Origin: an uncultured Acidobacteriota bacterium
Lineage (GTDB): Bacteria; Acidobacteriota; Thermoanaerobaculia; Multivoradales; UBA5704
DNA: 64,000 nucleotides
NCBI GenBank assembly: GCA_963770895.1
Contig: CAVYRF010000002.1
Coordinates: forward strand, 1,600,001-1,664,000
Reading direction: 5' to 3'
Every line of letters begins with the position of its first letter. The stretch's first letter is position 1. The translations under genes were made by a program, and so were the position numbers. The notes beneath the pieces are model-generated. The model had not been told where the DNA came from. It searched no databases and saw only the letters and a list, made by a program, of their open reading frames with translations. Positions 1 to 64,000 of this stretch are shown piece by piece.

Positions 1-1
1 G

Positions 2-1042
2 GTGCTGGCGCAGGCGCTGGAGCTGCCGCTGGATGCGCTGCGGCAGGTCGAACGGCTGCAGCTGCTGGCCTGCGGCACCTCGTGGCATGCCGCCCTGATC
101 GGCAAGTTCATGATCGAGGAGATCGCGCGCGTGCCGGTCGAAGTGGACTACGGCTCCGAATACCGCTATCGCAACCCGATCGTGGACCGGCGCGTGCTGG
201 CCGTCGGCATCTCGCAGTCCGGTGAAACCGCCGACACCGTTTCGGCGATGGAGATCGCGCGCCACCGCGGCGCCCGCATCCTCTGCGTCTGCAACGTCCA
301 GGGGAGCGAGGCCACGCGGCTGAGCGAGGGCGTGATCTACACCCATGCCGGCCCCGAGATCGGCGTCGCCTCGACCAAGGCCTTCACCACCCAGCTGGTG
401 GCGCTCTACCTGCTGGCCGTGCTGCTGCGCCAGACGCGGGCTCCCGGCGCCGGCGGCAACGGCGGCGGAGCCGGCGGCGCCACGGACGACGCGGTGCAGC
501 TGCGCCGCTACGTCGAGGACCTGGCGCACCTGCCGCAGGCGGTCGACGAAGTGCTGCGGCGCCAGGCGGCGCCGATGGAAGAGCTGGCGCGCCGCCATTT
601 CCGCGCCGAAAGCTTTCTCTACCTCGGCCGCGGCATCAACTATCCGATCGCCCTCGAAGGCGCGCTCAAGCTCAAGGAGATCTCCTACATCCACGCCGAG
701 GGCTATCCCGCCGGCGAGATGAAGCACGGCCCGATCGCGCTGATCGACCAGAGCATGCCGGTGGTGGCGCTCGCCACCGGCAGCCAGGTCTTCGAGAAGA
801 TGAAGGGCAACCTGCAGGAGGTGAAGGCGCGCGACGGCGTGGTGATCGCGGTCACCGACCGCGACCCCGAAGAGCTCGACGGCATCGCCGATGAGATCAT
901 CACCGTTCCCACCGTGTCGCCGCTGCTGCAGCCGGTGGTCAACGTCGTCCCCCTGCAGCTCCTCGCCTATTACATCGGCGTCCGCCGCGGCGCCGACGTG
1001 GACCAGCCACGCAACCTGGCCAAGAGCGTCACCGTCGAGTAG
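2..1042 (+). CDS. glmS: Glutamine--fructose-6-phosphate aminotransferase (isomerizing), 5'-truncated by the window edge
   Basis: SIS-domain motifs ACGTSWHA, SQSGETADT, ALEGALKLKE and EMKHGP, plus the signature C-terminus DQPRNLAKSVTVE. Confidence 0.97.
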   Translation: MLAQALELPLDALRQVERLQLLACGTSWHAALIGKFMIEEIARVPVEVDYGSEYRYRNPIVDRRVLAVGISQSGETADTVSAMEIARHRGARILCVCNVQGSEATRLSEGVIYTHAGPEIGVASTKAFTTQLVALYLLAVLLRQTRAPGAGGNGGGAGGATDDAVQLRRYVEDLAHLPQAVDEVLRRQAAPMEELARRHFRAESFLYLGRGINYPIALEGALKLKEISYIHAEGYPAGEMKHGPIALIDQSMPVVALATGSQVFEKMKGNLQEVKARDGVVIAVTDRDPEELDGIADEIITVPTVSPLLQPVVNVVPLQLLAYYIGVRRGADVDQPRNLAKSVTVE

Positions 1043-2904
1043 AGCGTCCGGCGGCGGACCTCTACGCCGAGCGCCGCGGCCGCTGGCTGGCCGAAGAGCG
1101 GCGGCTGGGCGCCATCTCGCTGCGCCTGTCGATCGCGCGCGGCATCGTCTTCGCGGCCTTCGCCGCCTGCCTGGCGTGGCTGCTCGCCGCCGCCCGGCAT
1201 CCGCCCGCGGCGGCGGAGTGGGGCGCCGGCGCGGCGCTCGCGGTCTTCATCGTCCTGGCGGCGGTGCACGCGCTACGGCTGCGCCGCCAGCGCCAGGTCG
1301 CCGTCCTGCGGCAGATCAACGAAGAGGGCCTGGCCCGCCTGGACCGCGACTGGGACCGCCTGCCCCTGCCCACCGAACCGCCGCGCGGCGACCTGCCCTC
1401 TTTGGCGCGCGACCTGGACCTGTTCGGCCGCGCCTCGCTGTTCCACCTGCTCGGCACGGCGCACACTCCCGCCGCCAAGGCGCTGCTGCGCGACCGGCTG
1501 GCGGGACGGCCGGCAGTGGCGGCGGACATCCCCGACGCCCAGGCGGCGGTCGCCGAGCTGGCCGGCGAGCTCGACCTGCGCCAGCGGCTGGAGGCCGCGA
1601 CGCGGGGCCTGGAACGCCACCCGCCCGATTGCGAGCCGTTCCTGCGCTGGGCCGAAGCGGAACCGTGGCTGCGCCGGCGGCCGGCGCTGCTCTGGCTGGC
1701 GCGCATCGCCACCGCGGCGACGCTGGCAAGCCTTGGCGCGGCGGTCGCCGGGGAGACGGGGGTGCGGCCGCTCCTGCTGCTGGCCGCCTTCAACCTGGCG
1801 CTCAGCTTCGTCACCGCCAGGTGGGTGCAGCCGCGCCTGGGCGACGCCGGCACGCGGCGCGAAGCGATCCTGCTGTACGCCACTGCCCTGGGGGTGGTGG
1901 ATTCGCACCCCTTCGCCAGTCCGCGCCTGCGCGCGGTGGCGGCGCCCCTGGCGCCGGCGGCCGGGCCGAGCGCGCACGCCGCGCTGGCAAAGCTGGAGAC
2001 GCGCCTCAGCTATGCCGACCTGCGCCACGCGGCGCCGCTGCACTTCCTGTTGCAGGCGCTGACCCTGTGGGATTTCCACGTGCTGGCGGCGCTGGAAACG
2101 TGGCAGGGCGGCGCCGGCCGCCGGGCGCGCGCATGGCTCGGGGCGCTGGGCGAGATCGAGACGCTGGCGGCGCTGGCAACGCTGTGCTTCGAGGAGCCCG
2201 CCTGGTGCTTCCCCAGGATCGCCGACGACGCCGCGGAATTTGCCGCGCAGGCCCTGGGCCACCCGCTGCTGCCGGCGGCGCGGCGCGTCGCCAACGACGT
2301 CGCGGTGGGGCCGGCGGGGACGTTCCTGCTGGTGACGGGCTCCAACATGTCGGGCAAGAGCACGCTGCTGCGCGCCATCGGCCTGAATGTCGTGCTGGCG
2401 CAGGCGGGGGGACCGGCGTGCGCCGCGGCGCTCAGCCTGCCGCCGCTCGCCCTGGCGACCAGCATCCTGGTGGAGGACTCGTTGGCGGCCGGCGTGTCCT
2501 TCTACCTGGCGGAGCTGCTGCGCATCAAGGCGGTGGTGACGGCGGCGGACGACGCCCGCGCTGCTGGCGGGGGCGGGGCCGAGGGCGGCGGCGGCGCGCT
2601 GCTCTACCTGCTGGACGAAGTGCTGCGCGGCACCAACAGCGCCGAGCGCCGCATCGCCGTGCGCCACGTGCTGCGCCACCTGCTGTCGCGCGGTGCGCTG
2701 GGCGCCATTTCGACCCACGACCTGGAGCTCGCGGCCGGCGAGCCGGAGATCGGCGCCGCCGCCCGCCCGGTGCACTTCCGCGAGACGCTGAGCGGCGGCC
2801 GCGAAGGGCCGCGGATGAGCTTCGACTACCGCCTGCGGCCAGGCATCGCGACGACCACCAACGCCCTGGAGCTGCTGCGGCAGGTGGGCCTGGGCGAAGA
2901 GTAG
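1039..2904 (+). CDS. Membrane-anchored MutS domain V (ATPase) family protein
   Basis: Walker A TGSNMSGKST, DSLAAGVSFYLAEL, LLDEVLRGTN and STHDLEL motifs, with N-terminal hydrophobic helices. The frame is open and protein-like from ~1039, but the first canonical start is at 1264, so the start is uncertain. Confidence 0.85.
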   Translation, partial: VERPAADLYAERRGRWLAEERRLGAISLRLSIARGIVFAAFAACLAWLLAAARHPPAAAEWGAGAALAVFIVLAAVHALRLRRQRQVAVLRQINEEGLARLDRDWDRLPLPTEPPRGDLPSLARDLDLFGRASLFHLLGTAHTPAAKALLRDRLAGRPAVAADIPDAQAAVAELAGELDLRQRLEAATRGLERHPPDCEPFLRWAEAEPWLRRRPALLWLARIATAATLASLGAAVAGETGVRPLLLLAAFNLALSFVTARWVQPRLGDAGTRREAILLYATALGVVDSHPFASPRLRAVAAPLAPAAGPSAHAALAKLETRLSYADLRHAAPLHFLLQALTLWDFHVLAALETWQGGAGRRARAWLGALGEIETLAALATLCFEEPAWCFPRIADDAAEFAAQALGHPLLPAARRVANDVAVGPAGTFLLVTGSNMSGKSTLLRAIGLNVVLAQAGGPACAAALSLPPLALATSILVEDSLAAGVSFYLAELLRIKAVVTAADDARAAGGGGAEGGGGALLYLLDEVLRGTNSAERRIAVRHVLRHLLSRGALGAISTHDLELAAGEPEIGAAARPVHFRETLSGGREGPRMSFDYRLRPGIATTTNALELLRQVGLGEE

Positions 2905-3057
2905 CCGGCCCCGCGGCAAAAGCCGCGATGCGTGTCCCGCCCGCACCAGCGGCGCGGCGGCCGTGCGCAGCAAGTCAGGAAGTCGGGAGGGTAAGACGGG
3001 AGGACCAGGAGGAGCACACCCGGCAGCCGCGAAAGCCGCGGCTGCCGGGCGACCGGA

Positions 3058-5504
<2,447 letters not shown>

Positions 5505-5855
5505 AACCTTTCCTCCAGATTCCAGGGAGCCAGAAAGTCGCAGCGCGCGCCTGCGCTGGCCCGTTTGCCGCCAGTACCTGTACCGGCATGCCGGGCGGCC
5601 TGCCGCGCTGATGATCCTCGTTGAATGGAGCCCGCGGGCGCGATCCTGGGGGGATCCCCCCTTCCCGCCACGAGCCAGACCGGAGACGCCGCGCCGCGCA
5701 AGATCGCGAGGGCAGCCTACGGAACGCCGAAGGCTATCACAGCTCATGTGACGAGCTGAAGCACCCCTGCGGAAATGTCGGGCAGCGGGCGGGCGGAAGG
5801 CCAGGCGGTGGCGCACCGGGCGACCCTCCATAGGCGACCCTCTATACTTGCGGTC

Positions 5856-7805
5856 ATGGGCGATCTGAGGGGACTTGGCCGTGGGGTCCGGCGCTTGGCT
5901 GGGCGCGGCTCCGGTGCCGGCTTGGCGGGCGCGATGGCGGCGGGGGTGTTGGTGGTGGCGGCGACCCTGGCAGGGGCAGCGGTGCTGAATGGCGCGCAGG
6001 CCGGCGGCGCGACCGCAGTCCCCGCGGCGGCACCGGCGACTCCGGCGGGTCCGACGGCGGCACCGGCGGGGGCGGCGGCCGCGGGGGCGACTCCGGCCGC
6101 GGCACCGGGGGACGCGGGGGCGCCGGCGGCGCCGGCCGGCACGGCGGACGAAGCGATCGACGTCTCGGTGGTCAACGTCGACGTGGTGGTGCGCGACACG
6201 GACGGCAAGCAGGTCCAGGGGCTGCGGCGGCAAGACTTCACCCTGTTCGTCGACGGCAAGAAGGTGGCGCTGTCCAACTTCTGGGCGGCCGGCGGTGGCG
6301 CGGACGGCGGGGGGCCCGCGTCCGGCGGCGCGGCGGCGCCGGCGGCCTCAGCGGCAACGGCGGACGCCGGCGCCGGCGCGGCGGGCGCCGCGGGGCGGCC
6401 GCAGCTCAACCTGGTGCTGTTTGTCGACAACGCCAACATGCGGCCGTTCGACCGCAACCGGCTGCTCGGGCAGGTGCGCACGTTCCTGCAGAAGACGCTG
6501 GCGGCCGGCGACCGGGTGATGGTGGTCAGCCACGATCCCGGGCTGCACGTGCGGCATGCGTTCACCGACAGCGTCGCGACGCTCGACGGCGCGCTCGACC
6601 AGCTGGCAAGGCAGGCGCCGGCTGGCCTCGGGCGCGAATCGGCGAAGCGCCAGGCGGTGATCGAGATGATCAACGACATCATGGAGGACGGCTGCAAGGC
6701 CGGCCTCATGGAGGCCCAGAACGTGGCCAAGACCCAGGCGGACATCGACCTGGGCAATGCCCGGCAGCTGTATGCCGACCTCCATCACGTGGTCAAGGCG
6801 CTGGGCGGCGTGGAAGGGCAGCGGGCGCTGGTCTACGTCGGCGACGGCGTGCCGACCATGGTGGGCACGGACCTGTTCGGTCTGCTCGGCGAGCAGTGCC
6901 CCACGACCGACGGGATGCGCGCCAGCACCGAAACCATCAACGCCACGGCGCCGATGCGGCAGGTGATCGCCGACGCCAATGCCAACCTGGTGACGTTCTT
7001 TCCGCTGGAGGCCGCCGGCGTGCAGCAGTCCTACGCCCAGGTTACCGGCGAGCCGCTGCAGTCGGCGGCGCTGATCCAGCAGGCCGACTCCGACCGCCAG
7101 GACTCGTTGCTCAACCTGGGGCGTGAGACGGGCGGCCGCGCCGTGCTCGCCGGCGGCGACCTGGCCAGCGGTCTTGAAACGGTCGGCGCCGAGCTGCGCG
7201 GCGCCTATTCGCTGGGCTTCACGCCGCCTCCGGCGGCCTGGAGCGAGCGGCACGACATCCGCGTCCAGCTCGGCCGCCCGGGCCTGACCGCCACCTATCG
7301 CACCAGCTACTGGAACCGCACCCCGACCGAGCGGCTGGAAGCCCAGGTCGAATCGGCGCTGCTGTCCGGGGTTGCCGACAATCCGTTCGGCGCGTCCTTG
7401 CAGGTCGGCGCCGGCCAGCCCGCCGAGCACGGCCGGGTGCTGCTGCCGGTCAAGTTGAAGGTACCGTTCGGCCGGCTCTCCCTGGTGCCCGCGGAGGACG
7501 GCGGTCTGCACGGCCGGCTGGGGATCGTCGCCGGCGCCATCGACGAGCACGGCGAGGTGTCGGCTCTGCAGCGCTTCCTGCTGCCCCTGCGGATTCCCGA
7601 AGCGGAGGCGAGGCGGACGCTGGCCAGCCAGCTGGGCTATGACGTGAAGCTGCTGCTGGCTCCGGGGCGGCAGCGGCTGGCCTTTGCCTTGCGCGACGAA
7701 GTGGCGCACACCTCGGCTTGCGTGGTCGAGGATCTCGACGTGGCCAAGACCGGCATCACCTCCGCGACACCGGTGCCCGACCCCGCCGCCAGCGCCGCGC
7801 ATTAG
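5856..7805 (+). CDS. Secreted VWA domain-containing protein (acidobacterial VWFA-related type)
   Basis: Signal peptide followed by VSVVNVDVVVRDxDGK..GLRRQDFTLFVDG, RALVYVGDG, ETGGRA and YSLGFTP, as typical of acidobacterial VWA proteins. TATACT lies 7 nt before ATG 5856. Confidence 0.85.
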   Translation: MGDLRGLGRGVRRLAGRGSGAGLAGAMAAGVLVVAATLAGAAVLNGAQAGGATAVPAAAPATPAGPTAAPAGAAAAGATPAAAPGDAGAPAAPAGTADEAIDVSVVNVDVVVRDTDGKQVQGLRRQDFTLFVDGKKVALSNFWAAGGGADGGGPASGGAAAPAASAATADAGAGAAGAAGRPQLNLVLFVDNANMRPFDRNRLLGQVRTFLQKTLAAGDRVMVVSHDPGLHVRHAFTDSVATLDGALDQLARQAPAGLGRESAKRQAVIEMINDIMEDGCKAGLMEAQNVAKTQADIDLGNARQLYADLHHVVKALGGVEGQRALVYVGDGVPTMVGTDLFGLLGEQCPTTDGMRASTETINATAPMRQVIADANANLVTFFPLEAAGVQQSYAQVTGEPLQSAALIQQADSDRQDSLLNLGRETGGRAVLAGGDLASGLETVGAELRGAYSLGFTPPPAAWSERHDIRVQLGRPGLTATYRTSYWNRTPTERLEAQVESALLSGVADNPFGASLQVGAGQPAEHGRVLLPVKLKVPFGRLSLVPAEDGGLHGRLGIVAGAIDEHGEVSALQRFLLPLRIPEAEARRTLASQLGYDVKLLLAPGRQRLAFALRDEVAHTSACVVEDLDVAKTGITSATPVPDPAASAAH

Positions 7806-7913
7806 CACCTCCGAGAAGACTCGGCTCACCTATAATGGGGCCGGTCTGTAAGGGTCCTCTAGAACAGCACGGGATGTCTTCCACGTGCGGAAGTGTCTCC
7901 CCAGGAGGGACGG

Positions 7914-10900
7914 ATGCCGCTGCCGCGTGAGCTGACCGACGGCTATCGACTCGAAAGGATCCTCGCCTCCAGCCGGTGCGCGAGCGTCCTGGGCGGCCAC
8001 GAGCTGGCGACGGGGCGCCCCGTCGTCATCAAGCTCATCAACGTCCCGTCGGCGGCCAGCGCCGCGGCCGCCGAAAGCGCCGCCACACGCTTTGTCGCCT
8101 ACGCCGAGGCGCTGGCGCGGCTGCGCCACCCCAACCTGCCGGTGATCCTGGACTCCGGGCTGACGCCGGACGGCGGCGCGTTCCTGGTCATGGAGCCGCT
8201 CAGCGGGTTCAGCTTCGACACCCTGGCCCGCCGCGGCGATGCCGGCGGCGGTGCCGGAGGCGGTGACGACGCCCTGGCGCTGCTGCCCGACCTTTCCGAC
8301 ACCGGCAGCTCGTCCGAGGCCGCTCCCGAGCGCACCCTGCCGCTGCTCGACCAGGCCGCCGCCGGGCTCGCCGAGCTTGCCGGCAACGGTCTTGCCCACT
8401 TCAACGTCAGCCCCGGCAACCTGTTCGTGGCGGAGACGCCGCAGGGGAGCCAGATCAAGCTTCTCGGTCTCGGCACGCCGCTGTTCTATCTCGGCCGCGC
8501 GTGGCTCGACGCGGAAACCGGGCGCTACCGCGCCCCGGAGCTTGCCAAGCCGGCGGCGGCGATGGCCCTGTCGCCGGCGGCGGCCGGCACCGGCTTTGCG
8601 CTGGCGGATTGGCACGCCGACTGTTTTTCGCTGGCTCTCACGGTCTGCAACGCCCTGGGCGCCACCGTCGCCTTCGGCGACCCCTCGGGCCCGATCGTCC
8701 AGATGCCGCTCGCGCTCAGCTTCGAGCTCGCCAACGACGAAGCGCTGCGGCGCATCCTGGAGCTCTGCCTGCGCCCGCTGCCACCCCAGCGGCCGGCGCA
8801 CGCCGCGATCCGCGACGCGTTTCGCCTGGCCCTCGGCAGAGAGACCGGCGCCACCGCACCGCCGCCCACCCAGGCTGCCCGGGCGCCCGCGCCACCGCCC
8901 GCCCAAACACGCCAGCCGCCGGCAGCGCCGGCAGCCCAGCCGGCACCGCCGCGGCCGGCGGCTCAGCCGCCGCAAGCAGCTCCGGGTTCGCCGCCGGCCG
9001 CCGCCGCAATGCCTGCGGCCGCGACACCAGCTATCGGCGCGCCCAACGCCAACCTTGCCGCCGCCGCGGCTGTCGCGGCCGCCGCGGCCGCAGGCGAGCC
9101 GCTGGATTGGCGCGCCGCGCTCAGCCGCTCGCAGGCGCCGGCGGCCCAGGGTCCCGCGTGGCTCCCGGAAGACGCCCCGCCGCCGCCGCCGGCACCGGGC
9201 CGGATCACCGGCGCCCTGGCCATCCCGCCGCCGGCGCCACGCCCCGGCACGGCAGCCACGCCCACCCTGGGGGCCGCCCCCGCACCACCTGCCGCGCGCT
9301 CCGGCACAGGAGCCATGCCCATCCCGGACGCCCTCCCTGCGTCACCGGTAGCGCGCTCCGGCACCGGAGCCATGCCCATCCCGGACACCCTGCCGGCACC
9401 ACGGTCCACGTATCCTGGCACGGGAGCCCTGCCGAGCCAGGACGTCGCTCCAGCGCCGCGGTCCGCGCATGCTGGCACCGGAGCCCTGCCGATCCCAGAC
9501 GTCTCTCCTGCGCCGGCGGCGGTGCGTCCCGGGACCGGAGCCTTGCCAATTCCCAACGCCGCCCCGCCGGCGACACGCCCTGGCTCGGGAACGTCGCCCC
9601 TTCGGGACACCACCCCGCCGGTGCCGGCCGCGGCCCAACCGGATTGGGGCCTGGCGGCGGGCGACGACGACCCGCTGTTCCTGGACGGCTTCCATGTGCC
9701 GGCGACCCTGCCGTCCATCCCTGACTCGCCAGACGGCGCCTCTATCGATCTGCTGTCGCCGGCGCCGCCGGCCGGCTCGGGAGGCTCGCTGTCGGCGCAG
9801 CAGATGGCCGCCGAGCTTGGCATCGACTTGGGCGGTGCGAAGGACGGCCCAGGCCAGGCCGCGGCACCCGCCGCCGCCTCGGCCTGGGATGCAGCCCTGC
9901 CAGGCTTGGCGTCCGCCGCTTTGCCCGCGGCAGCCGCGGCAGGCGCAGCAGGCCGCACCAGCCTGCCGGTTCCGTCCGCCATGCCCGCCGCGGCCATCCC
10001 GCCGGCGACGGGTCGCAGTGCACCAGCCGCCGGCGCCAAGGCCAACCCGGCACCCGCCGCCATGCCCGCCGGCAGCGCCAAGCCCGCTGGCAGCCCCGGC
10101 ACCGGCGCCACCGCCGCCGCCGCCGCTGCACCGGCGCCCGCCGGCGGTCCGGCCGCAACCCCGGCACCGGCCGGCGGCGACGCGCTGTCGGCGGTGGACG
10201 ATCTGCTCGATTCGCTGCCGCCGCCTCCTCCGGCTGCCGCGCCCGCTCCGGCCGCGACACGCGGTGCTCGCAGCGCCGGGGCGATCAGCGGTTCCATGCC
10301 GGTGCTGGCCGCGGGACAGCGCGGCGGCCGCGCTGCCGCCGCCCCCCCGGCGGGCGGCCCGGCGGCGCTGGCGATGCTGCGCGAGCTGCCCAAGGCGGTG
10401 CAGCTGGGGGGCGCCGCCGCGGTGGTGCTGATCCTTGCGGTCGCGGCCTGGGCGGTGTTCAGCCATCGCTCGCACGCCGCCGCGGGCTCGCGGCAGGACA
10501 CCGCCGCAGACGGCACCGCCCTTGGCGCCGCGGCGGCGCCGGTGCGGCTGGGGCCGACGCCGGCCGCCAAGCTGGCGGAGGCCAGCAGCTACCAGATCAT
10601 GGGCAGGGACTACGACGCCAAGGTGCGCCAGGGCCTGCACGAGCTGACGTTTGCCGATCAGGGCGAGCTGGGCGGCGAGGGCTGCCGGCAGCTGGCCGCG
10701 ATCGAACAGACCCTGGCCGCCGACGCCCTGGAACGGGTGCCGCAGGACCTTGCCTCCGGCCTGCACAACGGCGACCTCGGCACGCTGCAGACGGTGGTGG
10801 AGGTGGCCGGACCGCACGACGTGCCGCCGAACCAGGCGGGCGACTTCGAAAAGGCCAGGAACCTGGTGCAGCTCTACGAGGCGGCCCAGGCGGCAAACGG

Positions 10901-11642
10901 GCGCGGCGACTACGGCGAGGTGCTGGATCGCTTCCACGCCATGGAAGGCCTGTCGCGCACGCTGCACGATCCGCTGGGATTGCGCGACAAGGCGGCGACG
11001 GCCGTCGAGGCCGCGGCCGCCGCGTTGGCCCGCGACGGCAAGTACGACCAGGCGGTGGGACAGCTCGAACCGGTGCGCCGCTCCTGGCCCGAGCGCGGCG
11101 GCGTCAAGGAGCTGGTCAAGACCTATGAGTCGGCCGGGGCCAGCGAGCAGCAGCAGCAGGCGATCCTGGACAGCGTGCCGAGCTTCGAGCGCCGCCGCAA
11201 GCCCAGCGAGGGGCTGGATCTGCTGCGCCCCCTCAAGCCGACGCCGCACCTCGAGGCGCGCGTCAACCAGGCCCGGCAGGAGCTGGAAGCGCAGCTCGCG
11301 CAGCTGGACGCGCAGCCGCCGGCGGTGGCGCTGCGCGACGGCTACCTGCTCGACTATTCACGCGGCCAGGTGGTGACGCTCAGCTTCCGCGTCACCGACG
11401 ACTACGAGGTGCGCAGCGTCAAGCTGTACGCCCGCCCGCAGGGAGGGGCGATGCGTGAGCTGCCGCTGCAAAAGGACGGCCTGGGCTACAGCGTCGACAT
11501 CCCGCCCAGCTTCCACGAGAACAACACCGTCGAGTTCTACGTCGTGGCGACCGACCTGTCCGGCCACCAGGGCATGCTGGGCTCGAAGGAAAAGCCGCTG
11601 CAGCTCAAACGCCGCCAGGGCTTCGAGCGCTTGCTGCAGTAG
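7914..11642 (+). CDS. Hanks-type Ser/Thr kinase-like (pseudokinase) membrane protein with a long Pro/Ala linker and an extracytoplasmic C-terminus
   Basis: YRLERIL, VVIKLI, LARLRHPNL, FLVMEPL and YRAPE kinase scaffold. TM helix GAAAVVLILAVAAWAVF. AGGAGG RBS before ATG 7914 and TATAAT at 7831-7836. Confidence 0.8.
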   Translation: MPLPRELTDGYRLERILASSRCASVLGGHELATGRPVVIKLINVPSAASAAAAESAATRFVAYAEALARLRHPNLPVILDSGLTPDGGAFLVMEPLSGFSFDTLARRGDAGGGAGGGDDALALLPDLSDTGSSSEAAPERTLPLLDQAAAGLAELAGNGLAHFNVSPGNLFVAETPQGSQIKLLGLGTPLFYLGRAWLDAETGRYRAPELAKPAAAMALSPAAAGTGFALADWHADCFSLALTVCNALGATVAFGDPSGPIVQMPLALSFELANDEALRRILELCLRPLPPQRPAHAAIRDAFRLALGRETGATAPPPTQAARAPAPPPAQTRQPPAAPAAQPAPPRPAAQPPQAAPGSPPAAAAMPAAATPAIGAPNANLAAAAAVAAAAAAGEPLDWRAALSRSQAPAAQGPAWLPEDAPPPPPAPGRITGALAIPPPAPRPGTAATPTLGAAPAPPAARSGTGAMPIPDALPASPVARSGTGAMPIPDTLPAPRSTYPGTGALPSQDVAPAPRSAHAGTGALPIPDVSPAPAAVRPGTGALPIPNAAPPATRPGSGTSPLRDTTPPVPAAAQPDWGLAAGDDDPLFLDGFHVPATLPSIPDSPDGASIDLLSPAPPAGSGGSLSAQQMAAELGIDLGGAKDGPGQAAAPAAASAWDAALPGLASAALPAAAAAGAAGRTSLPVPSAMPAAAIPPATGRSAPAAGAKANPAPAAMPAGSAKPAGSPGTGATAAAAAAPAPAGGPAATPAPAGGDALSAVDDLLDSLPPPPPAAAPAPAATRGARSAGAISGSMPVLAAGQRGGRAAAAPPAGGPAALAMLRELPKAVQLGGAAAVVLILAVAAWAVFSHRSHAAAGSRQDTAADGTALGAAAAPVRLGPTPAAKLAEASSYQIMGRDYDAKVRQGLHELTFADQGELGGEGCRQLAAIEQTLAADALERVPQDLASGLHNGDLGTLQTVVEVAGPHDVPPNQAGDFEKARNLVQLYEAAQAANGRGDYGEVLDRFHAMEGLSRTLHDPLGLRDKAATAVEAAAAALARDGKYDQAVGQLEPVRRSWPERGGVKELVKTYESAGASEQQQQAILDSVPSFERRRKPSEGLDLLRPLKPTPHLEARVNQARQELEAQLAQLDAQPPAVALRDGYLLDYSRGQVVTLSFRVTDDYEVRSVKLYARPQGGAMRELPLQKDGLGYSVDIPPSFHENNTVEFYVVATDLSGHQGMLGSKEKPLQLKRRQGFERLLQ
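9294..9610 (+). repeat. ~57-bp (19-aa) coding tandem repeat, 5-6 copies, core GTGA(M/L)PIPD
   Basis: Units ARSGTGAMPIPD x2, YPGTGALPSQD, HAGTGALPIPD, RPGTGALPIPN and RPGSGTSP. Confidence 0.85.
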
Positions 11643-11718
11643 CCGCGGGCCGCTCCGGCGGCCAGCGCGATCTGCCCGCCGGAGCCAGGTCCCGCCCGGC
11701 AGGTAGCCCGCCTGGCGC

Positions 11719-13704
11719 CTAGCCGTCCGCCGGGAACAGCGGCAGGCGCGCCGCCGCCGCGTCGCCGCGGGCCTTGGGCGGCGGCGCGGCCTCCTCGACT
11801 TGCTGCTCGCCCGGATTGCGGAACAGGTTGGATTCCAGGTCGTACTGCCGCGTGTACAAGCCGTGATACATGCCGCCCAGCGCCAGCAGATCCTGGTGGC
11901 GCCCGCGCTCGACGATCTGGCCGTGATCCAGCACCAGGATCGTGTCGGCGCGGCGGATGGTGGACAGGCGGTGGGCGATGACGAACGAGGTGCGGCCCTG
12001 CATCAGCTTGGCCAGCCCCTCCTGGATCAGCGCCTCGCTTTCGCTGTCGAGCGACGAGGTCGCTTCGTCCAGGATCAGGATGCGCGGATCGGCCAGGATC
12101 GCCCTGGCGATCGCCACCCGCTGGCGCTCACCGCCCGACAGCTTGACGCCGCGTTCGCCGACGATCGTGTCGTAGCCGTTGGGCAGGCGGCGCACGAACT
12201 CGTCGCAGTGGGCGATTTCGGCGGCGCGCTCGATGTCGGCGCGCCGGGCATCTGGCGAGGCATAGGCGATGTTTTCCAGCACCGTGCCGTCAAACAGAAA
12301 GTTGTCCTGGAACACCACCCCCAGCTGGGAGCGATAGTCGTACAACCGCAGGTTCGATAGGTCGCGCCCATCGATCAGGATCTCGCCTTGCGTCGGCCGG
12401 TGGAACGCCGCCACCAGGCCGATCAAGGTGCTCTTGCCCGATCCCGACGGCCCCACCAGCGCGGTCGAGGTGCCGGGCTCGGCGCGAAAGGAGATCCCAT
12501 GCAGCACGGGTACTCCCTGCTGGTAGGCGAAATGGACGTCGCGGAACTCGACGGTTCCCAGCACCCGATCGACGGGCAGGCGGGCGGCGTCGCCGGCGTC
12601 TTCCTTGGGCTCGTTGCGGATCTCGCGGATGCGCTCCAGACCGGCGAAAGCCTCGGTGATCTGGCTGCCGATGTTGACGATCTGCACCACCGGCCCGACC
12701 ATCAGGCCGAGGTAGAGGATGAACGAGAAGAAGGTGCCGGGGCTCATCCTTCCCAGCAGGACGTCGCGGCCGCCGACCACCATCAGGACGATGGTCATGC
12801 CCCCCACCAGTACCGTCGAGGTGGCCGCCACCGTCGACAGGCCGGTCATCGTGCCGGCGACGTTGCGGAACAGGCGATGGACCGCCTTGGTAAAGACCAG
12901 CGCCTCGCGCCCCTCGGCGCTATACGCCTTCACCACCCGCACGCCGGAAAAGGTTTCGCCCAGCCGGCCCGACAGGTCGGCGTTGATCTTGGACCGCTCG
13001 CGAAACAGCGGCCGCAAGGTCTTGAAGGCATACAGCATGACGAAGCCGAACAGCGACAGGACGGCCAGCGCGATCCACGTCAGCTTGGCGTTGTAGTAGA
13101 ACAGGATGACCAGGACCAGCACCGCCGTGATCGCGCCGCCGGCCGCATCCACCAGGCCGGTCCCCACCAGGTTGCGCAACCCTTCGGCGTCGTTCATCAC
13201 CCGCGACAGCAGGGCGCCGGTCTTGGTCTGTTCGAAATACGCCACCGAAAGCTTGCCGACGTGGCGCTGCACCCGGCGGCGCATCTCGGTGATCGAACGC
13301 TGGGCGGCGATGCCGAGCAGCTGCGACAGCGAAAAGGCGGTGATCGCCTGCAGCACGGTGGCGGCGCCGGCGATGAGCACCAGCAGATCCAGGCGTTGGA
13401 GGCGATCGGCCAGCAGGATGTCCTTCTTGAGGAAGACATAATCCATCAGGTTCTTGCTGATACCCGGCAGCACCAGTCCCGCGGCGCGGTTGACCGCCAT
13501 CAGGCCGCAGCCGGCGATCAAGCGCCCGCGACGCGCGCGGATCAGCTCCAGCGCGTCGCCCATGACGGTGCGTAACTTGATGGGTGCCTTACGCTTCGCG
13601 CGATCGGCTTCCTCGGCCGGGATGGGGCGCGGCCGCGAGGAAACCGGACCGCCGAACAAGCCGGTGCGCGCCGTACGCGGCGACGTGGTATCGAGATTCG
13701 CCAT
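11719..13704 (-). CDS. ABC transporter fused permease/ATP-binding protein (MsbA/MdlB-like exporter)
   Basis: TM domain plus GPSGSGKST, LSGGERQR, ILILDEATSSLD and IAHRLSTI. Confidence 0.95.
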   Translation of the reverse strand: MANLDTTSPRTARTGLFGGPVSSRPRPIPAEEADRAKRKAPIKLRTVMGDALELIRARRGRLIAGCGLMAVNRAAGLVLPGISKNLMDYVFLKKDILLADRLQRLDLLVLIAGAATVLQAITAFSLSQLLGIAAQRSITEMRRRVQRHVGKLSVAYFEQTKTGALLSRVMNDAEGLRNLVGTGLVDAAGGAITAVLVLVILFYYNAKLTWIALAVLSLFGFVMLYAFKTLRPLFRERSKINADLSGRLGETFSGVRVVKAYSAEGREALVFTKAVHRLFRNVAGTMTGLSTVAATSTVLVGGMTIVLMVVGGRDVLLGRMSPGTFFSFILYLGLMVGPVVQIVNIGSQITEAFAGLERIREIRNEPKEDAGDAARLPVDRVLGTVEFRDVHFAYQQGVPVLHGISFRAEPGTSTALVGPSGSGKSTLIGLVAAFHRPTQGEILIDGRDLSNLRLYDYRSQLGVVFQDNFLFDGTVLENIAYASPDARRADIERAAEIAHCDEFVRRLPNGYDTIVGERGVKLSGGERQRVAIARAILADPRILILDEATSSLDSESEALIQEGLAKLMQGRTSFVIAHRLSTIRRADTILVLDHGQIVERGRHQDLLALGGMYHGLYTRQYDLESNLFRNPGEQQVEEAAPPPKARGDAAAARLPLFPADG

Positions 13705-13897
13705 AGAGCCTTTCAAAGCGGCGGCGGCCGCCGCAAACACAGCGGGCAGCATCCTGGGTCGAGCCGGAACGGATGGAAACAGGAGGCGAAGCCCTATGGC
13801 CTAACAGTGCCAGCCAGGCAAATATTCGGGTCTGGCGGCCTGGCCGGGAGCGCCCGATAACTCACCGGCCTATGCCGGGAACGTCTGACCCGGCTTT

Positions 13898-15079
13898 CTA
13901 GCGGCGGGTTTTGAGCTCCAGCGGCTGGTCCAGCTTCAGCTTGACGACGGAGCCTTCGGGGATGACGACCTCTTCGCCGGCGGTCTTGGACGCGATCACC
14001 GTGCCCACCGCGGCGCCGAACAGCGCGCCGAGGATCGTGCCGCCTCGGCTCTGACCGAGGAGCCTGCCGAGCAGGGCACCGCCGGCGGCGCCGCCGCCGA
14101 TGGTCGCGGCGTCGCGTCCGGCCTTCCCCTTGCCCTCCTCAAGAAAGGAGGCCTGAATCGGCACCGTCGCGCCGGAAGGCAGGATCAGGTCGGTGAACTT
14201 GAGGCTGAGGCGCGCCTTGCCGCCGATACGCCGGGCCCCCACCGCATCGGTGACCACACCCAGGATCTCGGAGCCGGCGGGGATCGCCACACCGTCGTCC
14301 AGCCGCACGTCGGCGAGCAGGCGGGTGCGGAAGGTATCGCCGCTGGAGCTGGTGTTGCTGGCCAGGCTCTTGGTGAACTCGACTTCAAAGCGGGTGCCCG
14401 CCGGCACGGTCGCCGGCACCTGCGCGCGGTCGTCCGCCCCCGCCCCCGCCGCCAACGCGGGCGACGGCGCGGCCTCCTGGCTATCTGCCGGCTGCGCTCC
14501 GGCAGTGCCGGCGCCCGCCCCTGTCACCAGCGCGGGCGCCGCGGCAGCGCCCGGCACACCGGTTCCGCCATCCGCCTGCGGACCGAACGGAGCGGCGGCA
14601 CCGCCGCCCGCGGCCTGCTGGTCGGGGGTGGCGGGCAGGGCAGCGCCCCCGCCCGCGCTGGTGGCGGCGGCGGGGGCGGGCGAGGGGGCGCCCGCGGGCG
14701 CGCCAGCCGCCTGCGGCCGGCGCCGCAGTTTCTGTTCGCGCGCTTCGAGCGCCGCCTGGCGGGCCTCCAGCCGGCGTTCCCGCGCTTCCAGGTCGCGCTC
14801 GCGGTCGGTTTCGGTCGCCGGCGCCGGCGGCGGGTTGCCGATCGTCACGCTTTGGGGCCGCGGTTGCAGCTCACTGGTGGGCGGTGGCAGCGCCCCCGCC
14901 ACCGGCGCCGGCGAGCCCGCGACGGGGACGCTGATTGGGGCGCTCAGGCCAGCCGTCTGCTCCGGTGCCGCGGCGTGAGAATTGCCGGCCCCTGCGGGCT
15001 GATCCTGGCGGCCGCAGGCGATCAGCGCCACGCAGCAAAGGGCAAACGCACAATGACCAGAAGGTCTGGATGTGAACAT
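13898..15079 (-). CDS. Hypothetical exported/lipoprotein with coiled coil, beta-rich C-terminal domain and glycine zipper
   Basis: Lipobox-like ALIAC, coiled coil RERDLEARERRLEARQ, VPAGT..GDTF..VAIPAGSEILGVV, glycine zipper GGGAAGGALLG..GALFGAAVG. Confidence 0.7.
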   Translation of the reverse strand: MFTSRPSGHCAFALCCVALIACGRQDQPAGAGNSHAAAPEQTAGLSAPISVPVAGSPAPVAGALPPPTSELQPRPQSVTIGNPPPAPATETDRERDLEARERRLEARQAALEAREQKLRRRPQAAGAPAGAPSPAPAAATSAGGGAALPATPDQQAAGGGAAAPFGPQADGGTGVPGAAAAPALVTGAGAGTAGAQPADSQEAAPSPALAAGAGADDRAQVPATVPAGTRFEVEFTKSLASNTSSSGDTFRTRLLADVRLDDGVAIPAGSEILGVVTDAVGARRIGGKARLSLKFTDLILPSGATVPIQASFLEEGKGKAGRDAATIGGGAAGGALLGRLLGQSRGGTILGALFGAAVGTVIASKTAGEEVVIPEGSVVKLKLDQPLELKTRR

Positions 15080-15263
15080 GATCGATGCCTCCGGCGTCCG
15101 GGCGCGCTGGGGAAAGGCGGTGCAAGCGAGGTGCCGAACCGTGGCCGCGGCCAGGCTGGGGGGATTGTGCCGGACCAGGCCGCCCCCAGGCCGCTGGCCG
15201 ATGCCTGCCCCGCGGGGTGGGAGTGTCCCCTTTGCGGGGCGGGCGTGCCGCCCCGATAGGACG

Positions 15264-15917
15264 TCAGCGGCGGCGCGAAGGGTCGAAGCGGATGACTCCG
15301 CCTGGCTGGTTGCGCGCCCGGTCTTTGGCGGGCGGCGGTGCCGCGGCCGGACCCGGCGGATCGCTGGGCGGGTCCGCGGCGGTCGTCGCCGGCGCGGCAG
15401 CCGCGGGGGCGGCGAGCGGTGCGACCACCAGGCCGGGCCTTGCCGCCTTGCCTGGCTGGGCATCGCCGCCTCCGGTGGGAGGGGCGGCGGCGGCGGCACC
15501 CTGGCCGTCCTCGACCTCCTGCGGGTTCTGCGGGCGAAGGGGGGGCGCGGATTGGAGAGGCGAGCGCGGCTGGAAACGCCAGGCGAATTCGGCGGAAGGA
15601 TCGGCGAACGTGGTGAGCGCCGCAAACGGGATGGACAGGCGGTGGCGGCTGCCGCTGAAGCTCAGCTCCACCGAAAAGGAGTCGGGCTGCACGTCCAGGT
15701 CCCAGTACTGGTATTGCAACCTGATCGTCATCTCGTTCGGGTAGAGATCGCGCAGCAGCGAGGGCATCGCCACTCCCGGATGACCGGTGAGGAAGCCGAT
15801 GTAGAAGTAGTGCTCACCCGGCAGGCCATGCTCCGCCACCTCGGCCAGAAGCCGGCGCACCGCGTCGCGCAATGCGTCCTCCACAAACCTCTGATAATCG
15901 ATGCCGTCGCTGCTCAA
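15264..15917 (-). CDS. sspB: ClpXP specificity-enhancing factor SspB (alphaproteobacterial-like type)
   Basis: GLPGEHYFYIGFLTGHPGV, YPNEMTIRLQYQYWDL, FSVELSF, IPFAALTTFADPS and the C-terminal VIRFD ClpX-binding-like tail. TTG start inferred. Confidence 0.85.
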   Translation of the reverse strand: MSSDGIDYQRFVEDALRDAVRRLLAEVAEHGLPGEHYFYIGFLTGHPGVAMPSLLRDLYPNEMTIRLQYQYWDLDVQPDSFSVELSFSGSRHRLSIPFAALTTFADPSAEFAWRFQPRSPLQSAPPLRPQNPQEVEDGQGAAAAAPPTGGGDAQPGKAARPGLVVAPLAAPAAAAPATTAADPPSDPPGPAAAPPPAKDRARNQPGGVIRFDPSRRR

Positions 15918-15999
15918 TGGCGGCTCCAGGCGATAGACGTCAATCCCCCCCGAGCTTGCGGCGCGCCGCGGCATTTGTCAACTGTGCGGCGTTCCGGCG

Positions 16000-16401
16000 T
16001 CAGGGAGGGTCGAAGGTGCCGCGCGGCGTCCAGGGGCCGCAGCGGGCGATGCGCCACACCGCCCGCAGGCTGCCGAAGAGCGCGCCGTAGCGGACGATCG
16101 CCCCCTCCGCGTAGTGGCTGCACGTCGGCGTGAAGCGGCATTGGATGCCGAGCCCCGGCATGCGCGGCGACAGCGTCGCCTGGTACAGGTGGATGCCGCC
16201 GAGCAGCAGGCGGGCGGTGACCTGGTGGGCGGGGGGACGAACCAGGTCCAGCACGACCAGCGCCAGCAGCACCGCGGCCACCGCCCGCAGGGCAACCCGC
16301 GCCCGCGGGCCGAGCGGGGTGGCGGCGGAGCCGGCGGACGCGGAGGTGGAGATGGCGGACGCCTCCGCCAGACCTGGGACGGGGTGCAGGCGATCCGTCA
16401 C
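16000..16401 (-). CDS. YidD-like membrane protein insertion efficiency factor (second paralog)
   Basis: IHLYQATLSP..CRFTPTCSHYAEGAIVRYG..RIARCGPW..GTFDPP. The GTG start overlaps the upstream TGA. Confidence 0.85.
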   Translation of the reverse strand: MTDRLHPVPGLAEASAISTSASAGSAATPLGPRARVALRAVAAVLLALVVLDLVRPPAHQVTARLLLGGIHLYQATLSPRMPGLGIQCRFTPTCSHYAEGAIVRYGALFGSLRAVWRIARCGPWTPRGTFDPP

Positions 16402-16811
16402 CAGGGCAGTGTACCCGTCGCCAGGCGGCCGAGCCAGACCGTGACCAGCAGCGCCGCGTTGCCCATCGCGATCGCGTCGAGCCGGGCAAGGATCTGGCCC
16501 GGACGGCGGGAACCGCGCAGCGCCGCGCCCCACGCGATCCAGGCCGCCCCCAGCTCGGCGGCGATCAACGGCGCCAGGGGGTGGTCGCGAAGCGCCGCCA
16601 GCCACTCGCCCTTGGCGAGGTGGGCAAAGGCGCGAGTCAGGCCGCATCCCGGACAAGGGATTCCGGTCAGGCGGCGCAGCAGGCAGACGCTGGTGCGGAT
16701 ATCCGACGACGGCACCCACAGGTGCAGGATCGCAAACGCCGCGATCCCCAGGGCGCCGGCGAGCACCCACCCCTTCAGGTTGTGCAGCTCGCCGGCGCGC
16801 GACGGATTCAA
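16398..16811 (-). CDS. DUF2752-type membrane protein
   Basis: CLLRRLTGIPCPGCGLTRAF..A..HPL motif. The TTG start overlaps the upstream TGA. Confidence 0.85.
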   Translation of the reverse strand: MNPSRAGELHNLKGWVLAGALGIAAFAILHLWVPSSDIRTSVCLLRRLTGIPCPGCGLTRAFAHLAKGEWLAALRDHPLAPLIAAELGAAWIAWGAALRGSRRPGQILARLDAIAMGNAALLVTVWLGRLATGTLPW

Positions 16812-17143
16812 CGGTTCATCATCCCCTGCAGCACGGCCATGCCGCCCATGGCGAAGATCCAGACGATGGAGAGCAGCAACAGCACGCTGCCGACGATGCC
16901 CAGCACCCTGCCGACGTTGGCCAGGGTCGCGCCCTCGATCGGCGAGACGCCGGCGCGGATCGCCTTGGTTTCGTTGGTCCCCAGGTACCAGGCGATCGGC
17001 GCCAGCAGACCGCAGCAGGTGATGCCCAGGATGCCGCAGACCAGCGCCGCGATGGCCTGGTTGCCGGCGCGGCCCGGCGCCGATGCAGGAGGCAGCGTGG
17101 GGGGTGGGGGAGGTGGAGGAAAGGACCCGACCGGTTCGCTCAT
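16808..17143 (-). CDS. DUF4190-type small membrane protein
   Basis: Pro-rich N-terminus, AIAALVCGILG..CCGLLAPIAWYLG..G..LA..G.VLGIVG. Confidence 0.8.
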   Translation of the reverse strand: MSEPVGSFPPPPPPPTLPPASAPGRAGNQAIAALVCGILGITCCGLLAPIAWYLGTNETKAIRAGVSPIEGATLANVGRVLGIVGSVLLLLSIVWIFAMGGMAVLQGMMNR

Positions 17144-17257
17144 GGACGCTCCTGGAATGCAATGGCTCCGATGGTTGGCGGGCGACGCCGCGGGGCCCGC
17201 CCGGGGGCGCCGCGCGACCGGCGCGCGACGGCCGCGGGCGCCCCTGCGGAGCTGTGA

Positions 17258-17680
17258 TCAGATGTTGATCTGGCTGGCGTATTGGCTGACAACCGGAATG
17301 ATGAAGCGTTCGCCCTTCACCCCCTTGAGGATGCAGATAATGCGAACGACCAGGAAGCCGAGGCCGATCAGCGGACCGAGCAAGCCCAGGAAACAGCCGA
17401 TGATGCCGAGGTGGATCATTGCCAGGATGAAGTGGACCGCGCCGAAGGCGATCCAGATGACGACTTCGGCGGCCAGCAGCATCAGGCCGTTCTTGGCGTG
17501 CCACTGCACTTCGGCGTCCTGCTTCTCGACGAGCAGCGGCACCAGGGCCAGAAGCCACAGATACGAAAGGACGATCATGATCCCGCGGTTGGGGCTGACA
17601 GCGCCCGACACGGGGCCGCTCGGCGGCGGCGGCGGCGGCGCGTTATATGGCGACGGCGGCGGGACTGTAGGGTCACTCAT
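17258..17680 (-). CDS. DUF4870-type membrane protein
   Basis: Pro-rich N-terminus, LSYLWLLALVPLL..VQWHAKNGL..KGERFIIPVV. AGGAGA RBS. Confidence 0.8.
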   Translation of the reverse strand: MSDPTVPPPSPYNAPPPPPPSGPVSGAVSPNRGIMIVLSYLWLLALVPLLVEKQDAEVQWHAKNGLMLLAAEVVIWIAFGAVHFILAMIHLGIIGCFLGLLGPLIGLGFLVVRIICILKGVKGERFIIPVVSQYASQINI

Positions 17681-17813
17681 CGCACAGCTCTCCTTTCGAA
17701 ATTACCTTCTACGCAAGCAGGGGGACGTACCCACCGCAGTCTATACAAGGCCAGGGCGGCCGACAAGGATACCCTCTCCTGCCGCGCGTCGTCATGCCGC
17801 ACCGCCCTGCGTT

Positions 17814-18941
17814 TCAGCGGCGGCCTGTCACCCGCTCGTAAAGCGACCGGTAACGGCCGACCACCGAATCCTGGCTGAAGCGCTCCATGGCATCGCGCCG
17901 GCCGGCGGCGCCCATGGCGCGGCGGCGCGGCGGATCGGACAGCAGCCGCCAGGCGGCATCGGCCATCGCCTCCACCTCGCCGACGCCGAACAGGAAACCC
18001 GTTTCGCCGTCGGTCACCACCTCGGGCACGCCGCCGACCGCGGTGGCGATGACCGGCACCTCGCAGGACAGCGCTTCGAGCGCCGCCAGGCCGAAGGACT
18101 CGCGCTCGGACGGCAGCAGGAACAGGTCCGCCCCGACGATCACCTCTTCGACCAGCGGCAGGCTGCCGATGAACGTGATGGCGTGGCAGATGTCGTGCTC
18201 CCGGCAGTACTGCTCGACCTTGCCGCGGTCCGGGCCGTCGCCGACCATCAGCAGGCGGCAGGGCAACCGCCGCTGCACCCGCTCGAAGATGCGGATCACG
18301 TCCAGGACGCGCTTGACCGGCCGGAAGTTGGAGATGTGGATCAGGATGCTCTCCCCCTCCTTGGCCCAGCGGCGGCAGCCGGGGCTGTCGCGCGCCCGTT
18401 CGTAGCGGCTCGGATCGATGAAGTTGGGGATCACGTCGATCTGGTTCGAGATGCCGAGCTGCTCGACGGTCGCGAGACGCAACGACTCCGACACCGCGGT
18501 CACCGCATCGCTCTGCAAGATGCCCCAGCGGGTGGTTTCCAGGTAGTTGGGATCGTTGCCCACCAGGGTGACGTCGGTGCCGTGCAGGGTGGTCACCACC
18601 GGCAGCGGCAGCGGTTGCACGATCTCGCGCGCCAAAACCGCCGAAACCGCGTTGGGAATCGCGTAGTGCACGTGCAGCACGTCCAGGTGGCTGTGCCGCG
18701 CCACCTCCACCATCTTGGTGGTGAGGGCGAGCGAATACGGCGGGTAGTCGTCGAACAGCGGGTAACGGGGGGTGACCACCTCGTGAAAGAACAGCCGCGA
18801 ATTGGTGAGCGACAGGCGCGACGGCAGCGCGTAGCTGATGACGTGAACCTGGTCGCCGCCGTCGGCCAGCGCCATCGCCAGCTCGGTGGCGACGATCCCC
18901 GAGCCGCCGTAGGTCGGATAGCAGCTGATGCCGACCCTCAT
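17814..18941 (-). CDS. bshA: N-acetyl-alpha-D-glucosaminyl L-malate synthase (bacillithiol biosynthesis)
   Basis: MRVGISCYPTYGGSGIVATEL, HVHYAIP, TTLHGTDVTLVG, HISNFRPVKR and ESFGLAALEA. Confidence 0.96.
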   Translation of the reverse strand: MRVGISCYPTYGGSGIVATELAMALADGGDQVHVISYALPSRLSLTNSRLFFHEVVTPRYPLFDDYPPYSLALTTKMVEVARHSHLDVLHVHYAIPNAVSAVLAREIVQPLPLPVVTTLHGTDVTLVGNDPNYLETTRWGILQSDAVTAVSESLRLATVEQLGISNQIDVIPNFIDPSRYERARDSPGCRRWAKEGESILIHISNFRPVKRVLDVIRIFERVQRRLPCRLLMVGDGPDRGKVEQYCREHDICHAITFIGSLPLVEEVIVGADLFLLPSERESFGLAALEALSCEVPVIATAVGGVPEVVTDGETGFLFGVGEVEAMADAAWRLLSDPPRRRAMGAAGRRDAMERFSQDSVVGRYRSLYERVTGRR

Positions 18942-19753
18942 CGCAGCCCCCGCGGGGTGAGCGCCGCCAGGTCGGAGACGGCAAGCGGCAGGGGGCTTGC
19001 GAAGGGCTCGCCCAGCTCGACGCCGATCAGCTGTCCGAAGTGGCGGGCGCGCCCTTCGATGGCCAGACGGAATTCGCGCGACGAGATCTTGGTCGCCGGC
19101 TGGCCGTCGGGAGCAGCCGCGGCGGCGGCCGGACCGGCCGGATCGCTCGCGGCGGCCGCCGGGGGCGCGCCGCTTGCCGCGGCCGCCGGGGCCGTGGCGG
19201 CGCCCTGGTAGAGCTGGCTGCGATAGGCGGCCAGGGCAGCCATCTTGGTTTCCCATACCGCGGTCACGTCGACGACGAAGCTGGGCTCGAACGAATTGTG
19301 CTGCATGTAGGAAAAGACCGCCGCCGGGCGGTGAGGGGGACCCGGCCGCGCGGAGCCGCGCGCCGCCAGCCCCGAATAAAACGCCGCCGCGGCCACCAGC
19401 TCGTGCGCGCGCCCATGGTCCGGGTGGCGGTCGCTCGGGGGCGGACCGAGCAGCAGGTCGGGCCGCCATGTCCTGAGCACTTCGATCAACGCATCCTCCT
19501 CGGCCTGGCCGCGGCGCAGAGCGCCGTCGCCACAATCCAGAAATGCCAGCTCGACGGCGCCCAGTGCCGCCGCCGCGCGCTCCGCTTCGGCCAGGCGCAG
19601 CTCGGCGTTGCCGCGGGTGCCGCTTTCGCCGCGCGTCAGGTGCAGGATGCCGACGCGGCGGCCCTGGCGGGCGGCCAGTGCCAGGGTGCCGCCGCAGCCC
19701 AGCTCGACGTCGTCGGGATGTGCGCCGATGGCCAGGATGTCGAGCTTGCTCAT
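18938..19753 (-). CDS. bshB1: Bacillithiol biosynthesis deacetylase (PIG-L family)
   Basis: LAIGAHPDDVELGCGGT, LTRGESGTRG, DRHPDH and AYRSQ motifs, located between bshC and bshA. Confidence 0.93.
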   Translation of the reverse strand: MSKLDILAIGAHPDDVELGCGGTLALAARQGRRVGILHLTRGESGTRGNAELRLAEAERAAAALGAVELAFLDCGDGALRRGQAEEDALIEVLRTWRPDLLLGPPPSDRHPDHGRAHELVAAAAFYSGLAARGSARPGPPHRPAAVFSYMQHNSFEPSFVVDVTAVWETKMAALAAYRSQLYQGAATAPAAAASGAPPAAAASDPAGPAAAAAAPDGQPATKISSREFRLAIEGRARHFGQLIGVELGEPFASPLPLAVSDLAALTPRGLR

Positions 19754-19762
19754 GGTGTCGGC

Positions 19763-21448
19763 TCAGGGCACGATGACGGAAAGGCGGCGCGGTTCGAGAT
19801 CCATCTGCTCCCAGAAGCTGGCGGCGAAACGGTCGCCGTACTTGCCTTGAAAATGCGCCGCGGACACCACCCGTTCCTGCCACTTGCCGCCGGGCTGGCA
19901 GACCTGCATCAGGGTATCGACCCGCCGGTTTTCCATCTCGTCGCGGCGGGCCAGCGCCGGCAGCGCCTTTTCGGCGAACAGACTGAGCGCGCGGGCAACC
20001 TGCTCGCGGGTCTTGGCGAGGGGGCGCTCGAGGTTGGCATCGGCTGCCAGCGCCGGCGCCTCCAGCTCCGCCAGCGCCGCCTGGACGCGGGCGGCCACCG
20101 GCGCCACGAAGTCGCCGCCGGCGCGCTCGGCCAGGGCGCGGTCCAGCTGGTGGCGGTCGCCCAGCAGAGTGGCGAGCGCCAGGCCGCTTTCCGCCAGGCG
20201 CTCAGCCTGGCGAGCGTCCAGCACCATGGCCTGCGGCCGCAGCGTCACGTGCGGCGCGGCGACGTCGAGCACGCCGTAGACCGGCGCCACCTGCGGCATG
20301 TACGACAGCTCGCCCGGGCCGAGCACCTGGAGCGCCGTGCCCAGCACCGCGTCGGCGATGGCGGGGCGGGCGAGCACGCCGGGGCTGACCACCGATGGAT
20401 TTTCGCTGACCGTGCGCAGCAGCTCGGCGACCGTGTCGCGAGACCTGGCGGACTTCGCCGCCACCGCGCCAGGGTGGCGCGCATCGTGGCCGCGCAGGGT
20501 GAAGCCGGAGGCGCCCTGCCAGGCGATGCGGCGGCGCGCGGCGCCGCGCAGCAGGAACAGCGGGCTGGCACCGCGCTGAGGGCTGACCCGCAGCTCGTAG
20601 CCGCGCGCGGCGATGGCGGCATCCTGGCGCTCCAGCGCCGCTTCCAGCTCGGCGCGGCGTTCGATCAGGGATGCCAGGTAGGGGCGTTGGGCGAGCTTCA
20701 GGGCGGGGTGCATGGCGTCCAGGAGCAGCGGACATCGGTGCCCCAACATCGCCGTCATGGAGCGGCAGAACGCCGTGCCCACGCAGGCGAACGGCCCGTA
20801 CCAGCTGCCGAGCCGGGCGAGCCATTCGGCGTAGCGCTCGCCGGGGACCGCCTCGGCCATGGCGCGCAGGATGCCGGTGATCGCCTGCGGCATGGTGCGC
20901 ATGCCGACCGGCAGCAGCGGCTCGGGGTCCGGCCCCAGATCGAAGCTGCGCGGGCCGTCGGCGGCGAGCACCGTGGCATGCGACACCTCGGCAAAGTCGT
21001 GGTCTTCGTTTGCCACCCAGAACACCGCCACCGCCGGTTCCCCCGCGGCCTCCAACGCCGCCGCATAGCGGGACGCGGCGATCATTTTGGAGAAGGTGTA
21101 GAGCGGGCCGCCGAAAAGACCGGGCTGCTGGCCGGTGACCACCACGCGAGTGGCCGGGTCGGCCAGCCGGCGGCAGAGCCGGTCGGCGTCGGGATGACCG
21201 AAGGAATGGTTGCTCGCCGCGATCGCCGTCGCCAGCGCCGCGCGCCCCTTGGGAGCCACGGCCGGCCGGCGGCACAGCGCGTCAAGCTGGGACGGCGCGG
21301 CGAGCAGGCCGAGCGGCGCCAGCAGGTCCAGGTCGCGGCCGGCCAGGAAGGAAGCGGGGAGCGGCGGCAGCTGCCCGGAAGCGGCCAGGTCCAGCTGCAG
21401 GGCGTCGCGCAGGTGTGGCGCCGGCGACGCGGGGAGGTTTGCTGTCAC
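19763..21448 (-). CDS. bshC: Bacillithiol biosynthesis cysteine-adding enzyme
   Basis: VVTGQQPGLFGGPLYT, VFWVANEDHDFAEV, SPGVLARP, GPGELSY and QERV. Confidence 0.93.
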   Translation of the reverse strand: MTANLPASPAPHLRDALQLDLAASGQLPPLPASFLAGRDLDLLAPLGLLAAPSQLDALCRRPAVAPKGRAALATAIAASNHSFGHPDADRLCRRLADPATRVVVTGQQPGLFGGPLYTFSKMIAASRYAAALEAAGEPAVAVFWVANEDHDFAEVSHATVLAADGPRSFDLGPDPEPLLPVGMRTMPQAITGILRAMAEAVPGERYAEWLARLGSWYGPFACVGTAFCRSMTAMLGHRCPLLLDAMHPALKLAQRPYLASLIERRAELEAALERQDAAIAARGYELRVSPQRGASPLFLLRGAARRRIAWQGASGFTLRGHDARHPGAVAAKSARSRDTVAELLRTVSENPSVVSPGVLARPAIADAVLGTALQVLGPGELSYMPQVAPVYGVLDVAAPHVTLRPQAMVLDARQAERLAESGLALATLLGDRHQLDRALAERAGGDFVAPVAARVQAALAELEAPALAADANLERPLAKTREQVARALSLFAEKALPALARRDEMENRRVDTLMQVCQPGGKWQERVVSAAHFQGKYGDRFAASFWEQMDLEPRRLSVIVP

Positions 21449-21573
21449 AGCCGCTCCTTATGGCAGACCACCGGCGGCATGATACTCGGAGTTGGCGGGC
21501 GCGCGCCGCGGTGGAGAGCACCCCGTCGCCGCGACCGCGCCATCTCTCCGCGGGCTTCGCGGTATCCTTGGAC

Positions 21574-22332
21574 ATGAGCCCGGATTGGATCCTGGTGCCG
21601 GGAGGCTGGTTCTGGATGGGCGGCGGGCTGCGCGACAACGAAAACCCGCGCCACCAGGTGTGGCTGCCGCCCTTTCGCCTGGCCAGGACCGCCGTGACCC
21701 GGCAGCAGTACCAGGCGTTCCTGGACGCGACGGGCCATACGGCGCCGCCGTTCTGGGCGGCGGAGGAGTTCGCCGGCCTCGGCATGCCGGCGGTGGGACC
21801 GTCCTGGGACGACGCACAGCTGTACTGCGCCTGGCTCGCGCCGCGGCTGGGATTTGCCGTGCGGCTGCCGTGCGAAGCCGAATGGGAGTGTGCGGCCAAG
21901 GCGGGACGCGAAGTGGTCTATCCGTGGGGCGATGAGCCGCCCGAAGCGCTCCCTGACTACGAGCGGCGGTGGTTGCGCGGACCGGAGCCGGTGGACGCCT
22001 ACCCGTCGCGACATCCGCTGGGATTGGTGGGCATGGGAGAGAACGTGCACGAATGGTGCGGCGACTGGTTTGCGGCGGACTACTATGCGCGGTCGCCGCC
22101 GCGGCAGCCGCGCGGCCCCGCGACCGGCACGCGGCGAGCGTCGCGCGGCGGCGCGTGGCGGCACCAGGTCAAGGCCAGCCGCTGCGCCGCGCGCTCGGCG
22201 ATCCCACCCAGCCTGCGCTACGCCGACTACGGCTTCCGGCTGGCCGCCGCGGCTGCAGAGACCACCGGGGCCGCTGGGACCACCGGTGCCGCTGGCGGGC
22301 CGGCGGCAACGGCACGGGAAGCAGGCGGATGA
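21574..22332 (+). CDS. Formylglycine-generating-enzyme/SUMF1 (FGE-sulfatase) domain protein
   Basis: VPGGWFWMG..ENPRHQV, SWDDAQLYCAW, RLPCEAEWE, YPWG, MGENVHEWCGDW, RGGAW and GFRL. Confidence 0.9.
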   Translation: MSPDWILVPGGWFWMGGGLRDNENPRHQVWLPPFRLARTAVTRQQYQAFLDATGHTAPPFWAAEEFAGLGMPAVGPSWDDAQLYCAWLAPRLGFAVRLPCEAEWECAAKAGREVVYPWGDEPPEALPDYERRWLRGPEPVDAYPSRHPLGLVGMGENVHEWCGDWFAADYYARSPPRQPRGPATGTRRASRGGAWRHQVKASRCAARSAIPPSLRYADYGFRLAAAAAETTGAAGTTGAAGGPAATAREAGG

Positions 22333-22748
22333 GCGGCCGGCGTCCTGACGGAGAAGGCGCCGGCGGCGCACCCGAGGCGCTCCCCGGCAGCGGCGGGCTG
22401 CCTGCCAACGGTGTGCAGAGCCAGCCACCGCGCGACCCGGCCTGGGGCGGCGCGGTGGTCGCGCTGGCGGCGACCTTCCTGCTGCACATCTTCGCGGTGC
22501 TCTGGGTGTGGCGCGGCGGCTTCGGTCGTAGCGGACTCCTCGCCTGGATGGATTTCCCGTCGTCGCTCGCCTATCTGCGGCTGCGCGGCGGCGCCATGCT
22601 CGCCTGCAGCCTGGCGCTGGGCGGCCTGCAATGGGGGGCGGTCGGCGCCGGCCTCAGTCTCCTGATCGGCCGCTCGGCGCGGCGGCCGGTGGAGCCGCCA
22701 ACGCCGGCCGCCGGCGACCCACCCCGCCCTGGCGCCGGACCGGGTTAA
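22329..22748 (+). CDS. Hypothetical membrane protein
   Basis: ATGA overlap with the upstream stop, two hydrophobic segments, ends just before dusB. Confidence 0.6.
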   Translation: MSGRRPDGEGAGGAPEALPGSGGLPANGVQSQPPRDPAWGGAVVALAATFLLHIFAVLWVWRGGFGRSGLLAWMDFPSSLAYLRLRGGAMLACSLALGGLQWGAVGAGLSLLIGRSARRPVEPPTPAAGDPPRPGAGPG

Positions 22749-22758
22749 AATCGACGCC

Positions 22759-23775
22759 ATGGTGCAGATTGGGACCCTCCAGATCGATCCGCCGCTGTGG
22801 CTCGCCCCCATGGCCGGGGTGACCGACTGCGACTTTCGGCTGATCGTGCGGCGCATCGGCGGCGTCGGCGTGGTGGCGATGGAATTCATCTCCTCGCGCG
22901 CCATCGTTTCGGGCAACCAAAAGACCCGCGACCTGATGCGCTTCAGCGAAGAGGAGCGGCCGCTGGCCATCCAGATCTACGGCTCGGACGTCGCCACCAT
23001 GCGTGAGGCGGCGCTGGTGGTCGAAGAGCTGCGCCCCGACATCTGCGACATCAACATGGGCTGTCCGGCCAACAAGGTGCTCAAGGGTTGCGCCGGCGCC
23101 GCGCTGATGGGCGATCTCAAGCTGGCGGAGCGCATCATCCTCGCCGTGCGGGACGCCATCTCGATCCCCTTGACGGTCAAGTTCCGCCTCGGCCTTGACG
23201 AGTGCCGCACCAACTACCTGGAGCTGGGCAAGATCTGCCAGGGCAGCGGCGTCGCCGCGGTAGCGATGCACGCGCGCACCGCGCGGCAGATGTACACCGG
23301 GGAAGCGGACTGGTCGCACCTGGCGCGCCTCAAGGAGCACCTTTCCATTCCGGTCATCGGCAACGGCGACGTGCGGGAACCCGAAGACGCCCTGCGCCTG
23401 CTCGCGGCGACCGGCTGCGACGGCGTCATGGTGGGCCGCGGCGCAACCCGCAACCCCTGGATCTTCAGGCAGATCGCCGCCAAGATGGCAGAGCTGCCGG
23501 GAGCCGCCGCAGACCCGGCAGCCGGCCGGATCACCGCGCCCACGCTGGCCGATCGGCGCGACCTGATCCTGTCCCACTTTCAGCGCGTCGCCCACCGCGA
23601 AAACTCCGCCTTCGCGCTGCACAAGCTGCGCAAGTTCACCGGCTGGTACACCCACGGCCTGCCCAACGGCCGCCGCCTGCGCCAGGAGATCAACCAGCTG
23701 CCCGACGTCGCCAGCTTCCTGGCCGCGGTCGAATCCTTCCTGGCGGAGCTCATCCAGGAAGAACAGGCAGCCTGA
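22759..23775 (+). CDS. dusB: tRNA-dihydrouridine synthase
   Basis: LAPMAGVTD, DINMGCP, TVKFRLG, HART..Y.G.ADW, IPVIGNGDV and DGVMVGRG. Confidence 0.95.
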   Translation: MVQIGTLQIDPPLWLAPMAGVTDCDFRLIVRRIGGVGVVAMEFISSRAIVSGNQKTRDLMRFSEEERPLAIQIYGSDVATMREAALVVEELRPDICDINMGCPANKVLKGCAGAALMGDLKLAERIILAVRDAISIPLTVKFRLGLDECRTNYLELGKICQGSGVAAVAMHARTARQMYTGEADWSHLARLKEHLSIPVIGNGDVREPEDALRLLAATGCDGVMVGRGATRNPWIFRQIAAKMAELPGAAADPAAGRITAPTLADRRDLILSHFQRVAHRENSAFALHKLRKFTGWYTHGLPNGRRLRQEINQLPDVASFLAAVESFLAELIQEEQAA

Positions 23776-23777
23776 CC

Positions 23778-24278
23778 GTGCCCGCGCCGCCTGGCGCCTG
23801 CGCCATCGAGCTCCCCTGCTCGGTGCAAGACGCCATGCGCGCTGCTGACCAGGCCGCCGAAGAATGGGGAGCGACGATCCAACGCGGCAACGGCGAGACC
23901 GTCCTGACTCTGCCGGTCGTCGCCGGGATGCGGCGCGGTCTCCTGCAGGGACCCTTGCGGATCACCGCGGAAGGCCCCCTGGCGCGCGTCACCTTCGCGC
24001 CAGCCGCCGAGGACTACCACCTGGAAACCCCCGCCGTCGCCGTCTTGCTGCTGGCGGGCGCCGGCGGGCTCCTCGCCGTGGGCTGGCCTCTGTTTCCGCG
24101 CCTGCTCCTGCCGGTCGCCCCGCTGGGCGCGGTGCTGGCGATCTCGGGCTGGCTGCTGGTCCTGTCGCGAAGGCGCGGCAAGAGCCCGCAGGACTTCTTC
24201 GCCCGTCTCCAGGCCATCGCCGGCAGCGCCGCCCCCCAGCCGGCGGGGGAATTTCCGCCATCACAAAGCGGTATATAG
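23778..24278 (+). CDS. Hypothetical membrane protein
   Basis: GTG 2 nt after the dusB stop, two C-terminal TM segments. Confidence 0.6.
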   Translation: MPAPPGACAIELPCSVQDAMRAADQAAEEWGATIQRGNGETVLTLPVVAGMRRGLLQGPLRITAEGPLARVTFAPAAEDYHLETPAVAVLLLAGAGGLLAVGWPLFPRLLLPVAPLGAVLAISGWLLVLSRRRGKSPQDFFARLQAIAGSAAPQPAGEFPPSQSGI

Positions 24279-24305
24279 TCGTGCAGCAGACGTTCTTTGG
24301 TAACT

Positions 24306-24656
24306 GGGGGCGTACCGGTTTCGACGGGGAACAAGAGCGGCGCGGAGGATGCGTGTCGAACTCCACCCGTAAAGTGGAACTTGTAACTGCGAACGATAAC
24401 TTCGCACTCGCGGCCTAAAAAGCCGTGACGTACCGATGGGAGCGCGACCCGCGGCGCTCATCGGTGCGACGCTAAAGCGGGTCAATGGGTGCGGATCGCC
24501 CTGCGCCGCATCCTGATACAAAGCAAGGCTGGCCGCCGCGCCAGGTGCCTTCTTCCAACGCGCGGTCCGGCGAGATTTTCAAATAGAAGGCTACGCACGT
24601 AGAAGCTTCTGCACCGCGTTTTCCGGACGTGGGTTCGATTCCCACCGCCTCCACCA
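24306..24656 (+). ncRNA. ssrA: tmRNA, tag peptide ANDNFALAA*
   Basis: 5' GGGGGCG..GGTTTCGAC, 3' GGTTCGATTCCCACCGCCTCCACCA, tag codons at 24389-24418. Confidence 0.97.
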
Positions 24657-24821
24657 ACCCTCTCCTCAGTTCTGCCCCACCCCCAACTCCGACCCCTGGT
24701 GTTCCTTACCTCGTAGCCCGATTTCGGGCCCGTCCATTCAGAAGTTTGCCGCCCCATTCAGCGACCCTCACCATCCCGCCGGCGCCGTCACCATCGGCAC
24801 CCGCACCGGGACACCGCCACA

Positions 24822-25937
24822 CTACGCTTCGAAGGCCGCGGCAATACTGGCGCTGTAAGGCGCCTCGAGCACCCCCACCTCGGTGATGATGGCCGTGACC
24901 AGGCTGTGGGGAGTGACGTCAAACGCGAAGTTGACCGCCTCCGTGCCCGCCGGCGCAACGCTGGTTCCGAACACCTGGGTCACCTCGACCGCCAGGCGCT
25001 GCTCGATCGGGATCGCCGCGCCGTTCGGCGTTTCGCGATCGATCGTGGACAGCGGCGCGGCGACGTAGAACGGCACCTGGTGATAGGCCGCCAGCACTGC
25101 CAGCGGATAGGTGCCGATCTTGTTCGCCGTGTCACCATTGGCGGCAATCCGGTCGGCGCCCACCACGATGCGGTCCACCAACCCCTGCGCCATCAGCGTG
25201 CCAGCGGTCGAATCGGTCACCAGCCGCGAAGGGATTCCCAGGCGCCGCAGCTCCCAGGCCGTCAGGCGCGCCCCCTGTAACAGCGGGCGCGTCTCGTCGA
25301 CCCACACCATTTCGACAGCCTGCCGCGCCCACGCCGAGCGGATGACCCCCAGTGCCGTGCCGTAGCCGGCCGTCGCCAGCGCGCCGGCGTTGCAGTGCGT
25401 CAGCACCCGGCTGCCGGGAGCGAACAGCGCGGCGCCGTGCTCGCCGATACGGCGGTTGATCTCCACGTCCTCGGCAGCGAGCCGGCCGGCCCAGCCAAGC
25501 AGGGCAGACGCCACCGCCTGCGGCCCTTCGGCCACGTGTTCTTCGAACACCGCCCGCCCGCGGCGCAGCGCCCAGCGCAGGTTCACCGCCGTGGGCCGGG
25601 TCGCCGCCAACAGTTCGCTGATCGCGTCAAAGCGCGCGGGCAGGTCGGACGCTTCCCGCACCGCCGCCATCCCAACCGCCAGGCCATACGCGGCCGCCAC
25701 CCCGATCGCCGGCGCACCGCGCACCGACAGCCGCCGGATCGCCGCGGCGACGTCTTCGGGCGTGCGGCACTCCAACCATACCTCCTGCGCCGGCAGCACC
25801 GTCTGATCCAGCAGAAACAGCGCGCCCTGCCGCCACGCAATCGGCGAGAATTCCTCGGCCGTCTGCGCCGAGGCGGCGGGGCCGGCAGCCGCGGGGGATG
25901 CTGAAAGCTGCGTCGAGGTCGAGTCCGATTCGCTCAT
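24822..25937 (-). CDS. mtnA: S-methyl-5-thioribose-1-phosphate isomerase
   Basis: LLDQT.LP, VRGAPAIG, RPTAVNL, LTHCNAGALATAGYGTALG, ETRPLLQGARLTAWEL and FDVTP. Confidence 0.96.
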   Translation of the reverse strand: MSESDSTSTQLSASPAAAGPAASAQTAEEFSPIAWRQGALFLLDQTVLPAQEVWLECRTPEDVAAAIRRLSVRGAPAIGVAAAYGLAVGMAAVREASDLPARFDAISELLAATRPTAVNLRWALRRGRAVFEEHVAEGPQAVASALLGWAGRLAAEDVEINRRIGEHGAALFAPGSRVLTHCNAGALATAGYGTALGVIRSAWARQAVEMVWVDETRPLLQGARLTAWELRRLGIPSRLVTDSTAGTLMAQGLVDRIVVGADRIAANGDTANKIGTYPLAVLAAYHQVPFYVAAPLSTIDRETPNGAAIPIEQRLAVEVTQVFGTSVAPAGTEAVNFAFDVTPHSLVTAIITEVGVLEAPYSASIAAAFEA

Positions 25938-26038
25938 GCCGGGAAACCGCCGGAAAAGCCGCTGAGATTGAGGGGGAGCAAACTGAGGGGAGCAGATTGA
26001 GGGGGAGCCCTGCCGCGCCGGAGGGCGCGCAACACGCG

Positions 26039-26437
26039 TCAAAAGTCGGTGTCGTCGGGATCGGCGGCGTAGGCCAGCTCTTCCTCTTCGTCGTCCTCTT
26101 CCTCGGTCGCCGAGTACGCCGTCTTGTCCACCGAGCCCGCGATCCAATCCAGGAACCCCTGATCGCCCTGGGCCACCCCGAACGACAGGATCTCGGGCAG
26201 CTCATAGCTGTGCAGCTCGCGGATCGTCGCGGCGACGCTCTCGAACTCTTCCTGCATCGTCTTGATCAGCAGCAACAGCTCGCCGTCCTTGCAGATCTTG
26301 CCCTTCCACCGGTAGATCGAACGGATCCCGGGCACGATGTTGACGCACGCCGCCTCCCGCCGGGCAATGATCTCGCGCGCTATCAGATTGGCTTGTTCCT
26401 CAGTCCCGACGGTCGTCACCACCACGATCGCGCGCAT
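26039..26437 (-). CDS. cutA: Divalent-cation tolerance protein CutA with an acidic tail
   Basis: AACVNIVPGIRSIYRWKG..E.LLLIKT..LHSYELPEI. Confidence 0.95.
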   Translation of the reverse strand: MRAIVVVTTVGTEEQANLIAREIIARREAACVNIVPGIRSIYRWKGKICKDGELLLLIKTMQEEFESVAATIRELHSYELPEILSFGVAQGDQGFLDWIAGSVDKTAYSATEEEDDEEEELAYAADPDDTDF

Positions 26438-26444
26438 GCCAGCG

Positions 26445-26473
26445 ACGTTACTGCACCCCTCCAAACGAGTCAA
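26445..26473 (-). promoter_or_regulatory. Sigma70 promoter for leaderless cutA
   Basis: TTGACT-17 nt-TAACGT-7 nt-ATG on the minus strand. Confidence 0.7.
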
Positions 26474-27096
26474 TGCAAGCGCGGCCACCAACAGCGATCG
26501 GCGCCAGCATTCCGCGCCGGGCGGCCTCCATCGCCAAACGGCGCCCGTGGCTCCCCGATCCGGCGCGCCTGGCCGCTGGACCCGCCCTGGGTGCGGGGCT
26601 CCACGAATGCCCGACCGGCCCGGAGCGCTCTCCGAGCCGGCCGAAGCTCCCTGTCGTCCCTGCAATCGTGCTCTCTAAGGCAGCTCGCCACCCCCTCTCC
26701 GGTTCATCGACGTCCCCCGCCTCCTCAAGCCGCCTGCCAACCCGCGCTAGAGCGTTAAAGCGTGGCAAGGAAACGATTTAGCGCGCCGCGGCTAAAACCT
26801 GCCGCAGTCTTGCCGTCAAAGGATCTTGACGACGCGGGCCTGTACCTGGCACAGCCGCGGCGGTATACGACCGCAGCCGGCGCCCTCGCGAGGGGCGACG
26901 GGATGGGGTGGTCGACGAACCCACGGACGGGTGTCAAGCGATTGAGACAGGCGCCAGATCACTTGACAGAGGTGAGCCTGGGCCAGCTTGGCTGTGCGGA
27001 CCCGGGGGTTGCTCCGGGCGGTTGGCCGGCCGCAGCGGTTGCGCCGGTCGCCGGGTGGCGTAGCCTTGGACGGCGGGTTCGGGTAGATTACGCCGC

Positions 27097-27798
27097 ATGG
27101 CTAAGCGGTCCATCCAACGGGAGTACCTTGAAGCGCTGCTGATTGCGGCGATCTTCCTGCAGTTCGCCAATACCTTCGTGGTGCAGACGTACTACATCCC
27201 CAGCGGGTCGATGAAGAACACCCTGCTGGTGGGCGATCACCTGTTCGTCAACCGGTTTATCTACGGTCCGGCGGCGACGGCGATGGAGCGGCAGCTGCTG
27301 CCGCTGCGGTCGGTCCGGCACGGGGACATCGTGGTCTTCCGGTCGAAGGAGAACCTGCTGATCGACGTGGTCAAGCGCTGCGTGGGGCTGCCCGGCGACG
27401 TCATTCGAGTCGTCGACAAGCAGCTCTATATCAACTCGCGGCCGGTCGCCGACTCGGCGTACGCGATCCATACGGATTTCAAGCACATCCCGCCGCAGTA
27501 TCCGCTCGCACCGCAGATGCAGACACGCGACTACTTCGGGCCGTTCACCGTGCCGCCGGCAAGCTACTTCTGCATGGGCGACAACCGCGACAACTCGTGG
27601 GACTCGCGGTTCTGGTTGGAGCTGCCGGGGCGCTATCTGCTGGGTCGCGCCTTCGCCATCTACTGGTCGAAGGAGAGCGACGAGACGACGGAAGGTGCCT
27701 GGCAGGGGATGGGCGCCAAGATCGCGGACCTCACCAAGACGGTGCTGCACTTCTACTCCATCACCCGCTGGAACCGCACATTCCGGGTCGTCCGGTAG
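27097..27798 (+). CDS. lepB: Signal peptidase I (paralog 1)
   Basis: IPSGSM (catalytic Ser), VKRCVGLPGD (catalytic Lys) and MGDNRDNSWDSRFW. Confidence 0.95.
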   Translation: MAKRSIQREYLEALLIAAIFLQFANTFVVQTYYIPSGSMKNTLLVGDHLFVNRFIYGPAATAMERQLLPLRSVRHGDIVVFRSKENLLIDVVKRCVGLPGDVIRVVDKQLYINSRPVADSAYAIHTDFKHIPPQYPLAPQMQTRDYFGPFTVPPASYFCMGDNRDNSWDSRFWLELPGRYLLGRAFAIYWSKESDETTEGAWQGMGAKIADLTKTVLHFYSITRWNRTFRVVR

Positions 27799-27826
27799 GC
27801 AGCTTCGTGTCCCGCACCAGTGGCTG

Positions 27827-28537
27827 ATGGCGAGCTCCGGCACGCGCCCCGTCGTTCGTGAGTATCTGGAGGCGTTGCTGGTCGCCGTCATCTTTGCGAC
27901 CTTCGCCCGGACCTTCGTATTTCAGGCGTTCAAGATCCCATCGGGATCGATGGAAAAGAACCTGTTGATCGGCGACCACATCCTGGTCGACAAGTTCATC
28001 TACGGCCCGGTGCGGTGGGACTTCGAAAGGGCGCTGCTGCCGAACCGCACGGTGCGACGCGGCGACATCGTGGTGTTCCGCTTCCCGCAGGACCCCGCGC
28101 GCGACTTCATCAAGCGCGCGATCGGCATCCCCGGCGACGTGGTCAAGATGGTGGACAAACAGTTGTACGTCAACGATAAGCCAGTCGCGGACGGCACCTA
28201 TACCTACCATAGCGACCCGACGATCTACGGGCGCGGCCCACGGGGAAGCTTCGGGCTCGAACGCGACAACTTCCCCGCGACAAGAATCCCGGCCGCCAGC
28301 TATTTCTGCCTTGGCGACAACCGGGACAACTCCCACGATTCGCGCTTCTGGGGCATGGTGCCTGAAAGCTACCTGAAGGGCCGCGCCTTCGCCGTCTACT
28401 GGTCGTTCGACGACGGCGGCGCGATCGAGTCCACCGTCTGGCCGGGCCTTGCCGGCAAGCTCCGCCAGGTCGGCCGCGTGGCGGCCACATTCCTGTCGCA
28501 CACCCGTTGGGATCGCACGTTCAAGATCGTGCGCTGA
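27827..28537 (+). CDS. lepB: Signal peptidase I (paralog 2)
   Basis: IPSGSM, FIKRAIGIPGD and LGDNRDNSHDSRFWG. Confidence 0.95.
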   Translation: MASSGTRPVVREYLEALLVAVIFATFARTFVFQAFKIPSGSMEKNLLIGDHILVDKFIYGPVRWDFERALLPNRTVRRGDIVVFRFPQDPARDFIKRAIGIPGDVVKMVDKQLYVNDKPVADGTYTYHSDPTIYGRGPRGSFGLERDNFPATRIPAASYFCLGDNRDNSHDSRFWGMVPESYLKGRAFAVYWSFDDGGAIESTVWPGLAGKLRQVGRVAATFLSHTRWDRTFKIVR

Positions 28538-28611
28538 AGCCCTCCGCGGCGCGCGCATTCCAGCCGGTCTTTGCGTTAGACTCGTCGCCAATCCGAAGGG
28601 GAGGGTGCCCC

Positions 28612-28980
28612 ATGCCAGGCAGGATCGGCGAACGCGGTGAAGGCAATCTTGGTTGCGTCCTGTGGGTGGCGGTGCTGGTCATCGCGGTGCTGATGGCCGT
28701 CAAGATGATCCCGGTCAAAATCGCCTCTTCGCAGCTCTACGACTTCATGGAAGAGCAGGCCAAGTTCGCCGCCAACGCGGCGCCGGCCGAGATCGCCAAG
28801 ACCATCGTCAACAAGGCCAAGGAGCTTGAGCTGCCGGTCTCCAAGGACGACGTGCACGTCGAAAGAGTCGGCGACAACATCAGGATGCATGCCGAGTACA
28901 CGGTGCCGATCGAGTTTCCCGGTTACACCTACATGTGGCACTTCGACCATCAGGTGAACCGGCCGATCTTCATCTTCTAG
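28612..28980 (+). CDS. Small single-pass membrane protein (DUF4845-like)
   Basis: ERGEG followed by a hydrophobic helix, GGAGG RBS. lepB-DUF4845 adjacency is common. Confidence 0.65.
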   Translation: MPGRIGERGEGNLGCVLWVAVLVIAVLMAVKMIPVKIASSQLYDFMEEQAKFAANAAPAEIAKTIVNKAKELELPVSKDDVHVERVGDNIRMHAEYTVPIEFPGYTYMWHFDHQVNRPIFIF

Positions 28981-30860
28981 TGGATCTCGACTCCGTTCCG
29001 CCTGCCGGCGATGCGCCGGCCTCCGGCACACCGCAGGACGATTCCGGACTCCGGCGAAGGGGGCGGCGACTCGGCGGCGGCGGAACGCCGGATTGGTTGC
29101 GGCGCACGCGGGTGAGCGTGCTGGTTTGCGGCTTTCTGCCCGGAGCCCTGGTCGGCGCCCACCTCGCGGGGCTGCTGTTCTTTCTCAACCCGACCTTGCC
29201 GTGGCAGCTCCTGCCGGTGTCGCGGACCGTCGGTTGGTACGCTGTCGAGATCGGCCTGTTCGGTCTGTGCCTGCACCTGCCTCTGCTCGCATCGCGGCGC
29301 GGCGCGGCGCGGCTGTTGCCGTGGACGCTGACCGGGGCCCTGGCGCTGGCGGCGCTGCTCGACTGGACCCACGCGTCCCACTACGCGTACTACCTGCCGA
29401 CGGGCATCAACGCGCGGCTGATCAAGACCGCGATCTGGCTTTCGATCGCCGCCCTGATCGCCTTCTACACCGCGTTGCTGCACACCCTGGCGCGGCGCTC
29501 CTACGGTTGGCGCAGCCGTTTCACCTTCGCCGCGCTCTGCGTTCTTTCGATCTTCGTCATGGTGGAGCGGCGAGGCGCCTTCCACTACCGCCCCGCGCCG
29601 CCGGCGCGGCCCGCGGTGGTGGAACACATGGCGCGGCCTCGCCTGTGGGTCATCGGCCTCGAGACGGCGAGCCTGGACGCCGTCCTGCCGCTGGCCGGCC
29701 ACGGCGAGCTGCCGTTCCTGGCTGGCCTGCTGCGCCAGGGAGCCTATGGCCGATTGGAATCCTTTTCACCGGTGCGGCCCGAGGCGCTTTGGATGACCCT
29801 GGCCACCGGCAAATATCCGTGGCAGCACGGCGTGACCGGAAACCGCCTGTACAGCGCGCAGCGCATCGCGCCCGGTGCCGAACTCCGCCTGCTGCCGGCC
29901 GGCATCGCGTTCGAGCGCTGGGGACTGCTGCCGGCGCGCAGCCGCCTGCTGCATCGATACTCCCGGCAGGCACTGACGCTGTGGGAGATCCTGCCGCGCC
30001 TGGGCATCCCCGCCGGAGTGGTCAGTTGGCCGGCGTCGTCGCCACCCTCGCCGGGGCCCGAGTTCGCCTTGTCGGATCGCTACTTTTCGGCGCTCGCGGA
30101 GACGGCGACGGCTTCGCCGCCGGAGCTTGCCGCGTGGGCCCGCCGGCTGCGCCCCGACGCGCCCGCGGTTCGCGCCCTGCTGGCGACGCGGTTCCCCGGC
30201 GGAACGCCGGCGTTCCTGATGGAAACGCTGCGCGCCGATCTGTGGCGCGAGGCGGCGGCCCAGGCGCTCTTCGAGCGCTATCCGGACGTGCGCTGCACGT
30301 TCGTCGAGCTTCCCGGCCTGCGGCAGGTGTCGCGGCGCTTTTTCGGCGGGTTCAGCGGCGTGGAGTTCCACGGCTTGCAGGCGCAGGACTTCCGCGACGC
30401 GTCCGATCGCGTCGCGGATTACTACATGCGGTTGGATTCCTTTCTAGCCGAGATCTGGAAGGGGCACGGCGAAGACGACATCCTGGCCGTGGTGTCGGCG
30501 TCGGGGATCGAGGGCTCCGCCGGGTGGCGGCGAGTCCTGGGCGAGCTGTCACGCGAGGTGTCGCTGCAGGGATTCGACGCCAGCGCGCCGGATGGAATCC
30601 TGATGCTGTACGGCAAGGGCATCCAACCGGGTGCCCTGCTGACCGGCGCGCGGCTGGTGGACGTGATCCCGACCCTGATGTATGCCCTGCAGCTGCCGGT
30701 GGCGAGCGACCTGGACGGCCAGGTATTGACCCCCGCCTTCGAAAAGAGCTTCCTGGCGCAGCACCCGCTGTCGTTCCTGCCCACCTACGAGGCGCTGCCG
30801 GTGAATGCGGCGATCGCGGCCGCCGCCAGCCGCGGGCGTGACGGGCCAGCCGGACACTAG
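28980..30860 (+). CDS. Membrane-anchored alkaline phosphatase/phosphodiesterase superfamily protein
   Basis: N-terminal TM helices, VIGLE, LWMTLATGKYPWQHGV, DGILMLYG and DVIPTLMYAL..DLDG. The metal ligands look degenerate. Confidence 0.75.
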   Translation: MDLDSVPPAGDAPASGTPQDDSGLRRRGRRLGGGGTPDWLRRTRVSVLVCGFLPGALVGAHLAGLLFFLNPTLPWQLLPVSRTVGWYAVEIGLFGLCLHLPLLASRRGAARLLPWTLTGALALAALLDWTHASHYAYYLPTGINARLIKTAIWLSIAALIAFYTALLHTLARRSYGWRSRFTFAALCVLSIFVMVERRGAFHYRPAPPARPAVVEHMARPRLWVIGLETASLDAVLPLAGHGELPFLAGLLRQGAYGRLESFSPVRPEALWMTLATGKYPWQHGVTGNRLYSAQRIAPGAELRLLPAGIAFERWGLLPARSRLLHRYSRQALTLWEILPRLGIPAGVVSWPASSPPSPGPEFALSDRYFSALAETATASPPELAAWARRLRPDAPAVRALLATRFPGGTPAFLMETLRADLWREAAAQALFERYPDVRCTFVELPGLRQVSRRFFGGFSGVEFHGLQAQDFRDASDRVADYYMRLDSFLAEIWKGHGEDDILAVVSASGIEGSAGWRRVLGELSREVSLQGFDASAPDGILMLYGKGIQPGALLTGARLVDVIPTLMYALQLPVASDLDGQVLTPAFEKSFLAQHPLSFLPTYEALPVNAAIAAAASRGRDGPAGH

Positions 30861-30902
30861 CCTCAGCAGGCTAAGGCTAAGACTGGGTTTAGTGGACCGG
30901 CG

Positions 30903-31307
30903 CTAACCTTCGCGTCCCGCTCCCTTTGCCGCCACCAGCTTGGGGAGCGCTGCGGCGGGCTTTGCCGACTCGCGGCTCATCGCGCAGCGGCCTTCGAAAA
31001 ACGCGCCGTCCTCGACCAGCAGGGACGGGGTTTCGACGTCGGCGAAGACCTTGCCGGTGGAAGTGATCTGGACGCGCTTGGCGGCCTGAATCGTGCCCCG
31101 CACCTGGCCGGAGATCACGATCTGACCGACGCGCACGTCGCCTTCCACCTCGCCGCCTTCACCGACGATCAGCTCGCCCTCCGAGGCCACTTCCCCGGTG
31201 AACTTGCCGTGCACGCGGAAATGGCTGTCGAACTGGAGCTCGCCGCGCAAGTGGCTGCCGCGGTCGAGGAAGCCGTTCAGATCGCCCTGTTTGGCGGTGG
31301 TTTTCAT
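30903..31307 (-). CDS. Bactofilin (polymer-forming cytoskeletal protein)
   Basis: GFLDRGSHLRGEL.F..RVHGKFTGEV..LIVGEGGEVEGDV..L.VEDGAFFEGRC. The start overlaps the parB stop. Confidence 0.93.
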   Translation of the reverse strand: MKTTAKQGDLNGFLDRGSHLRGELQFDSHFRVHGKFTGEVASEGELIVGEGGEVEGDVRVGQIVISGQVRGTIQAAKRVQITSTGKVFADVETPSLLVEDGAFFEGRCAMSRESAKPAAALPKLVAAKGAGREG

Positions 31308-32212
31308 CACTCGAGACCCTCCCTTTCCATCAGCACGTCGTAGAGCCGCATCAGCTCCTCTTCGGAATAGAAGTGGATGCGCAGGTCGCCGCCCTTGCCC
31401 TTGCGCCGGATCTCCACTTTTGTCTGCAGGCGCCGGGTCAGCGTCTCCGCCGCCGCCGCGGAGTGAACCTCCACCGGCGGCGCCGGCAGCCGCTGCGGCC
31501 GCCGCTCTTGCCGGGCTGGCGCGGTCAGGCGTTCCAGCTCGCGGGCCGTAAGGCCTTCGCGCACTGCCCGTTCCGCCAGCGCAATCTGCTGTTCGGCGCT
31601 GGCCAGGGCCAGCAACGGGCGCGCCTGGCCGGCGCTCAGCTTGCCTTCGCGCACCAGGTCGCAAACCGGCGGGGGCAGCTTGAGCAGGCGCAGGGCGTTG
31701 CTCACGGTGGGGCGGCTCTTGCCGACGCGCACCGCGACTTCGTCCTGGGAAAGGCCGAACTTTTCCTGCAGGGCAAGATAGGCTTCGGCCTCCTCGATCG
31801 CGTTCAGGTCGCTGCGCTGCACGTTCTCGACCAGCGCGAGCTCCAGCCGCGCGCGGTCGTCGAGGTCGCCGCGCACCACCACCGGCACCTCTTCCAGGCC
31901 CGCCAAGCGGGCCGCCCGCCAGCGCCGTTCGCCGGCGATGATGCTGTATGTGCCGTCGCTTTCGGCAGTTACGACCAGGGGTTGCACCAGCCCCTGCGCC
32001 CGTATCGAGGCCGCCAGGGCGTCGAGCTCGGCGGTGTCGAAGTGAGAACGCGGTTGCAGGCGATTGGGCTTGAGCGATGCGATCGGCAAGCGCAGCTCCT
32101 GGCCCGGGCGGTGGCTGGCGGCGGCCGGCTCGGCCGGCTGGCGAGTCTGAATCAACGCATCCAGGCCGCGGCCCAAGCCGCGCTTTTTTGCCGGCGGGGC
32201 CGGAGCCGTCAC
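31307..32212 (-). CDS. parB: Chromosome partitioning protein ParB
   Basis: KKRGLGRGLDALI, QPR..F, IIAGERRWRAA, ALVENVQRSDLN and HTH VGKSRPTVSNALRLL. Confidence 0.97.
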   Translation of the reverse strand: MTAPAPPAKKRGLGRGLDALIQTRQPAEPAAASHRPGQELRLPIASLKPNRLQPRSHFDTAELDALAASIRAQGLVQPLVVTAESDGTYSIIAGERRWRAARLAGLEEVPVVVRGDLDDRARLELALVENVQRSDLNAIEEAEAYLALQEKFGLSQDEVAVRVGKSRPTVSNALRLLKLPPPVCDLVREGKLSAGQARPLLALASAEQQIALAERAVREGLTARELERLTAPARQERRPQRLPAPPVEVHSAAAAETLTRRLQTKVEIRRKGKGGDLRIHFYSEEELMRLYDVLMEREGLE

Positions 32213-32961
32213 GCCGCCCTCCGCAGCAGCTCGCGCGCCAGGGCGAGGTAGGCCTCGGCCCCCCGCGAGCGGATGTCGTACTGAAAGATCGGCTTCCCAT
32301 GGCTGGGCGCCTCGGCAAGACGGATATTGCGCGGCACCACCGTGTCGTACACCTTGTCGGCAAAGTGGCGGCGGATTTCGTCCGCCACGTCGCGTGACAG
32401 GTTGGTGCGGTCGTCGTACATGGTGAGCAGGATGCCCGCAATCACCAGCCGCGTGTTCAACTGCTCCTGCACCCGCCCGATCGTCGCCAGCAGCTCGCTC
32501 ACCCCCTCAAGGGCAAAGTACTCGCACTGCAGGGGAACCAGCACCCCGTCGGCCGCGACCAGGGCGTTGACCGTCAGGTGCCCCAGGGACGGCGGGCAGT
32601 CGAGCAAGATGGTGTCGTATTTGCCGGCAACTTCGGCCAACACTGCCTTCAGGCGGCCCTCCCAGGCCGGCTCGCCCACGAACTCCACTTCGACGCCGAC
32701 CAGGTCGCGCTGTGTGGGGATCAGATCCAGATTGGGGAAGCCCGAAGGCCGGATCGCCTCGGTCAGCGACGCATTTCCCGATAGGGCGTGGTACAGGTGA
32801 GGCGACGATGCATGCAGCCCCAGCCCGCGCGTCGCATTGCCCTGCGGATCGCAATCCACCAGGAGCACGCGGCGTTCCAGCGCGCCCAGGCCGGCCCCCA
32901 GATTGATGGCGGTCGTGGTCTTGCCGACCCCGCCTTTTTGATTGGCGATCGCAAGGATCAT
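32209..32961 (-). CDS. parA: Chromosome partitioning ATPase ParA/Soj
   Basis: ANQKGGVGKTTT, DCDPQGNAT, DCPPSLG, PLQCEYFALEG and PRNIRLAEAPSHG. Confidence 0.97.
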   Translation of the reverse strand: MILAIANQKGGVGKTTTAINLGAGLGALERRVLLVDCDPQGNATRGLGLHASSPHLYHALSGNASLTEAIRPSGFPNLDLIPTQRDLVGVEVEFVGEPAWEGRLKAVLAEVAGKYDTILLDCPPSLGHLTVNALVAADGVLVPLQCEYFALEGVSELLATIGRVQEQLNTRLVIAGILLTMYDDRTNLSRDVADEIRRHFADKVYDTVVPRNIRLAEAPSHGKPIFQYDIRSRGAEAYLALARELLRRAA

Positions 32962-33623
32962 ACGGCTTCAGGCTCCCGAGTTGCGGGGTGTACAGGTCGC
33001 AGCTGCAGGATGCGGCGGCGGTCTCCCCCTGCCAGGCGAAAGCTGGCTTGCAGCAAGAGCTCTTCCGGCAGCTCCGGCACTTCGTCGCCAGCCCAAAGAA
33101 GGATCGATCCGTGAGGGCTCAAGCGCCGAGCGAAGGCCCCCAACACGCCCACATCGAGCTTGAGCGCTCGCACGGTTACCAGATCGATCGATCCTGGAAG
33201 GCCGACGGGCAACGGACTTGAAACTCTAACATTGAGGGGCTGGCAGGGCAACGCAGCCTTGCGCGCCGCACTCGCCAGAAACGACCATTTCCGCTCGCGG
33301 GCTTCCAGCAGAGTCATCCGCAAACCCGGTCGCGCCGCCGCCACCACCAGACCCGGAAACCCACCGCCCGACCCCACGTCCACCCCCCACCGAGCTGACT
33401 CCGCGATCAACGGCAGCGCCGCAAGCGATTCGCCATAGTGCCGGTCCAGCAGCTCGCCAGCCGTTCCCCGGCCAATCAACCCCAGCCGCTCGTTCCACCG
33501 CACCAGCTCCAGGTAATGCGCATACAACGCCCGCAGCACCTCCGCGCTCAGAGACTCCGGCGACCGCTGCGCCACCCCCCGCTCAAACTCCTCGCGCGAC
33601 ATCGCCACCAGCTCAACTCCCAT
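32958..33623 (-). CDS. rsmG: 16S rRNA (guanine527-N7)-methyltransferase
   Basis: LVRWNERLGL, RHYGESL, DVGSGGGFPG and VTVRAL, upstream of parA. Confidence 0.92.
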   Translation of the reverse strand: MGVELVAMSREEFERGVAQRSPESLSAEVLRALYAHYLELVRWNERLGLIGRGTAGELLDRHYGESLAALPLIAESARWGVDVGSGGGFPGLVVAAARPGLRMTLLEARERKWSFLASAARKAALPCQPLNVRVSSPLPVGLPGSIDLVTVRALKLDVGVLGAFARRLSPHGSILLWAGDEVPELPEELLLQASFRLAGGDRRRILQLRPVHPATREPEAV

Positions 33624-33805
33624 GGGCCAATGCTAGTCCAGCCCTCTTCCCCTGGCACCCCCACGTGCCCGTTTGACCCGTCCAGCACCCTTGAGGAGCG
33701 GCCCGGGCTCGCCCACAAATCATTGAAAACAAACGGCCAACGGTACCAACGCTGGTCGCTGGTCGGGATTTTGCGCCGGCGCGCCTCGCGGCCCCGGACT
33801 GGCAG

Positions 33806-34464
33806 GCCCTGCCGGGCGCCCGGCGCGATCCCGCGGTCAAGCCCACCCCGCACCGGCGCCCGCCACCAACGGCAGGAGAAAGCCCCCGCGCCGTGCCCCC
33901 GCGGCAAGACCACCCCAGGCACCAGAACGACCTTGACGCGGGGAGCGCGGCGCAACACCGGCCCGCGAATCGCTCCTGCCCCATCTGCCCTGCGTCAGAG
34001 GTATCGCGTCGGTGGGTACGCCGTTCTGGCTCCGAGTCAGGCTTGACGCGGGCCAGAACGGCGGGGGCCTTGCTTATTGGCCGAGACGAGGCGCAGCCCG
34101 GCTCGGCGTGACCGCAAGGCCCTGCCGGGCGCCCGGCGCAATCCTGCGGCCAAGCCCACCCTGCACCGGCGCCCGCCGCCAATGGCGGGAGAAAGCCTCC
34201 CGCGCCGCGCCCCCCGCGGCAAGATCAAACCAGGACCAGAAGAACCTTCACGCGGGGACCGCGGCGCAACACCGGCCAATCGGAATCGCTCCTCCCCATC
34301 TGCCCCGCGTCGTCAGAAGCATGGCGTTGCTGGCTGCGCCGTTCCGCCCCCGCGTCAAGCCTGACGCGGGGGCGGAACGGCGGGGCCTTACTCCCAACGG
34401 CCGAGACGGGCGCCGGCTCGGCTCGGCTTGACCGCTAACCCTGCCGGGCGCCCGGCGCAATCCT
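33806..34464. repeat. ~310-bp structured tandem repeat, left block (2 units plus the start of a third)
   Basis: Units start at ~33806, ~34119 and ~34438 with CCCTGCCGGGCGCCCGGCGC. Long hairpins at 34020-34062 and 34338-34381. Confidence 0.9.
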
Positions 34465-34483
34465 AGGCCCGGCTTGATCGCTG

Positions 34484-34499
34484 CGTTTCACGTGAAACG
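34484..34499. promoter_or_regulatory. parS site 1
   Basis: Perfect palindrome CGTTTCACGTGAAACG, matching the TGTTTCACGTGAAACA parS consensus. Confidence 0.9.
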
Positions 34500-34632
34500 T
34501 CACGGCGGTCTGGAAACGTTGCCGGCGCCGACCACGCCGACCTCGCGAGTCCCATCATCCAGCTCGCTCATCCGGGCCGCTCGAAGTCTGACCCCGACGC
34601 GACGTACCAGCTAGACCCGGCATTGATCGCTG

Positions 34633-34648
34633 CGTTTCACGTGAAACG
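34633..34648. promoter_or_regulatory. parS site 2
   Basis: CGTTTCACGTGAAACG. Confidence 0.9.
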
Positions 34649-34944
34649 TCGCGGCAGTCCGGAAACGTTGCCCCGCCGACCACGCCGGCCTTGCGAGTCC
34701 CATCACCCCAGCGCCCTCATCCGGACCGCTCGGAGGTCCGACCCCGACGGCGGGGACCAGGGAGGCCGAGGACGGCCCCCCTTGCTGGCACCGGCCACTC
34801 CGCCCCAAATCCATCCCGGCACGGAAGGGTGCCGCCCGTCACGAGCCGCTCGTCTCCATCCGCCAAGCGAACGCCACCCGCCCTCACCGCTGGCCCTGCG
34901 CAGGAGGCCACCGCGCGCCAGCTGAGGCCCGGCCTTGATCGCTG

Positions 34945-34960
34945 CGCTTCACGTGAAACG
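34945..34960. promoter_or_regulatory. parS site 3 (one internal mismatch)
   Basis: CGCTTCACGTGAAACG. Confidence 0.8.
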
Positions 34961-35071
34961 TCACGGTTGTCCGGGTACGTTGCCGGCGCCGACCACGCCG
35001 ACCTCGCGAGTCCCATCATCCCGCTCGCTCATCCGGGCCGCTCGAAGTCTGACCCCGACGAGACGTACCAG

Positions 35072-35736
35072 TAAGTATCCCCCGGCAGAGCCGGGGGCTT
35101 TAGAAAAACCGTGAGCCGCTCAAAGCGGCTGGAAGGGGTCGCTAACGCGACCCCTCAGGGTTGGAGCCACCGTTACGATGGCGGGTCATCGCCAGAGGTC
35201 AAGCTGGTCCACCCGCTCGTCCTCTTTCTGCTGGGCCTTGATGTACTCTCGAACTACCCTCTCGTCACGACCGACCGTTGACACGAAGTACCCTCGTGCC
35301 CAGAAATGCTGCCCCACAAAATTCCGCTTGCGCTCTCCGTACACCCGTGCCAGATGAATTGCGCTCTTGCCCTTGATGAACCCCACCACCTGCGATACCG
35401 CGTACTTCGGCGGGATAGACAGCAGCATATGGACATGGTCGGGCATCAGGTGGCCCTCCTCCACCCGGCTCTCTTTCTGGCCGGCCAGCTTCCGGAACAC
35501 CTCGCCAAGGTGTACCCGCAGCTGACCGTACAGCGTTCTTCGTCGGCACTTCGGGATGAACACCACGTGGTATTTGCACTCCCACGTCGTGTGGCTCAAA
35601 CTCTCGTACTTGTCCATCGTGGGTCTTCCTTTCGTGCGCTTGGCGGCTCACGAAGGAAGTCTCTGCGATGGACACTCCCTAAAATGTCAAACTTCTACTG
35701 CCTCCCCGGCAGAGCCGGGGGGCCTCCTTTGGGAGG
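35072..35736 (-). mobile_element. IS200/IS605-family element, tnpA only (~665 bp)
   Basis: Identical subterminal hairpins CCCCGGCAGAGCCGGGG at ~35080-35096 and 35704-35720. Ends defined (+/-1 nt) by comparison with the empty GTACCAG|CTAGACCC junction at 34604-34618. No target duplication. Confidence 0.93.
35186..35617 (-). CDS. tnpA: IS200/IS605 Y1 (HUH) transposase
   Basis: CKYHVVFIPKCRR, DHVHML (HUH), KGKS, FWARGYFVSTVG and EYIKAQ (catalytic Tyr). Confidence 0.96.
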   Translation of the reverse strand: MDKYESLSHTTWECKYHVVFIPKCRRRTLYGQLRVHLGEVFRKLAGQKESRVEEGHLMPDHVHMLLSIPPKYAVSQVVGFIKGKSAIHLARVYGERKRNFVGQHFWARGYFVSTVGRDERVVREYIKAQQKEDERVDQLDLWR

Positions 35737-35758
35737 CTAGACCCGGCATTGATCGCTG

Positions 35759-35774
35759 CGTTTCACGTGAAACG
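35759..35774. promoter_or_regulatory. parS site 4
   Basis: CGTTTCACGTGAAACG. Confidence 0.9.
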
Positions 35775-36068
35775 TCCCGGCAGTCCGGAAACGTTGCCCG
35801 CCGACCACGCCGGCCTTGCGAGTCCCATCTCCCCCAGCTCCCTCATCCGGACCGCTCGGAGGTCCGACCCCGACGGCGGGGACCAGGGAGGCCGAGGACG
35901 GCCCCCCTTGCTGGCACCGGCCACTCCGCCCCAAATCCATCCCGGCACGGAAGGGTGCCGCCCGTCACGAGCCGCTCGTCTCCATCCGCCAAGCGAACGC
36001 CACCCGCCCTCACCGCTGGCCCTGCGCAGGAGGCCACAGCGCGCCAGCTGACCCGGCCTTGATCGCTG

Positions 36069-36084
36069 CGTTTCACGTGAAACG
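36069..36084. promoter_or_regulatory. parS site 5
   Basis: CGTTTCACGTGAAACG. Confidence 0.9.
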
Positions 36085-36181
36085 TCACGGTAGTCCGGGT
36101 ACGTTGCCGGCGCCGACCACGCCGACCTCGCGAGTCCCATCATCCCGCTCCCGATTCGGACCACTCGAAATGCGATCCCTG

Positions 36182-36304
36182 TCCAGGGTGAACAGACCCT
36201 ACGGAGTCTTGCGCTGGATACGAAGGCCGCCGGCGGCGATGAAGTAGGCCTCCAGTGAGAGTTCTCCTTCCCGCACGATCGCCGTGCCGCTCTCCGCCTG
36301 CCGC
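36182..36304 (-). pseudogene. ~123-bp inverted copy of an internal part of the cNMP-binding gene (52561-52683)
   Basis: The reverse complement aligns without gaps to 52561-52683 with about 7 substitutions, including TAC>TAG. Confidence 0.9.
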
Positions 36305-36339
36305 ACGGCTGTGGGGGCGGGGGCTGATATGGAACGACC

Positions 36340-36654
36340 TCTTGTCAAGTGGCAAGAGCTGACCCGGGTGGGGGGCTGTTGCCGGAAGTGGCAAGGGCGA
36401 ACCGACCTGAGACGACAGACGAGCGTGGACGCTTCGACGACGAGTCACTCTGATATTCGCGGGTTGCGCCGAGGTGGCGCAGAGCCGCAGGACGGTTCTT
36501 CGTCGGGAGGAATCGCTGTCTAAGGTCGCGAGTCCAGGCCCTTTGGCCCTGTCGCATAGCCCCCGTCGCGGGTCCTCCAATCGGTGCCGTGCTCATCCGT
36601 CGTCTCAGGCGGGCTCGCGCCCCGCGCCTACCTCCTTAGCCAGCGGTGGTTCTT
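36340..36654 (-). ncRNA. Putative bridge/seek RNA of the IS110 element
   Basis: Non-coding region 3' of the transposase with segments matching both halves of the reconstructed target (CGGGGGCTA, CTAAGG) and donor junction (TCTGATAT, AGACGA). Boundaries approximate. Confidence 0.75.
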
Positions 36655-37805
36655 CTACTTGGACTTCGAGATTGCAGTTGGTGGTGGCTCAACTGGCCGC
36701 AGGGTCGCCCCAGACAGCACAGCCCAGATGAACCCGCTGAGCTCGCGGGCACAGGCGACCACCGCCTTGCTCACGGGTTGTCCGCGTCCCAATACCAGCC
36801 GGCTGTAGCGCCGGTGCAGCCGCTGCTGCGCTCGATCCGCCAGGGCGATCACCGCTGCCGGTTGACCCGTGCGCCGCCGGCGCAGCGCCACGCCCACTGC
36901 CGGCCGATGGCGGTAGTGGTGGGCAGCCTCGACCAGAAGGCGCCGCAGATGCCGGTTGCCAGTCTTGGTGATGCCGCCACGATGCACGCTCCCGCCGCTC
37001 GACGATTCGCTCGGCACCAACCCCAGATGCGCCATCAACTGCCGGGCGCCGGTGAAACGCTCGAAGCCGTGCAACTCGGCCAAGAGGATCATCGAGGTGA
37101 CCGTGTCGATCCCGCGAAAACACCGCAGCCAGCTCACCCGCTCGCGGTACGGCTCCTGCTCGGCCAAGCTCACAAGCTGTGCTTCCAGCTCTCCGAGACG
37201 AGCACCGATCTGGTCTACGGCCAGCAGGTAGTCGGACAGCACCACCCGCTCCGCGGCCTGTGCCAACTGCAGGCTCCACAGCCACTGCCGATGCTGCTGC
37301 GTCCAAGGCCGGCCCCCTGAGTAGCGCAGGTCCCGCCGTAACAGCAGCTTGCTCAGCCGGTGCCGGGCTCGCATCAGGTCCACTCGCGCATCATCGCGAC
37401 ACCGGCAGAGGCCCGCACCGCCTCTTCGGCCTCGCTCGGTGGACGCACCTCGGTCAACAAACCCGCCCGCGACAGCTCCGCCAACTTCCGAGCATCCCGG
37501 CGGTCCGTCTTGATCCGCTCCCCCGACTTGCGCGGAATCAACGACGGCGCCACCACCTGACAACGCACCCCCCGGCCCCTGCAACTGACGCTGCAACCCG
37601 TAACCGCATGGACCCGCTTCGTAGGCGCACTGCACCACCCCCCTCCGTCTCGCTTCAGTTTGCGCACCAGCTTGCGAACCTCGCTCGGCTCATTGCGCAG
37701 CTCCCATTGCACCGGCTTGCTGCCAACCGAACCTGCCAGCAGCGCCACGCTGATCGACGCCTTGTGCACATCCAGACCCACGTAGGTGGTGGTACCCTCT
37801 TCCAT
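36655..37805 (-). pseudogene. IS110-family DEDD transposase/recombinase with 3 frameshifts (~37640, ~37575, ~37412)
   Basis: YVGLDVHK, AYEAGPCG, KTDRRDA, LGLVPSESSSG and GGITKTGN, split between two frames. Confidence 0.92.
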
Positions 37806-38074
37806 GACCGGTTCCTCCGTCGTCTGCGGCTCTGACGACGCCTCGGCTGCGTTAACCCGCGTTCCTCGGTGGGACCCACTCCCACCTCTCGTGACTTCCT
37901 AACGGCCAGTCACGATCCTACGACCGCGGGGAACCGGTCGTTCCATATCGTCTAAGGCCTCGAGTTCGAGCACCCCGGCAAGGGCTCTGCGGGTGGCAAC
38001 ACTCTGGAGAGAATGGTCTATTCGTGTCGTGCCGGCTCTCGCTGCCCTAGATCATCTGGGCGGTCTTCCCTATA

Positions 38075-39330
38075 GGGGAGGACGACTCCAGCCCGGCCCT
38101 GCTTTGCCATAAGGCCCTGCGGGGCACCCGGCACGATCCTGCGGTCGAGCCCATGCCGCACCGGTGCTCGCCGCGTACGGCGGGGGAAGGCTCCCCGCGC
38201 GCCGTGCTTCCTCGGCAAGGTCACACCAGGCACCGAACCACGCGGGGGCACCGCGCGCCACCGGCCATCGGAACCGCTCCTACCCATCTGCCCATGTCGG
38301 GGCGTGGCGCTGCTGGCTGTGCCGTTCCGCACCCGCGTCAAGCCTGACGCGGGTGCGGAACGGCGGGGCCTTGCTCCCAGCGACCGAGACGGGCGCCGGC
38401 CCCGCTCGGCTCGGCCGCAAGGCACTGCAGGGCGCCCGGTACGATCCTCTGGTCAAGCCCACCTGTACCGGCGCCCGCCGCCAACGGCGGGAGCAAGCTT
38501 CCCGCGCCGTGACTTCGCGGCAAGATCACACCAGACACTAGCGCTACCTTCAAGCGGGAGGCGCAGCGCAACCTTGGCGATCGGAATCACCCCCGTCTGC
38601 CCGGTCTCACAGGCGTGGTGCTGCTGGCAGCACCGTTCCGGTCCCGCGTCAAGCTGGCGCGGGCCGGATCGGCTGGGGCCTTGCTCCCAGCGGCCGAGAC
38701 GGGCGCCGGCCCGGCTCGCATTAGCCGCAAGGCACCGCAGGGCGCCCGGCACGGGCCTGCGGCCAAGTTCACCCGGCACTTGCGCCCCGCCGCCAACGGC
38801 AGGAAAAAGGCTTCGTACCGTGCTCCCGGACCAGGCACCGGGACGACCTTGACGGGAGAGCGGCGCAACACCGGCCATCGCAATCGCTCCTGCCCATCTG
38901 CCCGTGTTAGGGGCGCGGCGCTGCTGGCTGTGCCGTTCCGCACCCGCGTCAAGCCTGACGCGGGCGCGGAACGGCGGGGCCTTGCTCCCAGCGGCCGAGA
39001 CGGGCGCCGGCCCGGCTCGGCTTGGCCGCAAGGCTCTGCCGGGCGCCCGGTACGACCCCCCGGTCAAGCCCTATCTGTACCGGCGCCCGCCGCCAGCGGT
39101 GGGAGAAGGCCCCCCGCGCCGCGACCCCGCGGCAAGATCACGCCACGCACAGAACGACCCTAACGGGAAAGCGCGGCGCAACACCGACCATCGCGATCGC
39201 TCCTGTCCTGCTGCCCCATCAGAGTCATGGCGTTGCTAGCTGCGCCGTTCCGGCTCCAACGTCAAGCCCTGACGCGGTGACTTGCTCCCGCAGCCGAGAC
39301 GGGCGCCGGCCCCAGCCTGCCTTGACCGCT
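38075..39330. repeat. ~310-bp structured tandem repeat, right block (4 units)
   Basis: Units start at ~38113, ~38421, ~38731 and ~39031. Hairpins at 38321-38364, 38633-38673 and 38932-38975, with a partial one at 39244. Same family as 33806-34464. Confidence 0.9.
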
Positions 39331-39425
39331 GGCCGCCGGGCCGGTCTTCTGGTCGCCCGACGGCGGTGCTTGCCAGATCTGTCCCGGCTTTACGGATCTG
39401 ACCGTCGGTTTGCCCAAGCAAACGA

Positions 39426-39441
39426 CGTTTCACGTGAAACA
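39426..39441. promoter_or_regulatory. parS site 6 (outside the A/B repeat)
   Basis: CGTTTCACGTGAAACA. Confidence 0.9.
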
Positions 39442-40190
39442 CACAACACGATGCTCAGGCTCATCGCGGCTCTTAGGTCGGTGGTTTGGTGCCAGGGCTG
39501 GCGCCGTCCGCAGAGGCCCTTCTCCCAGCCGTCGGGGTCGGCCCCTGCCGGCGATTGGACAGCCGCCCGGCCGGCTTGCAGGAGAAAACGGTGCCCGGCG
39601 GCGGCGGGAGGGACCCCTCGGCGGCGCTCTAGGGCGAGCCACCTCCCAATGCGCAAGCCACCACCGCTCCGCGAGCCTGCGGATTCCGGCGAAGGCGACC
39701 ACCCATTCCGACGGAAGGCGACCACCCGTCGGAGCGAGGCGGTGAGCGGAGGCTCATGGTTGGTTGAGGTGGTCGGCTTGGGCTTCTCCTGTGGTCCTTT
39801 TTCAGTGTATATGACCTCGTCGCCGGGGTTGTGGAAGGTCGTGGTAACCGGCGAGGGCGGGTGGTGGAGGGCGGGTGTGGTGGGGGGCCGGGAGCCGGTT
39901 TCCAAGCGGCTGTGGGAACGGCGGACCGGGGGCCGCGGCGGGCGGGGGCAGCGGAGCGTAGCGACGCGGGCGGCCCACGTTGGGTCCGCGGTTTCCATCA
40001 GCCGCGGCACCTTCCACAGCCCATGCGTGCGTTGGGGGGTGGTGGGGGTGGGTGGGGGACGGGCCGGGCGGTGGGGCGGCCGGGCGGCGGCCGGCCGCTG
40101 TCGAGGTCTCGCCGGACGCCATAGGCGAGGCGCTGGGGCTCGCGGGGGGGCGGGGGGCACCAGGCGCCGCCACGGCGCGCCGCGATCGCG

Positions 40191-40943
40191 TCACGACGGC
40201 CCCTGGGCCGGCGCCGGCGCCTTGTCCTTGCGCTTCGACTCGCCCTTAAGCGGCAGCTCGTAGGCGTTGTGCACCAGACGGTCGAGCACGGCGTCGGCCA
40301 GCGTGGCGTCGCCGATCGCATCGTGCCAGGCGGCGACCGGCAGCTGGCTCGTCACCACCGTCGAGCGCCTGCCGTAGCGATCTTCGAGGATCTCCAGCAG
40401 ATCACGCCGCTGAGCGTCGGTGAACGGATGCAGACAGAGGTCGTCGAGCACGAGGACGTCGGCCCGGGCAAGGTTGGCCAGCAGCTTGGAGTACCGGCCG
40501 TCCGCTTTGCCGGTGGCAAGCTCGGACAGCAGCCGTGGCACACGGTGATACAGCGCGGTGAAGCCTTCCCTGCACGCTTTGTGCGCCAGCGCACAGGCCA
40601 GAAAGCTTTTCCCCGTGCCGGTTTTCCCCGTAATCAAAATGTTAAGGTGTTGGGTGATCCACTGGCATGAGCACAGTGCCAGGAACAGCGCCCGATCGAG
40701 ACCGCGCGGCAGGCGCAGGTCCACGTCTTCGACCGCGGCGGCCTGGCGCAGCCGTGCCTTGGCGAGACGGTCCTTCAGCCGGCGGTTCTCGCGCTCCGTC
40801 ATCTCGCGATCGACCAGCAGCCCCAGGCGCTCGGTGAAGCCAAGCTCGTCGATGCCGGTCATCTGCAGCTGCTCCTCGAGCCCCTTGGCCATGCCGGTCA
40901 GCCGCAGGGCCTGGAGCTTGTCGAGCGTCGGATGGGTCAGCAT
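40191..40943 (-). CDS. istB: IS21 helper AAA+ ATPase
   Basis: ITGKTGTGKSFLACAL, VLVLDD, TSQLP..WH and ADAVLDRLVHNA..LKGESKR. Confidence 0.97.
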   Translation of the reverse strand: MLTHPTLDKLQALRLTGMAKGLEEQLQMTGIDELGFTERLGLLVDREMTERENRRLKDRLAKARLRQAAAVEDVDLRLPRGLDRALFLALCSCQWITQHLNILITGKTGTGKSFLACALAHKACREGFTALYHRVPRLLSELATGKADGRYSKLLANLARADVLVLDDLCLHPFTDAQRRDLLEILEDRYGRRSTVVTSQLPVAAWHDAIGDATLADAVLDRLVHNAYELPLKGESKRKDKAPAPAQGPS

Positions 40944-42496
40944 GGCTTCTGCTCCCCGCCGTAGTACGAAGCGCCGCGCAGGTTCTCATGCACGAGGGGT
41001 CGCCGCGCCGACTCGGCGGCCAGATCCATCTGCCGATCCAGCCCTCCCTGCAGGATGGAGCGCACGCTGCGGAACGACGCGCCTTCGATCTCCAGCGCCA
41101 GCTGGCACGCCGCTTCCAGCCGCTCGTTGCCATACCGCTGCCCGAGCCGCAAGATCCCCAAACACGAGCGGAAGCCATGCTGCGGGTGCACCCGCGTCGA
41201 CATCACCTGCTCGATCAGGCCGGCGACCGATGGCCCCGTCGTCTGCGACCACTGCACCAGCCGCTCGGGCGTCCACTCCGCATACGCCCGATGCGGCCGC
41301 GGCATGTGCTCGTGCTGCGTCGTGTGGGCTCCCCGGCGAAAGCAGCGCACATGGCTCGCCACCCGCTTGCTCTTGGCGAAGAACTCCACCGTTCTCGCGC
41401 TCAGCCGCACGTCCAGCTGCTGGCTCACCAGCTGGTACGGCACGCTGTAATAGTGGCCGTCGACTTCGACGTGGTAGTCCGCCACGACGCGCCCCTTTTT
41501 CCACTCGGCGTAGCTGAAGCCCGACGCCGGCAGCGCCCGCAGAGCCGGCCGCTCCATGCTCTCAAAGAGCGACCGGCGCGAGCCCTCAAGCTTGCGGAAT
41601 TGACGCTCGTTCAAGCGTATCAAAAGCATTCCAATCGCCTCGTTGAGCTCAGCAAGAGAAAAGAACTTCCGGTGCCGCAATCGGGCCAGGATCCAGCGTT
41701 CGACGACCTGCACCCCCACCTCCACTTTGGCCTTGTCGCGGGGCCGCCGCACGCGCGCCGGCATCACTGCCACGCCGTAGTGCAACGCCAAATCGTGATA
41801 GGTAGGGTTCAGCTCCGGCTCGTACCGGCACGGCCGGCTGACCGCCGACTTCAAGTTATCGGGAACCACCATTTCGGTTAGGCCGCCGGCGAACTCAAAA
41901 GCCCGCACGTGCGAGCCGATCCAGTCCGCCAATCCCTGACTCCACGTCGCCTCCGCGAAGGTGTAGTTGCTCGCCCCCCACACCGCCACGAAGATCTGCG
42001 CCGCGTGCACCTCTCCCGTGCCGGCGTCGACCACCGGCACCGTCGCGCCGCAGTAGTCGACGAACAGCTTCTCGCCAGCCCGATGCACCTGGCGCATCGA
42101 CAGGTCCACCCGCCCCCGCCACTGGCCGTACAGCTCGCAGTACCGGCTGTAGCCGTAGCCGTGAGGCTCCCTCTCCCGGTACTCCTCCCACAGCAGCGAC
42201 AGGGTCACCCCTTTGCCCTTGAGCTCGCTGTGCACGGCCGCCCAGTCCACCGCTGGCCGTCGCGCCGCCGGCACCTGCTCGACCACCGGGTAGAGCCGAC
42301 GCTCCAGCGCCTCCTCGCCCAGCTCCGCCGCCACGGACCAGTCCAGCCCGCTCCTGCGCGCACGGGCCACGCACTCCACAACCGTCGTCTTGCCTATCCC
42401 GCAGCAGTCCGCCACCTGCCGCTGGCTCAGACCGCAGACCCACAGCAATCGCAACATCTCTCGAATCTTTCTCACGTTCACTCTCCGTGCCGGCAT
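40937..42496 (-). CDS. istA: IS21 DDE transposase
   Basis: N-terminal HTH, GEKLFVDYCG, VPDNLKSAV, PRDKAKVE and YYSVPY. Confidence 0.97.
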   Translation of the reverse strand: MPARRVNVRKIREMLRLLWVCGLSQRQVADCCGIGKTTVVECVARARRSGLDWSVAAELGEEALERRLYPVVEQVPAARRPAVDWAAVHSELKGKGVTLSLLWEEYREREPHGYGYSRYCELYGQWRGRVDLSMRQVHRAGEKLFVDYCGATVPVVDAGTGEVHAAQIFVAVWGASNYTFAEATWSQGLADWIGSHVRAFEFAGGLTEMVVPDNLKSAVSRPCRYEPELNPTYHDLALHYGVAVMPARVRRPRDKAKVEVGVQVVERWILARLRHRKFFSLAELNEAIGMLLIRLNERQFRKLEGSRRSLFESMERPALRALPASGFSYAEWKKGRVVADYHVEVDGHYYSVPYQLVSQQLDVRLSARTVEFFAKSKRVASHVRCFRRGAHTTQHEHMPRPHRAYAEWTPERLVQWSQTTGPSVAGLIEQVMSTRVHPQHGFRSCLGILRLGQRYGNERLEAACQLALEIEGASFRSVRSILQGGLDRQMDLAAESARRPLVHENLRGASYYGGEQKPC

Positions 42497-43043
42497 CTCG
42501 CTCCCTTCGTCGATGGAGACGAGCATGCCAGAGGTACGGAGCCGCCGCTTGTTGTCACCGCCCTTCTCGATCTCGATTCCGATCGAAGGCGACCACCCTT
42601 CCGGGGATGGCGACCACCCTTCCGGGCCAAGGGCTAAAAGTGGTCGCCTTCAGACTGGAATGGGTGGTCGCCTTCCGTCGGAATCAGTGGTCGCCTTGCG
42701 ACCGGAAACGGTGGTCGCCTTCGACCGGAATACGCACGAGCCCTGGCGCGACGCCGAGGGGTGCCCTCCCGCCGCCGCCCCCAAGCCGCCAAGCCCGCAG
42801 TCCTCCGATCGGTCCCAGGTCACCTGCCGGAGCAAGAAAGAGCCTGCACGAAAGAGCCAGCAAGCAAGGGAGGGGAGGAAGGAAGCGAACCACGGCCCGC
42901 CCGCGGAGGCAGGGAAGCCAGAAGGAGGCCGCGGGCCGCGCGGGCCCGGCGCTATCACAGTCAATTAGATATTGCTGCCAGATCCGACAGTGGCCCCGCC
43001 TGATGGCAGGGCCTTTAGGTGTGCCTTGGAAAGAGGAGCGGGT

Positions 43044-44123
43044 TCAGGCGGGGCGGACTGTGATGCGCTTGAAGTAGCCGTCGCCTTCGCTTTCGGTGAC
43101 GACGCCGGAGTCGTCGGCCAGGGTGACGTGCACGATGCGGCGGTCGGCGGGGTTCATGGGGACGAGGGTGCGCGGGCGGCCGCGCTGGCGGACTTCGTCG
43201 GCGACGCGCTGGGCGAGGCTGCGCAGCCTCTCTTCGCGGATCTCGTGGAAGTTGTCGCAATCGACGCGACAGAGGACGGCCTCACCCGACAGGCTGCGGA
43301 TGATGCGCGGCAGGAGGTGCTCGATCGCCATCAGCAGCTCGCCGTCATCGGCGAAACACCAGTCGGTATCGGCTCCGATGAGCTCGATTTCCAGCCGCTC
43401 TTCACTGCGATAGATATGCGGCGTCAGGTTGAGGCCGGCAATGCGCAGCAGCAGCTCAACGCCTTTCGCGGCAGCTTCGGCCTGAGGGCCTTCGGCGGCG
43501 GGATAGCGCTCGCCGATGCTGCGGGGCCGCTCAGGAAGGGTCACCAGGTCTTCGGCCGCCGCCACGGGTTCGGGAGGGTCGAAGGTCTCAAACCTCCCGG
43601 CGCCCTGGGGGCGCGCGTGCCTGGATTGCCGTTCGCGGGGGTAGGAGCCAGACGGACGGCGCGAGCGCTCGGGACGGTCTGAGCGCTCGGGGCGCCCTGG
43701 GCGTTCAGGACGCCCTGCTCCAGGGGCTGTGGGAGGATTTTGGCGGGCGCGCTCGCGTGCGGCGGCTTCTCGCGGGGTGAGGGTGCCGGCGAGCGCCCGG
43801 CTTTCGGCGCTGGAGGCCGGGGCCGGCTTTGCGGCAGGCGGCTCGGCCGCGGAACGCGCGGGGGCAGCTGCCGGTACCGGCGGCGGCGCAGAGCCGGCAG
43901 CGCGACGCGGCACGGCCGGATCGACCTCGATGACGACCTTGCGCCGCATCTTGGTGAAGCCGTGGCGCTTCTCGATCAGCTGGTAGCCGATCTCTTCCGG
44001 CTGCAGGCGAAAGTGATTGGCCGCCTGAACCAGGGCCTGCTGCAAGGTGTCGCCCGAGAAGAATCGCCGTTTTGTGTCGTTCATGTCCGCCTGTGCTTCG
44101 CCTCCCGTGATGTCTCCGCTCAT
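43044..44123 (-). CDS. jag: Jag/EloR (KhpB) RNA-binding protein with R3H domain
   Basis: Jag_N-like N-terminus, low-complexity linker, KH-like region, R3H motif PMNPADRRIVH..SEGDG. Follows yidC. Alternative start at 44084. Confidence 0.9.
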   Translation of the reverse strand: MSGDITGGEAQADMNDTKRRFFSGDTLQQALVQAANHFRLQPEEIGYQLIEKRHGFTKMRRKVVIEVDPAVPRRAAGSAPPPVPAAAPARSAAEPPAAKPAPASSAESRALAGTLTPREAAARERARQNPPTAPGAGRPERPGRPERSDRPERSRRPSGSYPRERQSRHARPQGAGRFETFDPPEPVAAAEDLVTLPERPRSIGERYPAAEGPQAEAAAKGVELLLRIAGLNLTPHIYRSEERLEIELIGADTDWCFADDGELLMAIEHLLPRIIRSLSGEAVLCRVDCDNFHEIREERLRSLAQRVADEVRQRGRPRTLVPMNPADRRIVHVTLADDSGVVTESEGDGYFKRITVRPA

Positions 44124-45937
44124 TGCGCGCCCTCAAGCTTCCAGAAACGGTTGTAGACCGCCTGTTGGATGATGGTCAAGACGTTGTTGGTGAGCCAGTA
44201 GAGGACCAGGCCGCTCGGCGCGGCGAAGAAGAACACCATCATGAACAGCGGCATCACCAGGAAAAGCCGGCGTTGCGAAGGATCTCCGGACTGCGGCGCG
44301 AGCAGGACCTGCAGGAACTGCGTCACGCCCATGATCAGCGGCAGGATGAAATATGGGTCCTGGGCCGACAGGTCCTTGATCCAGAAGATCCATGGCGCAT
44401 GTCGCAGCTCGACCGAGGTGGAGAGCAGGCGATAGAAAGCGAACAGGATCGGCATCTGTGCCACGAGCGGCACACAGCCCCCGGCGGGATTGACCCCCTC
44501 AGCTTTGTACAGCGCCATGATCTCTTCGTTCATCTTGCGCTGCATTTCCAGGTTCGGCCGCCCCTGCTTGTCCTTGAGCTTCGGCCGGAACCGTTCGCGG
44601 ATGGCCTGCATCCGCGGGTTCAGGACCTGCATCTTGCGCATCGACATGGTGCTCTGGTGGGTCAACGGCAGGAGGGCGATCTTGATCAGGACCGTCATCA
44701 GGATGATCGCCCAGCCGTAGTTCGGCACCACGTGGTCGTAGGTCCAGTGCAGGCCGGCGAGCAGCGGGCGCACCACCCAGCCCAGGTAGCCGAGCTTCAC
44801 GCTCTCTTGCAGCGAGTAGGGCAGCGCCTTCAGCGTCTCGTAGCGCTTTTCGCCCAGAAAGCACTCGAGCGCCACGTTGCCAGCCGCCGGCTCCAACGTC
44901 AGCTCGTACTCGCGGCCGAGATCCTTTTGCGCCTTGGTCAGCTCGTCCTTGGGCGGCACCACCGCGAACTGGGCGCCCGCGGGTCCCGATTCGACCAGGA
45001 CCGGCTGCAGCACCGCTCGCGCCACGCTGCCGGCCTGCGGCACCGCGATCACCGCGAAGAAGGTGTCTTCCAGGCCAACCCAGTCGAGCGTCCGGCCGGG
45101 AAAGAACTTGGGCTCCTCCTCGCCCTTCGGATTGAGAACCTGCACGTCGCCGCCCACCCTGACCACCGCGTCGCGCTGGCCGTAGCGGTTGCTGAGCTCC
45201 GCCGCGGTCGGATTGCCGATGCCCGGCCCCAACACCAGCGACCAGGTTCCCGCCGCCTGCACCTTCGCCGACAACAGGCCTTGCGCATCAAATTGAAAGC
45301 TCTTCTCCACGCTGCCGGCCGAGCCGCGATAGCGGAAGGTGGCGCCCTTGCCGTCCGCGGATTTCTCCACCGCGAACAGGGCGTCGTCGACGGGCAGCGG
45401 CCGCAGGTGTGAATCGACCAGGGCGAAGGGATACGGCCCCACCCCCCGAGCGCGCACCAGCTCCGTGGTCTTGGCCGCGCCGCCCGACACCGCGGTGCCG
45501 GCCTCATCCACGACGACCGATTTGAGCTGCGCACCGCGACTGCTGAAGACCGCGCGCACGTCCTTGCCGACCAGCACGACCTCTTCTTCGCGGTCGCCTC
45601 CGATCGGCGGCGCACTGACCGCCGCAGGCGCCGGCGCCCCGCTGCCCGACCCCGCTCCCACCGCGCCGCCACCACCGGCCGGCGCCGCCGATCCAACCGC
45701 CGCATTGGCCTGGCCGGCGGCCGCCCCGCCCACCGTACCGGAGCCCGCCGCGCCCGCGCCCGCGGCACCGGCCGCTGCGCTGCCCTGTGCGCCCGCCGGC
45801 GTTGCGCCCGCGTCGCTGCCGCTCGCGGCACCTGCCACCACGGGAAGCTGCCGCCGCTGCGGCGGGAAGAAATACTGCCAGACCGCGAACACCGCGATCG
45901 ATGCCAGGATGAACAAAATGACGCGGCGGCTATCCAC
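44120..45937 (-). CDS. yidC: Membrane protein insertase
   Basis: NYGWAIILMTVLIK..PL, GVNPAGGCVP..QMPI, ELRHAP..WIKDLS.DPYFILP and PSGLVLYWLTNN. Confidence 0.97.
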   Translation of the reverse strand: MDSRRVILFILASIAVFAVWQYFFPPQRRQLPVVAGAASGSDAGATPAGAQGSAAAGAAGAGAAGSGTVGGAAAGQANAAVGSAAPAGGGGAVGAGSGSGAPAPAAVSAPPIGGDREEEVVLVGKDVRAVFSSRGAQLKSVVVDEAGTAVSGGAAKTTELVRARGVGPYPFALVDSHLRPLPVDDALFAVEKSADGKGATFRYRGSAGSVEKSFQFDAQGLLSAKVQAAGTWSLVLGPGIGNPTAAELSNRYGQRDAVVRVGGDVQVLNPKGEEEPKFFPGRTLDWVGLEDTFFAVIAVPQAGSVARAVLQPVLVESGPAGAQFAVVPPKDELTKAQKDLGREYELTLEPAAGNVALECFLGEKRYETLKALPYSLQESVKLGYLGWVVRPLLAGLHWTYDHVVPNYGWAIILMTVLIKIALLPLTHQSTMSMRKMQVLNPRMQAIRERFRPKLKDKQGRPNLEMQRKMNEEIMALYKAEGVNPAGGCVPLVAQMPILFAFYRLLSTSVELRHAPWIFWIKDLSAQDPYFILPLIMGVTQFLQVLLAPQSGDPSQRRLFLVMPLFMMVFFFAAPSGLVLYWLTNNVLTIIQQAVYNRFWKLEGAQ

Positions 45938-45985
45938 GGCTCGGAAGATCCTTTTCGGTTGGGATTGCGGCGCGGAGCACGCCGA

Positions 45986-46201
45986 TTACGGCAGATCGAT
46001 TCCGCCTGGGTGGAGAGGGTGACACCGCAGGACTCGCCAGGCGCCGAGCAGCGATCCGCGCCAGAAACCGTGCTTGAGCAGTGCCAGGCGGGCGTACTCC
46101 GAGCAGGTGGGCGAGAACCGGCACGCGCGCGGCAGCAAGGGAGAGATCCATCGTTTGTAGGAGGTCAGGACCGCCACGATCGGGCGGGTCACATACGTCA
46201 T
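45986..46201 (-). CDS. yidD: Membrane protein insertion efficiency factor
   Basis: YKRWISPLLPRACRFSPTCSEY..RCHPLHPGGID, between rnpA and yidC. Confidence 0.95.
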   Translation of the reverse strand: MTYVTRPIVAVLTSYKRWISPLLPRACRFSPTCSEYARLALLKHGFWRGSLLGAWRVLRCHPLHPGGIDLP

Positions 46202-46698
46202 GCGCCCGGTTGCCTCCGGTCGCCTCGCGCTCGCTGGTTCGCGACACCCTGTAGCAGCCCGGCGATATCGCGCTGGATGTCGGCGAAACCGGCGCCGCGC
46301 GCCTCGGGCTTGAGATGCATCACCAAGTCGAGCGCCGCAAGCGTTCCGCGGCCGGGCCAGCGCCGGTAGATCTCGCGGATGCGACGCTTCAGGCGATGAC
46401 GGATCACGGCGTTGCCAACCTTACGGCTGGCCGTGATCCCCATCCGCGGAAACCCGTGCGAATTCGGAACAAAGTAAAGGATCACCAGCGCACCCTGCCG
46501 CCGGCGTCCCGTCCTGTAACACCTGAGAAAGTCCGTGCGCCGCAGCAGCCTGTTACGGGCCAGCAGCCGCTCGCTGCCGGACGCCGCCGCTTGCGCCGCA
46601 CCCCGCCCCGAAACGCCGTCCGCCGGGCTCCGTCCGCCATGGGCCGAGCCGCAAAGCGCTTCGGCCTGAGGCTCCGGCGGGCCGGATCGGCGTTCCAT
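46198..46698 (-). CDS. rnpA: Ribonuclease P protein component (start uncertain, N-terminal extension)
   Basis: RL.RRTDF, RMGITASRKVGNAVIRHRLKRRIREIYR. Follows rpmH. Confidence 0.93.
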   Translation of the reverse strand: MERRSGPPEPQAEALCGSAHGGRSPADGVSGRGAAQAAASGSERLLARNRLLRRTDFLRCYRTGRRRQGALVILYFVPNSHGFPRMGITASRKVGNAVIRHRLKRRIREIYRRWPGRGTLAALDLVMHLKPEARGAGFADIQRDIAGLLQGVANQRARGDRRQPGA

Positions 46699-46832
46699 CA
46701 GACGCTCAGGCGCGCGCGTCCCTTCCTGCGACGCCGGGACAGCACGGCCCGCCCTTGGCGAGTGCGCATACGCACCAGGAATCCATGAGTGCGCTTCCGG
46801 CGACGATTATTCGGTTGGTAAGTACGTTTCAC
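46698..46832 (-). CDS. rpmH: 50S ribosomal protein L34 (not in the ORF track)
   Basis: Manual translation from GTG: [44 protein letters not shown]. Confidence 0.98.
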
Positions 46833-46963
46833 TTGATTACCGCCTTCTCTCCAACGACGATGAGGTGCATGCAGACTTGCAGCTGCAGGAGCCTGCGGCT
46901 CCGAGCGAAACCGTTAACTTAGTCCAAACCTGGCGCGACGGTCAAGCGAGCGCCATGAAAAGA

Positions 46964-47053
46964 TGGCGGAGAGGGTGGGATTCGAACCCACGGACCGGTT
47001 GCCCGGTCAACGGTTTTCGAGACCGCCCCATTCGACCGCTCTGGCACCTCTCC
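46964..47053 (-). tRNA. tRNA-Ser(CGA)
   Basis: GGAGAGG acceptor stem, anticodon arm GCGGT-CTCGAAA-ACCGT, long variable arm, GGTTCGAATCC, ends GCCA. Confidence 0.97.
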
Positions 47054-47076
47054 TATCTGGTTCTTACGCAAAACGA

Positions 47077-47166
<90 letters not shown>

Positions 47167-47234
47167 GGACTGCCCCAAGAACCTGCTGACAAAGAACCGT
47201 AAGCCGCACCCGCCCGCCGCGTCGACGGAGCCTC

Positions 47235-47690
47235 TTAGACAGACCGCCGCAGCGACGCGAAGAAACCGCGCAACAGCGCGGCGCTTTCTTCCGCGAGGAC
47301 TCCGCCCGTTACCGCCAATCGGTGGTTGAGCCGCGGATCCTGCGCCAGATTGCCGAGGGAGCCGCAGTATCCCGCCTTCGGGTCGACGGCACCGTACACC
47401 AATCGATCGATCCGGCAGGCAACCAGCGCCCCCGCACACATGGAACACGGTTCCAGGGTCGCATACATCGTGCAACCCAGCAGCCGCCAGCCTGCCGTGT
47501 TTCCGGCAGCCTCACGCAACGCCAGCATCTCGGCGTGCGCCAGCGGATCGCCGTCGATCTCGCGCCGGTTGTGCCCCCGCCCGACGACCTGCTCACCTCG
47601 CACCACCACCGCGCCGATCGGCACTTCACCGACCGCCGCAGCTCGCCGAGCCTCCTCCAGCGCTAGCGTCATCCAATACCGATCGTCCAT
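47235..47690 (-). CDS. tadA: tRNA adenosine(34) deaminase
   Basis: GEVPIGAV, DPLAHAE, TLEPCSMCAGA, YGA.DPKAG and LNH. Confidence 0.96.
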   Translation of the reverse strand: MDDRYWMTLALEEARRAAAVGEVPIGAVVVRGEQVVGRGHNRREIDGDPLAHAEMLALREAAGNTAGWRLLGCTMYATLEPCSMCAGALVACRIDRLVYGAVDPKAGYCGSLGNLAQDPRLNHRLAVTGGVLAEESAALLRGFFASLRRSV

Positions 47691-47910
47691 GTGCCGACCC
47701 GATCCGGCCGCGGCGCGCCCAGCGCGGAAGACAGGTATCCTACTCGAAGCCGGCAACACCGGCAACGCAACCGCGTGCGGCGCGCGCGGCTCGCCGTTGG
47801 CGCTCCGCGCCCAGCTCTGCGCTCCGTGCCGGCGCCCAGCCAACAGTTACTTCGTGTATGCTCACGGCTCGCATGTCGATTTTCGGACTTCGCGGCCGCG
47901 GCGTCGTGCC

Positions 47911-47939
47911 TTTACATCCCCACCCCCAGGACATACGAT
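47911..47939 (+). promoter_or_regulatory. Sigma70 promoter for ffs-dnaX
   Basis: TTTACA-17 nt-TACGAT, ~8 nt before the SRP RNA stem. Confidence 0.75.
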
Positions 47940-47947
47940 GACGACCT

Positions 47948-48082
47948 CGGCAGTGGCCCGCGAAGGGTTCGGGTCCTGTGCATCGACGGCTTCCGAACCT
48001 CGTCAGGCCCGGAAGGGAGCAGCGATAAGGTATGCCGGCCGAGTGCCGCAGATCCACCGGAACCCTTCGTAGGCCACTGCCG
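47948..48082 (+). ncRNA. ffs: Signal recognition particle RNA (small, 4.5S type)
   Basis: Helix-8 motif TCAGGCCCGGAAGGGAGCAGC. Closing stems CGAAGGGTTC/GAACCCTTCG and CGGCAGTGGCC/GGCCACTGCCG. tadA-ffs-dnaX context. Confidence 0.95.
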
Positions 48083-48090
48083 CCTTCACC

Positions 48091-50136
48091 ATGGCCTACC
48101 AGGTCTTAGCTCGCAAGTGGCGCCCGCAGAATTTCTCGTCTCTGGTCGGGCAGGAAGCGATCGTCACGGCGCTGCGCAATGCTCTCGCCGAGGGCCGCAT
48201 TGCGCACGCCTACCTGTTTTCGGGCATCCGGGGCGTCGGCAAAACCACGGCTGCTCGCGTCCTCGCCAAGGCGCTCAACTGCGAGCGCGGACCCGCTCCC
48301 GATCCATGCAACGAATGCACGGCGTGTATCGAAATCACCCGCGGTTCCGACCTGGATGTGCTTGAGGTCGACGCCGCCACCTATTCAAAGGTCGAGCAGG
48401 TCCGCGAGCTGACCGAAAGCTTGCGCTACGGCCCGGCGCGCGACCGCCACAAGGTGGTCGTGCTCGACGAGGTCCATCGTCTATCGCGCCAGGCCTTTGA
48501 CGCGCTGCTCAAGATCGTCGAGGAGCCGCCCCCCTACCTGGTCTTCATCTTCGCCACGACCGAAATCGACGCCGTACCGGCGACCATCCTGTCGCGTTGC
48601 CAGGAGTACCACTTCCGCCGCGTGTCCGCGCCCGCCGTCGCCGGCCTGCTGCGCGAAATCTGCGACAGCGAATCCATCCAGGCCAGCGACAGCGCCCTTC
48701 GCCTGATCGCGCGCGCCGGCGAAGGCAGCGTTCGCGACGCCGTGGCGTTGCTCGATCAGCTTGCCACCTTCGGTTCGGGCACGATCGCCGACGAAGCCGC
48801 GGTGCATCTGCTCGGCGGCCTCGACCTTTCCCTGTTCCGCCGCCTGCTCGGCGCGGTTCTCGAGGGCGACGCCGTGGCGGTGTCCCGCGAAGCGCGCATG
48901 GTCGAGGACGAGGGCTGGGACGCCCGCCACGTGTTCGGCCAGTTCCTCACCTATTGCCGCGATGCCCTGCACCTCGCGTTGGGCGGCGATCTGCAGCAGG
49001 TGGACCTGGTCGCGGAAGAAGCGCAGGCGCTCGCCGACCTCGCGCGCGGCGCCGGCTACGAAAACCTGCTGCGCCTGCTCAACCAATTGCTGCTGAGCGA
49101 GCCCATGGTGCGCCGCTCCGAATCCGGCGCGCTCGCCGTCGAAATCGCCTGGCTGCGCGCCGCCGAGCTCCCCAAGCTGACCCGCGTCGAAGACCTGCTG
49201 CGCAGCGGCGCGCCTGCCACTGCCACACCGGGCGATCGCCGTGCCGCCCCTCAAGGGCATGCGGCATCTCCCGCCCAGCCGGTCCAGGCAGTCCAGCCGC
49301 GCGAAGCAACGGCCCCGCCGCGCCTGTCCCCGCCGCCAGCCGTCCCACCCGCAACCACCGCCAGGCCCGCAAACGGCCCATCCGGATCGGCGGCGCCCGC
49401 CACGGCGGCCACGCCCGGCGACCCGGCAACCGGCATGTCCACCGCTCCGGCGCCAACGGCGCCCGCACCGATGCCGGCCGCCGCCGCCACGGCACCGCAG
49501 AAACCTTCGCTGGCCTCGGCGCCAGCCGCGCCAGCTCCCGCGCCCGCAGCCGCGCCAGCTCTCGCGTCCGCAGCCGCGCCAGCTTTCGCGTCCGCAGCCG
49601 CGCCAGCTCCCGCGAACCCCGGCCCGGCTCCGGCCACGGCCACGGCTCCAGCCACTGCCGCCACGGCACCGCCGCCGCCGGCCACCGCGACCTCGGCTTC
49701 CGCTTCGGCTTCAGCCCAGACCCAGATCCAGGCGTTCCTCGACGAGGTGAGCGCGCGCAAACAGCCGCTGGCCGCCTATCTGGAACATGCCGGCCTGGCT
49801 CGCGAAGACGGCCGCCTGCTGATCCTGCTGCCGGCCGGCGACGCCTACCTCGGCTCACGCTTGCGCCAACCCGTCAATCGCGACACCATCTCCGCAGCGG
49901 TAGCCAAGGTCTGGGGCGAAGGCGCCACTTGGGATCTGGCCGAGAGCCCCGTCGCCAAGGGTTCCGCCGCCACTGCGGCGGGTGTCGCCACCCCCCGCGG
50001 CGAAGCGGCCGCCAATCCGCCGGCGCCGCTGGCTGCGGATGCCGCGGCCCTGATTCCAGCGGTGCAGACCCTGCTCGATATTTTCGGCGGCAAGGTCGAG
50101 GCCGTTGAGGAACATCGCAGCTTGAGAGAGGAATGA
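48091..50136 (+). CDS. dnaX: DNA polymerase III subunit gamma/tau
   Basis: MAYQVLARKWRPQ, HAYLFSGIRGVGKTT, Zn-binding Cys cluster, DEVH, ALLKIVEEPP and TILSRC. Confidence 0.98.
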   Translation: MAYQVLARKWRPQNFSSLVGQEAIVTALRNALAEGRIAHAYLFSGIRGVGKTTAARVLAKALNCERGPAPDPCNECTACIEITRGSDLDVLEVDAATYSKVEQVRELTESLRYGPARDRHKVVVLDEVHRLSRQAFDALLKIVEEPPPYLVFIFATTEIDAVPATILSRCQEYHFRRVSAPAVAGLLREICDSESIQASDSALRLIARAGEGSVRDAVALLDQLATFGSGTIADEAAVHLLGGLDLSLFRRLLGAVLEGDAVAVSREARMVEDEGWDARHVFGQFLTYCRDALHLALGGDLQQVDLVAEEAQALADLARGAGYENLLRLLNQLLLSEPMVRRSESGALAVEIAWLRAAELPKLTRVEDLLRSGAPATATPGDRRAAPQGHAASPAQPVQAVQPREATAPPRLSPPPAVPPATTARPANGPSGSAAPATAATPGDPATGMSTAPAPTAPAPMPAAAATAPQKPSLASAPAAPAPAPAAAPALASAAAPAFASAAAPAPANPGPAPATATAPATAATAPPPPATATSASASASAQTQIQAFLDEVSARKQPLAAYLEHAGLAREDGRLLILLPAGDAYLGSRLRQPVNRDTISAAVAKVWGEGATWDLAESPVAKGSAATAAGVATPRGEAAANPPAPLAADAAALIPAVQTLLDIFGGKVEAVEEHRSLREE

Positions 50137-50137
50137 C

Positions 50138-50434
50138 ATGAGCAGCATGCAGAAACTGATGAAGCAGGCGCAGCAGATGCTGGAGCGGCAGCAGCGCGAG
50201 CTGGCCGAAACCGTGGTCGAGGCGAGCGTCGGAGGCGGCATGGTTTCGGTCAAGATGAGCGGCCACAAGCAGCTCGTCTCCGTCAAGATCGATCCCGAAG
50301 CGATGGACAAGGAAGACCCCTCGATGCTGGAAGATCTGATCGTGGCCGCCGTCAACGAAGCCGGCCGCAAGGTCGAGGAGACCATGCAGGGGCGCATGGG
50401 AGCGCTCGCCGCCGGGCTTCCGGGACTGTTCTGA
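50138..50434 (+). CDS. ybaB: YbaB/EbfC nucleoid-associated protein
   Basis: MKQAQQM..GGGMVSV..IDP..D..MLEDLIVAAVNEA, between dnaX and recR. Confidence 0.95.
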   Translation: MSSMQKLMKQAQQMLERQQRELAETVVEASVGGGMVSVKMSGHKQLVSVKIDPEAMDKEDPSMLEDLIVAAVNEAGRKVEETMQGRMGALAAGLPGLF

Positions 50435-51054
50435 GCACCGCCTCGTCCGGGTCCGGCGCCGCCCGCCAGGCCGGCGATCCCCTTGCGCGCGTCATCGGCG
50501 AGCTGTCGCGTCTGCCTGGGATCGGCCCGAAGACGGCATCCCGCCTTGCACACCACCTGCTGAAAGTGCCCGCCAGCGAAGCGCAGGCGCTCGCTCAGGC
50601 GATCGTGGATGTCCGCGAGAAGCTGTTCCACTGCTCTCTGTGCAACGCCATCACCGCCTTCGATCCCTGCCGTTTCTGCGCCGACGAGCAGCGCGACCGC
50701 TCCCAGATCTGCGTCGTCGAGGAGCCCTTCAACATCGCCCCCATCGAACGCACCGGCGAATATCACGGCCTGTACCACGTGCTGCTCGGCGCGCTCTCGC
50801 CCCACCGCGGCATCGGACCCGACAGGCTGGCGATTCCGGGGCTCTTCACCCGCCTGGAGGGCATTGCCGAGATCGTGCTCGCCACCAATCCCAACGTGGA
50901 AGGCGAGGCAACAGCCCTCTATCTCGCGCGGCTGATCAAGCCGCGCGGCATCCGCGTCACCCGTCTCGCCTTCGGCATGCCGGTCGGCGGCGACATCGAG
51001 TACACGGATGAGGTGACGCTGGGCCGCTCCCTCGCCGGCCGGCGCGAGATGTGA
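50431..51054 (+). CDS. recR: Recombination mediator RecR (probable CTG start)
   Basis: The conserved LSRLPGIGPKTASRLAHHLL lies upstream of the ORF-track start. Also C4 zinc finger, ICVVE, YHVL.G, ATNPNVEGEATA and DIEYTDEVTL. Confidence 0.95.
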   Translation: MSTASSGSGAARQAGDPLARVIGELSRLPGIGPKTASRLAHHLLKVPASEAQALAQAIVDVREKLFHCSLCNAITAFDPCRFCADEQRDRSQICVVEEPFNIAPIERTGEYHGLYHVLLGALSPHRGIGPDRLAIPGLFTRLEGIAEIVLATNPNVEGEATALYLARLIKPRGIRVTRLAFGMPVGGDIEYTDEVTLGRSLAGRREM

Positions 51055-52400
51055 GCGCCGGCGGCGATCGCCTGCCGCGCATCGTCTGCCCGCCGCCGGG
51101 CCCGCGCTCGCGCGAGCTGGCGCGACAGCTCGCCCGCCGCGAAGCGCCCGGCGTCAACACCACCGGCAGCGGCAGCCACCCCATCCTGTGGGAGGAGGCA
51201 AGCGGTGCAACCGTCGTCGACGTGGACGGCAACCGCTATCTCGACCTCACGTCTGGCTTCGGCGTCGCCGCCGTCGGCCATCGCCACCCGCGGGTGGTCG
51301 CCGCGCTGCGCCGCCAGGCCGGCCGCCTGCTGCACGGCCTGGGCGACGTGCACGCACACCCCGCCCGCGTCGAGCTTGCGGTCCGCCTCGCCCGCCTGGC
51401 GCCGATGCCGCGGGCGCAGGTCTTCTTTGCCACCTCGGGCGCCGAGGCCGTCGAGATCGCCCTCAAGACCGCGCTCGCCGCCACCGGCCGGCCGGCCATG
51501 ATCGCCTTCTCGCCGTCCTACCACGGGCTGACTCTGGGAGCCCTGGCCGCCACCTCGCGCCGCGAGTTCCGCGCCCCGTTCGCTCCCTATCTGCACCCGC
51601 ACGTCCGCCGCCTTCCCTTCGGCTGCCCACCGGCGGAGCTCGCCGCGGCGCTGGCCCCGCCACCCGCGCGGCGCCGCACCGCCGCCACCGCCGGCAAACT
51701 CACGGCCGGTGCGGACGGCGCTGCCGGCGCCGTGATCGTCGAACCGATCGTCGGCCGCGAAGGAGTCCTGCTGCCGCCGCCAGGCTGGCTTGCCGAAGTG
51801 GCGCGCCTGTGCCGCGACGCCGGCGCCATCCTGATCGCCGACGAGATCTTTACCGGCTTCGGCAGGACCGGCTCGCTCTTCGCCGTCGACGCCGAAGGCG
51901 TAGTCCCCGATCTCCTGTGCTGCGGCAAGGCACTGGGCGGCGGCCTGCCGATCGCCGCCGTTCTGGGCCGGCGCGAGCTGCTCGCCGTGTGGAAGACTCC
52001 CGGCGAGGCCCTGCACACCTCCACATTCCTGGCCAACCCGCCTGCCTGCGCCGCCGCTCTCGCCGTGCTCGACATCCTGGCGCGCGACCGCCTGCCGGAG
52101 CGAGCGGCCCGTCTGGGCGCAATCGTGGCCCGCCGTCTGGCCGCCTGGCCGGATCGCCATGGCCTGGTCGCCTGTCGCGGGCGCGGCCTGCTGTGGGGCG
52201 TCGAGCTGCACACGCGCAGGCGCGCCAGCCAGGTGGTGGCGGCGGCCCGCCGGCGCGGTCTCCTCCTGCTGGCCGGCGGCCCCGGCGGCCAGGTCCTGCA
52301 GCTGGTGCCCCCCCTGACGATCAGCCAGGTCCAGCTGGCGCACGCCCTCGATCTGCTGGAATCGGCGCTGGCGGAAACCGCGCCCGCCCGCCGCCTGTAA
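51051..52400 (+). CDS. Class III PLP-dependent aminotransferase
   Basis: DVDGNRYLD, SGAEAVEIALK, YHG, EPIVG, LIADEIFTGFGRTG, GKALGGG and STFLANP. Confidence 0.93.
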   Translation: MSAGGDRLPRIVCPPPGPRSRELARQLARREAPGVNTTGSGSHPILWEEASGATVVDVDGNRYLDLTSGFGVAAVGHRHPRVVAALRRQAGRLLHGLGDVHAHPARVELAVRLARLAPMPRAQVFFATSGAEAVEIALKTALAATGRPAMIAFSPSYHGLTLGALAATSRREFRAPFAPYLHPHVRRLPFGCPPAELAAALAPPPARRRTAATAGKLTAGADGAAGAVIVEPIVGREGVLLPPPGWLAEVARLCRDAGAILIADEIFTGFGRTGSLFAVDAEGVVPDLLCCGKALGGGLPIAAVLGRRELLAVWKTPGEALHTSTFLANPPACAAALAVLDILARDRLPERAARLGAIVARRLAAWPDRHGLVACRGRGLLWGVELHTRRRASQVVAAARRRGLLLLAGGPGGQVLQLVPPLTISQVQLAHALDLLESALAETAPARRL

Positions 52401-52471
52401 CACGGCCGCGGCTGCTGCGGCCGCAGATCGCAGGTGGATCGCGTCGGATCCTCCGCTACAATGGTCGCACT

Positions 52472-53473
52472 TTGAGCACCGAGAACGTCCTGCGGCAGTG
52501 GGAGCTCTTCTCCCACTTCGCTGACTCACAGCTCGACCGGCTGGCCGGCTGCGCGCAGTGGCGGCAGGCGGAGAGCGGCACGGCGATCGTGCGGGAAGGA
52601 GAACCCTCGCTGGAGGCCTACTTCATCGCCGCCGGCGGCGTCCGCATCCAGCGCAAGACTCCTTACGGTCTGTTCACCCTGGCCACGCTCAAGCCCGGCG
52701 ACCTGTTCGGCGAAACCAGCTTTGTCGACGGCAACGCCCGCTCCGGCGACGCCATGGCGATCAAGCCGTGCCAGCTGATGGCGCTCAATCCCCAGGCGAT
52801 CTCCCTGGCGATGGAGAGCGATCCGGCGTTCAGCGTCTCGCTGCATTGGGCGTTCTGGAAGAGCCTCTCCTTCAAACTGCGCCAGACCAACGACCAGCTG
52901 ACCCGGTTCTTCTCCAAGTCGGGCAAGCCGCCCAGCGTCCAGGCGCCCGCGGCGCCAGGCGTCGCCGACGACTTTCGCGTCGACCTGGCCTCGAAGCGCA
53001 AGCTCTTTCAGGAGCAGAAGCTCTCCAGCCTGGAGATCAACTTCCTGGCCTCGCTGTCGCGCGAAAAGAAGTTCGCGCCCCACCAGCAGATCTTCCGCGA
53101 GGGCGAGCAGGGCGACGAAATGTACGTCCTTCTGGAAGGGCGGGTGATGATCAGCAAGTTCATCCCCGGCGCCGGCGAAGAAGCGCTCGCCTTCCTCGAG
53201 CGCGGCGACTACTTCGGCGAGATGGCGCTGATCGACAACCGCGAGCGCTCGGCGGACGCGACCGCCTCCGACCAGGGCGCCGTCGTGCTGGCCATTCCGC
53301 GCGAGGTGCTGGTCGGCATCCTCGACATCCAGCGCGTTTCTTCGCTGCGCCTGCTGCGCCTGCTCTGCACCCTGGTGGCCCGGCGGCTGCGCGAGCTGGA
53401 CGACAAGATCATCGGCTGGTTCATCCTGGCCGGCGGCTCGGCAACCGGCTGGCCGGTCGGCCGCGACGCCTGA
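52472..53473 (+). CDS. Tandem cyclic-nucleotide-binding domain protein (no HTH seen)
   Basis: Two CAP_ED-like domains, IVREGE..GDLFGETSF..RSGDA and IFREGEQGD.MY..GDYFGEMALID..RSADA. TTG start inferred. Confidence 0.9.
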   Translation: MSTENVLRQWELFSHFADSQLDRLAGCAQWRQAESGTAIVREGEPSLEAYFIAAGGVRIQRKTPYGLFTLATLKPGDLFGETSFVDGNARSGDAMAIKPCQLMALNPQAISLAMESDPAFSVSLHWAFWKSLSFKLRQTNDQLTRFFSKSGKPPSVQAPAAPGVADDFRVDLASKRKLFQEQKLSSLEINFLASLSREKKFAPHQQIFREGEQGDEMYVLLEGRVMISKFIPGAGEEALAFLERGDYFGEMALIDNRERSADATASDQGAVVLAIPREVLVGILDIQRVSSLRLLRLLCTLVARRLRELDDKIIGWFILAGGSATGWPVGRDA

Positions 53474-54731
53474 CCCCGCCGCCGCTCGACGCGACACTCG
53501 CGTCCGCTTCCGCGCCTTTCACCAGCGCCAGCACCTTCGTCACCAGGGACGAAGTCGCCAGCCCCGCCAGCTCGTCCGCCGCAAACCACCCGCCTGACAC
53601 CGCCTCGGCAACCTCGTCAGCCTCGTGGTCGCGGCGACCGGCGGGCCAGGAGGCAGTTTCGGCATCGCTCGCCGGCGTGTCAGCCGATGCGAAGGCCGTT
53701 GCCTCCCAACCGGGAGCATTGGCTTGCTCGCCAGGAGGGATCGTGCGGCCGTCGCCGGTCGCCGCATCCCCTGATGCGAGCTGTTCGGCAAGACAGACGG
53801 TCACTTCCAGGTTCCGGTAGGTGATCCCGTGCCGCACCATACCGATGGGCGCCGCCAGGCGCCAACCGCCGCCGTATTTTGCCGCCAGCGCGGCGGCGGC
53901 CTCCACGGCGCCGTCCTGCCCGTCGATCCACGGCAGCTCCCAGGTGCCGGCCAGGAGGCTGCTCCGTTCGGAGCGCCGAAACAGCAGCACGCTGCCCTGG
54001 CGCCGGGCCACCGCCACCACCAGGCGCCGGATCTCGCCGGCACGCCGCTTCCTGGGCGGCGGGTAGCTCTCCTGCGTGCCGCTCGCCGCCGCCAGGCACC
54101 CGCGCCGCACCGGGCAGAGCAGGCAGCGCGGCCGCTGCGGCACGCAAAGGGTCGCGCCCAGCTCCATCAGCGCCTGGTTGCTGTCGCCGGGCCGCGCCGG
54201 ATCGACCAGCGCCGCCGCCGCCGCCAGCAGCCGAGCGCGAGCGTCACGGCGCTTGGGATCCGCATCCAGCGCCAGCCGGCGCGCCATCACGCGCTCGACG
54301 TTGCCGTCGAGCACCGGCGCCGCGACGCCGAAGGCGATGCTCGCCACCGCCGCCGCCGTATAGGCGCCGATGCCGGGCAGAGCCAGCAACCCCGCGACCG
54401 TGCGCGGGAACCCGCCCGCCGCCACCACCTGCGCCGCCGCGGCGTGCAGCTGCCGCGCCCGCCGGTAGTACCCCAGGCCCGACCAGAGCGCCAACACCTC
54501 GGCAAGCGGCGCCCGCGCCAGCTCCTCGACGCTGCCAAAGCGCGCCAGGAAGCGCTCATAGAATGGCAACACCGCCTCCACGCGCGTCTGCTGCAGCATC
54601 ACCTCTGACACCCAGATCCGGTAGGGGTCGGTCGTCCGCCGCCAAGGCAGATCCCGCCGATGCCGATCAAACCAAGCCAACAGCTCCGCCGCGTCCTCGC
54701 TCGCCGTCATCGCCGGATCACCCGCCTTCAT
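53421..54731 (-). CDS. mutY: A/G-specific adenine glycosylase
   Basis: RDLPWR..PYRIWVSEVMLQQT, WSGLGYYRRAR, LPGIGAYTA, DGNVERV and NQALMELGATLC..PRC..CP...C. Confidence 0.96.
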   Translation of the reverse strand: MKAGDPAMTASEDAAELLAWFDRHRRDLPWRRTTDPYRIWVSEVMLQQTRVEAVLPFYERFLARFGSVEELARAPLAEVLALWSGLGYYRRARQLHAAAAQVVAAGGFPRTVAGLLALPGIGAYTAAAVASIAFGVAAPVLDGNVERVMARRLALDADPKRRDARARLLAAAAALVDPARPGDSNQALMELGATLCVPQRPRCLLCPVRRGCLAAASGTQESYPPPRKRRAGEIRRLVVAVARRQGSVLLFRRSERSSLLAGTWELPWIDGQDGAVEAAAALAAKYGGGWRLAAPIGMVRHGITYRNLEVTVCLAEQLASGDAATGDGRTIPPGEQANAPGWEATAFASADTPASDAETASWPAGRRDHEADEVAEAVSGGWFAADELAGLATSSLVTKVLALVKGAEADASVASSGGGVRRRGRPASRLPSRRPG

Positions 54732-54854
54732 CCGCGTGGTTGCCTCGGTACCGCTATGATCAGAGCCCGCTATGGCCTCCAGCAGCGGATCTTAGACCCG
54801 GTGCGGGAGTAGCCCGTGTCAGAAACTCACTACACCTGTTCGTGGCGGCAGCCA

Positions 54855-55049
54855 GGGCTGCCGCCGGGCTCGGCACTCCCGGCAGGTCGGCCGGGGCTGC
54901 CGCCGGGCCCGGCACTCCCGGCAGGGAAGCCGGGGCTGTCGCCTGGCCCGGCACTCCCCGCAGGTCGGCCGGGGCTGCCGCCGGGCCCGGCATTCCCGGC
55001 AGGGAAGCCGGGGCTGTCGCCTGGCCCGGCACTCCCCGCAGGGAGCAAG
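54855..55049. repeat. 39-bp tandem repeat, 5 copies
   Basis: GGGCTG(C/T)CGCC(G/T)GGCCCGGCACTCCC(G/C)GCAGG(TCG/GAA)GCCG at 54855, 54894, 54933, 54972 and 55011. Confidence 0.95.
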
Positions 55050-55470
55050 CTGCCAGAGGGGTGGACGCGCCGCACGCCACATCGGCTCACCGCGCCAATC
55101 TATACAGCGTAAAGGCCATTTTGGCGTCAGCAGTTGGCGGTTCGGCGTACGAATTGCTGCGGGAGCGCTCGGCGCCAGCCAGCGATGAAGCGGCTCCTGC
55201 GAGCGGCACCCTGGAGAGAAACCATGAACTGGTTGGTTCCAGGGGTGCCGGTCCGCCCGGTATCCGTCCCAGACACCCGCTCGGCCCCGCCGCCGGAAAC
55301 CCAGATCGCGGAGGCCCAGCGCTGGAGCGCACGCTGACGCCTCGGCCAAGTCTCGATGCGCCGCGCCGCTCGGGCCGGGTGTCTTGTGAGGAGGGCGCAA
55401 GGGTCTTGTAGAGAGGTCGGAAGGTTGGCGGCAGGCAGGCACCTTACTCTGGACTAACGATAGTTTGGAA

Positions 55471-55487
55471 TAGGCATGGCGCTTGCA
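55471..55487 (+). promoter_or_regulatory. Putative sigma54 (-24/-12) promoter
   Basis: TAGGCATGGCGCTTGCA has GG(55473-74)-N10-GC(55485-86), close to the TGGCACG-N4-TTGCW consensus. Confidence 0.6.
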
Positions 55488-55497
55488 GATGTTAGGA

Positions 55498-55699
55498 GAC
55501 AACATCGAGAAACCACGAGGGGGAGGCTCCCAACCAACCAACCAAATCCCACCAACCGAGAAGCCCTCAAGGCATCTCAACCTCAATCAAAGCCCTCCTA
55601 AACCCCCTATAAACAGGGGTATAGCCTCAAAGCCCACCTCCTAAAAAGGGACCTCCCCCCTGAAGTGCCCCGGCGAACAGCCGGGGCACTTTGTCTTTT
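55498..55699 (+). ncRNA. Candidate ~200-nt A/C-rich small RNA
   Basis: Bounded by a sigma54-like promoter and an intrinsic terminator. A 5'/3' closing stem encloses a G-poor loop. No convincing ORF. Confidence 0.55.
55663..55699 (+). terminator. Rho-independent terminator
   Basis: AAGTGCCCCGGC-GAACA-GCCGGGGCACTT followed by TGTCTTTT. Confidence 0.85.
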
Positions 55700-56476
55700 A
55701 GGCCTACCTCTTTGCAAAAAGGTTTTACGCACCCGCTCTCTCCAACGTCGCCCCACAAGCCAGGGAGCCCCGCCTCCCAGCCAAGCGCACCCAAGCAGAC
55801 ATTCGTCGCAACGACATCGACCGGGCAACCGTGACCGCCGCGGCCCGGCACTCCGCCCATCTGTCGCCCGCAGGAGTCCCCGCGCCCCAACGCCCCTGCG
55901 TTTCCGTCCCTCGGCGGCGCTCTGGCTGCCAAGCGACCATTTTGCCGCCAGGCCTCACAGCTCCGCGAGCCCCAGCCGCTACGACCGAGAGGTGCCCTCC
56001 CGCCTCCGCCACCACTCGCCAAAGAACATCGAGCGCAGCGGCCGCCGTCTGACCTGACCAGCGCCGCCCCGGCACCCACCGCGCCACGCCATACCGCCAC
56101 GCCGTCGCGCCATGCCGGCACGTCGCCGCCACCGCCCCATCACACCACGCACCCTGGGGTGCTAGTTACCTTTTGAAGTCCGCATCCTGGAAACCTCTGG
56201 ACGCACGGATCCCAGCGCTCTGGAGTAGAGCGCTGGGGAGGTCCCAGGTGGATGGGCTGGAGAATCTACCCCTGCGAGAGGGGAACTGGCTGGGCTTTTA
56301 GAGGATGAGACCCGCAGGCGATCTCTTCAAGGAAGGGTGTGGTGCGGTTGGTGGGACCTCCCCCTCGTGCGTTCGTGCTACTCATGCCAAAGACGTTCTG
56401 CAATATGCATACCTGCTTTGGAGAGTAGGATTGCGACCGGGGCCGTTCATGGAGGACTTGCGGAGTCAGGGTGCTG

Positions 56477-56587
56477 TGGTATGATTCGCCGTTGTAGCCA
56501 AGCACGCAAAGACCCGAAGGCAATCGAGCGAGTACTAGTGGATAGGTGTGTGGATTTTTCCACAGACTGTGGATTTTCTGTGGATTT
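56477..56587 (+). promoter_or_regulatory. dnaA promoter with DnaA-box cluster (autoregulatory and/or part of oriC)
   Basis: Extended -10 TG-G-TATGAT (56477-56485). DnaA-box-like AGTGGATAG 56537, TGTGGATTT at 56549, 56568 and 56579, and TTTTCCACA 56556. Confidence 0.8.
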
Positions 56588-56669
56588 TGATCTGTTCCGC
56601 CCTCGCTTCTCGCTATCCTTTTGAGTAGCAAGCCAGGCCGCGTTTCTAGAGAGAGGTTGCGTAATCTCC

Positions 56670-57959
56670 ATGGCTCAATCCCTCTGGACCCTCTTGCAGA
56701 GACAGCTTCGGCGCCACCTCGATCCCGAGGAATTCGCCACCTGGTTCAGACCCCTCAAGGTACGCAACGACGGCGATCAAAAGCTGGTCCTGCTGGCGCC
56801 CAATTCGCGCTTTTTGCACACTCTGGAAGAGAGCTACCGGCCGACCGTCGATCGCGCCCTGGCCGGCCTTGACGGGCCCGCATTCGAAGTCCTGTTCTCC
56901 CTGGCCGAGGACGAGGCGGAGCCGACCGAAGTGCCGGTCGTCCTGTCGGACTTCAACCCAAAATACCTGTTCCAAACCTTCGTCATCGGCAAGTCCAACG
57001 AGTTTGCCCATGCCGCGGCGGAAGCGGTTGCAAAAAACCCCTCGCACAGCTACAACCCGCTCTTCCTGTACGGCGGCGTCGGCTTGGGCAAGACCCACCT
57101 GCTGCATGCGATCGGCCACGAGATCCTGCGCAACCAGTCTCACCTGCGCGTGCTCTACCTGGCGGCCGAGCAGTTCGTCAACGAGCTGATCAACTCCATC
57201 CGCTTCGACCGCATGCCGGCGTTCCGCGAGCGCTATCGCACGATCGACGTCTTGATGATCGACGACGTGCAGTTCCTCGCCAACAAGGAGCGGACGCAGG
57301 AGGAGTTTTTTCACACCTTCAACACCCTGTACACCAGCCAGAAGCAGATCATCCTGTCGTCCGACTCTTCGCCGCGCAACATCCCGACCCTGGAAGAGCG
57401 CCTGCGGAGCCGCTTCGAATGGGGGCTGATCGCCGACATCCAGCCACCCGACCTGGAAACCAAGGTGGCGATCCTGCAGCGCAAGGCGTACACCGAAAAC
57501 ATTCAGCTACCCGAAGAGGTGGCCGAATTCATCGCCCAGCAGGTGCGCTCCAACATCCGCGAGCTGGAAGGGCTGCTCAACCGGGTGATCGCCTTCTGCT
57601 CCCTGACCGGCAAGCCCATGTCCCTGGCCTTGGCGCGAGAGACGCTCAAGGACATCCTGCCCGAAGACGGCCGCAAGCCGACCAGCCAGGACATCATCAA
57701 GGCGGTAGCCCGCCACTACGACCTCAAGATCCAGGAGATCAAGAGCAAGAACAACTCGCGCCAGGTGGTGATCCCGCGGCAAGTGGCCATGTACCTTTGT
57801 AAAAAGCTCACCAGCCTGTCCTACCCCGAGATCGGCAAGCTCTTCAACGACAAGCACCATTCGACCGTCATGTATTCGGTGGACAAGGTGCAGCAGACCC
57901 GCACCACCGACGCCGACTTCGACCGCACCGTCCAGGCCCTCGAGCAGCGGCTGACTTAG
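56670..57959 (+). CDS. dnaA: Chromosomal replication initiator
   Basis: YNPLFLYGGVGLGKTHLLHAIG, IDDVQFL, QEEFFHTFN, RLRSRFEWGL, NIRELEG, RQVAMYL and HSTV. Confidence 0.99.
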   Translation: MAQSLWTLLQRQLRRHLDPEEFATWFRPLKVRNDGDQKLVLLAPNSRFLHTLEESYRPTVDRALAGLDGPAFEVLFSLAEDEAEPTEVPVVLSDFNPKYLFQTFVIGKSNEFAHAAAEAVAKNPSHSYNPLFLYGGVGLGKTHLLHAIGHEILRNQSHLRVLYLAAEQFVNELINSIRFDRMPAFRERYRTIDVLMIDDVQFLANKERTQEEFFHTFNTLYTSQKQIILSSDSSPRNIPTLEERLRSRFEWGLIADIQPPDLETKVAILQRKAYTENIQLPEEVAEFIAQQVRSNIRELEGLLNRVIAFCSLTGKPMSLALARETLKDILPEDGRKPTSQDIIKAVARHYDLKIQEIKSKNNSRQVVIPRQVAMYLCKKLTSLSYPEIGKLFNDKHHSTVMYSVDKVQQTRTTDADFDRTVQALEQRLT

Positions 57960-58293
57960 TGCCGGTTGATCTGGTGCCGCAAGCCCCGCCTCCTCCGCTG
58001 GACGCGCCCAACAGCTCCAACGCCCTGTTACCGCCTGTGGAAGGCCCTGCGGACAAGTGCCGCAGGAAGGCTGCGGAAGAACTGCGGAACGTTTGCCGGG
58101 GTCGCGGTTCTGCGCAACGGCTCAGCAGCCCCTCCACAGCTTTCGCACAGCCTCCCTCCGTTGACGCCGTATTCATAAAGCACAGATTCCACGGCTGCTT
58201 ACGCGAGTTTTCCTCTTTTCCCCAGGCACCTTCTACGGCTACGGCTATGGTATATTCAGCTCTCCTTATCAGAGGAGAAGAGCGGGAGAACGC
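57960..58293. other. Probable oriC (dnaA-dnaN intergenic region)
   Basis: Several degenerate DnaA boxes (TGTGGAAGG, TGCGGACAA, CCCTCCACA, TTTCGCACA). TTTTCCCCA-GGCACC-TTCTACGGCTACGGCTAT at 58216-58248 resembles a box + GC tract + DnaA-trio unwinding site. Confidence 0.7.
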
Positions 58294-59517
58294 ATGGAAA
58301 TCCGCCTCAAACGCAACGAGCTTCTGAGCGAGCTGATCCCCATGCAAGGGATCGTGGAGCGTAAGACCACGATCCCAGTGCTGTCGCACCTGCTCCTCGC
58401 CACTCGCGACGACCGGCTGCACCTGGCGGCGACCGACCTCGACGTGTCGCTCACTTCGCGCTGCGACGCCGAAGTGAAAGAGGGCGGCGCCATCGCCGTC
58501 CAGGCCAAGAAGCTGGTGGAAATCATCCGCTCGCTGTCGACGCCGGAAGTGCTGCTGGTGCAGGAGGAGCCGCGGGTGCTGGCGATCCGTGCCGGCAGCT
58601 CGCGCTTCAAGATCCACGGCCTGGCCGCCGACGATTTTCCGACTCTCCCCACTCTGTCCAGCGACACCGGCGTGCGCTCCGTCGAGGTCGGCTTCGCCGA
58701 CTTCCGGCGCATGATCGCCAAGGTGCTGTTCGCGGTGTCAGCCGAAGAATCACGCTTCCAGCTCAACGGCGCGTTGTTCAAGGTGAAGGACGGCGCGCTC
58801 GAAATCGCCGCCACCGACGGGCATCGTCTGGCCCTGGTGGAACGGCGTGAGGATGGGCTGCGCTACGCCGCCTCCGCCCCCGCCAGTCCTGCCGGCGAAG
58901 ACTCCGTGCTGGTGCCGCGCAAGGCCCTGCAGGAGCTGCAGCGGCTCGAAGGCGACGGGACTCTCGAATTCCGCCGCGGTGACCACCACCTGTCGTTCCG
59001 CGTCGGCGAGCGGGAGCTGATCTGCCGCATCCTGGAAGGCACGTTCCCCGACTACGAGCGGGTCATCGCCAAGGACAACGACAAAAAGGTGGTGTTCGAA
59101 CGCAAGGTGCTTGCCGAAGCCGTGCAGCGTGCCGCGCTGATGACCAGCGATCGCGCCCGTGCCGTGCGCATGCAGTTCTCCGCCGGGCAGCTGGTGATCT
59201 CGGCGGTCAGCACCGACCTCGGCGAGGCGGTGGAAGAAGTGGGCTGCGTCTACGACGGCCCGGACTTCCGCGTCGGCATCAACCCCGACTACCTGTCGCA
59301 GTTTCTTGCCGCCGTCGATACCGAGCGGGTCCGTCTCGAACTGAAAGATGAGAACACGCAGTGCGTCGCCTATCCGCAGGATCCACCGCCCGCCGCGGCG
59401 GCGCCTGACGCGCCCGACGCGCGCGACGCGGATGGCACGCCGGATGCGCCGGAACATGCCGCTCAGCCCGCCGCCGGCGGTCGCTACCTGTGCGTGATCA
59501 TGCCGATGCGGATCTGA
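58294..59517 (+). CDS. dnaN: DNA polymerase III beta sliding clamp
   Basis: ERKTTIPVLS, ATDLD, ESRFQLNG, ATDGHRL, EGTFPDYERVI, NPDYL and VIMPMR. Confidence 0.98.
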   Translation: MEIRLKRNELLSELIPMQGIVERKTTIPVLSHLLLATRDDRLHLAATDLDVSLTSRCDAEVKEGGAIAVQAKKLVEIIRSLSTPEVLLVQEEPRVLAIRAGSSRFKIHGLAADDFPTLPTLSSDTGVRSVEVGFADFRRMIAKVLFAVSAEESRFQLNGALFKVKDGALEIAATDGHRLALVERREDGLRYAASAPASPAGEDSVLVPRKALQELQRLEGDGTLEFRRGDHHLSFRVGERELICRILEGTFPDYERVIAKDNDKKVVFERKVLAEAVQRAALMTSDRARAVRMQFSAGQLVISAVSTDLGEAVEEVGCVYDGPDFRVGINPDYLSQFLAAVDTERVRLELKDENTQCVAYPQDPPPAAAAPDAPDARDADGTPDAPEHAAQPAAGGRYLCVIMPMRI

Positions 59518-59529
59518 CGCGGTTGAGCC

Positions 59530-63457
<3,928 letters not shown>

Positions 63458-63558
63458 CTCGGCACGGGCGGCGGCCCGGCGCGGCGCGGCCCCAGGCGGG
63501 CTGCCGTCGCCCCTGCCGCCCACCGCCGGCGCTTGATCCACCGCTTGATAAGGACACC

Positions 63559-64000
63559 ATGAGCGAAGACGAAACTCAGCAGCCTCCCTTCGTGCCGCCG
63601 GGCGAGCAGCCCATCCCGGTGGACATCGAAGACGAGATGCGTCGCAGCTATCTCGATTACGCGATGAGCGTGATCATCGGCCGCGCGCTCCCCGACGTGC
63701 GCGACGGCATGAAGCCGGTGCATCGCCGCGTGGTCTACGGCATGTGGGAAAGCGGCAACCGTTCCGATCGCCCCTACAAAAAGTCGGCGCGCATCGTCGG
63801 CGACGTGATGGGCAAGTACCACCCGCACGGCGACTCCGCGATCTACGACACCGTGGTGCGCATGGCGCAGGACTTCGCCATGCGCTACCCGCTGGTGGAC
63901 GGCCAGGGCAACTTCGGCTCGATCGACGGCGACAATCCGGCGGCGATGCGCTACACCGAAGTGCGCCTGACGCGGCTCGCCGAAGAGATGATCCGCGAGG
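63559..64000 (+). CDS. gyrA: DNA gyrase subunit A, 3'-truncated by the window edge
   Basis: [54 protein letters not shown] and AAMRYTE. Confidence 0.99.

Follow-up and report, generated by a model that had tools for sequence, protein, structure and literature searches.

The Qrr1-5 RNAs of Vibrio are small RNAs (sRNAs) with a sigma-54 promoter that exist as several paralogues, share a single-stranded region, end in a terminator and act by Hfq-dependent base pairing. CrcZ, CrcY and CrcX of Pseudomonas, sometimes neighbouring paralogues, are likewise driven by sigma-54 (with CbrB) and sequester Hfq/Crc through repeated single-stranded motifs, while CsrB/RsmZ are modular RNAs that show one short motif many times and serve as protein sponges. 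In RoxS/RsaE and the actinobacterial 6C RNA, both from Gram-positive bacteria, exposed G-poor, C-rich regions pair with G-rich mRNA, and C-runs in hairpin loops target the Shine-Dalgarno sequence. The promoters of GlmY and GlmZ are also of the sigma-54 type. According to two accounts, GlmY and GlmZ are a homologous sRNA pair of Enterobacteria, one of which base-pairs while the other is a decoy for RapZ (PMC7073468, PMC4152352).

The locus described here lies in a window (the whole stretch of DNA analysed, 64,000 nucleotides) from an uncultured MAG lineage within an order of uncultured soil Acidobacteriota. Judged from sequence comparison, positions 55498-55699 are a real non-coding RNA gene of about 200 nt that carries a sigma-54 promoter and represents an undescribed family, and we consider the gene, its promoter type and its structure very likely to be correctly assigned on this comparative evidence. 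An earlier note on this DNA had arrived at the same core inference, an undescribed sigma-54-driven regulatory RNA, which is supported by a conserved promoter, the presence of rpoN, covarying helices, and the lack of both an Rfam match and a conserved ORF. The predicted elements of this gene, which we call copy 1, are as follows.

55472-55487, plus strand: putative sigma-54 promoter of copy 1, AGGCATGGCGCTTGCA, with the -24 GG at 55473-74 and the -12 GC at 55485-86
55498-55699, plus strand: sRNA copy 1, predicted transcript of about 202 nt (covariance model R1, 170.4 bits, E 1.5e-51; fold z -6.85)
55519-55531, plus strand: 5' arm of P1, GGGGGAGG-C-UCCC, closing helix in the MFE and centroid folds
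55532-55557, plus strand: L1, G-free single-stranded linker, unpaired in the MFE and consensus structures
55558-55578, plus strand: P2 hairpin, family consensus GAGAUC...GAUCUC, from helix 2 covariation
55579-55603, plus strand: L2, linker single-stranded in the fold, with CCUC and the first CCUCCUAAA
55604-55619, plus strand: P3 hairpin, CCCCU-loop-AGGGG followed by GUA-A-CC, the most conserved element
55620-55647, plus strand: L3, linker single-stranded in the fold, with CCCACC at 55633 and the second CCUCCUAAA
55648-55659, plus strand: 3' arm of P1, GGGACCTCCCCC / GGGACCUCCCCC, pairing with 55519-55531
55661-55699, plus strand: predicted intrinsic terminator, a 14-pair hairpin with a U-rich tail, from helix 6 covariation

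Copy 1 and its relatives share with Qrr1-5 a sigma-54 promoter, paralogous copies, a common conserved unpaired region and a terminator. However, no sequence or structure similarity to Qrr1-5 was found (Rfam at E up to 10 over 55300-55900 gave nothing beyond a terminator-level match to BjrC68), and the RNA here is twice as long, has a long closing helix, is arranged as tandem copies at a single locus where the Qrr genes are dispersed, and lacks an adjacent activator gene. The sigma-54 promoter, the repeated single-stranded motifs and the neighbouring paralogues recall CrcZ/CrcY/CrcX, but the motif is CC[ACU]ACC instead of the A-rich CA motif, there is no Rfam match, and the CrcZ-type A-R-N-A-R-N pattern is depleted (1.24 per RNA vs 2.56 in shuffles), so that the A-rich signal of the CrcZ-type sponge analogy drawn earlier is not borne out. 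CsrB/RsmZ differ in promoter type; moreover, their GGA motif is depleted here (0.88 per RNA vs 1.81 in shuffles), and a search of the genome, which is 95% complete, did not recover CsrA. GlmY/GlmZ show no similarity either; the copies here form a tandem array, and nothing allows a RapZ-like logic to be deduced. Exposed G-poor, C-rich regions are common to this RNA, RoxS/RsaE and 6C RNA, yet the conserved CCNACC sits in linkers here, no Rfam match was obtained and the family shows no enrichment of CCUC (1.29 per RNA vs 1.56 in shuffles). The earlier reading of CCUCCU as anti-Shine-Dalgarno-like is not supported. At the gathering threshold, a scan of the window against Rfam 15 returned no family at 55498-55699, and 12 homologous loci gave 0 matches. 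BjrC68 (RF02353), the best Rfam match, resembles the locus in that a GC-rich terminator with its U tail comes after a small hairpin; membership was rejected, with 26.9 bits vs a gathering threshold of 39 and aligned conserved columns that are essentially the terminator. A paper search, supplementary files excluded, found no published account of such an RNA, nor of RNA regulators in Thermoanaerobaculia and related groups.

The promoter assigned to copy 1 lies in TAGGCATGGCGCTTGCA at 55471-55487, where GG and GC are spaced by exactly 10 nt. This is the GG-N10-GC element that the earlier note had placed here with a start near 55498, and sequence conservation in the genus alignment begins at 55498, the predicted +1, with the promoter as the sole conserved block 5' of it. 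Taken alone, the pattern does not reach significance within the window (2 matches vs 0.57 expected; 9/100 shuffles reach 2). We accept it as real because it is conserved across copies: a GGCAY-N5-NTGC element stands upstream of 76/81 family copies and of all 11 distant copies from other families of the order. The genome also encodes rpoN (PF04552, 220.8 bits), whose absence had been named as an argument against the reading, together with about 20 strong Sigma54_activat (PF00158) matches, all located elsewhere in the genome and none in the window. An inverted repeat (GTAGAAATGC-N15-GCATTTGTAC) that is conserved in genus g5 precedes the promoter of the first copy by some 120-170 nt, as estimated from the alignment; no equivalent was recognised in the studied genome. 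The 39-nt tandem repeats at 54808-55080 were rejected as candidate enhancer sites, given that the repeat recurs at several other loci of the genome.

The predicted RNA architecture is fixed, a 12-pair GC-rich P1 enclosing a domain of about 115 nt in which P2 and P3 alternate with three linkers. Copy 1 folds at -72.6 kcal/mol, and none of 200 shuffles folds as well (z = -6.85). The pairing of 55519-55531 with 55648-55659, already proposed in the earlier note, is recovered in both the MFE and the centroid folds, and among 85 distinct sequences P1 (helix 1) shows both-sided changes in 10/12 pairs, with 95.7% of cells paired. The corresponding figures for P2 (helix 2) are 5/6 pairs and 99.2%, and other families of the order contain fully compensated variants. 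The P3 sequence is nearly invariant, and its rare double changes preserve pairing (CUUCG/CGAAG in L100, CCCCC/GGGGG in L099). Both-sided changes affect all 12 pairs of the 3' hairpin (helix 6). Over all helices, 93.1% of cells are paired vs 80.8% in shuffles, and 32/39 pairs show both-sided changes vs 11-20 when the partner is slid; P1, P2 and P3 were recovered as well on an independent MAFFT alignment that had not been fitted to the model. The terminator hairpin spans 55661-55693 and is followed by TCTTTT up to 55699; the end near this position had been anticipated, and the hairpin is confirmed, counted by us as 14 pairs. A U-rich tail is present in 46/81 family copies and the hairpin only in 35/81.

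The 116-nt loop enclosed by P1 contains 10.3% G, and only 5 of 816,410 sampled 116-nt windows of the genome, on either strand, are equally poor in G or C, which bears out the earlier description of a G-poor loop of about 115 nt atypical for this genome. The platform is also among the most extreme C-over-G stretches of the 8.2-Mb genome. Being purged of G, the linkers are unable to pair internally. They display CC[ACU]ACC, which occurs 2.71 times per RNA vs 0.50 in dinucleotide shuffles (highest of 50 shuffles, 0.63) and at least twice in 66/84 RNAs; together, the linkers show two to four such motifs per RNA, and in copy 1 they stand in L1 at 55534, 55538, 55548 and 55552. CCAACC is found in L1 of 43/85 sequences and in L3 of 62/85; CCUC is found in L2 of 67/85, yet not above the expectation from composition. 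The loop motifs listed earlier are all present, namely CAACCAACCAACCAAAT at 55531-55547, AAGCCC three times (55561, 55590, 55630) and CCTCCTAAA twice (55594-55602, 55637-55645), but CCUCCU and AAGCCC are peculiar to the studied genome and not conserved, and the second CCUCCUAAA, in L3, is unique to it.

Covariance model R1 matches 90 of the 92 genomes of the family, and of 151 genomes sampled from the order, R2 matches 114, which represent all 12 families and include G333, an unpublished genome. Closed genomes with the RNA include G091, G094, G016, G054 and G254. Among 114 genomes outside the order there was a single weak match of 29.9 bits. When the genomes of 185,579 species were scanned for a sequence pattern, 35 matches resulted, 33 of them labelled Thermoanaerobaculia, Thermoanaerobaculaceae, Thermoanaerobaculum or Acidobacteriota, one Holophagales and one Sphingobium. 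As far as sampled, the sRNA family is confined to one order of Thermoanaerobaculia (Acidobacteriota). Within the order, 19 genomes, all of genus g18, lack both the RNA and Hfq. Genus g18 has not lost sigma-54, rpoN being kept in 5/5 g18 genomes tested, and a search beside mutY in three g18 genomes revealed no diverged copy (best 7.3 bits, filters off).

Copy 1 is not alone at its locus, whose other features are listed here.

53421-54731, minus strand: mutY, ORF and conserved neighbour
56206-56385, minus strand: predicted sRNA copy 2, paralogous to copy 1 and convergent with it (R1 59.7 bits, E 1.9e-17; R2 97.8 bits)
56399-56414, minus strand: sigma-54-type promoter assigned to copy 2, AGGTATGCATATTGCA, with GG at 56413-12 and GC at 56401-00
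56549-56585, no strand assigned: cluster of four WTCCACA heptamers that resemble DnaA boxes, lying between copy 2 and dnaA
56670-57959, plus strand: dnaA, ORF and conserved neighbour in many relatives

Relatives usually carry one to three tandem copies upstream of mutY, mostly divergent from dnaA; two are present in 40/41 genomes of genus g5 and three in 11/11 of g7. In all 41 loci of relatives examined, mutY lies on the same strand directly 3' of the last copy, and dnaA stands beside the RNA in 29 fetched loci (tblastn), so that the homologues near dnaA for which a search had been proposed do exist. In the studied genome, copy 1 has an inverted orientation, facing away from mutY. Copy 2, which the earlier note had missed, is the orthologue of the dnaA-proximal first copy of relatives (blastn pairs it with L015, L029, L031 and L032); its 3' hairpin lacks a U run, and its promoter is a weaker match, with GGTAT instead of GGCAC. 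No RNA run is listed among the sequencing runs that contain the sequence. Short contigs from four DNA runs cover 55015-55682 and 55681-56010 (X1) and 55266-55667 and 55695-56059 (X2); none spans the terminator, and the local order around copy 1 is therefore confirmed in part only. The earlier placement next to the origin holds to the extent that 4 of the 9 WTCCACA matches of the window fall within 37 nt (56549-56585) just upstream of dnaA, but the minimum of the contig's cumulative GC skew is about 0.33 Mb off. In genus g5, a putative Zn_protease-like gene, seen by eye in the alignment, is a further neighbour. In some genomes, a second copy lies on a separate contig or at a great distance on the same contig (G040, G217, G051 and G298 of family f5, and likewise G198 of family f8). 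Reading the ORFs beside the unlinked G040 copy by eye, we recognised neither mutY nor dnaA; a sensor-like protein, a DUF1684-like ORF and an oxidoreductase make up its context and offer no functional clue.

Could the locus be something other than a free-standing sRNA gene? Two short ORFs exist here, one from ATG 55476 (41 aa) and one from TTG 55483 (53 aa), and a short ORF as the true product had been raised as a way in which the sRNA reading might fail. Both starts precede the predicted +1 and fall within the promoter, and ATG 55476 reads GGCACGG in all 7 congeners. The two ORFs named in the earlier note likewise start there, and relatives lack their ATGs. The copy 1 transcript itself contains no ATG, and its longest ORF has 11 codons; across homologues no ORF is conserved, 34/85 sequences lack any ATG and the longest ORFs do not keep their positions. 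Adding the scattered 1-2 nt indels in the genus alignment and a conservation pattern that is that of helices, we find a small-protein gene scarcely conceivable. Much the same is true of a chance resemblance or a non-functional remnant beside dnaA: the single promoter match is insignificant alone and the gene call comes from sequence, but conservation throughout the order, four helices with compensatory changes and a promoter kept at nearly every copy leave this reading with virtually no probability. A more substantial proposal is that the RNA is a cis leader or feeder of mutY, whereby read-through of the last hairpin would put mutY under sigma-54 and the RNA would be a leader or processing product. 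The constant position of mutY after the last copy fits this idea, as does the nearest start codon lying 25-157 nt past the RNA 3' end in 22/23 assignable loci (621 nt in L029). So do the 11/18 last copies in g5 whose 3' hairpin lacks a U run, and the third copy that in genus g1 precedes mutY in 4 loci and has no sigma-54 promoter. Nevertheless, copies have their own promoter (76/81 in the family) and their own 3' hairpin, tandem paralogues are conserved as separate units, unlinked second copies occur in f5 and f8, and the inverted copy 1 still has a perfect promoter, structure and terminator. We therefore regard a mutY leader as improbable.

As for function, we infer that this sRNA most probably works by base pairing of the Hfq type; the strongest alternative is a protein sponge. 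Sigma-54 RNA polymerase, turned on by an enhancer-binding activator, would transcribe the RNA of about 200 nt from the GG-N10-GC element at 55473-55486, and the intrinsic terminator would end it at 55699. The RNA would then act in trans, its exposed C/A-rich linkers pairing with G-rich GGU-N-GG in mRNAs, and Hfq would help by gripping the 3' hairpin together with the U tail, the way it does with classical Hfq-dependent sRNAs; dosage or separate inputs would come from the tandem paralogues. For this explanation as a whole, that is, a sigma-54 sRNA gene of a new family together with Hfq-assisted base pairing, we estimate a probability of about 0.5. Hfq is encoded in the studied genome (60.6 bits; G000:C1:1982992-1983171). 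Across the order, 111 genomes have both the RNA and Hfq, 3 only the RNA (MAGs that are 69-90% complete), 18 only Hfq and 19, all of genus g18, neither; this co-occurrence is only a hint of a link, because the joint absence in g18 counts as one evolutionary event and the RNA is missing from 18 genomes that do have Hfq. The 35/81 copies without a U tail speak against an Hfq mechanism. Searches for targets in the studied genome yielded exact loop complements of 11-14 nt at or below chance (59 12-mers vs a rough expectation of about 110), no special 13-mer, no convincing mRNA leader with clustered GGUUGG and, from duplexfold on 75-nt windows, only physically meaningless long G:C-rich duplexes.

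That no mRNA target emerged from these searches would also suit a sponge or decoy, in which bursts of the RNA from sigma-54 promoters, often those of two or three tandem genes, titrate an RNA-binding protein that recognises single-stranded CC[ACU]ACC and/or P3, in the manner of CsrB/RsmZ, CrcZ or GlmY. The motif, repeated two to four times per RNA in G-free linkers and five-fold enriched, does not differ between paralogues or between families of the order, and P3 with its flanks (GCCAAAUUCCCCU...ACAGGGGUAGA) is conserved beyond what pairing needs; a protein partner hence fits as well as a seed does. Multi-copy arrays, as in g5 and g7, point in the same direction. However, no candidate protein came to light, CsrA being absent from the gene content recovered and both GGA and the A-R-N repeats of the Hfq distal face and Crc being depleted, and the neighbours mutY, dnaA and, in g5, the putative Zn_protease-like gene include no conserved RNA-binding-protein gene linked to the locus. 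Known sponges carry more motifs, and two to four per RNA are few. On balance, a sponge is possible but rather unlikely. A bolder version, which we offer as a long shot, is that the C-rich, G-free platform of about 115 nt decoys a general factor binding C-rich single-stranded RNA, rather than seeking out particular mRNAs, and so reprograms termination or decay. The factor may be Rho, with the RNA as a rut-site mimic kept closed by P1, or it may be a KH-domain protein. If this were true, bursts from two or three sigma-54 promoters would alter termination or RNA decay genome-wide upon a nutrient or stress signal, and the dnaA-mutY placement would tie replication and repair genes to that signal via read-through into mutY.

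Among soil Acidobacteriota, Thermoanaerobaculia and their relatives are abundant, and nearly all that is known of them comes from metagenomes. The RNA family is new, while its kind, the sigma-54-driven sRNA, is already known. With this family comes a clearly defined order-wide sRNA that has a readable predicted input (sigma-54 and an activator) and a readable putative output surface, made up of the CC[ACU]ACC linkers and the invariant hairpin. It gives a handle on a sigma-54 regulon in an uncultured lineage and a clean case of tandem sRNA paralogues, and covariance models R1 and R2 are directly usable for annotation in genomes and metatranscriptomes. Finally, the fixed place of the family between dnaA and mutY prompts one to ask whether it is tied to replication or repair.

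On the sequence evidence, copy 1, the predicted sRNA at 55498-55699 (+), is a well-supported gene of a conserved, order-wide and undescribed RNA family with an unusual synteny. It is built from the following elements:

55471-55487, + strand: sigma-54 promoter, TAGGCATGGCGCTTGCA, read in the sequence 55000-56200
55519-55531, + strand: 5' arm of the closing helix (P1), GGGGGAGG-C-TCCC, complementary to the 3' arm
55648-55659, + strand: 3' arm of the closing helix, GGGACCTCCCCC
55661-55693, + strand: terminator hairpin of 14 pairs, with a T-rich run to 55699

The GG (55473-74) and GC (55485-86) of the promoter are spaced by exactly 10 nt, which places the sigma-54 start at ~55498. The resulting RNA of 202 nt has a predicted folding energy of -72.6 kcal/mol, against a shuffle mean of -45.9 (z = -6.85; 0/200 shuffles as stable). 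Its enclosed 116-nt loop contains 39% C, 38% A, 13% U and 10% G, and carries CAACCAACCAACCAAAT, three AAGCCC and two CCTCCTAAA; equal G-poverty (or C-poverty on the other strand) was found in 5 of 816,410 sampled 116-nt windows of the genome (8.16 Mb, 71% G+C). The promoter, closing helix, terminator hairpin, G-poor loop and motifs proposed in the earlier note thus all lie where it had placed them. The promoter pattern by itself was within chance in the 64 kb (2 matches vs 0.57 expected). The one further exact GGCAY-N5-TTGCW match in the window, at 15121-15135 (-), GGCACCTCGCTTGCA, is a candidate sigma-54 promoter.

By blastn, the element was found in 7 of the 9 other genomes of the genus, at 73-79% identity. 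In the genus alignment, sequences 5' of the promoter bear no relation to each other, the GGCAC-N5-TTGCA block itself is kept, the 10 bases past this block vary and conservation restarts exactly at 55498. Such a pattern is the signature of a promoter followed by a putatively transcribed RNA. R1, a covariance model built from 8 genus sequences, detected the RNA in 90/92 genomes of the family, each holding 1-6 copies (two in 40/41 genomes of genus g5, three in 11/11 of g7 and one in 8/8 of g10). R2, built from 62 diverse copies, extended it to 114 of the 151 genomes sampled from the order (113/150 excluding the unpublished genome G333), with all 12 families represented; the misses fall mostly in genus g18 (0/19 with the RNA) and family f7 (8/21). 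A class-level sample of 114 genomes from other orders gave a single weak match of 73 nt and 29.9 bits. Furthermore, scanning 185,579 species, each represented by one genome, for the exact pattern returned 35 loci, of which 33 are labelled Thermoanaerobaculia, Thermoanaerobaculaceae, Thermoanaerobaculum or Acidobacteriota, one Holophagales and one Sphingobium, indicating that the window derives from an uncultured Thermoanaerobaculia lineage. Two RNA-bearing contigs, L092 and L068, account for the Sphingobium label, given to a MAG, and the Holophagales label. L068 encodes dnaA, dnaN and mutY close to those of this lineage (DnaA/DnaN 68-79% identity, MutY 55%), so its label looks like a classification difference, and L092 (8 kb) may have been mis-binned.

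The fold is supported by covariation. Across 85 distinct sequences aligned to R1, standard pairs made up 93.1% of cells vs 80.8% in column shuffles, and both sides had changed in 32/39 pairs, compared with 11-20 when the 3' partner was slid by 1-3 columns. These changes concern 10/12 pairs of P1, 5/6 of the inner hairpin P2 and 12/12 of the 3' hairpin; the second inner hairpin, P3 (CCCCU/AGGGG), is nearly invariant in sequence. Since the R1 alignment was fitted to the model, we repeated the test with 21 diverse copies aligned by MAFFT alone, where RNAalifold again gave P1, P2 and P3, with compensatory changes in 11/17 pairs. In the other families of the order, P2 variants are compensated wholesale and rare compensated P3 variants occur (CUUCG/CGAAG and CCCCC/GGGGG). 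A fourth helix of 3 pairs predicted by RNAalifold was unsupported (49% paired).

The sigma-54 promoter and the rpoN gene invoked in the earlier note both received strong backing. Of the 81 copies examined, 76 carry a strict GG[CT]A[CT]-N5-NTGC element at a distance of 15-45 nt before the model start; one of the five exceptions is truncated by a contig end and the other four are mutY-proximal third copies of genus g1. A TGGCAC-N5-TTGC-type promoter precedes 11/11 copies from other families. The source genome encodes RpoN (220.8 bits) as well as ~20 strong enhancer-binding-protein ATPase domains, all located outside the window. Support for sigma-54 dependence is as strong as sequence evidence allows, short of experiment. 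Upstream of the first copy's promoter, genus g5 (L037-L056) has a strongly conserved block, ATGTAGAAATGC-N15-GCATTTGTACGAATGAAA, at roughly 120-170 nt as estimated from the alignment; it holds an inverted repeat, GTAGAAATGC/GTACAAATGC, and is a candidate activator site or extra promoter. In genus g1 a related block, TTGCAAAAAAG-N15-ATGCAGGAATGG, lies 3' of the second copy and precedes either mutY or a third copy lacking the sigma-54 promoter. Between mutY and copy 1, at 54808-55080, a G+C-rich 39-nt unit is repeated in tandem about six times. We rejected it as an enhancer of the sRNA, as it is dispersed and minisatellite-like, with related arrays at other genomic sites (G000:C2 near 301,450, 430,770-431,140 and 5,386,650-5,386,810).

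The short ORFs (ATG 55476 or 55488), put forward as an alternative product, did not hold up: both begin within the promoter, upstream of +1, and 7/7 congeners have GGCACGG in place of the ATG at 55476. The copy 1 transcript contains no ATG, as is the case for 34/85 homologues, and the longest ORFs of the homologues (median 24 codons) are not conserved in position. Consistent with the suggestion of an undescribed RNA, Rfam 15 at gathering thresholds gave no match at copy 1 in the window or in 12 homologous loci. The top sub-threshold match, BjrC68 (26.9 bits vs 39), aligned essentially to the terminator only, and a search of article full texts returned nothing relevant on such an RNA. At the same thresholds Rfam identified in the window:

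24306-24656: tmRNA
46967-47166: two tRNA genes
47967-48066: small SRP RNA

The window holds a second copy of the RNA, absent from the earlier note:

56385..56206, - strand: sRNA copy 2, more diverged (R1 59.7 bits, R2 97.8 bits)
56414-56399, - strand: GG-N10-GC element of copy 2, AGGTATGCATATTGCA

The 3' hairpin of copy 2 lacks a U run, and the copy itself converges with copy 1 and diverges from dnaA. The canonical order in relatives is dnaA (leftward), one to three RNA genes (rightward) and mutY (rightward). In 41/41 loci examined, mutY lies downstream of the final copy and is co-oriented with it, and the nearest assignable upstream mutY start is 25-157 nt from the RNA 3' end in 22/23 loci (621 nt in L029). 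On the other side, the neighbour is dnaA in g1, g4, g6, g7 and in loci from other families; the g5 loci retrieved by genome search lack this neighbour. By blastn, the orthologue of copy 2 in relatives is the copy nearest dnaA, and that of copy 1 is the second copy, which implies that copy 1 was inverted in the source genome, so that the two copies now converge. Its orientation is reversed relative to the dnaA, RNA array and mutY order of all relatives examined (L015, L029, L031 and L032 compared). The spacer between the copies (55700-56205, 506 nt) is C-rich and has no counterpart in congeners; contigs from DNA runs of two studies match the left flank plus copy 1, none spanning the terminator or right-hand junction. 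The RNA certainly adjoins dnaA, while the adjacency to the origin claimed in the earlier note is only probable: four DnaA-box-like heptamers cluster at 56549-56585, and the cumulative GC-skew minimum of G000:C2 lies at ~1.98 Mb, with dnaA at 1.657 Mb and a skew so shallow over 1.6-2.0 Mb that the exact origin position is uncertain.

These patterns show a sigma-54-type promoter unit whose predicted product is a structured RNA keeping open three G-free linkers (L1, L2 and L3, strongly G-poor at 9%, 10% and 15% G). Their recurrent conserved word is CC[ACU]ACC, mostly CCAACC, at 2.71 per RNA vs 0.50 in dinucleotide-preserving shuffles (maximum of 50 shuffles, 0.63); 66/84 RNAs have at least two and 49/84 at least three, counts that describe conservation rather than independent trials because the sequences are related. 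Copy 1 has five:

55534, 55538, 55548, 55552 and 55633, + strand: CC[ACU]ACC, from the motif count

The signals singled out previously fared poorly, as the second CCUCCUAAA and the AAGCCC repeats are unshared even within the genus, and CCUC, a part of the anti-Shine-Dalgarno-like CCUCCU, is not enriched (1.29 per RNA vs 1.56 in shuffles). Neither are GGA (0.88 vs 1.81) or A-R-N-A-R-N (1.24 vs 2.56), and to our knowledge CC[ACU]ACC differs from every sponge motif (GGA, A-R-N).

Two further sequences touch on these linkers. TGGTTGGTTCCAGGGGTGCC at 55230-55249 spans codons 2-8 of a short ORF whose ATG (55224) follows GGAGAG, and shows 75% complementarity with L1 of copy 1 (55525-55544); the match may be chance, as this flank has no counterpart in relatives. 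A hairpin at G000:C1 ~1,844,230-1,844,260 (-), GAGGGG-UUGGGUUGGUUGGAA-CCCCUC, has loop bases that complement the CCAACC repeats; it sits between divergently oriented genes, ~75 nt 5' of an ORF that by eye resembles an aldo-keto reductase. No other such site was found; as a lead, this one is a candidate target or partner RNA. Separately, an element containing GGAGGCTCATGGTTGGTTGAGGTGG is present in at least four genome copies (window ~39757, G000:C1:1500174, C2:3483794 and C2:3325145) and is probably a mobile or repeat element.

We infer that the RNA acts in trans, because copy 1 retains all features despite its inversion away from mutY, and because f5 genomes and one f8 genome carry extra copies on other contigs or at a distance on the same contig. 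A role in cis is plausible for the final copy of a canonical array, which would pass transcription on to mutY; in g5, 11/18 of these copies lack a U tail. This role cannot account for copy 1 of the window, and we give it little credence overall. A serious rival, though less probable than base pairing, is a sponge titrating a protein partner, which the identical motif in all paralogues and the sequence-invariant P3 fit as well as they fit base pairing.

We favour Hfq-assisted base pairing, in which the RNA would bind G-rich GGU-N-GG sites, because hfq is present in the source genome, the 3' end of 46/81 copies is a hairpin followed by a U tail, and g18, the sole clade of the order in which Hfq went undetected, is also the largest RNA-less one. 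Hfq (PF17209) was detected in 129/151 genomes of the order and in 0/19 near-complete g18 genomes (e.g. G043, G053, G146), all 19 without the RNA, a joint absence that is one evolutionary event and makes the Hfq link a hint, not a correlation test. g18 keeps rpoN (5/5 tested) and, in three of its genomes, has no diverged RNA copy beside mutY; elsewhere in the order, 18 Hfq-positive genomes lack the RNA, and three incomplete MAGs have the RNA with Hfq not detected. Searches of the source genome found no mRNA target of the linkers, which counts against base pairing.

Qrr, CrcZ/CrcY and GlmY/GlmZ are sigma-54-driven, paralogous RNAs that act by base pairing or as decoys. The RNA family of this order is alike in logic to all three and a member of none of them.
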